Assembly (NCBI GenBank): GCA_964572435.1
Contig: CAZNGC010000001.1
Span: forward strand, 1-31,030
Reading direction: 5' to 3'
DNA: 31,030 nt
DNA from: an uncultured Planctomycetales bacterium
GTDB taxonomy: Bacteria > Omnitrophota > Gorgyraeia > Gygaellales > Profunditerraquicolaceae
The position numbers were made by a program, and so were the translations under genes. Shown piece after piece: positions 1 through 31,030 of this stretch. The notes below the pieces were generated by a model. The model did no database searches and had not been told where the DNA came from. It saw nothing but the letters and a program-made list of their open reading frames with translations. Numbering within the stretch: the first letter of the stretch is position 1; each line of letters opens with the position of its first letter.

Positions 1-405
1 AAAAAGTGCGCCGGCTAAATTATAGCGAAGCTGGTAACGGGTGAGAGAATACACCCTTAAGGCCCCGCATAAAACAGCCAATAAGACAAATATCTTGGTC
101 CCCCCCACAGCTCCGAATACCATAACAATAAGCATCAGGGGGCTCAAAGATATGTCGTAAGGAAAGCCGATAAAAGGATACCCCCCGCAGAAATGCGGGA
201 CCCTGAACGGGAATTGCTGGTACTGGGTAATCAGGACCCTGAAGAAATCCCGATACGGGCAAACCCCGCACCAATCAATCCTGGGTATACCGTTTCCGAA
301 ATCCCTGAAAACAGGCAGATAAAACAAAAATCCCAATAACAGGATAACCGCGCCGGCGGCGAGATCCCAGGAATTCCTTTTTAGAAACCGGATGGCATTC
401 TTCAT
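1..405 (-). CDS. Multi-pass membrane protein, YfhO/GT-C-like glycosyltransferase; 5' part only, runs off the window start
   Basis: Absent from the ORF track. My translation from ATG at 405 (ATGA overlap with the upstream stop) is open to base 1: MKNAIRFLKRNSWDLAAGAVILLLGFLFYLPVFRDFGNGIPRIDW...FPFRVPHFCGGYPFIGFPYDISLSPLMLIVMVFG... A TM1, an acidic loop residue and a P-x-x-x-P-x-x-x-GG-x-P segment resemble YfhO-like GT-C N-termini. Confidence 0.7.
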   Translation of the reverse strand, partial: MKNAIRFLKRNSWDLAAGAVILLLGFLFYLPVFRDFGNGIPRIDWCGVCPYRDFFRVLITQYQQFPFRVPHFCGGYPFIGFPYDISLSPLMLIVMVFGAVGGTKIFVLLAVLCGALRVYSLTRYQLRYNLAGALF

Positions 406-1799
406 CTTCTTAAATTTGAAACCATGTGTAAAATAGCCATAAACCCTTTTTCCAGTATTTTCAGTTTATCCGGGACCACCCTCCATATCCGCCAGATCTG
501 GCGCGGCCGCAGGTAAAATTCCCTGAAGGCCCTAGCCTTCATCATCTTTAATTCACGGTCATCGGCTCCTGAAATGTTTACCGAAGTCTTATGATAAGTA
601 TAGACATCAACCATGCGCATTTTCAGGTTTTCATCCAGGATCTCGTTGAACATAACGGTATTCGGCTGGGGGATCAGGAAGAAAAAATCCGCTATATGAA
701 ACCCCTCCTCCTTGGCGAAGCGTATCGTCTGGAGCATCTCTTCCTTTGTCTCTGTCGGAAAACCCAGCATGAAATATCCGCAGGTGATTATACCCTCCTG
801 TATGGTCCTGGCAATGATCTGCCTGGCCCTGTCCAGGTTAAGGTTCTTCCTGATGTTCTTCTGGATCCGCGGGGAAGCTGATTCAATGGCATAAAATATC
901 ACATGCGTACCCGCCTGTTTGAGCTTCAGGATAAGCTCCTCATCCATCCTGTCTACGCGCAGGGCGTTAGGGAAAGAGATGGCTACCTTGATCTTGCGCC
1001 TGATTATCTCGTCGCAGATTTCTTTTGCCCGGGGGATATCGAAATTAAAACAGTCGTCGATAATTTCTATTTCCTTGACCCCGTAGTCGTTAACCAGGAT
1101 TTCGATCTCCCTGATCACATTCTGCACGCTCCGGAAACGTATCTTCTTGCCGAATATGTTATGGCAATAAGTGCACTGGTAAGGGCATCCCCGGGAAGTA
1201 AACAGGGGGGCGATGTTCCGAGATGAAGGGAAAGGGGTCTCCGAATGATGTTTAAACCTGCTGAAATACCCCTTTATATCGATAAGGTCCCAGGCCGGAA
1301 AAGGCAGGCTGTCTAAGTCTTCGATCATCTCTGCCGCGGGGTTGACTACGCAGGACTGGTTCTTCCTGTAAGCCAGGCCGCTGATCTGCGAAAAATCATT
1401 GCCATTGCCCAGGGAATCCGCCAGCTTTACCATCGTCCTCTCCCCTTCCCCGATAACCGCAAAATCGATATTCTGATCGCGCATGATGTATTCCGGGCTG
1501 GAGGTGGCATACGGCCCCCCGACAACGACCTTACACTTCTTGTTGGATTCCTTGGCCAATCCCGCCAGGCGGTGGACTTCTTTAAACTCCAACGTCATTG
1601 CCGATATGCCGACCAGATCCGGGGAGAGCCCTTTCAGCCTATTCGCTAGGCCCCGGTGGTCCAGGCGCTCATGGGCCGCGTCGATAATCGTTACGTCGGT
1701 ATGGCCGTGGCCCTTGAGATAAGAAGCAAGATAGAGCGGACCCACCCGCAGGTTAGACTGCACGGATTTTGAATTAGGGATCATCAACACTATCTTCAT
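402..1799 (-). CDS. Cobalamin-binding (class B) radical SAM protein, paralog A
   Basis: N-terminal B12-binding Rossmann domain (LYLASYL..VTIID..PDLVGIS..VVVGGPYAT..DFAVIGEGE) and SRGCPYQCTYC CxxxCxxC motif; 465 aa. Confidence 0.92.
   Translation of the reverse strand: MKIVLMIPNSKSVQSNLRVGPLYLASYLKGHGHTDVTIIDAAHERLDHRGLANRLKGLSPDLVGISAMTLEFKEVHRLAGLAKESNKKCKVVVGGPYATSSPEYIMRDQNIDFAVIGEGERTMVKLADSLGNGNDFSQISGLAYRKNQSCVVNPAAEMIEDLDSLPFPAWDLIDIKGYFSRFKHHSETPFPSSRNIAPLFTSRGCPYQCTYCHNIFGKKIRFRSVQNVIREIEILVNDYGVKEIEIIDDCFNFDIPRAKEICDEIIRRKIKVAISFPNALRVDRMDEELILKLKQAGTHVIFYAIESASPRIQKNIRKNLNLDRARQIIARTIQEGIITCGYFMLGFPTETKEEMLQTIRFAKEEGFHIADFFFLIPQPNTVMFNEILDENLKMRMVDVYTYHKTSVNISGADDRELKMMKARAFREFYLRPRQIWRIWRVVPDKLKILEKGFMAILHMVSNLRR
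693..1580. repeat. 888-bp direct repeat, copy 1 (identical to 2103..2990)
   Basis: Line-by-line comparison at offset 1410 found no mismatch between 693 and 1580; the flanks diverge. Confidence 0.95.
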
Positions 1800-1817
1800 C
1801 TTGCTCCACCGGAAATA

Positions 1818-3209
1818 TTATCTGCCGGCCAGGGCGCGGATAAATACGACCAGCCCGTTTCTTAAGAGTATCCTTTTGTCCGGGACCGCCCTCCATATCC
1901 GCCAGATCTGGCGCGGCCGCAGGTAAAATTCCCTGTGCCCACGCGACCAGATACATCGCAATTCACGGTCGGAAACAGCCGACTTGTTATAGCTCAACTT
2001 CTGGTATCTGTTGATTTTAACATTTGCCCCTTCGCTGCTTTTACCGAACATCTCGTTGAACATAACGGTATTCGGCGGTGCGGTTACGAAAAACATGTTG
2101 ATTATATGAAACCCCTCCTCCTTGGCGAAGCGTATCGTCTGGAGCATCTCTTCCTTTGTCTCTGTCGGAAAACCCAGCATGAAATATCCGCAGGTGATTA
2201 TACCCTCCTGTATGGTCCTGGCAATGATCTGCCTGGCCCTGTCCAGGTTAAGGTTCTTCCTGATGTTCTTCTGGATCCGCGGGGAAGCTGATTCAATGGC
2301 ATAAAATATCACATGCGTACCCGCCTGTTTGAGCTTCAGGATAAGCTCCTCATCCATCCTGTCTACGCGCAGGGCGTTAGGGAAAGAGATGGCTACCTTG
2401 ATCTTGCGCCTGATTATCTCGTCGCAGATTTCTTTTGCCCGGGGGATATCGAAATTAAAACAGTCGTCGATAATTTCTATTTCCTTGACCCCGTAGTCGT
2501 TAACCAGGATTTCGATCTCCCTGATCACATTCTGCACGCTCCGGAAACGTATCTTCTTGCCGAATATGTTATGGCAATAAGTGCACTGGTAAGGGCATCC
2601 CCGGGAAGTAAACAGGGGGGCGATGTTCCGAGATGAAGGGAAAGGGGTCTCCGAATGATGTTTAAACCTGCTGAAATACCCCTTTATATCGATAAGGTCC
2701 CAGGCCGGAAAAGGCAGGCTGTCTAAGTCTTCGATCATCTCTGCCGCGGGGTTGACTACGCAGGACTGGTTCTTCCTGTAAGCCAGGCCGCTGATCTGCG
2801 AAAAATCATTGCCATTGCCCAGGGAATCCGCCAGCTTTACCATCGTCCTCTCCCCTTCCCCGATAACCGCAAAATCGATATTCTGATCGCGCATGATGTA
2901 TTCCGGGCTGGAGGTGGCATACGGCCCCCCGACAACGACCTTACACTTCTTGTTGGATTCCTTGGCCAATCCCGCCAGGCGGTGGACTTCGGAAGACTCC
3001 ATACTCATCCCGGATATGCCGACCAGATCCGGGGAGAGCCCTTTCAACCTATTCGCTAGTCCCCGGTGGTCCAGGCGTTCATGCCTGGCGTCGATAATCG
3101 TTACGTCGGTATGACCGTGGCCCTTGAGATAAGAGGCAAGATAGAGTAAGCCGAGCGGAATGCTGCGGATTACTTCAGGCGCGTTTGGTATGATAAATGA
3201 TATTCTCAT
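1818..3209 (-). CDS. Cobalamin-binding (class B) radical SAM protein, paralog B
   Basis: Same architecture as 402..1799, with CPYQCTYC; 463 aa; start overlaps the GT2 stop. Confidence 0.92.
   Translation of the reverse strand: MRISFIIPNAPEVIRSIPLGLLYLASYLKGHGHTDVTIIDARHERLDHRGLANRLKGLSPDLVGISGMSMESSEVHRLAGLAKESNKKCKVVVGGPYATSSPEYIMRDQNIDFAVIGEGERTMVKLADSLGNGNDFSQISGLAYRKNQSCVVNPAAEMIEDLDSLPFPAWDLIDIKGYFSRFKHHSETPFPSSRNIAPLFTSRGCPYQCTYCHNIFGKKIRFRSVQNVIREIEILVNDYGVKEIEIIDDCFNFDIPRAKEICDEIIRRKIKVAISFPNALRVDRMDEELILKLKQAGTHVIFYAIESASPRIQKNIRKNLNLDRARQIIARTIQEGIITCGYFMLGFPTETKEEMLQTIRFAKEEGFHIINMFFVTAPPNTVMFNEMFGKSSEGANVKINRYQKLSYNKSAVSDRELRCIWSRGHREFYLRPRQIWRIWRAVPDKRILLRNGLVVFIRALAGR
2103..2990. 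repeat. 888-bp direct repeat, copy 2
   Basis: Identical to 693..1580. Confidence 0.95.
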
Positions 3210-3928
3210 CTATTCTTTACTTGCCCATTTAAAATCCGGAATTTAATCCTGATAAGATCGACAAAATAGACAAAGCACAGGTTAATCAAGTATAAACCGA
3301 TCATCGAAGACTTGCCTGTTTTACGCGCAAAATGCTCAACCGGGATCTCCGTGATCCTGTAACCCTTAAACTTGGCCAAAATCATTACGGCGATGGGGAC
3401 TGCCGAAAAACCGCTATCGATATCCAGCATAATAGCCGTTAACGCTTCCTTTCTGATAAGTTTGAACGGAGAGTTTATATCCTTTATCGATATACCGAAA
3501 AGAAACATATCCATCCAACATAACAGCAGGGAAATCATCCTGCGGTGAAGGCGGTCTTTTCTTTTTAAGCGGTATCCGACAGCTATATCGCAACCTCGCA
3601 TGCTTGCGTATAGCTTCCAGAATTCCTCCAGCCTGAACTGATTGTCACCGTCAACATGAAAAACCAGAGGATTGACCGCCAGCTCAAACGCCTTGCGCAA
3701 AGCCCTGCCATGCCCGCGGTTTTTATCCAGGGTAACCACTTTCAGCTCACCGAATTTATCCCTGAGGCGCTCCAGGACTACGGACGTCGAATCAGTAGAA
3801 CCATCATTAACAACTATGATCTCGGAACCCGGTATTTTCAGGATTATCTGTGCATGGCAATCTCCGATCACCTTCTCGAGAATGTCACCTTCGTTAAACA
3901 CCGGGATAACGATCGAAACGGCATGCAT
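3206..3928 (-). CDS. GT2 glycosyltransferase, polyprenol-phosphate glycosyltransferase (DPM synthase/ArnC-like)
   Basis: SIVIPVFNE, VVNDGSTD, NRGHG, DGDNQF (DxD), KDINSPFKL, EIPVEHFARKTGKS motifs; 240 aa. Confidence 0.9.
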   Translation of the reverse strand: MHAVSIVIPVFNEGDILEKVIGDCHAQIILKIPGSEIIVVNDGSTDSTSVVLERLRDKFGELKVVTLDKNRGHGRALRKAFELAVNPLVFHVDGDNQFRLEEFWKLYASMRGCDIAVGYRLKRKDRLHRRMISLLLCWMDMFLFGISIKDINSPFKLIRKEALTAIMLDIDSGFSAVPIAVMILAKFKGYRITEIPVEHFARKTGKSSMIGLYLINLCFVYFVDLIRIKFRILNGQVKNR

Positions 3929-3933
3929 ATCTT

Positions 3934-5049
3934 TTAACGGCCTCCGGATAGCAATTCCATTCTTTTCTCTGCACTCAAACCCGGATAACTCTCTACTGCC
4001 TCGATATTATCCAGGCACCATTTGACTGTTTCATCCATATCGTAATACCGGAATAATCCAAGCCTGCCTATGCTCAAAAGGTTCTTTACGCGCACCAGCC
4101 TGTCCAGATACCGGTCAAAAATTGTCCTGTTCGCCTGCGTATATACGGGGTACATCCTGTTAGCCCCGGACGGGAATTCATACCCGACGATCGAAGAACC
4201 GCCGTCCCACGGTCCGTAACAAATGCTATAATTGCACTTTCTGGTAAAAGCGACATTGCTCTCGGGGTAATTAATACACCCGTATCTATCGTCTTGCCAA
4301 TGCCTCTCATCGAAACAAAAGGTAAAATCTATCCCCCTGTAACCCAGGGCCCCGTAACAAAAATCGAACAGTTCGTCTATCGGGATGGTCGATATGATCA
4401 AATCGTAATCCAGTCCGGGATAATCCTTTATCGCGGAGTTATAACGCACCGGGATGCCTTTTATCATCTCTTCAAACATCTGCTGATAACCGCCAACAGG
4501 CAAACCCTGCCATTGGTCATTAAAATAACCCGCGCCGTCATCTTCCCTGATCTCTATCTTCTTAGGGGCCCATCCGGCGTCCATCTCTTCAGGCGCCACC
4601 CCCCAGAATTTGACGGTATAATTACCGATGAATTTATTATACAAGGTTTCCCCGATCATCGAAACGACGCAAGCTTTAAAATTCGACGTATCCATTCTTT
4701 CCGGAAGCCGGGAAAGTTCCCGGAGAATAATATCCTTCTCCTCAAGGGTATCTATTGTCCTAAGGCTGATCGGATAAGGCAGTATTCTGCCCCCGACGAA
4801 TGTGGCTACGCGATGCAGATAGTTGTTCAATTCGGCAAACCTGCGGATAAACCCCGCGACCGCCCCGTCGCCGGTATGGAAATTATGCGGCCCAAATAAC
4901 TGATACGGCCTGTTTTGATAAAAGGCGCTCTGACAAAGCCCTCCCGGACGGTCTGCTTTCTCATAAACTATTACCCCATGCCCCCTGTCTTTAAGGAGCC
5001 TGGCGATCGTGCAACCGGATAATCCGGCCCCGATAACCGCTATGCGCAT
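3934..5049 (-). CDS. glf: UDP-galactopyranose mutase-like FAD-dependent NDP-sugar mutase
   Basis: GAGLSG dinucleotide-binding motif, GPHNFHT, KFWG, QGLPVGGY, YPV and GRLGLFRYYDMD, all matching Glf/UGM motifs. The exact substrate is uncertain. Confidence 0.8.
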   Translation of the reverse strand: MRIAVIGAGLSGCTIARLLKDRGHGVIVYEKADRPGGLCQSAFYQNRPYQLFGPHNFHTGDGAVAGFIRRFAELNNYLHRVATFVGGRILPYPISLRTIDTLEEKDIILRELSRLPERMDTSNFKACVVSMIGETLYNKFIGNYTVKFWGVAPEEMDAGWAPKKIEIREDDGAGYFNDQWQGLPVGGYQQMFEEMIKGIPVRYNSAIKDYPGLDYDLIISTIPIDELFDFCYGALGYRGIDFTFCFDERHWQDDRYGCINYPESNVAFTRKCNYSICYGPWDGGSSIVGYEFPSGANRMYPVYTQANRTIFDRYLDRLVRVKNLLSIGRLGLFRYYDMDETVKWCLDNIEAVESYPGLSAEKRMELLSGGR

Positions 5050-7434
5050 TTAAATCTTCCCCCCATACGGCCGGCCAAGATCGTTTTCTGTGCCATTTTC
5101 AAAATCAAACAGGTATTCAGGCGGAATGCAGGCCGTCTGCCCCGACCATCCATTCCTATTATAAGCATATCTCCTGGAAACACCCATACCCAATCCTTCA
5201 TATATATAGCCCCGGAACTGCCGGTCGAATTTTTGTATTAGTTTCGCGCAGCTTTTAAGATCATAAGCGAACCTCCATCCGATACCGATACCTAACCCTT
5301 TATAAAGATACCTGTCATAGCTGCCGGACACCCTTTTCAGGAATCCCGGATAATCCTTCAACCCGTGAACCAGCCTCCATCCGGCCTCAATACCAAGACG
5401 TTGATAGCATAAAGGCCTGTATTTGTCGTCTACCCTGTTTACAAGCTTCTCCCATTTAGCGGCATCATAACCGGCCCTGCCTATGCCGAATCCGAACTCG
5501 CCGTACAAGAACCGGTAATATTCCTTGCCCCGGCCCATCCCCGCGTATACCGCACGCACCTGCCTATCTTCCAGCATCCTGGTAAAGCGGAAAAACTTCT
5601 CCGGTTGATCGACCAAAAGGTCGAATAACTCCACCCCCATGCCGGTGTAGATAAACAGCTCATCCTCTTCGGGAAACCTTTTATGGAAATCCATTACAGC
5701 GTATTCCGGATCATAAGAAACTTCCCTGGCCGCTTCCCTGCCGATACCAATATAAAAATATTGCTTCACCGCCGGATCAAGATAACCTTTTAAGCCAACC
5801 ATCCTATCCCTATCGTACTTCAACTCCCTCTCCAGGGCCTCGCCCATCCACTCGTAGGCATAAGGCCAGTAGGCTTTCTCTATTTTATTTATCTCTTTAC
5901 CCAGGTAATTCCGGTAGTCGTTGTCGAAATTCTCCTCGGCATATCCCCAGCCCATCCCGCTATAACAATACCGCCTTTCTTCTCCATCTCTTATCCTGCT
6001 TACAGAATCAACCCAGCGGGATGATCCGTCAAACCTCCAGGCAATCACCCTGCCTAGGTCATAATAATTGTACCCCCTGTAAGCAGCGGAAAACCCCGCC
6101 TTCTCCATGGAGCTCTTGGATATAAAATTTGAATTTGAAACCACGCCCAAGATCAATAAGGCTGCCACGGGAAAAAGCTTCAGTAAGCCAGGCGCGCTTC
6201 TTCGGGAACTCCGATTATTGCCGTAGAGAAATATGGCTATGACCGCAGGAAACAGGAACCCTATAGGGCCAACCTGCCTGTAACGGTATATGCTCGCGTC
6301 ATAAAAATTCACGTTAAACGGCAGACCGGACAAAGCCAGAACAACGCCAAATACCACGAAAAGCGACAACAGGAATAATTCTTTATGGACATCACGCAGC
6401 GAAAATGGAGCCCCCGAAAAAGTGATAAGCCCCCGAAAAAGCGCTACAGCTTCTTTCCGCCTGCGCCATAATATTCCTAAGAAAGAGACTTCGAATACAA
6501 AATAATAAATATGGGAGCAAAACCGGTTTTCCAGCAGCGCACGCGGCTCAAATTTCAGGAATGGATCGGCAAAAGTCAGGGCCCCCGGCACATCAGCGGC
6601 AAGAAAATCATAAAACCTCGTGAAGAAACCGGCCAGGCTGCTGCGCATAAGCCAATAAGAAAAATGTTTCTCGTAAATAACCAAACCCTGGAATGCGTGA
6701 GTGAAATTATAGCAAAACCAAGGGGCAAGCCCGGCCAGAAAAGCCAGGCAGAAGACAATAAACTGCTTGCTGAATATAAACCCTTTGTCGGAAATATACC
6801 AGAACAAAATAATGGTCAATAAGGTCGGCAGGAAGCTGTAATGGAAAAACATCCCGAAACCACAGATAGCCCCAAGGATTGCAGACAGCCGGATGTTTTT
6901 CCCGATACCGGCGGGGGAAAAATACCGGAAAAACAATAAAACGGCTAAAATGGCAAAAAACATAGCCTCATATTGCGCTCCGTAGTTGGAAATGCTTGCC
7001 TTTATCCATCCCGGAGGCAGGAAAATAAAAAGAACGCTTGCACATACGGCTGTTTTATTGTTGAAGAACTTCCTCAAAAATATAAAATTGAGGATGAAAA
7101 TCCCGGTTCCGGCTAACAAGCCGGTTAATTTAAGAGATACCAGCTTCGCGCCGAAAAGAAGAAAGAACGGTACAGCCAGGAGGCCGCTGACCAGCGAGCC
7201 TCCTTCATACCTGCTCCTCTGGTAATCAAAAAACGGCAGTACCGGGCCCGAGACCAGTTCTTTAGCTACATTGCCGCGGTACAGCTCTTCATCCAGACCG
7301 ACCTGATCTATAGCGAAAAACAAAACCATAAGGCGGACTAATAAATATAAAACGGTCAGCCCCGCCAGCCATGCATATTTCCCCCTGATTCCCCGTAACA
7401 ACCACCGAATCAACATGTAAACTTTACCCGGCAT
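5050..7434 (-). CDS. GT-C fold (ArnT/PMT-like, GT39/GT83) membrane glycosyltransferase with a C-terminal helical-repeat domain
   Basis: About 10-12 hydrophobic segments in the N-terminal ~440 aa, a DE motif after TM1 (GLDEELY), and a soluble C-terminus with eight Y-x-(G/x)-[MLI]-G repeats. Confidence 0.75.
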   Translation of the reverse strand: MPGKVYMLIRWLLRGIRGKYAWLAGLTVLYLLVRLMVLFFAIDQVGLDEELYRGNVAKELVSGPVLPFFDYQRSRYEGGSLVSGLLAVPFFLLFGAKLVSLKLTGLLAGTGIFILNFIFLRKFFNNKTAVCASVLFIFLPPGWIKASISNYGAQYEAMFFAILAVLLFFRYFSPAGIGKNIRLSAILGAICGFGMFFHYSFLPTLLTIILFWYISDKGFIFSKQFIVFCLAFLAGLAPWFCYNFTHAFQGLVIYEKHFSYWLMRSSLAGFFTRFYDFLAADVPGALTFADPFLKFEPRALLENRFCSHIYYFVFEVSFLGILWRRRKEAVALFRGLITFSGAPFSLRDVHKELFLLSLFVVFGVVLALSGLPFNVNFYDASIYRYRQVGPIGFLFPAVIAIFLYGNNRSSRRSAPGLLKLFPVAALLILGVVSNSNFISKSSMEKAGFSAAYRGYNYYDLGRVIAWRFDGSSRWVDSVSRIRDGEERRYCYSGMGWGYAEENFDNDYRNYLGKEINKIEKAYWPYAYEWMGEALERELKYDRDRMVGLKGYLDPAVKQYFYIGIGREAAREVSYDPEYAVMDFHKRFPEEDELFIYTGMGVELFDLLVDQPEKFFRFTRMLEDRQVRAVYAGMGRGKEYYRFLYGEFGFGIGRAGYDAAKWEKLVNRVDDKYRPLCYQRLGIEAGWRLVHGLKDYPGFLKRVSGSYDRYLYKGLGIGIGWRFAYDLKSCAKLIQKFDRQFRGYIYEGLGMGVSRRYAYNRNGWSGQTACIPPEYLFDFENGTENDLGRPYGGKI

Positions 7435-8428
7435 TCTTTAGAAGCGGACTGGAAAATTTGCTCATATTAAACAAGGCGTCCAGCTTGAACGACAACATAC
7501 AATTAAGCTCAACCGATGAAGGACAGGAGCATTTATCGCAATAAACGAAGGGAAGTTGATAGAACCTGTTTTTGAAACCCGCGGGATCCCCGCTTGGCGC
7601 CTCCCGGGACAGCCGATTCCTGAAACATATATCGAGACTTCCGTCGCTTTCGATCCTGGCGGAAACAAGGCCTGCGTAACAGGGGATCTTTTTCAACCGG
7701 GGCCAATCATACAAAAATTTCAGCCCGGATACGGAATGGCCTATAGTATATTTATCTTTCATTTTCCTGCCTATAAGATACCGTATGACTTTCCTGTATT
7801 CACCATCTTCCGGAGCCAAAGGGTTGCGCTGGCTGCCCCCCAGCAGGAAAACTGTCGATGGCTGAAAAATAATCGAAGCGTTAAATTCCCTGGCCTTATC
7901 CAAGAGAAAATCGACACAACCAAGGTTAAGGCTTGAAAGTACCGTGAGGATCCTCGGAGTTATTTTATGCTCTTTTATTACGGAAAGCGCATCGATCACT
8001 TCCCTATACGATCCCTGCCCCCTGATCCGGTCATGCACTTCTTCCGGGCCATCCAGGCTTAAACCGACCAAGCTTAGGTTCCTGATTTCTTCTATCCTTT
8101 GGCTGATAAGCGAACCATTGGAATTAACCGAACTCAAAACCCCTACCTGGCGGCAGTGATCTATTATCGCCCCAAGGTCATCTCTCAACAAAGGTTCCCC
8201 GCCGGTAAAGTGGATTATCCTCGTGCCGAGCCCGGACATCTCATCTATGAGCGCGAAAACCTGCGGGGTAGTTAATTCTTTCGATTTAATATTATGGATA
8301 TTGCAATATTGACAGCTGCGGTTACAACGGGTGGTAATTGCCCAGCTCACGACAAGCGGTGTTTTCTTCCTGAAAATACGCGCCGCAAACAATGAATAAG
8401 CGATGGAAAGCTTGTTTTTTATCCCCAT
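7424..8428 (-). CDS. Radical SAM protein with a Twitch/SPASM-type C-terminal Cys cluster
   Basis: CNRSCQYC, FTGGEPLLR, SLDG..HDRIRG; C-terminal CYAG..G.L.IC..CDKCSC. Start set at ATG 8428; TTG 8449 in the ORF track is the alternative. Confidence 0.88.
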   Translation of the reverse strand: MGIKNKLSIAYSLFAARIFRKKTPLVVSWAITTRCNRSCQYCNIHNIKSKELTTPQVFALIDEMSGLGTRIIHFTGGEPLLRDDLGAIIDHCRQVGVLSSVNSNGSLISQRIEEIRNLSLVGLSLDGPEEVHDRIRGQGSYREVIDALSVIKEHKITPRILTVLSSLNLGCVDFLLDKAREFNASIIFQPSTVFLLGGSQRNPLAPEDGEYRKVIRYLIGRKMKDKYTIGHSVSGLKFLYDWPRLKKIPCYAGLVSARIESDGSLDICFRNRLSREAPSGDPAGFKNRFYQLPFVYCDKCSCPSSVELNCMLSFKLDALFNMSKFSSPLLKNAG

Positions 8429-8463
8429 ATTCCCGAAACCTCCAGGCAAAATCCTCCATTGTC

Positions 8464-8491
8464 ATTATATCATCCGCTTCCCTTAAATCAA
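8464..8491 (-). promoter_or_regulatory. sigma70-type promoter for the Twitch-rSAM to GT-C operon
   Basis: TTGATT-16 nt-TATAAT with an extended -10 (TGA-TATAAT), in the 8429-8572 intergenic gap. Confidence 0.6.
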
Positions 8492-8572
8492 AACATACAT
8501 TCTAAACCGAAAAGGCAACTACAGGCAGGGCAGGCGGATACGTATATGCCGCAATGATGCGTCCGGGCCGGA

Positions 8573-9973
8573 TCAACGCAGGGCAAACGCGGAATGAATG
8601 AGCCCGCGGAATTCCCTCCAGGACCGGACTCCCATAGCTGTCTTGAATATAAAGGCCGGCCTCAAGTAAAAGCTCCTCATGGATTTTTTTATCCACCTAT
8701 CCAGGTCGTCCGCGGAAAGTTCCGAATCAAGCGGGGCAAAACCACTCGACAATTCCTTGTGGCCGAGGGCATACTCCATCCAAGTGTCCACGCCGTCGCG
8801 CCGCACCACCATATCGTACAAACCGGTGTTTGGTATGGGGACAAGTTTGTTAATCTGCACGTAGTCTAGGTTGAGTTCTTTGGCGAATTCGACTGTCTTA
8901 AGGATATTCCGCCTGCTTTCTCCAGGAAAACCGATTATAAAGAACCCTAAAACCGACATTCTTTCCTCTTTCGTCCAACGCACCACATCCCTGATTAACG
9001 AAAGCGGGATATCCCTTTTAACCGCCTTGAGAACTTCGGGATTTGCGGATTCGATACCATAATGCACTCTTCCGCATCCGGCCCTGGCGAATAATTTGAT
9101 GAGTTCCCTGTCAACGCAATCCGGCCTGGTCCGGATTGTCCAGACAAGGTCCATCTCCCTCCTGATTATCTCCTCGCATATAAGCACGGCCCTCTGTTTA
9201 TTGAGGGAAAATATCTCATCGTAAAAATTGATTTCTTTGATCTTAAACCTGCCGCGGCATTCCTCCATTTCATCGACTACCCTAACAGGATCCCGGAATA
9301 CCACCTTTTTATCATGCAGGCAGTATGTGCATTCAAAAGGGCACCCCGAGCTGGACATCATTACCGTGGAAGGGTATCTCTTCGAAAGAATGGTGGTATA
9401 TTTGTGGTTAGGCAGTAAGTGCCTGGCCGGCCAGGGAGCGCTGTCGATATCGATTTTCCCTTCTCTTCCCCTGGTGATTATAAACTCATCTCCTTTTCTA
9501 AAAGCTATACCCTTGACGCCATTAGGGTCATTGCCATTTTCCAGGCAATTTATCAATTCAGGCATGCTCTCCCATCCCTCGCCTACTACGCAGAAATCGA
9601 TTTCCTTGAAAGTAAGCGTCTGCCGGGGGTAAAACGTAACATGCGGTCCCCCGACAATCACGGTGGCCTTGCAAGCACTCTTTACCACCCTTATCCACTC
9701 TAAATCAACATGAAAATTTGGGGTTACTAAAGAAAAGGAAATGATCCCGGGGTTGAATGTTCTGGCTTCCTCGATAACTTCTTTTACGGTCAGGCGCAGC
9801 GCGTTGGCGTCGATAATCTTAACCTGATGATGTTCCTCCTCCATTATCGCGGCAAGATAAGCAATCCCCAAAGGCGGCAGGATAGCGCCTTCCCGGCTGT
9901 TCTGCCGGCAAACATTCTCGGTAGAAGCAGCCTTGCATACTTGCTGCGGAGGGAAAATGAATAGTATTCTCAT
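8573..9973 (-). CDS. Cobalamin-binding radical SAM protein (HpnJ/BchE-like architecture)
   Basis: LPPLGIAYLAA, VGGPHVT, DFCVVGEGW, SSGCPFECTYC, GIES, GFFIIGFPGE; 466 aa. Confidence 0.92.
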   Translation of the reverse strand: MRILFIFPPQQVCKAASTENVCRQNSREGAILPPLGIAYLAAIMEEEHHQVKIIDANALRLTVKEVIEEARTFNPGIISFSLVTPNFHVDLEWIRVVKSACKATVIVGGPHVTFYPRQTLTFKEIDFCVVGEGWESMPELINCLENGNDPNGVKGIAFRKGDEFIITRGREGKIDIDSAPWPARHLLPNHKYTTILSKRYPSTVMMSSSGCPFECTYCLHDKKVVFRDPVRVVDEMEECRGRFKIKEINFYDEIFSLNKQRAVLICEEIIRREMDLVWTIRTRPDCVDRELIKLFARAGCGRVHYGIESANPEVLKAVKRDIPLSLIRDVVRWTKEERMSVLGFFIIGFPGESRRNILKTVEFAKELNLDYVQINKLVPIPNTGLYDMVVRRDGVDTWMEYALGHKELSSGFAPLDSELSADDLDRWIKKSMRSFYLRPAFIFKTAMGVRSWREFRGLIHSAFALR

Positions 9974-10031
9974 AATATTACGGATGATGAAACTTGCCTT
10001 ACCGCGATGTTTTAAAACTTCTGCCGTCTTT

Positions 10032-10871
10032 TTAAGAAGCCTTTTCGGGCAACAAGATAGTCAATACCGCGCGTATGCCCCATTTTGGCCCGCAGCTGGG
10101 AGTCTGCGGGTAATAGATCCCGGATATCCCGGCGCTCAAGAACCTGCCGAAAAACGGGATAACCTGGCTAACCCCTCCGATCAGGGGGACCGTCCACTCC
10201 CTGTCCTTCCAGTTATAAGTCGATTCGGAAGAAAAAGAAATGGTGAATCCATTCTTGGAAGTATGCGAGAAAAAAGGCTGGAGGTAAGTAGCGCATATGT
10301 CCTGGCGCGAGTCATTACCGGCATAAGACCAGGTATGGTTGGCAAGAACACCCGCCGTCCACGGACCGGATTGCTTAAGCACGACTCCGTTAGGGCCTAC
10401 CCCGTATTTTTCAGAACCAAGGTATTTACTGGCGGCCGTTGGGAAAAGCAAAACCGGGCCTACCCCCCAAATCAACCCTTTTGACCCCGGCTCTTTGGGG
10501 GAAAAGAAAGCCTCTATCTCCATATCGCCGAAACCTTCCTGTGAAGCCCGTCCGACGACGTCTTTTTGGTAAATATAAGGCACGATCGGACGGAATATGA
10601 AATTCCAATCTTGATTAACGGAAAAAGGGACCACCGGCTGGGACTTAAGCGTATAACGGAAACCTTTCTTTTCAGAACCAAGCTTGTATTCAAAGTTATT
10701 CTGGAAAGGAATACTGATCAGCGAAGCTACGGGATTTTGCAGTTTCTTGGCTAATTTTTCGCTGGTTGCCACGGGTGGTTCTGCCCCGCTTCCGGGCCGG
10801 GCTTCTTCCTGGGCAAAAATAACCCCCCGGGACAATAACAGAATCACTGCGCAATATATAAATTTCTTCAC
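10032..10871 (-). CDS. Putative outer-membrane beta-barrel ('transporter'/MetA-pathway-like family)
   Basis: Signal peptide, LAKKLQNPVASLISIPFQNN family signature and alternating beta-strand pattern (WGVGPVLLFPTA, YLQPFFSHT). Confidence 0.75.
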   Translation of the reverse strand: MKKFIYCAVILLLSRGVIFAQEEARPGSGAEPPVATSEKLAKKLQNPVASLISIPFQNNFEYKLGSEKKGFRYTLKSQPVVPFSVNQDWNFIFRPIVPYIYQKDVVGRASQEGFGDMEIEAFFSPKEPGSKGLIWGVGPVLLFPTAASKYLGSEKYGVGPNGVVLKQSGPWTAGVLANHTWSYAGNDSRQDICATYLQPFFSHTSKNGFTISFSSESTYNWKDREWTVPLIGGVSQVIPFFGRFLSAGISGIYYPQTPSCGPKWGIRAVLTILLPEKAS

Positions 10872-10941
10872 AAATAACCCCTGTCTTTTTAAATACCCGG
10901 GAGAAATTCTTCGGCTGGCACATCCAATTCCAACTTAAATC

Positions 10942-10970
10942 ATTATATACCTATTCTTACCTCGCGCCAA
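10942..10970 (-). promoter_or_regulatory. sigma70-type promoter for the barrel gene
   Basis: TTGGCG-17 nt-TATAAT. Confidence 0.6.
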
Positions 10971-11001
10971 CTTAATCAATAGAGAGCGTTTCCCCGGGAA
11001 C

Positions 11002-11034
11002 AAAAACCCCTGCGGGTATTTAACCGGCAGGGGG
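11002..11034 (-). terminator. Intrinsic terminator downstream of tRNA-Gln
   Basis: Minus strand CCCCTGC-C-GGT-TAAAT-ACC-C-GCAGGGG followed by TTTTT. Confidence 0.8.
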
Positions 11035-11044
11035 ATTAAGATAT

Positions 11045-11118
11045 TGGTTGCCCCGCATGGACTCGAACCATGACAACAAGATCCAGAATCTTGTGTCCTA
11101 CCATTAGACGACAGGGCA
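11045..11118 (-). tRNA. tRNA-Gln(CTG), CCA encoded
   Basis: TGCCCTGTCGTCTAATGGTAGGACACAAGATTCTGGATCTTGTTGTCATGGTTCGAGTCCATGCGGGGCAACCA: U1-A72 acceptor stem, anticodon arm CAAGA-TTCTGGA-TCTTG and T-loop GTTCGAG. Confidence 0.96.
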
Positions 11119-11138
11119 ATAGTTTTATTTATTTAAGA

Positions 11139-11167
11139 AGTATAACGTGGATAAAAAACTAAATCAA
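11139..11167 (-). promoter_or_regulatory. sigma70-type promoter for tRNA-Gln
   Basis: TTGATT-17 nt-TATACT, 20 nt upstream of the mature tRNA 5' end. Confidence 0.7.
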
Positions 11168-11236
11168 GGGAATTATTTTACAAAACCTGCCAGGATAAAC
11201 CTGCCGCATCGAACAGGCGATATGCTGATCCCATGC

Positions 11237-11539
11237 CTATCTTAATTTAACGGCTATATCCAGAAGAGTGCTAACCAAAAAAGATCTTATGAACATTATC
11301 GCCAGGAAAGCGATTACCGGGGATATGTCGATGCCGAACTTCAGGCTTACCGGAAGGACTCTTCTTATGGGAGACAGCACCGGTTCGGTAAACTTCTCCA
11401 GGAACTGCACTATCGGGTTATACGGATCAGGGTTAACCCAGCTTAACAGCGCGCGGATTAACAACAACCAGTAATATATCCCGAGGATTACGTTTAAAAC
11501 ATTGGCTGCAGCGACGATAAAATTAGCGAGGATAAAAAT
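11237..11539 (-). CDS. yggT: YggT family membrane protein, apparent ATT start codon
   Basis: IRALLSWVNPDPYNPIVQFL..TEPVL.PIR..DISP signature. The family-like N-terminus (M)FILANFIVAAANVLNVILGIYYW begins at ATT 11539, 6 nt after GGAGG. The ORF-track start at 11467 truncates TM1. Confidence 0.85.
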   Translation of the reverse strand: MFILANFIVAAANVLNVILGIYYWLLLIRALLSWVNPDPYNPIVQFLEKFTEPVLSPIRRVLPVSLKFGIDISPVIAFLAIMFIRSFLVSTLLDIAVKLR

Positions 11540-11562
11540 ATTTTCCCTCCGCGTTGACCTCT

Positions 11563-11709
11563 TTACTTGCCAGCGCCATGCGCGTCTTCGTATTTCTTCA
11601 GAAACTTTGTAATATTTTTGTTTATACGGCGGATGTTGAATGATATGTCCACGATAAAAACAAAAACCAACCCCAGCATCAATGCTGAAAAAACGGTTGT
11701 ATAAAGCAT
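11563..11709 (-). CDS. 48-aa single-pass membrane peptide, unknown function
   Basis: AAGGAGG RBS then ATG; MLYTTVFSALMLGLVFVFIVDISFNIRRINKNITKFLKKYEDAHGAGK*. Below the ORF-track length cutoff. Confidence 0.65.
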   Translation of the reverse strand: MLYTTVFSALMLGLVFVFIVDISFNIRRINKNITKFLKKYEDAHGAGK

Positions 11710-11795
11710 CCTTCGCCTCCTTTGGGCTTACGATACCCCCTTGCCGGGGCCTGGAAAATGTTATTAAACACGAATTTGCGGATTACGGCGGAAAA

Positions 11796-11877
11796 ATAAA
11801 TAAAAAAGGCAAGGGGAAATTTTCTTGGCTTTAGCCTCTGGGCATTGCCTGCCCGCTGGTAGTTTACCCCTTGCCTT
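11796..11877 (-). terminator. Terminator-like multi-branch hairpin (possible attenuator or small RNA)
   Basis: 11-bp perfect stem AAGGCAAGGGG/CCCCTTGCCTT (11867-11877 with 11806-11816) enclosing ~50 nt with sub-hairpins, followed by a T-rich run (TTTTATTTATTTTT). Confidence 0.65.
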
Positions 11878-11892
11878 ACTTCTCACTGATAA

Positions 11893-11922
11893 AATATAAC
11901 ACATATTATCCATATATTTCAA
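11893..11922 (-). promoter_or_regulatory. sigma70-type promoter immediately upstream of the structured element
   Basis: TTGAAA-18 nt-TATATT with extended -10 TG-T-TATATT. Confidence 0.55.
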
Positions 11923-11939
11923 GGGGAAGAAAAATATTT

Positions 11940-12524
11940 TTATTTATCATTCTTCGCCTTACCGCCAAGCTTTCCGGCATCCAGATTAGCCGTGGCCGAC
12001 TGGATTATCTTCTGGTATTCTGGAGGCAATTTTGAGAGGTCCATGCCCGCGGGCAGGCCTCCGGCAGGGCTGACCGTCCCGGGCTTCCCGGAACCAGCTC
12101 CCTGCATACCTTGCGTAACCATCTGGATCATCTTCTTGTATTCAGGCGGCAGTTGGGATAAATCCGCTTCCGGAGAAGGCCCTGAAACCACAGGGATTGT
12201 TTCCACAGGCTGGGCGGCCTCCGGAGGCGTCAATAAAACAGCCTTTTCTTCCTTTGGCTTAGGAGGGATATTCAACGAAGACGAATAGGCCTGGTAAAGG
12301 GATTTAAGCTGGGGGCTGACAACATCGTTCCCCGGGACAATGGAAGCTATTTCATCCTTATAGTAAACCAGCTCCACCCCGAGAAAATCCAGTTTCACGT
12401 ACTGTTCCGTATTCTCGGTAATCTTCGCATCGACTCTTTGCCCCGATTTAAGTATTATCGTTTCGCTAAAACCAGTCCCCGCAAAAGAAACCAGGAAAAT
12501 GACGCAAGAAATGCAAAGTTTCAT
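11940..12524 (-). CDS. Secreted hypothetical protein with a Pro-rich linker and two DLSxLPPEYxKxIQ repeats
   Basis: Signal peptide; small beta domain (IILKSGQRVDAKITE); ATG 12524 overlaps the gltX stop (ATGA). The ORF track starts at 12533. Confidence 0.75.
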   Translation of the reverse strand: MKLCISCVIFLVSFAGTGFSETIILKSGQRVDAKITENTEQYVKLDFLGVELVYYKDEIASIVPGNDVVSPQLKSLYQAYSSSLNIPPKPKEEKAVLLTPPEAAQPVETIPVVSGPSPEADLSQLPPEYKKMIQMVTQGMQGAGSGKPGTVSPAGGLPAGMDLSKLPPEYQKIIQSATANLDAGKLGGKAKNDK

Positions 12525-13813
12525 TTTGCCCATTTCAGCAGTCTCCTTTTCGTCCTTTCCATCCCAAGATGATATATCAGCTCAAAGAGCCCGGGGCCGA
12601 TGGTTTTTCCGGTCAAGGCCACCCTTAACGGATGGATCAATACCTTAGCCTCAATATTGAGTTCGGAAACCAGGTCCCGGAAACATTTTTCGATATTCTC
12701 AACACTGTAATCGCTTAATCCTTCAAGCCCGGCGATAAAAAGATTGAATTCTTTTGACAGGTCCCTGCTCAAGAATTTATCCCGGGCAGCCGGATCCATT
12801 GCTGCTTCTTCAACGAAAAAGAAATCCGCCCAGTCGGCGAAATCGTTTATGTGGGCAAGCCTGGGTTGGAATAATTTTATCAGCCCAAGGACATACTCGC
12901 GGTCATACCCTTCTTTTTTAATATACCCCTTATCGATAAGCAAAGGCATAATTTCGTCCAGAAGCTTCTGCGGGTCAGCATCCTTCAGATACTGGTTATT
13001 TATCCAATCCAACTTCTTGAGGTCGAACGTGGCCGCGGTCTTATTCACGTTCCTGATATCGAACAGCGCAACCGCCTCTTTAAGGCCGATTATCTCCCGG
13101 TTCCCCCCGGGAGACCAGCTTAATAACAAAAGATAATTTACCAATGCCTCCGGCAGATAACCCATCCTGCGGTAATCGCTGATCGCGGTCGCCCCTGTTC
13201 TTTTGGAAAGCCTTCCTCCGTCAACACCCATGATCAAAGGGAGGTGCGCAAAATAAGGAAGCGAAAAACCCAGGGCCTCATAAAACATGGCCTGTTTGGG
13301 CGTATTGGAAATATGATCGTCCCCGCGGATTATGTGCGTAATATTCATCTCCGCGTCGTCAACCACGCAGGCGAAGTTATATGTAGGGGTGCCGTCTGAT
13401 TTTATCAATACCTGGTCTTTTATCAGGCTGGAATCGAATTCAATCTGCCCGCGAACCAGGTCGTTAACCTTTATCTTCCCGGAGGGGACCTTAAAAATCA
13501 CCGCCTCCTTGCCCTCGGGAGATTTTTCAATATAGGCCAGGCCGGATTTAAGCAGTTTATCGGCATGCATACGATACCTGTCAAAACGCTCGCTCTGATA
13601 ATAAAGCTCATCCCAATCAAAACCCAGCCACTTGAGACTGAAGAGTATCTCGTCGACAAATTCCTTCTTCGAACGCTCTTTATCCGTGTCCTCGATCCTC
13701 AAAACAAACTTGCCTTTTTGTGATTGCGAAAAAAGCCAGTTAAATAAAGCCGTGCGCCCTCCTCCGATATGCAGATTGCCTGTCGGGCTCGGTGCGAATC
13801 TTACCCTAACCAT
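12521..13813 (-). CDS. gltX: Glutamate--tRNA ligase
   Basis: VRVRFAPSPTGNLHIGG, RIEDTD, IIRGDDH, RLSKR (KMSKS-equivalent). Confidence 0.96.
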   Translation of the reverse strand: MVRVRFAPSPTGNLHIGGGRTALFNWLFSQSQKGKFVLRIEDTDKERSKKEFVDEILFSLKWLGFDWDELYYQSERFDRYRMHADKLLKSGLAYIEKSPEGKEAVIFKVPSGKIKVNDLVRGQIEFDSSLIKDQVLIKSDGTPTYNFACVVDDAEMNITHIIRGDDHISNTPKQAMFYEALGFSLPYFAHLPLIMGVDGGRLSKRTGATAISDYRRMGYLPEALVNYLLLLSWSPGGNREIIGLKEAVALFDIRNVNKTAATFDLKKLDWINNQYLKDADPQKLLDEIMPLLIDKGYIKKEGYDREYVLGLIKLFQPRLAHINDFADWADFFFVEEAAMDPAARDKFLSRDLSKEFNLFIAGLEGLSDYSVENIEKCFRDLVSELNIEAKVLIHPLRVALTGKTIGPGLFELIYHLGMERTKRRLLKWAK

Positions 13814-14342
13814 TGCTTAACTTCACTCCTTCCTGCAGCGCTTTCTTATTGACCTCAACGACATCCGTCTTTCCGGCAGGGGCCATTGTTTTAAATACTT
13901 CGGTTACCTCCCCGGGATTTACGATTTTTTTAGCGCCAAGATAACAACCCAGTGCCACCATATTGGCTACCTTGATATTCCCCAGCTTCAAGGCGATATC
14001 AGTGAATGGATACTGCAACAGATGTATATTCTTCATCCCGCTAACCTTGGCCAAAGAGGAATTGAGAACCAGCAAACCGTCATCCCGGACCCTCTCCTTG
14101 AATTTATCCAGCGAAGGTCCATTTAGAATGATGAGTGTATCGGCCTTGTTGACATAAGGAGACCCTATCTCATTATCCGAGATTGTGACCATGCAGTGGC
14201 TTGTCCCCCCGCGCACTTCAGCCCCGTAAGCGGGAAACCAGCTGACCTGACAGCCATGGCGCATAACCGCCTCGGCCAAAACCTTGCCTAAAAGCATTAC
14301 TCCTTGCCCGCCGCTGCCGGCCACGATTACCTTTTCAGTCAT
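13806..14342 (-). CDS. 2-oxoacid:ferredoxin oxidoreductase gamma subunit
   Basis: AGSGGQGV, PAYGAEVRGGTS, NMVALG. Confidence 0.92.
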   Translation of the reverse strand: MTEKVIVAGSGGQGVMLLGKVLAEAVMRHGCQVSWFPAYGAEVRGGTSHCMVTISDNEIGSPYVNKADTLIILNGPSLDKFKERVRDDGLLVLNSSLAKVSGMKNIHLLQYPFTDIALKLGNIKVANMVALGCYLGAKKIVNPGEVTEVFKTMAPAGKTDVVEVNKKALQEGVKLSNG

Positions 14343-15067
14343 TTAATCTTTCCCAAAGGAAATTCCTTTTGCATCACGTCCCTGATCCAATCCAGGGCGT
14401 TTTTCGGACTCATCCCCCAATAGGTCGGGCAAGGCGAAAGTACCTCTACCAGTGAAAACCCGCGCTTATCCATTTGGTTTTTGAACGCCTGTTTTATCGC
14501 TTCTTTTGCCTTTAATACCTGACGGGGATCATAAAGAGAGACTCTTTCAACATAATAGACCCCGGGCAGCCCGGCGAGCATTTCGGAAATCTTCAATGGA
14601 AAACCGTGTTCTTCCCGCTGCCGGCCGTTAACCGTCGTCGATGTTTTCTGCCCGAGCAGGGTAGTCGGGGCCATCTGGCCACCGGTCATCCCGTATATCG
14701 CGTTGTTAATGAAAACCACGCTTAAATTCTCCCCCCGGTTAGCGGCATGAATAGTTTCATTAGTGCCTATCGCCGCTAAGTCCCCGTCACCCTGATATGT
14801 AAAGACCACCGACCCCGGCCTTACTCTTTTTATGGCCGTAGCTACGGCCAGGGCGCGTCCGTGAGCGGCTTCGGAACAATCGAATTTCCAATAATCATAG
14901 GCGACAACCGCGCACCCCACCGGCGCCACCCCGATGGTTTTCTCTCTTATCCCCAACTCATCGATTGCCTCGGCAACCAAACGGTGCGCGATACCGTGTC
15001 CGCAACCCGGGCAATAATGGGTAGCGCAATTATACAGGGCATCAGGATAAGCGAATATTTTTTTCAT
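14339..15067 (-). CDS. 2-oxoacid:ferredoxin oxidoreductase beta (TPP-binding) subunit, VorA-like
   Basis: YCPGCGHG, QGDGDLAAIG..NNAIYGMTGGQ, LSPCPT. Confidence 0.93.
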   Translation of the reverse strand: MKKIFAYPDALYNCATHYCPGCGHGIAHRLVAEAIDELGIREKTIGVAPVGCAVVAYDYWKFDCSEAAHGRALAVATAIKRVRPGSVVFTYQGDGDLAAIGTNETIHAANRGENLSVVFINNAIYGMTGGQMAPTTLLGQKTSTTVNGRQREEHGFPLKISEMLAGLPGVYYVERVSLYDPRQVLKAKEAIKQAFKNQMDKRGFSLVEVLSPCPTYWGMSPKNALDWIRDVMQKEFPLGKIK

Positions 15068-16113
15068 TATACGATCTCACCCGCCTTGTCGATAATATCC
15101 TCCTCGACAGGGACACCTCCTCCCGCTCGGCCGATAAAATGCACCCGCGCGGAATTTTCCACCGCCAGCCTTACATCCTCCACCATCTGGCCATAAGACA
15201 TTTCTATCACGAGATATCTGGTTTTTTCATTTGCCGACCGGAAGGCCTTTTCGGGAAACGGCCAAAGACTGATCGGCCGGATTAGCCCCACTTTTTTCCC
15301 CGCAATCCTCAAACGGTTGAGCGCTCCCCTGGCGATACGCGCAGCCGTCCCGTAAGCGACCAAAACGAGATCCGCGTCATTCAAGAATAAACTTTCATAA
15401 CGTTGCTCTTTTTCTTTTATAAGGGCGTAATTTTTCTGAAGTATTAAATTAGATTTTTCCAGATCGCCTTCGCGCATAAAAAATGATTTTACGATATTCG
15501 GTTTCCTCCCCCGGCAACCTGTAAGCGCCCAGGGTCTCACGGGAAGATCGGCTTTCCTGACGGACAAATTTACCGGCTCCATCATCTGCCCCAATACCCC
15601 ATCGCCCAAGATCATGACCGCAATACGGTACTTATCCGCCAGGCGGAAAGCCGTTTGCGACAAATCGTACGCCTCCTGCGCCCCGGAGGGAGCCAAGACT
15701 ATCAGACGGTAATCTCCGTGGCCTCCCCCTCGGGTGGCCTGGAAATAATCCGACTGCGCCGGAGCGATATTCCCAAGCCCCGGACCGCCGCGCATGATAT
15801 TCACGATCACCGCCGGAAGCCTCGCCCCGGAAATATAGGACAGCCCTTCCTGCTTAAGGCTTATCCCCGGGCTGGATGAAGAAGTCATCGCCCTGGCGCC
15901 TGCCGCTGAAGCGCCATAAACCATGTTAATCGCGGCAATCTCCGATTCCGCCTGAATAAAGACCCCTCCGGAAAGCGGCATATTCTTGGCCATATAGGCG
16001 ATAAGTTCATTTTGCGGAGTGATCGGGTATCCCGCGTAAAAATCACACCCGGCCTGGATAGCTCCTTGCGCGATCGCTTCGTTCCCGGAAATCAAGATTC
16101 TTCTTTTCGGCAT
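15067..16113 (-). CDS. 2-oxoacid:ferredoxin oxidoreductase alpha subunit, VorB-like
   Basis: GNEAIA..FYAGYPITPQ, QAESEIAA, TSSSSPGISLKQE. Start set at ATG 16113 (TAATG overlap) rather than 16167. Confidence 0.93.
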   Translation of the reverse strand: MPKRRILISGNEAIAQGAIQAGCDFYAGYPITPQNELIAYMAKNMPLSGGVFIQAESEIAAINMVYGASAAGARAMTSSSSPGISLKQEGLSYISGARLPAVIVNIMRGGPGLGNIAPAQSDYFQATRGGGHGDYRLIVLAPSGAQEAYDLSQTAFRLADKYRIAVMILGDGVLGQMMEPVNLSVRKADLPVRPWALTGCRGRKPNIVKSFFMREGDLEKSNLILQKNYALIKEKEQRYESLFLNDADLVLVAYGTAARIARGALNRLRIAGKKVGLIRPISLWPFPEKAFRSANEKTRYLVIEMSYGQMVEDVRLAVENSARVHFIGRAGGGVPVEEDIIDKAGEIV

Positions 16114-16316
16114 TATTTGTACACCTCGATACAACAATCCGGACAGATCAACGCGCACCGCATGCATCCGACGCAGCCGGCGCCCATGGCGAACTCTACA
16201 AAATTCAAGCCCTGTTTATTCAACTTCGTACTTTTCCTGATCAGGCCTTTTGGGCAAAAACCCACGCACAAAAGGCAACCCTTGCATTTATCTTTATCGA
16301 TTTTTATTTCAGCCAT
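16113..16316 (-). CDS. 2x[4Fe-4S] ferredoxin-like delta subunit
   Basis: CKGCLLCVGFCP and CVGCMRCALICP motifs. Confidence 0.92.
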   Translation of the reverse strand: MAEIKIDKDKCKGCLLCVGFCPKGLIRKSTKLNKQGLNFVEFAMGAGCVGCMRCALICPDCCIEVYK

Positions 16317-18174
16317 TGTCCTTTAAAAAATGCCGTATGCTTCCTGCCACCCCTGAAGCTGAAAGGCCGTATTTCTCCAAAAGCAACTCTCTCGGCCCAT
16401 GAGGGATAAATTCGAACGGCAGCCCCATACGCACAACCGGCCTGCCCAATTCCTGGGCGACAGCGCTGCCGAATCCGGACTCTTTTATCCCTTCCTCCAT
16501 GGTAAACACGTATTTTGTCTTTGCGCAAACGTTTTTTATCAACTCCATATCTATTGGCACGGCGAACCTGGCATTGACCAGGCTGCCGGAGAAACCTTCT
16601 TTCTTCAATAACCCAATTGCCTCCTGGGCGACAGAAACCATGCTCCCCAGGGCGACAACCGCAAAGTCTGCTCCATCCGCAATTAATTCAGCCCGGCCAA
16701 AAACCAGAGGACGCGGGGCATCTGCGGCTAATAAAGTGTTTGCCCGTGGATACCTGACAGCCACGGGTTTATCCAGGGAGACAGCCAGTTCCAGCATCTG
16801 TTGGAATTCCCGGCCGTCTTTAGGCGCCATCACCGTCAATCCCGGGATACTTCTTAAATAGGCTATATCGAATAACCCCTGGTGGGTAACCCCGTCCTCT
16901 CCGACTATCCCAGCCCGGTCTATGGCCAAGATTACCGGAAGCCCCTGTAAAGACACCTCCTGGATTATCTGGTCGTATGCCCGCTGCAAGAACGTTGAAT
17001 ATACGGCAACTACCGGTTTGAACCCCTGCCTGGCAAGGCCCGCCGCGAAACATACCGCGTGCGCTTCGGCAATTCCGACATCAAAAAACCTGTCCGGGAA
17101 GATATCCCTGAAACTGTTCAACCCGGTGCCCTCGGGCATAGCCGCGGTTACCGCCAGGATCTTGTTATCATTACGCGCCAGTTCCACTATTTTATCACGA
17201 AAAATCTCCGTGTAGCTTTTTAATTCCGGGGAAGGCTTCCTGGGCAATGCCTCACCGGTATTTATATTAAAACAATTGACCCCGTGGAACCTCACCGGAT
17301 CATTCTCCGCGAAAGAACAACCTTTCCCTTTCTTGGTAACTACATGCAGAAGGCGCGGCCCTTTGATGTTAATCACGTTTTTAAGAGTACTGGTAAGGGC
17401 ATTCAGGTCGTGCCCATCGATAGGCCCGAAATAACGGAAACCCAATTCTTCAAAGAGCATCCCCGGGACAAATAATCCCTTCAACCCCTCTTCAAATCTT
17501 GAAATAAGTTTTATCAGGCGGCTGCCGCGCGGGACGCGGGTGGAGAGGAAATTTACCAGATTGTCGTGGAAACGGTTGTAGACCGGAAGGGAAATTATCT
17601 TATTCAGGTAATTGCTGATAGCCCCGACGTTGGGGGCAATGCTCAACTCGTTGGTATTTAAAACAACCAGGATATCTTTCTTCAGGTGCCCGGTATTATT
17701 AAGCCCCTCAAAACACAGGCCGCCGCTTAACGAACCGTCTCCGATCACGCAGGCTACCTTGAAATATTCCTCTTTCGGCAGGTAATCTCTGGCGCAGGCA
17801 AGCCCTAAAGCCAAAGAAACGGCATTGGAGCTATGGCCCGTGGTAAACGGGTCATAAACCGATTCGTCTTTGGAAGGAAACCCGCTTAATCCGCCATATT
17901 GCCTTAAAGTTGAGAATTCTCCGGCGCGGCCGGTGAGTATCTTATGCGCATAAGCCTGATGGCCGACATCGAAAATGATCTTGTCTTTCGGTGTATCCAG
18001 GCAATAATGCAGGGCAATAATCAAATCTACCGCTCCAAGGCTGGAGGCAAGATGGCCCCCGGTGCGGGAAACCGCCTCTATCATCATGGAGCGGACCTCG
18101 GCAGCCAGGGAAACAAGCTCGCCCTGGTTTAGTTTTTTTAAATCCTGAGACGAATTAATTTTATCTAACAACAT
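16309..18174 (-). CDS. dxs: 1-deoxy-D-xylulose-5-phosphate synthase
   Basis: GGHLASSLG, FDVGHQAY, GHSS, GDGSLSGG..N, GIAEAHAV, YSTFLQRAYDQ, DGVTHQG. Confidence 0.97.
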   Translation of the reverse strand: MLLDKINSSQDLKKLNQGELVSLAAEVRSMMIEAVSRTGGHLASSLGAVDLIIALHYCLDTPKDKIIFDVGHQAYAHKILTGRAGEFSTLRQYGGLSGFPSKDESVYDPFTTGHSSNAVSLALGLACARDYLPKEEYFKVACVIGDGSLSGGLCFEGLNNTGHLKKDILVVLNTNELSIAPNVGAISNYLNKIISLPVYNRFHDNLVNFLSTRVPRGSRLIKLISRFEEGLKGLFVPGMLFEELGFRYFGPIDGHDLNALTSTLKNVINIKGPRLLHVVTKKGKGCSFAENDPVRFHGVNCFNINTGEALPRKPSPELKSYTEIFRDKIVELARNDNKILAVTAAMPEGTGLNSFRDIFPDRFFDVGIAEAHAVCFAAGLARQGFKPVVAVYSTFLQRAYDQIIQEVSLQGLPVILAIDRAGIVGEDGVTHQGLFDIAYLRSIPGLTVMAPKDGREFQQMLELAVSLDKPVAVRYPRANTLLAADAPRPLVFGRAELIADGADFAVVALGSMVSVAQEAIGLLKKEGFSGSLVNARFAVPIDMELIKNVCAKTKYVFTMEEGIKESGFGSAVAQELGRPVVRMGLPFEFIPHGPRELLLEKYGLSASGVAGSIRHFLKDNG

Positions 18175-18175
18175 A

Positions 18176-18418
18176 TCATTTTTCCTGCGGCTGGCCCTCC
18201 CCGGAGAAATTCTCGAGAGAGAACTTTCCGTCTTTCTTCATCAGCAATTCAACCCTGCGCTGGGCATCGGACAAGGTCTCCGCGCAGGACTGCGCGATCT
18301 TTACGCCTTCTTCGTACCGTTTAAGCGAATCCCCGAGCGTAAGCTTGCCGCTGGAGAGGTCTTCCACAATCTTCTGTAACTTTTTTAAATCCTCTTCAAA
18401 CGCCGATTTTTCCTTCAT
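18176..18418 (-). CDS. xseB: Exodeoxyribonuclease VII small subunit
   Basis: FEEDLKKLQKIVEDL..LGDSLKRYEEG..AQRRVELL. Confidence 0.93.
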   Translation of the reverse strand: MKEKSAFEEDLKKLQKIVEDLSSGKLTLGDSLKRYEEGVKIAQSCAETLSDAQRRVELLMKKDGKFSLENFSGEGQPQEK

Positions 18419-19619
18419 CGTTATATACCTCCTGGACTAAACTTGTAAAAGACCCCCGATGCAAGATCGTCTTCAAACGGTCTCCCTGTTTTAACTGCGC
18501 GGAGCTTTTAAGTATCTCTTCCGAGGGCGCGAGCATGCTCAAGCTGTAACCGCGCGACAAGACCGATAACGGGCTGAGCGAATCCAGTCTTTGGATCAAC
18601 GAGCTGCTGCGTTCCCCGGCCAATTCCAGGCAATGACGCATATTATAATGCAGGCCTGAAGACAACTCGTCAAGGAGTTGCTGCTTTTCCTGCAGGCGGT
18701 CAGCCGGGCTCTTCAACATATGCGTAAGAGCAACAAGCCTGCTTTTCAGCTCTCCAATAATATCGTTTAATGAAAAATCCAGTTGATGCCTGAAACCGGC
18801 CAGCTGCATAATCAAGGAATTTTTTTTATCCACGATGATCTTTGCCGCCGCCGAAGGGGTCTCCACGAAGACATCGGCAGTCAAATCCGAAAGGGTAACG
18901 TTGATCTGATGGCCTACCGCCGAGATAACCGGTATCCCCGAATTGTAAATCGCCCGGGCTACCGCCTCTTCGTTGAAAGCCCAAAGATCCTCGCTGCTGC
19001 CGCCTCCACGGCTGACGATAATCAGATCGACGCAACCGAAGGAATTCAGTTCCTCCACCGCCTGGGAGATCTCTCCTGCCGCATGTTCCCCCTGCACCCT
19101 AACCGAACGGATAACCACGTCCACGAAAGGCGCTCCTTTTTGCAGGATTTGCAGGATATCACGGATAGCCGCTCCGCTTCCGGAAGTAACTATCCCCACC
19201 GAAAAAGGCATTGCGGGCAGCGGTTTCTTATGAATCGGGTCAAACAACCCTTCCTGAGCAAGCTTTTTCTTAAGCTGTTCAAAGGCCAACTGCTGGCTGC
19301 CGATCCCTTTGGGTTCTATCCTTTCAACGATAATCTTGTATTGCCCGCTTGGGCCGTATACATCGACCCTCCCAAAACAGATAACTTTCAATCCGTCCTC
19401 GAGCCTGAATTTCAGGCCCTTGTTGGCATAAGCGAACATCGCCGCCCAGATTAAGGCATTCTGGTCTTTCAACGAAAAATAAAAATGCCCGCTGGAAGCG
19501 GACTTGAAATTGGAAATTTCCCCTTCGACCCAAACCTCCCCGATATTTTCCTCGAGCAGGCCCTTTATCGCCTGGGTTATCTCCGATACGCTATAAATAT
19601 GGTCATTTTTCTTCTGCAT
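18396..19619 (-). CDS. xseA: Exodeoxyribonuclease VII large subunit
   Basis: VWVEGEISN..SGHFYFSLKD, SRGGGSSEDLWAFNEE, ISAVGHQ, LSRGYS. Confidence 0.96.
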   Translation of the reverse strand: MQKKNDHIYSVSEITQAIKGLLEENIGEVWVEGEISNFKSASSGHFYFSLKDQNALIWAAMFAYANKGLKFRLEDGLKVICFGRVDVYGPSGQYKIIVERIEPKGIGSQQLAFEQLKKKLAQEGLFDPIHKKPLPAMPFSVGIVTSGSGAAIRDILQILQKGAPFVDVVIRSVRVQGEHAAGEISQAVEELNSFGCVDLIIVSRGGGSSEDLWAFNEEAVARAIYNSGIPVISAVGHQINVTLSDLTADVFVETPSAAAKIIVDKKNSLIMQLAGFRHQLDFSLNDIIGELKSRLVALTHMLKSPADRLQEKQQLLDELSSGLHYNMRHCLELAGERSSSLIQRLDSLSPLSVLSRGYSLSMLAPSEEILKSSAQLKQGDRLKTILHRGSFTSLVQEVYNDEGKIGV

Positions 19620-21366
19620 TCTTTACTGCCTCTGCGGTAACTCCCGCGGTTCCCGCTTTCTCCGCGGCGGGCTGGGGTAATGGTTTCTTCTTCAAAACCA
19701 AAAGCTGGACAGAATAAGGAGATGCCTCTATTTCTTCGGTATAGCCCTGGGACAGATCCACCTCTTTCTCTCCCTTAGCCTCAAAACGGCAATCCCCGCT
19801 GCAGCTTCCATCGATCAAATAACTGCTTAATAAGAATGCCTCTTTTGCCCCTTTAAGCGAGAGCTTGATTTTACGATTGGATGAGGCGAATTTCTTTGCC
19901 GAGCCGTTTATTTCTATGGCGCGGCTAAATATGTCTTTCGCGTTCGCGCTCAAGCGCAAGGCGGAAAGATCCGTACCCCCGGAGATAATCTTGTCGATAC
20001 GATCGCTCTTTACGATATTTAAAACATCTTTTCTGTCCGCTTCATTCAAATGAACGATGTTCGCCGACAGATAATTCATCGCCGCAGCCGGATCGATGTA
20101 ATTATAAATGAGTATTGCGAAATTATCCTGGGACCTTGTAGCAATCAACCCCGCGAACTCATCATTTAGCTTGGCTGGAAGCAATTCGCCCCCCAGGCAT
20201 CCGAGCATGCGCATAGCGTTATATCCGGCCTTTGCATAACCTTTTGCCCCGGAGCGTTCGGCATCGAAATAGAATAATCCGAGGTTCCTGGACACTTTTT
20301 CCTTATTACCGGCAAAATCCTCCAGGCAAAAATATGTCTGATAGTCCACCCCGGACTCTTGCATATTCTTTATCCGTGCCGGGATGTAGCTGGCCGCAAC
20401 ATAAGCGTTTCTTCCGCGCTGAGGAGAGATATTCGAAGAAATATCGAAATTCCATTCATCAATAACCATGGGGATGGTATCTTGAAAATTAAAATAGCTC
20501 AACCATTCGCGGATAAGCTTGATTAGCGGTTTTTTGTAAATAGTCTCCCGTTTTTCAAGGGCGGGGTCGGAAGAATAGGCATGCCATGATATAAAATCAA
20601 GCGGCAGCTTATGATTGGAGCAGTATTTGATTAATTCGTAAATAAGGCTGCGCTCGGGGAAAAGGATATTGTTATTCGGACCGATATTGGCGAACCAGGA
20701 GCTGGTTGAAGGCCCGCCCAGAGGGATATTTATCTTAAATTCCTGGCGTAATTCTTTTACGGCTTCAGCGATAATCCTGTATAAATTGAAATACTCCGCT
20801 TTTTCACCCAGGAAAAAATCTTCCAGGTCCGGCGCGTTCCAAACTTCATACCAGATGTTATATTTCTTCTCACAGCTCAGTTTTCGTATAGTATCCTTGA
20901 CTAACTCCTTGTAAGCCTCCAGATTATGCACGGAGCTGTTCTTGTCAAGCACCTTGCCTAGCCCCGAAGGAGTCCCGAACAAATCGAGAATAACCACTCC
21001 TCCGCTATCGCTTATTTTTTTAATGATTTCTTCATAGTTTTGCAGGAGTTTGTTCTGGGCGGCTTCATCCTTGGACAACTGGAAGACCTCCCAAAGATTA
21101 TATTGAAGGCGGTAAAACCCGCCAAAACCCAGATCCTTCTGCCAGATCTCAAGCACGTCTTTGGCGGCCAATGCCTGCGGCCAGGAAATATCGCTGTGGG
21201 CGCCCCTGCCGCTTAGATCGGCGCCTGTCCTGTATATCCTGGGAAGTGGCACCGCTGGAGATGATAAGTCCAGGTTCACTTCTATCTCGTCGGTGACCTG
21301 GGCAAAACAAATACTGCACCCAAAAACCAGAAGTAGCACTGAAGATATTATAGCCCGATGAAACAT
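19603..21366 (-). CDS. Secreted GH39-like (clan GH-A) protein; acid/base Glu replaced by Ala
   Basis: Signal peptide; WYEVWNAPD (canonical WNEP), LGGPS, LDFISWHAY, VIDEWN (nucleophile-like E304). Confidence 0.78.
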   Translation of the reverse strand: MFHRAIISSVLLLVFGCSICFAQVTDEIEVNLDLSSPAVPLPRIYRTGADLSGRGAHSDISWPQALAAKDVLEIWQKDLGFGGFYRLQYNLWEVFQLSKDEAAQNKLLQNYEEIIKKISDSGGVVILDLFGTPSGLGKVLDKNSSVHNLEAYKELVKDTIRKLSCEKKYNIWYEVWNAPDLEDFFLGEKAEYFNLYRIIAEAVKELRQEFKINIPLGGPSTSSWFANIGPNNNILFPERSLIYELIKYCSNHKLPLDFISWHAYSSDPALEKRETIYKKPLIKLIREWLSYFNFQDTIPMVIDEWNFDISSNISPQRGRNAYVAASYIPARIKNMQESGVDYQTYFCLEDFAGNKEKVSRNLGLFYFDAERSGAKGYAKAGYNAMRMLGCLGGELLPAKLNDEFAGLIATRSQDNFAILIYNYIDPAAAMNYLSANIVHLNEADRKDVLNIVKSDRIDKIISGGTDLSALRLSANAKDIFSRAIEINGSAKKFASSNRKIKLSLKGAKEAFLLSSYLIDGSCSGDCRFEAKGEKEVDLSQGYTEEIEASPYSVQLLVLKKKPLPQPAAEKAGTAGVTAEAVKNAEEK

Positions 21367-21387
21367 ATTCGGCCTGCCTTTGATCCT

Positions 21388-22167
21388 TTACAGTTTCTCC
21401 TGCACCCTCGCGATCGAAACCGCTTTCCCGGTACCCTCATCCACTTCCACGAGAACCCCGTGTAATTGGATATTGGTGTCGGCGACTTCGAATTTCACGG
21501 GAATGGAGCTCAAAAAACGGGTAAGCACGTCTTCCACCCTTCTGCCGATAACTGAATCATAAGGACCGGTCATCCCCGCGTCCGTTATATAGGCGGTCCC
21601 CTTGGGAAGAATTTTCTCGTCGGCGGTTTGAATATGCGTATGCGTGCCTAAAACGGCGGAAACCTTTCCATCCAGATACCAGCCTAACGCTACTTTCTCG
21701 GAAGTGGCTTCCGCATGCACATCCAGCACAATGACTTTAGTTTCCCTGGATAATTCCTCCGCGGCTTTTAACGCGGACCTAAAAGGACATTCGAGGGCTT
21801 CCATAAAAACCCTCCCGTTCACGTTAATTACCCCGACCTTCCGCCCATTCCTTGATTTGAACACCGCGGAACCGCGGCCGGGAGCCCCGGAAGGAAAATT
21901 CAGCGGCCTAAGGATCCTTTCTTCGCGGACAATCAACTCGAATATCTCGCTCTTCTTCCATATATGGTCTCCGGAAGTAATCACATCCACCCCGGAAGCG
22001 AACAGGTCTTCGGCGACCTTGGAAGTAATCCCGCTTCCTCCGGAGGCATTCTCGGCGTTAGCGATCACGAAATCCACACCGTGATCCTGCCTGAACGGAG
22101 CGACCAGCTTTCTGATCGCCTCTCTCCCCGGACTGCCGACTATATCCCCAATAAAAAGTATTTTCAT
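21388..22167 (-). CDS. ymdB: TIGR00282/YmdB family metallophosphoesterase
   Basis: LFIGDIVG, NAENASGG, TSGDH, DVHAEATSEK, GTHTHIQTAD, TDAGMTGP. Confidence 0.95.
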   Translation of the reverse strand: MKILFIGDIVGSPGREAIRKLVAPFRQDHGVDFVIANAENASGGSGITSKVAEDLFASGVDVITSGDHIWKKSEIFELIVREERILRPLNFPSGAPGRGSAVFKSRNGRKVGVINVNGRVFMEALECPFRSALKAAEELSRETKVIVLDVHAEATSEKVALGWYLDGKVSAVLGTHTHIQTADEKILPKGTAYITDAGMTGPYDSVIGRRVEDVLTRFLSSIPVKFEVADTNIQLHGVLVEVDEGTGKAVSIARVQEKL

Positions 22168-23723
22168 TATTTAGCGTATTCGATAGCCCGCATCTCGCGG
22201 ATTACCGTCACCTTGATCTGCCCGGGATACTCCATCCCCTCCTCGATCTTCTTGCGGATATCCCTGGCCATGGTTACCGTGTCATTATCGTTTATCTTCT
22301 CCGGCTGGACGATCACGCGGATCTCCCTGCCGGCCTGGATGGCAAAAGATTTCTCTACGCCTTTAAAAAGGTTGGCGATCGATTCAAGCTTATCCAGGCG
22401 TTTGATGTATGTTTCCAGGGTCTCACGCCTGGCCCCGGGCCTGGCAGCGCTGACCGCGTCCGCGGCTATCGCCAGGACCGCGTATAGACTTTGCGGGGCG
22501 GCTTCTTCATGATGAGATTCGATCGCCGCGACCACCTCGGCGGATTCGTTATACTTCTTCGCCAGATCAGCGCCTAATTTGGCATGTGTACCCTCAACCT
22601 GATGGTCTACCGCCTTGCCGATGTCGTGCAGGAGGCCGATCCTGCGGCCTAATTTAAAATCAAGCCCGAGCTCCGAAGCCATTATTCCCAGCAAAAAAGA
22701 AACTTCCTTGGAATGCTGCAAAGCGTTTTGCCCATAGCTGGTACGGTATTTAAGCCTCCCCAGAAGCTTGATTATCTCTGGATGCAAACCGTTAACCCCG
22801 GCCTCAAAAGCCGCCCTTTCCCCTTCCTCGCGTATCTTTTCGTCCATCTCTTTTTTGGTCTTTTCGACGATTTCCTCGATACGTCCGGGGTGTATCCTCC
22901 CGTCGGAAATAAGTTTCTCCAGGCTTAAGCGCGCGATTTCCCTGCGCACCGCGTCAAACCCGGACAAAGTAACCGCCTCGGGGGTATCATCTATGATAAC
23001 ATCAACTCCGGTTGCCATTTCCAGGGCGCGGATATTTCTCCCCTCCCTGCCGATAACCCTGCCCTTCATTTCATCATTGGGCAAAGTTACCACGCTGACG
23101 GTCGATTCTACCGTATGTTCCGCCGCGCAGCGCTGGATAGCCAGGCTGATAACTTCACGGGCCTTTTTATCCGCGATAACGCGTATCTCTTCTTCCTGGC
23201 GCCTGATAAAAACCGCTTTCTCGTTATTCAATTCCTCGTTCAGGCGGCCGAGTAGAATTTGTTTAGCCTCTTCGGCTGAAAGAGAAGCGATCTTCTGCAG
23301 CCTTTCTTTTTCTTCAGCCACCAAAGCATGCAGCTGGCTGTCTTTCGACCTTAAAACCTCTTCCTGTTTCTTGAGATTATCGTTGCGGGCGTCAATTTCT
23401 TTTTCTTTTTTCTCCAGAAGATCGAGCCGGCGGTCGATATTTTCTTCTTTCTGGCCCAGTCTTTTCTCGAGATTGACTATCTCCTGCTTGCGGTCTTTGG
23501 TCTCCTGTTCAAAATCCTGCCGCATACGGTGCAGAAGATCCTTCGCCTCAAGCTCCGCCTCCCTGCGCTTATCCAGTACTTCTTTATTGGCTACCTCCAG
23601 GATATGCTCGGCCTCTGCCTCCGCGTTCTTCAACTTCTTTCCTGCCAAATGCTTACGTAAAGAATAACCGGCATATGCGGCGGCTAAAGCAATTATTAAC
23701 GTTATTGCTATATTGAGAATCAT
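22167..23723 (-). CDS. rny: Ribonuclease Y
   Basis: N-terminal TM, coiled coil, KH domain ([15 protein letters not shown]), HD domain (LLHDIGKA). GGAGG spacing favours ATG 23723 over 23729. Confidence 0.97.
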
Positions 23724-23770
23724 TTCCATCCTCCCTGTTTATCTTGCTTGTCGGGCTGCTTACAGGAAAC

Positions 23771-24316
23771 TTAGGAAAAGATAACCTGCTTGACGTTTAC
23801 GTCGTATTTGGTGGTAGGGATGAGCGGAAGAATCTGGAAATCAAAAGCCAGGCCTATGGAAGGCGTATTTCTGGGAAGCTTACTCAAGAAACGGTCATAG
23901 CAACCTTTGCCGCGGCCCAGACGGTTACCGTCCTTATCAAACGCCAGGCCTGGGACAACAACCAAATCCAAGTCTTCCGGTCTTATCAAATCTTCGGATA
24001 CCGGCTCTAAAACACCGTAAGGCCCCTTTTTAAGCTTGGAGTGATCTTCAAATATAGCGGGCTGCATGGTTTCTCTATTTTTCCTGGAAACTGGAACGCA
24101 TATAAGCTTGCCTATCTTTTTGGCTTTCTTAATCATCTCTTCTGTATTCACTTCTCCACCAAAGGCGACGTAAAACATCACTATCTTCGCCTTTTTAAAA
24201 ACCTTATTCCTTAAAAGTTTAGCCTGAATAACCCTACTTTTTCGGTTTCGGTCTTCCTCCTTCTGATTTTTTAACGCTGAAAGCATTTTACTACGTATAG
24301 AGGTCTTTGTCAACAT
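23771..24316 (-). CDS. ygfA: 5-formyltetrahydrofolate cyclo-ligase
   Basis: GEVNT, LEP, DLVVVPGLAFDKDGNRLGRGKGCYDRFL. Confidence 0.95.
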   Translation of the reverse strand: MLTKTSIRSKMLSALKNQKEEDRNRKSRVIQAKLLRNKVFKKAKIVMFYVAFGGEVNTEEMIKKAKKIGKLICVPVSRKNRETMQPAIFEDHSKLKKGPYGVLEPVSEDLIRPEDLDLVVVPGLAFDKDGNRLGRGKGCYDRFLSKLPRNTPSIGLAFDFQILPLIPTTKYDVNVKQVIFS

Positions 24317-24324
24317 AACCGGCC

Positions 24325-24762
24325 TTATAAACAGGTTTCCCCTTCGTGGGTATGCCCTTTGTCTTCAAAAGGAACAGGCTTCCCCTGTTTCTTGTAATAA
24401 TCTTTCAAGGCAGAGCGTAACGCCTCTTCGGCAAGAACCGAACAATGCATCTTCTTCGGAGGCAGGCCGCCCAGGGCTTCGGCAACTGCGCTATTGGTTA
24501 TAGCCAGGGCTTCGGCAATAGTCTTGCCTTTGACCATTTCAGTAACCATAGAACTGGTAGCTACCGCCGCTCCGCAGCCAAAGGTTTTGAATTTGATATC
24601 TACGATCACTCCGTTTTCAATCTTAAGATACATTTTCATCACATCGCCGCAAACAGGATTGCCGACAGTACCTACACCGCTGGCATCCACTATCTCTCCG
24701 ACGTTGCGCGGATGCGTGAAATGATCCATGACCTTCTCGCTGTAAGGAAGCTGCTCTGCCAT
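24325..24762 (-). CDS. nifU: Fe-S cluster assembly scaffold NifU/IscU-like
   Basis: YSEKVMDHF..PRNVG, GNPVCGD, FGCGAAVA, KMHCS. Confidence 0.95.
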   Translation of the reverse strand: MAEQLPYSEKVMDHFTHPRNVGEIVDASGVGTVGNPVCGDVMKMYLKIENGVIVDIKFKTFGCGAAVATSSMVTEMVKGKTIAEALAITNSAVAEALGGLPPKKMHCSVLAEEALRSALKDYYKKQGKPVPFEDKGHTHEGETCL

Positions 24763-24764
24763 AT

Positions 24765-25415
24765 CTATCCCGCAATTAATTTATGAGGTTTTAAAGTCTT
24801 CTGATAATCTCTCTCTTTAATGACCTGTTTAATCTTGTGGGGATTTTTATCTTTTTCCAGTTCCTTATAAATCAAAACCCACACGCAATCCTTGTCCCTG
24901 TCTATCTCGCATTTACCTTTATCCACCCCTCCGCACGGTCCGTTCAACATGCCTTTGGGACAGAGGGTAACCGGGCATATCCCCCCGGTCTGGGCTAAAA
25001 TACATTCGGCGCACAACGAGCATTTCTCGTAGAAATTACCCCGCGCGTCGGTCACTGCTTCAAAGATCGTATCGTTGGCGGGGATAACGGCCTGTCCGAA
25101 ACGGTTATTATCTTTAACCGACTGTGCCCCCAGGCCGCAAGCCATAACCAAGACAGCATCGCTTTCGCGCAGGGAGCTTAAATTCCTGGCGAATCCGGTT
25201 TTAAGATGAGCGGCGTTGCAGGCGGTCTCGGGAATACACATCCCTGCGATCTTCTTGCCTTCGCCTTCCAGAACGCTTTTCATCTTATCCAGTTCGGCCT
25301 GGCCGCCGCTCTTGCAGACTGTGGCGCACTCTCCGCAGCCCACTATGAATATTTTACCGTAACCTTCGAGGCTGGCTAACAGTTCTTTTAACGGTTTCTG
25401 CCGGCTGATTACCAT
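24765..25415 (-). CDS. Methylenetetrahydrofolate reductase C-terminal domain protein (MetV-like, Cys-rich)
   Basis: GCGECATVC..GG, ACGLGAQ, CSLCAECIL..GICPVTLCPKGMLNGPCGG..GKCE..CVW. Confidence 0.88.
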   Translation of the reverse strand: MVISRQKPLKELLASLEGYGKIFIVGCGECATVCKSGGQAELDKMKSVLEGEGKKIAGMCIPETACNAAHLKTGFARNLSSLRESDAVLVMACGLGAQSVKDNNRFGQAVIPANDTIFEAVTDARGNFYEKCSLCAECILAQTGGICPVTLCPKGMLNGPCGGVDKGKCEIDRDKDCVWVLIYKELEKDKNPHKIKQVIKERDYQKTLKPHKLIAG

Positions 25416-25422
25416 AATAAAA

Positions 25423-25451
25423 ATTTTAACACACTATGGCCGCTACCTCAA
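25423..25451 (-). promoter_or_regulatory. sigma70-type promoter, probably leaderless, for the metV-like/nifU/ygfA run
   Basis: TTGAGG-17 nt-TAAAAT with extended TG; the ATG lies 7 nt after the -10, with no SD. Confidence 0.6.
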
Positions 25452-25476
25452 GATAGATTTTCTCGCGGGGAGCGCC

Positions 25477-27504
25477 TTAATCGCGGAAGTATTCTTCCAG
25501 CGTCTTAAAAAATTCCCCGCTCTCCCGGTGTTTTTCCCCGATGATATCGTCAAGATCAACATCATCCAAGCCGCCGGGATCTGCGCATGGCTGCACATCC
25601 ACGAATTTATCAAGCAGCCCGCCCTCCTCCAAGAACCTGGAAACCTGCGTAAAAATCGAACCGCCCGTATCCATGAAACTGCGCGGCGACCTGTCGATAT
25701 GAGGTTTCAGTAAAAAAAGGTTTGTTTTTGCCCGCGTAGCCGCGACATAAAAAAGCCGGCGCTCTTCTTCAACTTCCTCATCGGTTTCCAGAGACAGATA
25801 TGAAGGAAGATGCCCTTCAGCGACATAGATCATGAATACCGTATGCCATTCCAGGCCCTTGGCGGAATGTATGGTCGAAAGGGTGAGCGCCGTATCGTCC
25901 TTATCCGCTTTTCCCGCCTCCACCAGGCTTCTTTCCGGAGGCTCAAGCGCCATGTCGGTCAGGAAATGCTCCACGGATTTATAACGTTCGGCTATTCTCA
26001 AAAGGGAATCCAGGTCGCTTAGGCGCTTGTTGAAATCATCGTATTTATTTTTCAATAAAGGCTGGTAATAGCCGAGGAACTTCTCAATTATTTTTGCCGG
26101 CTCATCCTCGCGGCAATCGACATCTTTTAAAAGGACGAACAGCTTTGACAAATATTCGTTTTTGCGCAGAAATTCTTCATTCTGTTCTTTTCCGATAATC
26201 GTCTGCATAATTTTATCCGCGGTTTTCGGCCCTATCTTGGGGATCAGCAAAAGCGCCCGCAGCCAGCTTACCTGATCAGACGCGTTATAAGCGATACGCA
26301 AATAACTGAGGATATCTTTTATATGCGCTGCTTCCACGAATTTCTGTCCGCCATATTTGACAAAAGGGATATTCCGGCTGGCCAGTTCGATTTCCAGGTC
26401 GTTAGAATGCCATCCTGAACGAAAAAGCACGGCTATGTCCTTTAAAGCCACCCCTTCTTCTCTTAATTCCAGTATCTTTTCCGCGACATAACGCGACTGG
26501 GAATTCTCGTCCGGGCAATCCAAGAAAACCGGCGCCACCCCTTCTGTTTTCTTCGTATAAAGGTGTTTTTCAAACTTTTCCTTGGCCCGCGCGATAACCG
26601 CGTTGGTTAAATTTAATATTGGCTGGGTAGAACGGTAATTTTCCTCCAGGGTAATGATCTTGGTATCTTTAAATATCTTGGGAAAATCGATGATATTCTT
26701 GAAATTCGCCCCGCGGAAAGAATAAATGCTCTGCGCGTCATCCCCCACCACCATTATATTGGAGTGATCCGCCGCCAAAAGGCAGGCTATATGCGCCTGA
26801 AGCTTATTTGTATCCTGGTATTCATCCACCATGATATATTTATACCTGGAAGATATGGCAGCGCGCACATCTTCGTGCCTGTTAAGCAGGTTCTTCAGGA
26901 ATACCAGCAGATCATCGTAATCCAAAAGGGACTTCTGGCGCTTGTACTTACCGTACTCCTGCCGGATCTTCTTGATATCCTCGCTGAATTCCATAAACTG
27001 CGGGTATTCATCGTAAATTACATCGGAGAGCTCTTCGGATTTGTTCACGCTCTTGGAGATTATTTCCAGGATGGCGTGCTTGCGGGGAAAGCGCTTTTCG
27101 GATTTATGATACCCCATCTGCACCCTTACCAGATTGACCGCGTCTTCGGCATCCGCCTGGTCAAGAATGGTAAAATTATTGTCGATCTCCAGGAATTTGG
27201 CGTATTTTCTCAAGATCATATTAGCGAAAGAATGGAAGGTGCCCCCGGATATCTTTTTGCAGCGCTCATCCAAAAGCAGACTTGCCCTTTTAAGCATCTC
27301 TTCCGCCGCCCTGCGGGTAAAGGTAAGCAGTAATATCTGCTCCGGGCTGACACCCTGCTCGACAAGATAGGCCGCACGGTGCACAAGGACACGGGTCTTC
27401 CCGCTTCCAGCCCCGGCAATCACCAAATACGGGCCGTTGACTGAAGTAACCGCCTCAAGCTGGGCTTTGTTAAGCTCGTTCTTATAATCTATTCTTTTAT
27501 ACAT
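25477..27504 (-). CDS. ATP-dependent SF1 DNA helicase, UvrD/PcrA/Rep family
   Basis: LNKAQ, AGAGSGKT, TFHSFA, VDEYQD, GDDAQSIYSFRGA, LEENYRS, TIHSAKGLEW, EERRLFYVAATRA. Confidence 0.96.
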   Translation of the reverse strand: MYKRIDYKNELNKAQLEAVTSVNGPYLVIAGAGSGKTRVLVHRAAYLVEQGVSPEQILLLTFTRRAAEEMLKRASLLLDERCKKISGGTFHSFANMILRKYAKFLEIDNNFTILDQADAEDAVNLVRVQMGYHKSEKRFPRKHAILEIISKSVNKSEELSDVIYDEYPQFMEFSEDIKKIRQEYGKYKRQKSLLDYDDLLVFLKNLLNRHEDVRAAISSRYKYIMVDEYQDTNKLQAHIACLLAADHSNIMVVGDDAQSIYSFRGANFKNIIDFPKIFKDTKIITLEENYRSTQPILNLTNAVIARAKEKFEKHLYTKKTEGVAPVFLDCPDENSQSRYVAEKILELREEGVALKDIAVLFRSGWHSNDLEIELASRNIPFVKYGGQKFVEAAHIKDILSYLRIAYNASDQVSWLRALLLIPKIGPKTADKIMQTIIGKEQNEEFLRKNEYLSKLFVLLKDVDCREDEPAKIIEKFLGYYQPLLKNKYDDFNKRLSDLDSLLRIAERYKSVEHFLTDMALEPPERSLVEAGKADKDDTALTLSTIHSAKGLEWHTVFMIYVAEGHLPSYLSLETDEEVEEERRLFYVAATRAKTNLFLLKPHIDRSPRSFMDTGGSIFTQVSRFLEEGGLLDKFVDVQPCADPGGLDDVDLDDIIGEKHRESGEFFKTLEEYFRD

Positions 27505-27517
27505 AGGAGTATTTTAC

Positions 27518-27545
27518 ATTCTATCCCCTGGCAGGTTTATTGCAA
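27518..27545 (-). promoter_or_regulatory. Possible sigma70 promoter for the helicase
   Basis: TTGCAA-16 nt-TAGAAT, 13 nt before ATG; no SD. Confidence 0.45.
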
Positions 27546-27560
27546 GACAAAAGTTGGAGT

Positions 27561-27632
27561 AAAAGAAAAGGGGCGTTCGTTAAGGGTGCCTTTGGAGGCC
27601 GATGAGCTCTCAAAAGGCAGGACGCCCCTTTT
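27561..27632 (-). terminator. Intrinsic terminator (long compound hairpin) after the giant gene
   Basis: AAAAGGGGCGT..ACGCCCCTTTT outer stem followed by CTTTT; inner TGCCTTT/AAAGGCA stem. Confidence 0.75.
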
Positions 27633-27650
27633 GTGCGGGGAAATCTGATT

Positions 27651-30600
27651 TTATTTCGTCATCGCGACCGGTTCTCTTGCCTCTATCCTTATCTTCTCCA
27701 GAGATAATTGCATTTGTTGGGCCGTTTTACTGGACTCCAAAAGAGAAAGCATTTCTTTCAAGGACGGCTCCGTAGTCATTACCCTCTCCTCTTGCATCTT
27801 GAGTATATCCGCAATACAGGAAAGAATCTCCTCCATCTCCCTGCCCATTTCATGCCTTAAGCAGCAAGATTGCAGGTATTCTTTGATCCTTTCGCTCGAA
27901 GGAATTATACCGGCCTTAAGCATATTCCTGATCTGGAGCAAGGATTCATCAGGATCGATGTTTAACAAAGAAGCAGACGCAGTTATGCTGCTTAAGGCCG
28001 GTCCAGCCGCTGGCGCCTGCACAGTAACCGGCAACGCGCGGAAATCAATTCCTCCTTTATCTTGCGCGGGAGAAGATGATTCCTCATCTGCAGGCAGACG
28101 GGAGGCCTGAGCCTTGAACCTGACCACAACAATACCCTCTTCATCCTTCCCGTTATCTTCATTTATCGCATCGGCAAAAGGTTCCGCATGGTACTCGCCC
28201 CTCTCGTCATAATAACCGCCTTCGATAAATTCCCAGTCTGCTGATTTAAACAATCTGACTATCCCCGTAGATGCAAGCGGAACTCTATTCTTGATTTCAT
28301 CGAGAGACTCCTGGCTGGCGACCTCCGTAGTAATTGTCTTGCCCGGCGGAAAAACCTTACCCACTTCTTCAAGGATCAACCTGGCAAACCCCCGGTTAAG
28401 ATAAGACTGGTTGGTTATCCTGATGAAGCGGGCGTTGGGGAAATTCCCGGATGTAGTGCTTAACTCGAACATGCCGATATCTTCTCCGCGATCATTCTTC
28501 AACACAACAACTCTGTCCCAACCTTCCCCATCCTTATTCTGAACCTCGAACTTATAATCCTCCCCGTCTTTTCTTACTTGAAGGCCATCCAGTTTTCTCA
28601 AAGACTCGATCATTTGGGTATCTACCGCTGGCGAACTGGAAAGCTCCCCCTCGGCATAAGGCCCGCGCTTACGGGAAAATTCAACATAATCCCTCAAGCC
28701 CCGGATAACCGGCTGCAACTGTTTTTGCATATCCGGGGAATTCTTTTGCGTCAATGTATCTATCTCGTCCAATTCTTTGAGGAATTTATCGAGCATAACT
28801 GCGGAACTCTGCCAAATATCTATAAGCGCGTACCCGTCTTTGGTTATATTGTCGGCATCAAAATTCCTCCCCGTATTTACGGCCGCCTTGCGTAATCTAT
28901 CTATTAAATCTTTATGTGGTGCTTCTGTAAATACTTCAATGAGGCTTGTTTCACCATCATTTGATAAAGGAGAGCTTGCCGCCGGGCTAAACACGCCTTT
29001 TTCCTGCATGAGCATGCGGAAATCAGGGCTGACCGCTAAATACTTAGCTACCTCCGTAGTCCTGTAGGCCGGGGAGAAATCGCTGTCCCTTAAAGAAAAC
29101 AGGGAAATTTCATTCAACCCGTTCCCCTGGCCATTGCCGGACAGATCGGCAAAATTAATAAGCCAGGTTATGTCTATGCTGCGGCCGGAAGAGATCTGCT
29201 TATAAATTTGCTTTCTGGCATCTCTTAACGTATCCCCCTTGGCGCTCCAAATGATATTTTCGTGCGTGGCGTAATCCTTGGCATCAAGGACTCCGTAATC
29301 CGCCGTAATCACAAAACCTCTCTTAAGAGCCCTGGCGACCTGTTTTGACCAAACAGACAGATACGGGCTGAAGGGGACTTCCTGCCCCTCGTCTACAGAA
29401 GTAAGCCCCTGGACATAATCCTTCATCTCCTGGGTCGAAAGCTCTCCCAGCTCTTCCATAAAAGAACCGTCTTTGAGGCTGACAAAGACCTCGCGGAACT
29501 GGCCGTCCTGCTTTCTGATGATATGCACCGGGAAAGCATCCACCAATTCATTTGAAATAAACACCCCCTGGATCCCCTCTATCCCCTCTAAATCCTTCCA
29601 CTCTACCTTGTCCGGGAAAGTTTCTACGCTTTTAGCCTGTATCGCTTTTAAATGCTCGCTTACATCAACAATTATATATTTAAGATTTTTATACAAGTCT
29701 TTCGCCCTGGGTTCCTTGCTTAGATACTCGAGTATATTCTTTGCCAGGGTCCCCCTGCCGGCGCCCATCTCGACTATCCGAAAATCCGAAGGCTCGCCCA
29801 TTATCGACCACATATCCAGCAACTGGCTGGCCATAGCGTTGCCGAATTCGGCGTGTTCGGAGTCCGTGTCGAAATCCCTGGTTATATTCACAAACCTGGC
29901 GTAATAACCATAATCATTGTCATATAGCGCTGTTTGCATGAAATCAGCATAGCTGATCCTCCCTCCTGCGCCCTCTATCTGTTGTGTTATCTTTGCCGGC
30001 AAACCGGGGGCTTGGGCCCCTGATGTTTCGTCAACAGGCGAACTGGATTTAGCATTGATCATTACAAAATTATTAAACGGCATAGCATGAATAACGAAAC
30101 CTGCGGAAGTAAAGACCTCGGTGAATGTGCTGCTGTCGGTAGCCGGCCCCGTAGAAATCAACGCTGCCCCGCCGTCTTTTAATACCCGTTTTATCTCTTT
30201 CGCCGCTCGGTTATAAAAATCTATGAGATTACTCGAACCGTTCTTCTGCATCTCCGCCAGATCGAACATCTCCGGATTAAATAAACCTATGCTTATCACG
30301 GTATCGAATTCATTGTCCTTAAATGGCATATCCTGCACAACCCCCGGGACAAATTCCCCCCGGCCGGCAAATTTCTGCGTCAGCCCGGGATGAGGATCCA
30401 AACCTGTTATATCTTTCCCTTGAGCTGAAAGATAAGTCGTTATATTCTCATTCCTCAATTCCCCGGTAAAGGAATTGGTCTCCATGCCGATATTAAGAAT
30501 CTTTCCTGTGAGCAAGCTATCGGCTGATATCCCTATGGGATATACCTTGATAAAATCCAGCATAGTCTCCAGGGAAGCGGCATGCACGGAATACCCGCTG

Positions 30601-31030
30601 TCTCCCAAAGGAGAGCTAGAGGATACCGCATCCCCTAGATTGATTATCCCCCCCGGCGCAATCAATTTGAAATATTTCAGGTCTTCTCCGCGCATCGGAA
30701 GATCCATTCTGATAACAAAGAAATCATAACCGGTTACCACCCCGTCCCGGACGTGGTTCCTGATGATAAAATCCTTTCCGGAAACCAACCCGTGGTCTTT
30801 TATGAAAGCGTCTTTATCGAATAAAAGCAGCACCTCGGTCCGATCCGGGCTTATCGCATAGCTATCACCGCTTTTAGCGATCTCGAAATAATTCCCCTTG
30901 CCTAAATTATTTATTTCTCCCTGGATCATCCTGCCGCTGGCGAGCATCCCCAGGAAATTATCTATGGTAGTCCCGAGGATCACTATTTCTTTCCCCTTGG
31001 AGGTAAGCTCCTCGACCTTCTGCGCTAATT
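27651..31030 (-). CDS. C-terminal >=1125 aa of a large modular multi-enzyme protein (SSP-linked modules: unknown, class I SAM-MTase, MidA/NDUFAF7-like MTase, helical unknown, GNAT, GGIDF C-terminal domain); 5' end outside the window
   Basis: The frame stays open upstream of the ORF-track GTG 30983 to the window edge (LAQKVEELTSKGKEI-V). Motifs: DMPFKDNEFDTVIS/EIKRVLKDGG; ISYADFMQTALY..GYY, IVEMGAGRGTLA, SNELVDAFPVH, ITADYG; SYLNRGFARLILE. Confidence 0.9.
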   Translation of the reverse strand, partial: LAQKVEELTSKGKEIVILGTTIDNFLGMLASGRMIQGEINNLGKGNYFEIAKSGDSYAISPDRTEVLLLFDKDAFIKDHGLVSGKDFIIRNHVRDGVVTGYDFFVIRMDLPMRGEDLKYFKLIAPGGIINLGDAVSSSSPLGDSGYSVHAASLETMLDFIKVYPIGISADSLLTGKILNIGMETNSFTGELRNENITTYLSAQGKDITGLDPHPGLTQKFAGRGEFVPGVVQDMPFKDNEFDTVISIGLFNPEMFDLAEMQKNGSSNLIDFYNRAAKEIKRVLKDGGAALISTGPATDSSTFTEVFTSAGFVIHAMPFNNFVMINAKSSSPVDETSGAQAPGLPAKITQQIEGAGGRISYADFMQTALYDNDYGYYARFVNITRDFDTDSEHAEFGNAMASQLLDMWSIMGEPSDFRIVEMGAGRGTLAKNILEYLSKEPRAKDLYKNLKYIIVDVSEHLKAIQAKSVETFPDKVEWKDLEGIEGIQGVFISNELVDAFPVHIIRKQDGQFREVFVSLKDGSFMEELGELSTQEMKDYVQGLTSVDEGQEVPFSPYLSVWSKQVARALKRGFVITADYGVLDAKDYATHENIIWSAKGDTLRDARKQIYKQISSGRSIDITWLINFADLSGNGQGNGLNEISLFSLRDSDFSPAYRTTEVAKYLAVSPDFRMLMQEKGVFSPAASSPLSNDGETSLIEVFTEAPHKDLIDRLRKAAVNTGRNFDADNITKDGYALIDIWQSSAVMLDKFLKELDEIDTLTQKNSPDMQKQLQPVIRGLRDYVEFSRKRGPYAEGELSSSPAVDTQMIESLRKLDGLQVRKDGEDYKFEVQNKDGEGWDRVVVLKNDRGEDIGMFELSTTSGNFPNARFIRITNQSYLNRGFARLILEEVGKVFPPGKTITTEVASQESLDEIKNRVPLASTGIVRLFKSADWEFIEGGYYDERGEYHAEPFADAINEDNGKDEEGIVVVRFKAQASRLPADEESSSPAQDKGGIDFRALPVTVQAPAAGPALSSITASASLLNIDPDESLLQIRNMLKAGIIPSSERIKEYLQSCCLRHEMGREMEEILSCIADILKMQEERVMTTEPSLKEMLSLLESSKTAQQMQLSLEKIRIEAREPVAMTK

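Follow-up and report, generated by a model that had tools for sequence, protein, structure and literature searches.

A radical-SAM-rich gene island with predicted lipid-carrier glycosyltransferases in an uncultured Omnitrophota bacterium

Gene content and boundaries of the island

The window (the whole analysed stretch of DNA, 31,030 nucleotides) belongs to an uncultured Omnitrophota bacterium, whose genome (G000) is 93% complete. Positions 1-10871 contain nine ORFs, all on the minus strand, encoding three B12-binding radical SAMs, one SPASM-type radical SAM, a UGM homologue (Glf), a GT2, GT-C proteins, and a signal-peptide protein. Junctions range from an 11-nt overlap (7434/7424) up to a 123-nt gap (8449 to 8573); the others are 4-nt overlaps (405/402 and 3209/3206), an abutting pair (5049 to 5050), and gaps of 5 nt (3928 to 3934), 18 nt (1799 to 1818), and 58 nt (9973 to 10032). 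The description in the first-pass annotation of nine co-oriented, close or overlapping genes with four radical SAMs is borne out, with domains above the Pfam cut-offs.

The locus extends beyond the 1-10871 range originally assigned to it. A YfhO-like GT-C gene is interrupted by the contig end at window position 1, and the locus resumes on contig C85 with the remainder of this gene, after which come genes for a PMT_2 GT-C and for a fourth B12-radical SAM. The upstream boundary is marked by tRNA-Gln(CTG) (11045..11118, minus strand; ARAGORN, Rfam tRNA 61 bits), which is followed by unrelated genes in the same-genus genomes G007 and G019. Spanning about 17-18 kb after tRNA-Gln, with the assembly splitting it between contigs C1 and C85, the locus is a predicted accessory operon. 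Promoter-like and terminator-like sites occur at chance level only.

The signal-peptide protein (279 aa, 10032..10871, minus strand) has no Pfam match at E<=1. It is probably an outer-membrane channel: its language-model neighbours are the 'Transporter'/Phenol_MetA_deg outer-membrane families at 0.98, the sole ground for that likeness. The earlier view of this barrel as a component of the system is not upheld. Since window positions 10177-10874 are deleted in a 94%-identical relative (L010) and no homologue occurs in the other conserved loci compared, the protein does not belong to the conserved set.

Radical SAM enzymes and glycosyltransferases

Three B12-binding radical SAMs are encoded on the minus strand of the window: B12a (465 aa, 402..1799; PF02310 73 bits, PF04055 80.5 bits), B12b (463 aa, 1818..3209; B12-binding and Radical_SAM above Pfam cut-offs), and B12c (466 aa, 8573..9973; PF02310 81 bits, PF04055 78 bits). 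Both domains exceed their cut-offs in all four B12 proteins (three in the window, one on C85), and a CPYQCTYC motif of the CxxxCxxC type is seen in the B12a/B12b alignment. As judged by domain content, the four proteins are class B (B12-binding) radical SAMs, with predicted use of cobalamin; the genome also encodes a corrinoid adenosyltransferase and a BtuF-like binding protein. B12a and B12b are tandem paralogues (85% identity) within orthogroup A (8 rows, support 100/98), while B12c, 31% identical to B12a, falls into orthogroup C (4 rows, support 100/99). Altogether, the B12 enzymes form three well-supported orthogroups and not recent paralogue bursts. Counting the small SPASM-like enzyme, the locus has five radical enzymes, all sensitive to oxygen.

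Subfamily placement of the radical SAMs, suggested in the first-pass annotation as a check on its sugar-tailoring reading, leaves action on the sugar and C-methylation as candidate roles only: no named B12-radical SAM subfamily in NCBIfam is matched at anything near its cut-off, and the solved structure closest to these enzymes is QCMT, a protein methylase. The window enzymes reach 180-199 bits with BchE (equivalog cut-off 481), 161-167 bits with HpnJ (nearly full length; cut-off 577.6), 101-179 bits with Sden_1168 (cut-off 575), and 90-108 bits with TIGR04295 (cut-off 400). For B12b, the best models are BchE (199 bits), P-methyltransferase (179 bits), and HpnJ (161 bits), and AprD4 is the second-best solved match (69 bits); neither this score nor the 82-112 bits obtained with the AprD4 NCBIfam model (cut-off 500) points to membership.

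The small radical SAM (ORF of 341 aa, 7424..8449, minus strand; PF04055 80 bits) probably starts at the ATG at position 8428, with GGAGG 11 nt ahead, giving 334 aa, the length of the gene call in L010. Cysteines 42/46/49, 99, 257, 275, 304, 307, 309, and 317 are conserved in five orthologues. The C-terminal ones form the motifs C257-x17-C275 (with G-x4-C) and C304-x2-C307-x-C309-x7-C317, whose spacing is non-canonical. Because these residues would suffice as ligands of two auxiliary clusters, the enzyme is probably SPASM-like and less clearly the 'Twitch' protein initially proposed. PF13186 was not detected in it and is recorded only for another small radical SAM gene, in locus L012.

The GT2 (240 aa, 3206..3928, minus strand; PF00535, Glycos_transf_2, 83.8 bits) is a predicted polyprenyl-phosphate sugar synthase. 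Among solved structures it comes closest to ArnC (62 bits), DPMS (48 bits), and GtrB (35 bits), with other GT2s at <=31 bits, and its top NCBIfam matches, mostly polyprenyl-P sugar synthases, are ArnC, PgfS, AglJ, Dol-P-hexose transferase, and PpgS, every one below cut-off. The DPM/ArnC-type assignment is consistent with this ranking. TM helices are absent from the protein, whereas ArnC and GtrB have them at the C-terminus; PpgS is not known to have any either, and its model, with 226 positions, is no longer than the GT2.

The neighbouring Glf homologue (371 aa, 3934..5049, minus strand) is a predicted nucleotide-sugar pyranose-furanose mutase. It matches PF03275 with 140.5 bits (cut-off 26.3) as well as NAD_binding_8, and reaches 201 bits with TIGR00031, below the cut-off of 303.75. 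Alignment with Deinococcus radiodurans UGM (PDB ID: 3hdq, 175 bits) covers the Tyr/Trp/Arg substrate-binding positions; among the residues that we take to bind the substrate, Y179, W184, Y209, R305, Y335, R364, and Y370 are conserved, with Lys in place of R198. The mutase assignment is supported by the retention of most of these residues; as a necessary step of the system it does not stand, because the gene is missing from the otherwise orthologous locus of G324, so that the Glf step is optional and a furanose not essential.

The large membrane proteins have, according to their structure models, the GT-C fold, in line with the two GT-C transferases proposed earlier. GT-C794 (794 aa, 5050..7434, minus strand) consists of about 11 TM helices (residues 1-435) and a C-terminal alpha-solenoid with seven Y-x-G-x-G repeats (residues ~440-794). 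Its AF2 model (pLDDT 78.5) gives Z 14-26 with 30 GT-C enzymes of solved structure, the next matches dropping to Z 6; the fold matches (VIA) include ALG12 (Z 25.7), ArnT (Z 21.9), and Pmt4 (Z 20.9). GT-C794 itself has no Pfam match, yet PMT_2 is matched by 17 of the 21 members of its family. The residues E50, E59, and D70 of the first loop are invariant, and similarity to DUF1702 is weak (E=0.044). The window piece of the YfhO-like GT-C (1..405, minus strand) covers the first 135 of about 648 aa and shows 66% identity to residues 3-136 of a 648-aa protein (L016:17011-18957), while the C85 piece (L029 4090-5508) corresponds to its residues 193-640, leaving about 56 aa missing in between. The model of this L016 ortholog (pLDDT 86) retrieves only GT-C structures at E<1e-3 (13 matches, among them AglB, AftA, STT3, PglB, and AftD); similarity to PF09586 (YfhO) is weak (E=7.7e-4). 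The short PMT_2 GT-C on C85 reaches 34.9 bits (cut-off 26.1).

Conservation and related loci

Co-occurrence in other genomes had been set as a test of the system, and the same genes are found in the same order in four independent metagenome loci (L011, L012, L014, and L016), at 40-69% protein identity: small radical SAM, GT-C794, B12c, (Glf), GT2, B12a/b, YfhO-like GT-C, PMT_2 GT-C. The core set usually, though not always, includes Glf and PMT_2. Judged by this gene order, the genes of the locus are a conserved functional unit. Its distribution is sporadic: full-length GT-C794 family members were found in 2 of 301 Omnitrophota genomes, and no close homologue was found in 36 same-genus genomes. 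The same-genus genome G007 contains a divergent analogous module. A B12-radical SAM homologue of 50% identity stands alone among housekeeping genes in Elusimicrobiales.

The combination of genes is not unique; it recurs both in G000 and in relatives. Contig C34 carries a GT2-MTase-B12-YdjC-B12-membrane protein module, C56 a B12-radical SAM among GT2s and a Wzy_C protein, and C64, C117, and C125 small radical SAMs on the same contig as GT2 matches. Four of the five B12 loci are no more than 5 kb away from a GT2, a zone that takes in only 6.2% of the genome (rough P ~7e-5). Elsewhere, L031 combines ten B12-radical SAMs with PMT_2, GT2, YdjC, GT9, and Bac_transf. G000 encodes UppS; a GtrA-type flippase (PF04138) was not found in this 93%-complete genome, nor is there a small multi-TM gene of the GtrA/GtcA or ArnE/F type in the cluster. 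An EamA gene is present in L014 only, among the loci compared. A literature search retrieved no paper on such a radical-SAM-rich lipid-carrier glycosylation island.

Proposed function and rival explanations

At roughly even chances, the locus encodes periplasmic glycosylation of an envelope acceptor by way of a polyprenyl-phosphate lipid carrier, the donor sugar being tailored by radical chemistry. By homology, Glf would convert a UDP-hexopyranose to the furanose, and the TM-less ArnC/PpgS-like GT2 would attach a sugar to polyprenyl phosphate on the membrane's inner face. In the cytoplasm, B12-radical SAMs of groups A, C, and D together with the SPASM-like enzyme may modify the sugar in its nucleotide- or lipid-linked form, with C-methylation, ring contraction to a carbocycle, deoxygenation, and epimerisation as candidate reactions; this step is proposed from gene linkage and the precedents of HpnI/K/J, Cds, GenK, and AprD4 only. 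A putative flippase would then move the donor across the membrane, outside which three different enzymes of GT-C fold (PMT_2-like with a DUF1702-like solenoid, YfhO-like, and short PMT_2) are predicted to transfer it. As B12-radical SAM groups and GT-C types neighbour each other roughly one-to-one, the arrangement hints at a separate tailored donor for each GT-C. Counted against the lipid-carrier reading are the single GT2 for three GT-Cs in the G000 locus, the lack of TM helices and sub-cut-off NCBIfam scores of this GT2, the missing GtrA flippase, QCMT as the nearest structure, the shortfall from every named B12-radical SAM subfamily, the Glf-less orthologous locus, and the lone Elusimicrobiales enzyme.

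Known three-component systems (GtrA/GtrB/GtrC; ArnC/ArnD/ArnE-F/ArnT; CsbB/GtcA/YfhO; PpgS/Rv3779) resemble the locus in that a GT2 related to ArnC, DPMS, GtrB, and PpgS stands beside PMT_2/ArnT- and YfhO-type GT-Cs. They differ in that no GtrA or ArnE/F-type flippase was found for the locus, which has three GT-Cs per GT2 and, unlike any of them, radical SAMs (four B12-binding, one SPASM-like). Mycobacterial arabinan/galactan assembly likewise combines a furanose-forming mutase (Glf), several GT-Cs (Emb/Aft, acting on polyprenyl-P-monosaccharides), and remodelling of a lipid-linked sugar, as proposed here; the YfhO-like protein has AftA and AftD among its matches, at the level of the fold only (10-13% identity). 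There, however, the DPA donor is made on the lipid by the flavin/NADH epimerase DprE1/E2 instead of a radical SAM, and Galf is taken from UDP-Galf by GT2 polymerases, not GT-Cs. In aminoglycoside pathways, radical SAMs of class B or of the twitch/SPASM type (GenK, GenD1, AprD4, and BtrN) methylate, dehydrate, or oxidise sugars; unlike the enzymes proposed here, they belong to actinomycete antibiotic clusters and have soluble pseudo-oligosaccharides as substrates.

A lipid-linked sugar as the substrate of a radical SAM has a precedent in HpnI/HpnK/HpnJ and Cds (PMC13459092), where a lipid first receives a sugar from a glycosyltransferase and this sugar is then rearranged by a radical SAM (B12-binding in HpnJ), as proposed here. 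Modelled on the BHT cyclitol ether and calditol, respectively, the product might be a membrane glycolipid instead of a glycan or glycoprotein, the GT2 glycosylating a lipid and the B12-radical SAMs making a carbocyclic head group or altering the lipid chain. HpnJ is among the three best models for all three window B12-radical SAMs, GT2, YdjC, and B12-radical SAM (the HpnI, HpnK, and HpnJ families) meet in the C34 sister module and in L031, and one B12-radical SAM of G000 is placed after two ketoacyl synthases. We nevertheless regard this as unlikely: HpnJ scores fall far short of the cut-off, the ArnC-like GT2 has no match to the HpnI model, and no squalene-hopene cyclase (PF13243) was found in G000. 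Moreover, Hpn and Cds pathways lack GT-C enzymes, and the three found here imply polyprenyl-P donors for an external acceptor and would be superfluous in a simple head-group pathway.

Slightly less likely again is a system in which a peptide or a protein (RiPP-like or a secreted envelope protein) is first matured by the radical SAMs and then glycosylated outside the membrane by PMT/STT3-like GT-Cs. SPASM-type radical SAMs are mostly peptide maturases, and PMT_2/GT39 relatives O-glycosylate proteins; the top NCBIfam matches of the small radical SAM (StsB, GeoRSP, and PqqE-type) and the protein methylase QCMT fit such a role, as does a Cys-rich 32-aa sORF (8491-8586) just upstream of the small radical SAM. 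This sORF, however, starts with a TTG inside the B12c gene, and the 94%-identical relative has TTC there. With the only candidate deprived of its start codon in the nearest relative, no conserved RiPP precursor was found next to the maturase: no sORF is common to any two of eight loci at E<0.01 (window, C85, C34, L011, L012, L014, L016, L061), and in L011, L012, L014, and L016 the small radical SAM lies <=31 nt from the preceding gene. That radical SAMs of unrelated function merely share a variable region with glycosylation genes would agree with the sporadic occurrence of the island, the isolated Elusimicrobiales homologue, and the chance-level regulatory sites, but is very improbable given the conserved gene order in four loci, the overlapping stop and start codons, the conserved B12 orthogroups, and the repeated radical SAM-GT2 association in separate G000 loci. 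Under the lipid-carrier reading, the product of the locus is probably a chemically unusual surface sugar.

Extent and gene content of the operon

The open reading frames of positions 1-10871 are tightly packed and lie on the minus strand throughout. Pfam and NCBIfam assign a B12-binding domain and a radical SAM core to three of the products (B12a, 402-1799; B12b, 1818-3209; B12c, 8573-9973), and both collections also recognize a small radical SAM protein (7424-8449), a GLF-domain flavoprotein (Glf, 3934-5049), and a GT2 protein of 240 aa (3206-3928). Zero family matches were obtained from them for a 794-aa protein (GT-C794, 5050-7434), a 135-aa fragment (1-405), and a 279-aa signal-peptide protein (OM protein, 10032-10871). 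From position 11940 upward, the contig carries housekeeping genes, including those for GltX, 2-oxoacid:ferredoxin oxidoreductase, Dxs, XseAB, a GH39-like protein, YmdB, and RNase Y. A scan for promoters and terminators gave counts no higher than chance, and a tRNA was the sole match in an Rfam search.

The window comprises all of contig C1, which belongs to a 1.38-Mb MAG of 204 contigs, and this contig terminates at position 1. The 135-aa fragment located there shares 66% identity with the N-terminal part of a 648-aa membrane protein from the metagenome locus L016, in which this protein comes after two tandem B12-binding radical SAMs (B12-rSAMs). The remaining two thirds of this YfhO-like protein form the start of contig C85 of the same MAG, with ~56 residues (a gap of about 170 bp) absent between the two contigs. 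On C85, the gene is followed by those of a 545-aa PMT_2 protein (34.9 bits, exceeding the cut-off) and of a fourth B12-rSAM (B12d, 472 aa), next to which lies a convergent gene. As the C1 locus resumes on C85, the full operon reads (OM protein)-B12c-small rSAM-GT-C794-Glf-GT2-B12b-B12a-YfhO-like GT-C-PMT_2 GT-C-B12d. The CxxxCxxC motifs are intact in all five radical SAMs. Three independent assemblies, namely this MAG, the ~94% identical closest relative (L010), and L017, break off in the tandem B12a/B12b region (402-3209) or directly behind it; the near-identical core of the pair is probably the cause of the fragmentation, and the copy number given here is provisional.

Conserved gene order in an accessory island

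Neighborhoods of GT-C794 homologs were taken from public assemblies, and their genes were labeled by BLASTP against the window proteins. Four independent loci (L011, L016, L012/13, and L014/15) share the order small rSAM-GT-C794-B12c-Glf-GT2-B12a/b (one or two copies)-YfhO-like GT-C. Identity to the window proteins amounts to 50-62% for the small rSAM, 40-57% for GT-C794, 54-57% for the B12c ortholog, 54-64% for Glf, 47-59% for GT2, 52-69% for the B12a/b orthologs, and 40-58% for the YfhO-like GT-C. The B12c ortholog is missing in L016 and Glf in L014, while a PMT_2 ortholog (37-57%) is found further along in both of these loci. The first-pass annotation named a lack of co-occurrence in other genomes as a ground for refuting its proposed glycosylation system; the recurrence of the genes, in order and at four independent loci, speaks against such a refutation.

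Identity between B12a and B12b amounts to 85% and is complete in a central block, and B12c shares only 31% identity with either. A maximum-likelihood tree, computed for 31 B12-rSAMs of these loci, contains three well-supported orthogroups: group A (eight rows, support 100/98), group C (four rows, 100/99), and group D (B12d and L014_2558, 100/100). The orthogroups represent three functions that have been retained for a long time, not a recent burst of paralogs. The tandem pair of group A is old, its copies being 73% identical in L011 and L016, and it has undergone partial homogenization in the present genome (G000).

The island borders on a tRNA-Gln(CTG) gene (11045-11118), located 173 bp upstream of its first gene. 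Same-genus genomes retain the upstream genes and the tRNA, and unrelated genes follow the tRNA-Gln in both of those checked (G007 and G019). No close homolog of GT-C794 was found among 36 same-genus genomes; G007 and G009 contain only distant matches (27-32% identity). The full-length family was detected in two of 301 Omnitrophota genomes searched (G000 and G324). Matches at E<=1e-30 extend to 22 of the 301, G000 included, and, G000 and G324 apart, these cover the membrane (GT-C) part only. Elsewhere in its genome, G007 carries an analogous, strongly divergent module (B12, B12, GT2, B12, rSAM, rSAM, GT-C) with 23-39% identity. The locus L014/L015 and contig C16 of G324 are one and the same DNA, the proteins of which are labeled 'Patescibacteria group bacterium' by NCBI. 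The genome collection assigns G324 and G000 to one family, so the label, likely a taxonomic mislabel, provides no evidence of cross-phylum transfer, and spread to Patescibacteria was discarded on this ground. The island is accessory: it is sporadic, tRNA-adjacent, and fast-diverging, a combination that fits a strain-variable surface trait. Such a trait might help these bacteria, which are putatively epibiotic, to evade phages or predators or to attach to a host.

Beside the island, a 197-aa signal-peptide protein of lipoprotein-like appearance (11940-12533, minus strand) has no family match and contains two copies of DLS(Q/K)LPPEY(K/Q)K(M/I)IQ in its Pro/Ala/Ser-rich tail. A 65-residue stretch is 45% identical to a G007 protein (L061 12025-12939), which is encoded directly after the analogous GT-C module of that genome. 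To regard the 197-aa protein as a glycosylation target would be pure speculation. Between its gene and tRNA-Gln lie a 76-aa YggT-like ORF (11237-11467, minus strand) and a 48-aa hydrophobic small ORF (11563-11709, minus strand), the latter being a gene call in L010 as well.

GT-C transferases and the non-core signal-peptide protein

GT-C794 has only about two dozen relatives among 5.8 billion proteins, some of which carry the NCBI label GT39; 17 of 21 family members match PMT_2. Its AF2 model, built from 21 homologs (pLDDT 78.5, pTM 0.78), resembles 30 solved GT-C enzymes with Z-scores of 14-26 (including ALG12, ArnT, AglB, Pmt1/2/4, STT3, PglB, DPY19, EmbA-C, and AftA), and the next matches fall sharply to Z ~6. 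In GT-C enzymes, the catalytic acids sit between the first two helices. The invariant acidic residues of GT-C794 (Glu50 of the LDEELY motif, Glu59, and Asp70) are located between helices 1 and 2 of the model. Residues ~440-794 form an alpha-solenoid with seven Y-x-G-x-G repeats, which shows a faint match to DUF1702 (E=0.044) and a weak likeness to proteasome PC-repeat toroids (Z ~6). For the 648-aa YfhO-like ortholog (model pLDDT 86), all 13 Foldseek matches at E<1e-3 are GT-C proteins (AglB, AftA, STT3, PglB, and others). No sequence kinship between the two large GT-C families was detected by hhalign. By homology or fold, the operon comprises three GT-C transferases, for which it has one GT2.

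The OM barrel, initially proposed as part of the system, did not hold up. The 279-aa protein was likened to the 'Transporter'/Phenol_MetA_deg outer-membrane families only via language-model features. L010 (assembled from SRR2043632, ~94-95% nucleotide identity) bears a clean ~700-bp deletion relative to 10177-10874 of the window (7256-7263 of L010), which removes most of the gene and leaves its 3' end. This deletion and the absence of a homolog from all other compared loci rule the protein out as a system component.

Radical SAM enzymes and their candidate substrates

G000 yields nine B12-binding matches, and its 1.38 Mb encode at least eight B12-type and ~10 SPASM-like radical SAM genes, mostly adjoining glycosyltransferases. 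A module on C34 (L032 3173-9955) consists of a GT2 (238 aa), a class I methyltransferase, a B12-rSAM, a YdjC deacetylase, another B12-rSAM, and a 596-aa protein, which has no family match and no kinship by hhalign with the YfhO-like family. On C56 (L033), a 451-aa B12-rSAM lies amid three GT2 genes and a Wzy_C/O-antigen-ligase-like gene, while the setting of the B12-rSAM on C26 (L034 7507-11523), after two beta-ketoacyl synthases and before a 'cyclase', suggests a lipid context. C125, C117, C181, and C64 contain tandem arrays of two to three small SPASM-like paralogs, 24-37% identical to that of the window, and GT2 matches share the contig with them on C64, C117, and C125. The theme reaches an extreme in L031, a MAG contig region (GCA_026394195.1, JAPKYS010000023.1, 130869-152272) with ten B12-rSAM genes nearly in a row, five of which constitute one recent clade; the ten genes are flanked by two PMT_2 genes, a 242-aa GT2, YdjC, a methyltransferase, GT9, an epimerase, and a Bac_transf fusion (initiating transferase). 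Distant B12-rSAMs (24-27%) are encoded in plasmid glycan loci of cultured Desulfovibrionaceae (Lawsonia intracellularis plasmid 1, NC_008012.1, and Solidesulfovibrio carbinolicus pDCAR1), together with GT2s, GalE, DUF2142, several methyltransferases, and heptose-type HAD, GHMP, and SIS genes. The carriers of these plasmids are possible experimental entry points.

That radical SAM and glycosyltransferase genes adjoin by chance is very unlikely. Four of five B12 loci in G000 have a GT2 match at a distance of 5 kb or less, as compared with only 6.2% of the genome (rough binomial P ~7e-5). The radical SAMs could alternatively act on a peptide, as in RiPP synthesis. The one Cys-rich small ORF (8491-8586, minus strand; 32 aa, six Cys) is located between B12c and the small rSAM, but the TTG that would start it is part of the B12c gene and reads TTC in the 94% identical L010. 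Moreover, the small rSAM gene abuts the preceding gene in the other loci, leaving no space for a counterpart, and none exists. The ORF is probably not a gene, a search across eight loci (E<0.01) recovered no small ORF common to any two of them, and on this basis the RiPP reading was rejected. It is possible that the end product is a glycolipid.

The locus appears to combine lipid-carrier/GT-C glycosylation, a known kind of process, with an uncharacterized radical SAM layer. The best relatives of the GT2 are polyprenyl-phosphate sugar synthases, at NCBIfam scores below the cut-offs, and Glf appears to be a nucleotide-sugar mutase homolog in which most UGM substrate contacts are kept. UppS and corrinoid-salvage genes are present in G000, and a search of this 93%-complete genome found no GtrA-type flippase. 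The radical SAMs, necessarily cytoplasmic, would tailor the donor before flipping, and each GT-C would use a donor tailored for it. Precedent is best provided by HpnI/HpnK/HpnJ and Cds, in which a sugar attached to a lipid undergoes rearrangement by a radical SAM (PMC13459092). GT2, YdjC, and B12-rSAM of the C34 and L031 modules belong to the same three families as HpnI/HpnK/HpnJ; membership in the hopanoid system is excluded, since scores stayed below the cut-offs and the cyclase is absent, and there is no HpnI match. Attempts to name the B12-rSAMs from NCBIfam or PDB were equally abandoned: every named subfamily scores far under its cut-off, QCMT as the closest structure (73 bits) gives no guidance, and the BchE, P-methyltransferase, HpnJ, AprD4, and QCMT models score alike and sub-threshold, so that methylation, ring contraction, and dehydration are not distinguishable from sequence. 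A tentative and rather doubtful reading is that the B12-rSAMs act on polyprenyl-phosphate-linked sugars, each orthogroup making a different donor (C-methylated, deoxygenated, or ring-contracted/carbocyclic) for its partner GT-C.

Searches of open-access full texts revealed no description of a B12/radical SAM-glycosyltransferase cluster of this kind (polyprenyl, O-antigen, GT-C, and Omnitrophota included), and sugar or glycolipid substrate terms do not occur in a 2026 review of B12-rSAMs. If the radical SAMs tailor lipid-linked sugars, radical chemistry on unactivated carbons would join the repertoire of bacterial surface-glycan synthesis, and new sugar structures, possibly biomarkers, would be predicted in anoxic sediments and groundwater. 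It would also help to explain the heavy investment of these tiny-genome anaerobes in radical SAMs and corrinoid salvage. Donor tailoring by separate orthogroups would then constitute a modular anaerobic logic for surface glycans, in which the sugar is tailored on its lipid carrier before transfer and which would be widely used by Omnitrophota and other uncultured anaerobes.

What the first reader, a model, noticed from the sequence alone, without database searches (positions are those of the whole stretch)
402..3209. Tandem B12-radical SAM paralogs with an 888-bp perfectly identical core but diverged ends
Seen: 693..1580 equals 2103..2990 (offset 1410), covering the distal B12 domain and most of the TIM barrel, and a second 45-bp identical block lies at 481..525/1891..1935. 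Just outside the core the copies carry many synonymous changes (old divergence). They also differ in clustered segments: PNSKSVQSNLRVGP vs PNAPEVIRSIPLGL, ISAMTLEFKE vs ISGMSMESSE, IADFFFLIPQPNT vs IINMFFVTAPPNT, VYTYHKT vs INRYQKL. Inference: recent gene conversion homogenised the catalytic chassis while substrate-facing loops diverged, giving two regio- or substrate-specific variants (or a heterodimer). Recombination between the cores would create chimeras or delete one copy, a possible route to glycan variation.
Basis: partly seen in the sequence, partly recalled or inferred. Interest (0 to 1): 0.62.

Follow-up and report, generated by a model that had tools for sequence, protein, structure and literature searches.

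The report
Tandem B12-radical SAM paralogs, homogenised core
Two neighbouring cobalamin-radical SAM enzyme genes in an uncultured Omnitrophota bacterium are an old duplicate pair whose catalytic middle has been copied from one gene onto the other, leaving the ends distinct; this is a known kind of evolution, and short-read assembly may overstate the "perfect" identity.

Summary
Window 693-1580 equals 2103-2990 exactly (888 nt, offset 1410), and a second exact block is 47 nt (479-525 = 1889-1935). The genes lie on the minus strand: A is 402-1799 and B is 1818-3209. Both have a B12-binding domain plus a radical SAM domain, and they sit in a conserved operon GT-C, B12-rSAM, Glf, GT2, B, A.

Recent gene conversion is supported:
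- dS is 0 over 193 synonymous sites in the core, but about 1 or saturated at the ends.
- The C-terminal 96 residues fall into two deep clades, A-type and B-type, shared with other Omnitrophota that keep the same B-A tandem.
- The core groups by genome, and an AU test rejects type monophyly on the core (p = 0.0015).

Two claims are weaker.
- Perfect identity is not verified at read level. Only k=31 contigs were available. The core's k-mer depth is about 1.45x the flanks, not 2x. A 45-nt patch (aa 180-194) differs between two assemblies of this species but is the same in both copies within each. That fits either concerted evolution or assembler bulge flattening.
- Only the C-terminal cap is plausibly substrate-facing. 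The two N-terminal patches are the loops under the cobalamin.

Recombinational glycan variation is not shown. This is a new member of a known kind, of modest interest.

The parts
402..1799 (-). Gene A (P0001, 465 aa): B12-binding Rossmann domain, radical SAM partial TIM barrel, A-type C-terminal cap
   Evidence: ORF; PF02310 and PF04055; Shine-Dalgarno GGAG upstream of the ATG; A-type clade 99/97
1818..3209 (-). Gene B (P0002, 463 aa): same architecture with a B-type C-terminal cap; its start overlaps the GT2 stop
   Evidence: B-type clade 100/100
693..1580 (-). Identical core, copy in A (aa 74-369: helix alpha3 of the Rossmann domain through barrel helix alpha5, up to the start of beta6)
   Evidence: Exact match to 2103-2990; dS 0 over 193 synonymous sites; secondary structure from the model
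2103..2990 (-). Identical core, copy in B
1218..1262 (-). Loop aa 180-194 just before barrel strand 1 (B copy at 2628-2672). The window carries a derived variant in both copies. A second assembly of the species and run X1 carry the family-consensus variant.
1581..1601 (-). Divergent island aa 67-73 (B copy at 2991-3011): loop after beta3, under the cobalt; residue 70 aligns with TokK Trp76
   Evidence: PMC13331322
1602..1736 (-). Older, partly decayed conversion tract aa 22-66 (dS 0.255, dN 0.024); B copy at 3012-3146
1737..1775 (-). Divergent island aa 9-21 (B copy at 3147-3185): beta1-alpha1 'His loop' equivalent; synonymous sites saturated
405..692 (-). A-type C-terminal region aa 370-465: barrel strand beta6 plus helical cap
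   Evidence: dS 1.4-1.6; A-type clade; all 6 type-specific positions lie here
1821..2102 (-). B-type C-terminal region aa 370-463
479..525 (-). 47-nt exact block inside the cap (aa 425-440), equal to 1889-1935
   Evidence: k-mer depth 26.5 against about 10.5 in the flanks in X1
3206..3928 (-). GT2 glycosyltransferase, resembling polyprenyl-phosphate sugar synthases
   Evidence: PF00535; best NCBIfam matches are ArnC-, PpgS- and dolichyl-P-hexose-transferase-like, all below cut-off; 59% identical to its syntenic Lac Pavin ortholog
3934..5049 (-). UDP-galactopyranose mutase-like protein (Glf)
   Evidence: PF03275; TIGR00031 at 201 bits, below cut-off; 61% identical to its syntenic ortholog
5050..7434 (-). 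794-aa protein, GT-C/PMT_2-like by language-model features only
   Evidence: No Pfam or NCBIfam hit; Atlas nearest clusters carry PF13231; 58% identical to its syntenic ortholog
8573..9973 (-). Third B12-radical SAM paralog (33% identical to A and B), conserved in the same block
1..405 (-). Next ORF downstream of A, cut by the contig end; overlaps A's stop
   Evidence: 64% identical to the ORF after A in the Lac Pavin MAG

Best explanation
A and B are an ancient tandem pair of class-B (cobalamin-dependent) radical SAM enzymes in a conserved Omnitrophota glycan operon (GT-C, B12-rSAM, Glf, GT2, B, A).

Shown: the two genes differ durably only in strand beta6 plus the C-terminal cap, and in two loops under the cobalamin. 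The rest, aa 74-369, is identical in the assembly.

Inferred mechanism: RecA-type intrachromosomal gene conversion between the direct repeats repeatedly overwrites the shared Rossmann-barrel chassis. Tracts cannot start in, or are selected against when they extend into, the strongly diverged ends. So the middle stays alike and keeps recombining, while the ends keep two specificities.

Inferred function: both are cobalamin-dependent radical SAM tailoring enzymes, most likely C-methyltransferases. They would act on two different positions or intermediates of a galactofuranose-containing, polyprenyl-phosphate-linked glycan, with the cap choosing the substrate.
For: - Exact 888-nt match.
- dS is 0 of 193 synonymous sites in the core, 0.255 in aa 22-66, and about 1 to saturated in aa 1-21, 67-73, 370-424 and 441-465.
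- The C-terminal tree gives an A-type clade (99/97) and a B-type clade (100/100), each spanning several species.
- An AU test on the core rejects B-type monophyly, p = 0.0015.
- The same B-A tandem and neighbours occur in a Lac Pavin Omnitrophota MAG at 54-69% identity.
- That pair keeps 82% nt identity in the core and has a 66-nt exact run (permutation p = 0.001). This shows conversion where assembly collapse cannot be the cause.
- In run X1, contigs from both C-terminal flanks stop exactly 30 nt into the core. The piece spanning the end of B and the start of A has flank-level depth, so the tandem is real.
- Fold: AF2 model pLDDT 93. The closest solved folds are TsrM, MgmA, AprD4 and TokK, TM 0.65-0.75.
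- The cap binds substrate in TsrM and TokK (PMC9204698).
Against: - Read-level identity is unverified. The core contig in X1 has k-mer depth 15.6 against 10.4-11.2 in the flanks (1.45x, not 2x).
- The aa 180-194 patch is identical in both copies within each of two assemblies, yet differs between them. A JGI B-type protein carries one variant, and a JGI A-type ortholog from a 91%-identical strain carries the other. This would also result if A and B truly differ there and assemblers flattened the bulge.
- In a second lineage, N-terminal module, mid patch and cap type occur in most combinations across short-read assemblies. That is equally expected from phasing errors.
- Substrate and chemistry are unknown. 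All curated NCBIfam models score below cut-off.
- AprD4, a cobalamin-independent sugar diol dehydratase, is as close in fold as the methylases are.
Confidence: 0.75

Rival explanations
1. The cores are nearly but not perfectly identical. Short islands or SNPs, such as the 45-nt aa 180-194 patch, really distinguish A from B. They were flattened by bulge removal in a de Bruijn assembler that then walked the same graph edge twice. The homogenisation is real; the '888-bp perfect' figure is an artefact.
For: - Core k-mer depth is 1.45x the flanks in X1 and about 1-1.5x in X2-X4.
- Logan contigs demonstrably drop one of two paralog-specific branches. X1 keeps only the B version of 1581-1602/2991-3012, and X2 keeps only the A version.
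- The patch variant is shared by both copies within each assembly but differs between assemblies.
- X1 and X3 share three flank SNPs (55, 68, 90) yet show different patch variants.
- Every exact block outside the core is 47 nt or shorter, which is shorter than a commonly used largest assembly k-mer (55; this assembly's settings are unknown).
- This is the only repeat of 200 nt or more at 98% or more in the MAG.
- Modules are shuffled among assemblies in a second lineage.
Against: - No contig with the alternative patch was seen in the same run.
- Two MAGs and several runs agree on every other core base.
- Strain-level polymorphism together with true concerted evolution gives the same picture.
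- Depth from contigs is crude at 3-11x.
Confidence: 0.4
2. A very recent whole-gene duplication was followed by fast adaptive divergence of the ends, with no conversion.
For: Clustered amino-acid differences in loops.
Against: - Synonymous sites at the ends are saturated, while the core has none changed.
- A-type and B-type caps each have orthologs in other species in the same tandem order.
Confidence: 0.03
3. The tandem is a misassembly of two strain alleles of a single gene.
For: The genome is a metagenome bin with 3.4% contamination. Several strains are present in the runs.
Against: - A contig spanning the start of A, the 18-nt spacer and the end of B exists at flank depth in X1.
- A second NCBI assembly and an independent Lac Pavin MAG have the same B-A order.
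Confidence: 0.03
4. The pair is a recombinational switch. Frequent unequal crossover or conversion between the cores makes chimeras, deletions or triplications that vary the glycan within a population.
For: - One contig in X2 joins 1602 to 3013 (skips 1410 nt).
- One contig in X4 joins 1888 to 479 (goes back 1410 nt).
- Module combinations vary in lineage 2.
Against: - Both junctions lie in shared blocks of 34 and 47 nt, longer than k=31, in runs of 3-6x depth, where graph paths can cross.
- In X1 the inter-copy piece is as deep as the flanks, so one-copy genomes are rare there.
- No invertase, recombinase or repeat signal lies next to the genes.
Confidence: 0.05

Closest known systems
Concerted evolution by gene conversion of bacterial paralogs (tufA/tufB, from my own knowledge; rRNA operons, PMC8022953; class-I release factors RF1/RF2, PMC4530459)
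   Same: Paralogs older than the species are more alike within a genome than orthologs are between genomes. Tracts are mosaic and of different ages. The functionally distinct parts escape homogenisation, as I understand is also the case for RF1/RF2 (the paper was seen only in a search listing, not read).
   Different: Here the pair is a head-to-tail tandem 18 nt apart, and the boundary coincides with a domain border (beta6 and the cap). The same border region recurs in a second lineage (aa 362 against 369). The enzymes are uncharacterised.
Class B cobalamin-dependent radical SAM enzymes with solved structures: TsrM (6WTE/6WTF), TokK (7KDX/7KDY), MgmA/QCMT (9CCB), CysS (9N1B)
   Same: N-terminal Rossmann B12 domain without a His ligand, a CxxxCxxC partial TIM barrel and a C-terminal cap. 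Foldseek TM is 0.65-0.75. A hydrophobic residue (Leu or Met at 70) sits at the position of TokK Trp76.
   Different: Only 17-21% identical. The cap is short (about 95 aa) and all-helical. Substrate is unknown. The genomic context is glycan biosynthesis, not antibiotic or protein modification.
AprD4 (6FD2), radical SAM 1,2-diol dehydratase acting on an aminoglycoside sugar
   Same: Comparable sequence and fold score (E = 2.5e-19; TM 0.70). Its substrate is a sugar.
   Different: NF033070 scores 82-86 bits against a cut-off of 500. From my own knowledge, AprD4 does not use cobalamin. A and B keep the GG and S-x-L/M B12 motifs, which are conserved across the family.
BchE / HpnJ / Sden_1168 P-methyltransferase NCBIfam families
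   Same: These are the best-scoring curated models (161-199 bits).
   Different: All are far below their cut-offs (481-578 bits), so A and B are not members.

Membership tests
Class B (cobalamin-binding) radical SAM enzymes | N-terminal B12-binding Rossmann domain | tested here: met
   PF02310, E = 2e-20 and 8e-21, above the gathering score. The model has five beta-alpha units and GG at 94-95, invariant in 111 homologs.
Class B (cobalamin-binding) radical SAM enzymes | CxxxCxxC cluster motif in a partial (beta/alpha)6 barrel | tested here: met
   C205, C209 and C212 are invariant. PF04055 matches aa 201-362. Barrel strands are present in the model.
Class B (cobalamin-binding) radical SAM enzymes | Base-off, His-off cobalamin with a non-ligand residue from the loop after strand 3 under the cobalt | tested here: inconclusive
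   There is no His in the beta1 loop. Leu70 (A) and Met70 (B) align with TokK Trp76 (PMC13331322). Cofactor binding itself cannot be tested here.
Class B (cobalamin-binding) radical SAM enzymes | Cobalamin-dependent methyl transfer activity | not testable with these tools
   Needs biochemistry.
BchE (TIGR02026) | Score at or above the curated cut-off of 481 bits | tested here: not met
   197 and 199 bits.
AprD4 diol dehydratases (NF033070) | Score at or above the curated cut-off of 500 bits | tested here: not met
   86 and 82 bits.
Paralogs under concerted evolution by gene conversion | The duplication predates the species split | tested here: met
   A-type and B-type cap clades each span several species. 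The B-A tandem is syntenic in a MAG whose orthologs are 66-69% identical.
Paralogs under concerted evolution by gene conversion | In the converted segment, paralogs within a genome group together against their orthologs | tested here: met
   Core tree 100/100; AU p = 0.0015.
Paralogs under concerted evolution by gene conversion | A sharp break in synonymous divergence at the tract ends | tested here: met
   dS is 0 in the core against about 1 or more on both sides.
Paralogs under concerted evolution by gene conversion | Identity confirmed on single molecules or reads, not only in a consensus | tested here: inconclusive
   Only k=31 contigs were served. Core depth is 1.45x and bubbles are popped.
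Programmed recombinational variation (phase or antigenic variation cassettes) | Recombinant forms present as subpopulations | tested here: inconclusive
   Two junction contigs lie in shared 34- and 47-nt blocks at low depth. The inter-copy piece is at full depth in X1.

The most novel reading that the evidence does not exclude
The B-A pair works as a natural cassette system. One conversion-maintained catalytic chassis carries exchangeable small modules: the His loop, the beta3 loop, the pre-barrel loop aa 180-194, the aa 330-342 patch seen in a second lineage, and the cap. These modules truly re-assort between the two copies and among strains, giving Omnitrophota populations combinatorial variety in radical glycan tailoring.
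Probability: 0.15. Interest if true: 0.6.

Novelty: new member of a known kind. Interest (0 to 1): 0.36.

Why it matters
Domain-limited gene conversion is textbook, so the evolutionary finding is not new in kind. Its practical value is that nature has run a chimera experiment on an uncharacterised branch of cobalamin-radical SAM enzymes. The two proteins share every residue from 74 to 369 and differ only in strand beta6, a roughly 95-residue cap and two loops beneath the cobalamin. Whatever distinguishes their reactions must therefore lie in those parts. That gives a small, testable set of specificity determinants for enzymes tied to a conserved Glf/GT2/GT-C glycan operon in Omnitrophota.

The case is also a caution for metagenome work. 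Exact long repeats inside short-read contigs can hide paralog-specific islands, and protein catalogues then hold shuffled chimeras.

Tried and rejected
The DNA of the second NCBI assembly (60,658-nt contig) and of the 3,471-nt JGI contig with the B-type protein could not be read. The metagenome scan returned only the JGI A-type contig, L038.
- No raw reads were served. All four holder runs are Logan k=31 contigs, so read-level phasing and true depth were out of reach.
- The single-sequence AF2 model was useless (pLDDT 43) and was replaced by an alignment-based model.
- I tested whether the aa 180-194 variants are related by compensating frameshifts. They are not.
- I looked for a donor of either patch variant elsewhere in the MAG and found none.
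- DGR-type mutagenesis is rejected. The substitutions are not adenine-specific, and no reverse-transcriptase domain was found in the 28 ORFs scanned against Pfam (roughly 1-25,400); the two ORFs between 25,477 and 31,028 were not scanned.
- I first read the X3 contig at 2047-2238 as an 'unconverted B allele' and then withdrew that. It is 88% identical overall, its unlisted mismatches probably lie in the B-specific part, and it matches neither L038 nor the window. It is probably a related strain.
- I first took the Lac Pavin pair's 83% core identity as strong concerted evolution. The core tree shows its two genes sit with their own types, and only a short tract (66-nt exact run) is converted.
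- No close ortholog was found in 60 related representative genomes (best 43%).
- Longer tandem arrays of five to six B12-rSAM genes in three other MAGs show no exact shared runs beyond 25 nt.
- Gaps in contig cover (for example X2 at 1603-1905) were not used as evidence.
Full report
**Observation**

An offset scan shows that window 693-1580 is base-for-base identical to 2103-2990 (888 nt, offset 1410). The next longest exact block is 47 nt (479-525 = 1889-1935). All other blocks are 34 nt or shorter. Flanking 50-nt windows are 42-96% identical.

The two ORFs lie on the minus strand. A is 402-1799 (P0001, 465 aa) and B is 1818-3209 (P0002, 463 aa). They are 18 nt apart, with a GGAG Shine-Dalgarno before A. 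B's start overlaps the stop of the upstream GT2. Both proteins carry PF02310 (B12-binding) and PF04055 (radical SAM). The core is aa 74-369.

**Context and taxon**

The window is the whole of contig C1, the longest contig of a 1.38-Mb MAG with 204 contigs (N50 9.6 kb; 93% complete, 3.4% contaminated). Source names of homologs and related loci point to Candidatus Omnitrophota.

Upstream of B, all on the minus strand, lie these genes:
- a GT2 that resembles polyprenyl-phosphate sugar synthases;
- a UDP-galactopyranose mutase-like gene;
- a 794-aa protein whose nearest language-model clusters carry PMT_2 (GT-C);
- a SPASM-type radical SAM;
- a third B12-rSAM, 33% identical to A and B.

A Lac Pavin Omnitrophota MAG (L072) has the same block: GT-C, B12-rSAM, Glf, GT2, B-type, A-type, next ORF. 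Its proteins are 54-69% identical to the window's. The tandem B-A pair is therefore much older than this species and belongs to a conserved glycan operon.

**Evidence for conversion**

Nei-Gojobori estimates along the A/B codon alignment:

| Segment | dS |
|---|---|
| aa 74-369 (core) | 0 of 193 synonymous sites |
| aa 425-440 (47-nt block) | 0 |
| aa 22-66 | 0.255 (dN 0.024) |
| aa 67-73 | about 1 |
| aa 370-424 | 1.4 |
| aa 441-465 | 1.6 |
| aa 1-21 | saturated |

This is a mosaic of at least three ages.

Trees of 31 family members:
- The C-terminal 96 residues split into an A-type clade (99/97) and a B-type clade (100/100), each containing several species.
- The core places winA and winB together (100/100). 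It also pairs P0009 with P0015 (100/100), and the two genes attributed to one 6,002-nt contig (89/93).
- An AU test on the core rejects monophyly of the B-type genes (p = 0.0015, delta lnL 281).

In the P0009/P0015 lineage, identity runs from residue 1 to 362 and then breaks. That is close to the window's break at 369.

The Lac Pavin pair is not recently homogenised; each core sits with its own type. It still holds a 130-nt stretch at 95-98% identity with a 66-nt exact run (permutation p = 0.001). Conversion in this pair is therefore seen even where assembly collapse cannot be invoked.

Positions conserved within each type but different between types occur only after residue 374 (6 positions, none in aa 1-369).

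**Is the perfect identity real?**

What they do show, in X1 (flank depth 10.4-11.2):
- Contigs from both C-terminal flanks end exactly 30 nt into the core (496-722 and 1906-2132).
- One 944-nt contig covers the core.
- A 312-nt contig (1607-1918) bridges the start of A, the spacer and the end of B at flank depth.

So the tandem and the shared core are real, and genomes with one copy deleted are rare in X1.

Four points urge caution.
- The core contig's k-mer depth is 15.6, about 1.45 times the flanks rather than 2 times. The 47-nt block reads 26.5.
- The contigs demonstrably pop paralog-specific bubbles. X1 retains only the B version of the 22-nt island, and X2 retains only the A version.
- The aa 180-194 loop comes in two same-length, 45-nt forms. 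The window (both copies), X2-X4 and a JGI B-type protein carry a derived form. A second NCBI assembly of the species (both copies), X1 and a JGI A-type ortholog carry the family-consensus form. X1 and X3 share three flank SNPs yet differ in the patch.
- In the second lineage, N-terminal module, mid patch (aa 330-342) and cap type occur in most combinations across ENA assemblies.

Each of these fits either true concerted evolution with strain polymorphism, or short islands flattened or mis-phased by short-read assemblers. SPAdes-type bulge removal has no sequence-similarity criterion (my own knowledge). Also, every surviving A/B difference lies where flanking exact blocks are shorter than 55 nt.

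Collapse cannot create identity from sequences as different as the Lac Pavin pair. The homogenisation itself is therefore robust. Only the last few percent are in doubt.

**Structure and the 'substrate-facing' claim**

An alignment-based AF2 model is confident (pLDDT 93, pTM 0.92). Foldseek finds TsrM, MgmA, AprD4, TokK, OxsB and CysS at TM 0.65-0.75.

| Variable segment | Position in the model |
|---|---|
| aa 9-21 | beta1-alpha1 loop, the 'His loop' position |
| aa 67-73 | loop after beta3 and start of alpha3 |
| aa 180-194 | loop before barrel strand 1 |
| aa 370-376 | barrel strand beta6 |
| remainder to the end | helical cap |

In the HMMER alignment to TokK, residue 70 (Leu in A, Met in B) pairs with Trp76. 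A review states that the residue under the cobalt comes from the loop after strand 3 in OxsB, TsrM and TokK (PMC13331322). The two N-terminal patches therefore face the cofactor's lower side. Another review documents that the C-terminal cap and the barrel form the substrate pocket in TsrM and TokK, and that beta6 carries a SAM-binding motif (PMC9204698).

The B-type loops are well conserved across species (85-86% between winB and the Lac Pavin B, against 56% for the segment between them). The A-type His loop has Arg where the wider family has a nearly invariant Pro18. These islands look maintained rather than random.

**Function**

No curated model reaches its cut-off. The best are BchE at 197-199 bits of 481 needed, then Sden_1168, HpnJ and AprD4.

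From the operon I infer tailoring of a Galf-containing, polyprenyl-phosphate-linked glycan. The chemistry would most likely be cobalamin-dependent C-methylation, with A and B acting on different positions or intermediates. This is inference only. An AprD4-like non-methylating reaction is not excluded.

**Recombinational variation**

Two junction contigs exist: X2 joins 1602 to 3013, and X4 joins 1888 to 479. Both junctions fall in shared blocks longer than k, in runs of 3-6x depth, so I treat them as unverified.

**Verdict**

- Gene conversion of an ancient tandem pair is well supported.
- Perfect identity and copy-specificity of the aa 180-194 patch remain open.
- Only the cap is plausibly substrate-facing.
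- There is no evidence for programmed variation.
- This is a new member of a known kind. It is useful mainly as a natural chimera that narrows down the specificity determinants, and as a warning about repeats in short-read MAGs.

Noticed in passing
window 1218-1262 and 2628-2672: A 15-residue loop just before the CxxxCxxC strand exists in two same-length forms, about 50% identical at DNA level, flanked by identical sequence. The window's form departs from the family consensus and has no donor elsewhere in the MAG.
   Followed up: partly
proteins P0009, P0125-P0133, P0015 (ENA assemblies, a second lineage): Two N-terminal modules (aa 3-17), two mid patches (aa 330-342) and two cap types occur in most combinations across assemblies. 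These are either real recombinants or chimeric short-read contigs entering protein catalogues.
   Followed up: partly
run X2 contig joining 1602 to 3013; run X4 contig joining 1888 to 479: These are junction contigs equivalent to a one-unit deletion hybrid and a one-unit 'go-back'. Both cross in shared 34- and 47-nt blocks at low depth, so their status is unknown.
   Followed up: partly
run X3 contig at window 2047-2238: A 202-nt contig at depth 2.8, 88% identical, with differences in the core part mostly at third codon positions. It is probably a related strain's copy and matches neither the window nor L038.
   Followed up: partly
L073, L075, L080 (other MAGs), about 4500-13300 in each locus: Head-to-tail arrays of five to six B12-radical SAM genes of the same family, 26-69% identical pairwise, with no exact shared runs longer than 25 nt. 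Tandem expansion of this family is common, but recent conversion is not.
   Followed up: partly
L072 4589-7389: The Lac Pavin B-A pair has a 130-nt stretch (gene nt 361-490) at 95-98% identity with a 66-nt exact run, inside an 82% identical core. This looks like a short, older conversion tract.
   Followed up: yes
window 5050-7434 (minus strand): A 794-aa protein with no Pfam or NCBIfam hit. Its nearest Atlas clusters carry PMT_2 (GT-C). With the ArnC/PpgS-like GT2 and Glf, this suggests a polyprenyl-phosphate-sugar route to a periplasmic acceptor.
   Followed up: partly
whole MAG (G000): The A/B core is the only repeat of 200 nt or more at 98% or higher identity in the 1.38-Mb assembly, and it sits in its longest contig.
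   Followed up: yes
window 2079-2081 (codon 377 of B): B has Ala where a Pro is nearly invariant (90% or more of 111 homologs) just after strand beta6. A keeps the Pro.
   Followed up: no
relatives G001-G060: Genomes of 1-2.5 Mb in this order carry many B12-radical SAM paralogs (up to 12 or more matches at E of 1e-40 or better), often clustered. That is a large share of such small genomes.
   Followed up: no

Follow-up and report, generated by a model that had tools for sequence, protein, structure and literature searches.

The Cassette-Protein Gene and Its Modules

The end of the window (the whole stretch of DNA analysed here, 31,030 nucleotides) carries on its reverse strand the 3′ part of a gene for a large modular protein, hereafter called the cassette protein. 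The remainder of the gene lies on contig C37, which shares the last 101 bases of the window with one mismatch; the joined frame encodes 2,575 amino acids, and the gene order over the join is that found on the unbroken contig of a relative (L122). An earlier note on this DNA had proposed that the reading frame runs beyond the window, and the overlap and joined frame bear this out. The features are the following:

Contig C37:102-4449, 5′ part of the cassette-protein gene, 1,450 codons: signal peptide, head domain and module B
27651-31030, reverse strand: 3′ part of the cassette-protein gene, the C-terminal 1,125 codons and the stop of the 2,575-codon gene
30609-30623, reverse strand: junction motif SSSSP, followed by L; ends module C, whose start is on C37
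30036-30608, reverse strand: module D, 191 aa, class I SAM methyltransferase (Methyltransf_11 at 30159-30443)
30036-30047, reverse strand: junction motif SSSP, followed by V; end of module D
28968-30035, reverse strand: module E, 356 aa, MidA/NDUFAF7-type methyltransferase (Methyltransf_28 at 29115-29834)
28968-28979, reverse strand: junction motif ASSP, followed by L; end of module E
28629-28967, reverse strand: module F, 113 aa, without family match
28629-28640, reverse strand: junction motif SSSP, followed by A; end of module F
28068-28628, reverse strand: module G, 187 aa, possible GNAT (weak language-model leads)
28068-28079, reverse strand: junction motif SSSP, followed by A; end of module G
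27654-28067, reverse strand: conserved C-terminal tail, 138 aa, made up of GGIDFRALP (28029-28055), a variable spacer and, at about 27687-27959, a bundle of five helices with conserved Cys

The two methyltransferase modules, already read as class I SAM-dependent and MidA/NDUFAF7-like enzymes in the earlier note, are supported by Pfam matches to Methyltransf_11 (module D, aa 196-290, E 4e-9) and Methyltransf_28 (module E, aa 399-638, E 1e-47). The GNAT identity suggested for module G (aa 801-983) has weak language-model leads only, and no sequence match in Pfam or the PDB. Pfam and NCBIfam hold no family for the head, the tail, module F or module G. Structural models of the two ends were compared with the PDB, the head (pLDDT 66 overall, 80-90 in its core) by Foldseek and VIA-align wide (best E 0.25, best Z 3.6) and the tail with a best E of 0.7, and neither gave a fold match. 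The N-terminus of the 2,575-aa protein reads as a Sec-type signal peptide, with a basic start, a 12-residue hydrophobic core and G-F-A followed by Q, and no transmembrane segment was found in the chain; the cassette protein is predicted to be exported via Sec.

A Family With Fixed Ends and Exchangeable Modules

The joined frame opens, on C37, with a conserved signal peptide and a head domain of about 315 aa, with the blocks FWVNLRPD, TRPWIVP and LRQVYYSLILAQWFK; aligned with 18 relatives this head is 43-68% identical. A search of species-representative genomes with the head alignment returned 432 loci, nearly all of them labelled Omnitrophota. The tail matches at least 989 cluster representatives in public data (E ≤ 0.001) and, among the best 150 of these matches, always stands at the extreme C-terminus; of 60 genomes from the same family, 44 carry it. 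The cassette protein belongs to a very large family of mosaics, restricted to Omnitrophota and exported via Sec, with a fixed head, a fixed tail and variable modules between them, whose members here reach 6,458 aa; the literature searched holds no name for such a head-and-tail, "capped cassette" family.

The modules differ in company from relative to relative. Module G directly follows module D in P0003, a homolog of module E is the sole cargo of P0082 (960 aa), and a homolog of module F is flanked by the motif on both sides in P0009. The same genome also encodes paralogs with a common head, linker and tail and other cargo, as the earlier note had anticipated: C45 carries a transaldolase module, and C47 the head only. 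Module order is likewise not invariant among close relatives. In a syntenic ortholog, whose flanking proteins are 80-83% identical, four module-scale changes have occurred. Contigs from public sequencing runs over the gene (low-coverage DNA and RNA) contained no joints that skip modules.

The cargo is broader than the protein- or nucleic-acid-modifying enzymes that had been expected at the outset. It includes methyltransferases, HATPase_c, the sugar-metabolism enzymes RpiB and transaldolase, ROK kinase, the transporters EamA and ThrE and an M23 peptidase, with soluble enzymes, polytopic transporters and a peptidase combined in one frame. The RpiB module is nearer to RpiB of Firmicutes and Delongbacteria than to the genome's own copy. 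The modules are protein-sized, many of them complete enzymes and some apparently of foreign origin.

A Short Motif at Module Borders

All five Ser-Ser-Pro motifs reported earlier were recovered exactly in the translation of the window: in the frame 27654-31028 (reverse strand) they are SSSSP at residues 136-140, SSSP at 328-331, ASSP at 684-687, SSSP at 797-800 and SSSP at 984-987 (the earlier note's residue numbers start from the GTG at 30983). The full 2,575-aa protein contains seven SSP and six SSSP, where its composition predicts 0.65 and 0.05. Among the ORFs of this genome, the 11 that are at least 1,000 aa long have 25 copies of [AS]SSP[VLIA] for 0.20 expected (about 120-fold), and the 2,014 that are 150-999 aa long have 14 for 5.8 expected. 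Similarly, ASSP is enriched 42-fold and SSPV 41-fold in 150 public tail-bearing proteins, where the residue at +1 is V, L, I or A in 85% of cases and never K. A chance origin of the repeats is excluded. The flanks, from -9 to -2 and from +2 to +9, are near background composition, and this precise shape, together with the enrichment, is more than a passive linker would need.

The earlier proposal that the motifs stand at domain boundaries holds in the full protein and in its relatives, since Pfam domains and BLAST homology blocks begin and finish there. HATPase_c finishes 2 aa ahead of a motif (Pfam), and the transaldolase module covers profile positions 1-283 of 285 and ends 11 aa ahead of one. 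In another giant ORF a full RpiB module (profile 1-138 of 138) occupies the interval from SSSPV to VSSPV, which is as long as stand-alone RpiB proteins (142-150 aa; matched over 90-96% of the module's length). In the cases of RpiB and transaldolase, the units between junctions are thus complete proteins. Among 571 internal BLAST blocks, 125 starts and 147 ends fall within 10 aa of a motif, and 117 blocks cross a motif, compared with 189 ± 38 when motif positions are randomised. The segment ahead of the first motif is disordered by prediction. We are highly confident of the mosaic architecture and of the role of the motif as a junction.

Canonical twin-arginine signal peptides begin 1-10 residues past a motif in four proteins, and such Tat-type signals right past junctions are hints of free N-termini. 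A homolog search with the M23 module that stands behind one of them gave no match at E ≤ 1e-10. Of 61 family genomes searched for TatC, 51 gave no match, among them this genome (93% complete); the Tat-type signals inside these proteins may be relics of captured genes, and not N-termini in use.

In the syntenic ortholog the motif bounds three of the four module-scale changes, and the fourth, an indel internal to module B, is bordered by a degenerate copy, SSSA. Comparisons at the level of sequence show modules to have been inserted, deleted and replaced at [A/S]-S-S-P-[V/L/I/A], a sharply defined short linear motif between modules. Such turnover is also what would be seen if the motif were a footprint of gene building, whereby a short linker accompanies each cassette that is copied, inserted or deleted, in-frame events survive at linkers alone, and the linker is merely a tolerated flexible joint. 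We regard this explanation as unlikely, although several observations agree with it in addition to the ortholog changes and the degenerate copies. The motif is frequently lost at homologous junctions, being kept in full in about 30-55% of pairs (control 2%), which makes any single site dispensable, and 28 of 92 full-length family members (about 30%) have no motif at all; no substitute emerged in these 28. The two motif serines are written AGY and then TCN in 20 of 25 and 24 of 25 cases in this genome (p = 5e-6), a bias also found in relatives (41/75 versus 64/361, p = 3e-10; TCG is over-used for the second Ser), as common descent of the linker predicts. A footprint should, however, decay evenly, whereas S-S-P and the hydrophobic +1 residue are kept while third positions and flanks are free; the DNA common to junctions is about 11-14 nt, with no longer repeat, less than either homologous or any known site-specific recombination would need; and the motif spans genera whose tails are just 30-50% identical. 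Since third codon positions vary and the +1 residue is drawn from four codon families, selection appears to act at the protein level.

The serine codon bias as such agrees with spread by descent or with some constraint acting on the DNA, and can be understood without any biochemical role. Window junctions 1 and 3, and likewise 2 and 4, are identical over 11 nt, which by our own estimate is no more than the codon bias would roughly produce. Per-genome counts of a DNA pattern for the junction (KCNAGYTCNCCNVTN) across the family were too noisy to serve for phylogenetic profiling; in one genome an unrelated repeat accounted for the count. A site-specific mechanism of recombination was rejected for the junction: apart from the serine codon bias, the shared DNA does not exceed the codons of the pentapeptide.

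Candidate Roles of the Junction Motif

The reading that we prefer is that selection on the protein keeps the junction motif because the motif is read after translation. That it is recognised post-translationally in some manner, by cleavage, O-glycosylation or docking, seems to us somewhat more probable than the contrary. Cleavage at the junction in particular, the likeliest of these, is proposed tentatively: an endopeptidase would cut the precursor at the motif and release products the size of modules, in the manner of a polyprotein. The broader formulation, in which these are true bacterial polyproteins that arose as whole genes, some of foreign origin, were captured in frame, and in which some enzyme cuts [A/S]SSP[V/L/I] so that a single precursor, exported or targeted to the membrane, would give rise to many independent proteins, is doubtful. 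That the cargo is delivered to a host or prey is conjecture.

The earlier note had suggested looking for a protease in cis or in trans. No recurring protease domain was present in 17 family members, and the 2,575-aa protein itself gives a weak, sub-threshold match to Prok-JAB (E 0.011). The neighbours of four such family genes are housekeeping genes, with no protease genes among them. Note also that many endopeptidases disfavour Pro adjoining the scissile bond. Separation of the modules during translation, by 2A-like skipping, was rejected, as the 10 residues ahead of the motif are not conserved; we know of no such mechanism for bacterial ribosomes.

Two other forms of post-translational recognition were weighed. 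Firstly, the motif serines could be O-glycosylated or otherwise modified after Sec export, which would stiffen the exposed inter-module linkers and shield them from proteases, an effect known from the glycosylated Pro/Ser/Thr linkers in secreted glycoside hydrolases. The Sec-type signal peptide, the lack of transmembrane segments and a Ser-rich motif with Pro and a hydrophobic +1 residue, lying in exposed segments and dispensable at single sites, are consistent with this. So is a glycan-synthesis cluster situated 17 kb off in the window (GT2, UDP-galactopyranose mutase, radical SAM enzymes and a 794-aa protein without match), although about 15 housekeeping genes separate it from the cassette-protein gene and no oligosaccharyltransferase was identified. 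The general O-glycosylation sequon of Bacteroidota is D-[ST]-[AILVMT], in which the Ser/Thr stands directly between an Asp and a hydrophobic residue; the cassette motif differs in having A, S or V at -1 and an intervening Pro. SAM- and ATP-dependent cargo would, moreover, have no obvious use outside the cytoplasm, and we consider modification quite improbable.

Secondly, the motif could be a tag to which a partner (the tail bundle, the head, a chaperone or a cyclophilin) binds, thereby organising, exporting or folding the chain. The head and tail are near-invariant and without fold match, as would suit such a partner, and a gene for a cyclophilin-type prolyl isomerase is found immediately upstream of the cassette-protein gene both here and in the syntenic relative. 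Cyclophilin does not adjoin the family member P0123, however, and the 28 members without motif do have head and tail, so that docking is given very little weight.

Significance

Giant multi-enzyme genes are a hallmark oddity of Omnitrophota, and the question raised in the literature is whether their products act as a single chain or are cut, and where. At present the junctions described here are the sole concrete candidates for cut sites in such proteins. A junction that recurs at module borders in hundreds of proteins designates exact residues for proteomics and for mutation in expression tests, and also gives a rule for cutting such proteins up for structure prediction. The head-cargo-tail family displays the same building principle at 1-6 kaa, an experimentally tractable size. 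Fast cassette exchange among close relatives bears on how host-dependent bacteria gain and deploy new enzymes. A polyprotein cut at its junctions would, if confirmed, be in effect an operon at the level of protein, its cassettes turning over in an integron-like way.

Comparison With Known Systems

The closest likeness is to the giant multi-enzyme proteins of the same phylum, for which cleavage has been proposed with the cut points stated as unknown (West-Roberts et al., 2023, bioRxiv 10.1101/2023.11.21.568195) and a "multi-enzyme metabolic cluster" class has been defined (bioRxiv 10.64898/2026.06.07.730766). They too have an N-terminal signal peptide and similar cargo tiled in one frame (methyltransferases, HATPase_c, GNAT, ROK kinases, sugar-metabolism enzymes), and the many unrelated Pfam families per polypeptide that mark them are also found in the cassette protein. 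The size thresholds used were 10,000 aa or more (bioRxiv 10.64898/2026.06.07.730766) and >30,000 aa (bioRxiv 10.1101/2023.11.21.568195), and the cassette protein is, with 2,575 aa against the 10,000-aa cut-off, far smaller. Internal signal-peptide calls were discarded as artefacts in the 2026 preprint, whereas here Tat-type signals lie directly past junctions. Giant multi-enzyme Omnitrophota proteins are already known from the two preprints; the junction motif and the conserved head and tail are not in them. Neither preprint mentions such a motif, linker, head or tail: the words 'linker', 'SSP' and 'polyprotein' do not occur, and 'motif' occurs once in the 2023 preprint, in a reference title, and never in that of 2026. 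When the literature was searched for the motif strings and GGIDF, only unrelated eukaryotic matches came up.

The likeness to MARTX toxins of Vibrio and relatives, drawn in the earlier note, stands for the architecture: in both, conserved termini bracket variable, unrelated effector or cargo domains that are exchanged by recombination and joined by short linkers. It fails in the remaining hallmarks. MARTX toxins have RTX-type glycine-rich repeats at both ends, of which Pfam detects none in P0001 or P0002, and an inositol-hexakisphosphate-activated cysteine protease (CPD) that cuts between effectors, whereas no Peptidase_C80 is present here or in 17 relatives. They are exported by type I secretion through a C-terminal signal, in contrast to the N-terminal Sec-type signal peptide of the cassette protein; their junction is Leu-X and not SSP-hydrophobic; and cassette-protein cargo, unlike theirs, takes in metabolic enzymes and transporters.

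Viral polyproteins, such as those of picornaviruses and potyviruses, likewise hold several complete proteins in one frame with a short, repeated, sequence-defined junction. The cassette protein differs in having no cis-encoded protease, and cleavage is here a candidate only; in addition, many members of its family lack the junction motif, and its genes have a cellular, chromosomal context with housekeeping neighbours. Finally, the glycosylated Pro/Ser/Thr linkers of secreted glycoside hydrolases and cellulosomal scaffoldins are also short Ser/Pro segments between exported, independently folding modules, but as a class they are long and variable with low sequence complexity, whereas the cassette junction is a fixed pentapeptide with ordinary flanks.

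The giant gene and its genomic context

The genome, recovered from an anaerobic digester metagenome, is a 1.38-Mb assembly of 204 contigs (93% complete), of which the window constitutes the entire contig C1. The open reading frame at 27651-31028 (minus strand) lacks a start codon inside the window and, as the earlier note had claimed, runs beyond it: the last 101 bases of the window are the beginning of contig C37, with a single mismatch at 30976, and joining both contigs yields a single frame of 2,575 codons. This join is confirmed by synteny with an unbroken 228-kb contig of a relative (L122), where PheT, MgsA, EF-G, cyclophilin, the giant gene, UvrD, DUF5981, NifU, 5-FTHF cyclo-ligase, RNase Y, YmdB, GH39 and XseA follow each other in the same order as on C37 plus the window. 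The lone A/T difference in the overlap, at 30976, is a population variant; T, the C37 allele, is found in contigs of three other public runs. The assembly break is probably due to strain variation. Genes upstream of the giant gene include:

C37, 4740-5279, minus strand: cyclophilin-type prolyl isomerase, directly upstream
C37, 5276-8353, minus strand: EF-G (1,025 aa)

Note that the GTPase domain of this EF-G starts only at residue 332, leaving an N-terminal extension of about 330 aa, and that a long form (1,041 aa) also occurs in the syntenic relative.

A family with head, cargo and tail

The 2,575-aa protein has a head-cargo-tail architecture. Its N-terminus (basic start, 12-residue hydrophobic core, G-F-A, then Q) reads as a Sec-type signal peptide, beyond which no hydrophobic segments were found. 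Nineteen of 20 full ORFs fetched from relatives are 5'-complete and start with the same kind of signal peptide, and in 18 of these 19 a head domain of about 315 aa could be aligned (mean column identity 49%). In species-representative genomes, searches with the head returned 432 loci, almost all of them carrying the label Candidatus Omnitrophota. The last 151 residues, the tail, match 989 representatives of 50%-identity clusters (E <= 0.001); in every one of the best 150 of these, with lengths from 120 to 6,439 aa, the match lies at the extreme C-terminus. Of 400 other genomes of the phylum that were searched, 60 belong to the same family; the tail was found in 44 of these 60 and in just 5 of the rest, the maximum per genome being nine or more copies. 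In AlphaFold models, head residues 24 to 310 are folded and the stretch from 310 to the first SSSSP is disordered, while in the tail an unstructured GGIDFRALP segment is joined by a spacer to a five-helix bundle. Neither model has a significant fold match in the PDB, and neither head nor tail belongs to a Pfam or NCBIfam family.

Further copies of the head lie on C45 and C47 of this genome, C45 having the tail as well. The C45 protein joins a transaldolase module as cargo to the head, linker and tail, and is thus a paralog of the kind anticipated in the earlier note, with common linker and tail but other cargo. Two further ORFs were observed:

C47, minus strand: short family member (784-aa ORF) with signal peptide and head domain, tail absent
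C62, 2-7198, minus strand: one open frame of 2,399 aa filling the entire contig, with HEAT repeats and zero junction motifs

In the former, one SSSP follows the head and leads straight into a transmembrane helix plus a coiled-coil-like region; the latter is a giant ORF of a different class.

A pentapeptide at module borders

Translation of the window ORF places all five previously reported SSP motifs where they had been read. The complete protein contains 7 SSP, 6 SSSP and 3 SSSSP (expected: 0.65 SSP and 0.05 SSSP). Across the genome, there are 25 copies of [AS]SSP[VLIA] in the 11 ORFs of at least 1,000 aa (0.20 expected) and 14 in 2,014 ORFs of 150-999 aa (5.8 expected), three of these 14 falling in a short family member and a contig-end fragment. 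Besides C1 and C37, the carriers are giant ORF fragments on C55, C2, C45, C91 and C102.

Junction words in the best 150 of 989 tail-bearing proteins (observed; expected; enrichment)
SSP: 278; 39; 7-fold
ASSP: 128; 3.1; 42-fold
SSPV: 94; 2.3; 41-fold

In these 150 proteins, 85% of the residues following the motif proline are V, L, I or A, and K never occurs there. Profiling 326 sites gave [A 41%, S 25%, V 13%]-S-S-P-[V 40%, L 24%, I 20%, A 13%], and the flanking positions (-9 to -2 and +2 to +9) all stay within about 1-3 fold of background, which identifies the motif as a discrete pentapeptide and not a low-complexity linker. It is absent from 28 of 92 full-length family members, where no other short word was found in its place.

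The pentapeptide marks module borders, as had been claimed, wherever Pfam recognizes a domain. On C37, HATPase_c ends two residues ahead of SSSSP at 1335 and a weak JAB match starts after the first motif; each of the window's two methyltransferases fills one inter-motif interval. SSSPV and VSSPV enclose a complete RpiB (profile 1-138 of 138) in the C2 ORF, and 11 residues separate the end of the C45 transaldolase (profile 1-283 of 285) from the following motif. One interval each is likewise occupied by HATPase_c, methyltransferase, EamA and M23 peptidase on C55, and by GNAT, methyltransferase and metallophosphatase in P0123, a family protein from a relative. A comparison that does not rely on Pfam agrees: BLAST of 113 family proteins against one another yielded 571 internal homology blocks, 125 of them starting and 147 ending no more than 10 residues from a motif; only 117 cross a motif, compared with 189 +/- 38 (minimum 122) when motif positions were randomised.

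Exchange and origin of the cargo

Cutting the 2,575-aa protein at its motifs defines modules A to H, from the head end (A) through the methyltransferases (D and E) to the tail (H), and cassettes are exchanged among relatives at the junctions. In P0003, D is directly followed by G and H; P0082 (960 aa) consists only of A, an E-like module and H; and C or F stands in other company in relatives such as P0009. The ends of the matches are in every case only a few residues away from motifs. P0012 (3,371 aa; flanking UvrD 80% and cyclophilin 83% identical), the ortholog at the syntenic locus, has a two-module insertion between the first motif and B, an extra module between D and E, and two unrelated modules replacing F and G, all with the motif on both sides; an indel of about 358 aa within B lies instead at a degenerate SSSA. 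Public-run contigs placed on the giant gene revealed no cassette variants. Where alignments of two family proteins less than 80% identical run through a junction, about 30-55% of partners have a full motif no more than 16 residues away, versus 2% at random positions; single junction sites are thus kept far above chance, yet are often lost.

The cargo consists of whole proteins. This genome encodes a stand-alone RpiB on C63 and a second copy inside a giant ORF; in all 54 other family genomes where RpiB was matched, the frames (152-187 aa) are exclusively stand-alone.

C2, 4736-5194, minus strand: complete second RpiB, inside giant ORF

This module shares only 45% identity with the stand-alone RpiB of the same genome and 55-62% with stand-alone RpiB proteins from elsewhere (140-164 aa), the few with a source name among these being from other phyla (Lachnospiraceae, Delongbacteria and Deferribacterales). 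An entire gene, probably foreign, thus seems to have been captured. Moreover, canonical twin-arginine signal peptides begin 1-10 residues after the junction at four junctions of different proteins:

C55, about 6915-7000, plus strand: internal twin-arginine signal, ahead of M23 peptidase module
P0006:687, P0090:437, P0022:1015: internal twin-arginine signals in other giant ORFs, directly after the junction motif

A TatC search of 61 family genomes, this one among them, was negative for 51 and for this genome, and no claim is therefore possible on whether these signals work in the producer. What they show, at the least, is that modules brought their own N-termini along when they were taken up.

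What may read the junction

Third positions of the motif codons vary, and the serine codon classes do not.

Serine codons at the motif (motif; background; p)
First Ser AGY, this genome: 20/25; 35% of Ser codons; 5e-6
Second Ser TCN, this genome: 24/25; 65% of Ser codons; 5e-4
AGY then TCN, 20 relatives: 41/75; 64/361 other Ser-Ser pairs; 3e-10

This bias fits junctions descended from one another, or a constraint on DNA or RNA, and is at odds with their repeated independent invention. No shared DNA longer than the motif was seen at junctions. Per-genome counts of the junction DNA pattern proved too noisy to be used in phylogenetic profiling; in G057, a genome of the same family, the 14-mer GCAAGCTCGCCCCT recurs in more than 30 places on both strands of many contigs, and looks like a dispersed repeat that only mimics this pattern. 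That the pentapeptide is an inert scar of joining is a real, if doubtful, possibility. Since amino acids are kept while codons and flanks vary, selection would appear to act at the protein level, in which case the motif would be read by something.

Endoproteolytic processing at the motif is our leading, still tentative, reading. The earlier note had proposed looking for a protease in cis or trans, and this found no support: a Pfam survey of 17 members rich in the motif (43,000 residues) returned only HATPase_c, methyltransferases, metallophosphatase, Fic, DnaJ and CrtO, with no recurrent protease, and the neighbours of this gene, P0123 and the C2 and C45 genes are housekeeping genes. O-glycosylation or another modification of the motif seems unlikely; the glycan-synthesis cluster in the window is 17 kb from the giant gene and not linked to it. 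That cluster, which also contains radical-SAM genes, includes a 794-aa ORF (5050-7434, minus strand), previously called a GT-C transferase, without a Pfam match at E <= 0.001. A docking or folding signal is quite improbable, and the four readings together leave some of the probability unassigned. The cyclophilin gene, which has the same place in the syntenic relative and is not beside P0123, may be linked to the proline-containing junction, or its position may be coincidence.

Given its signal peptide, the 2,575-aa protein is predicted to be exported. SAM- and ATP-dependent cargo would have no evident use outside the cytoplasm. None of the analyses lends support to delivery to host or prey.

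Relation to published giant proteins

Giant multi-enzyme Omnitrophota proteins have been described, and their cleavage suspected, in two preprints (bioRxiv 10.1101/2023.11.21.568195; 10.64898/2026.06.07.730766), the cleavage points being stated as unknown in the former (2023). The words linker, SSP and polyprotein occur in neither preprint, "motif" appears once only, in a reference title of the 2023 preprint, and literature searches with the motif strings gave nothing relevant. The protein class is already published. No publication on the junction punctuation or the head-tail subfamily turned up in the literature that could be searched.
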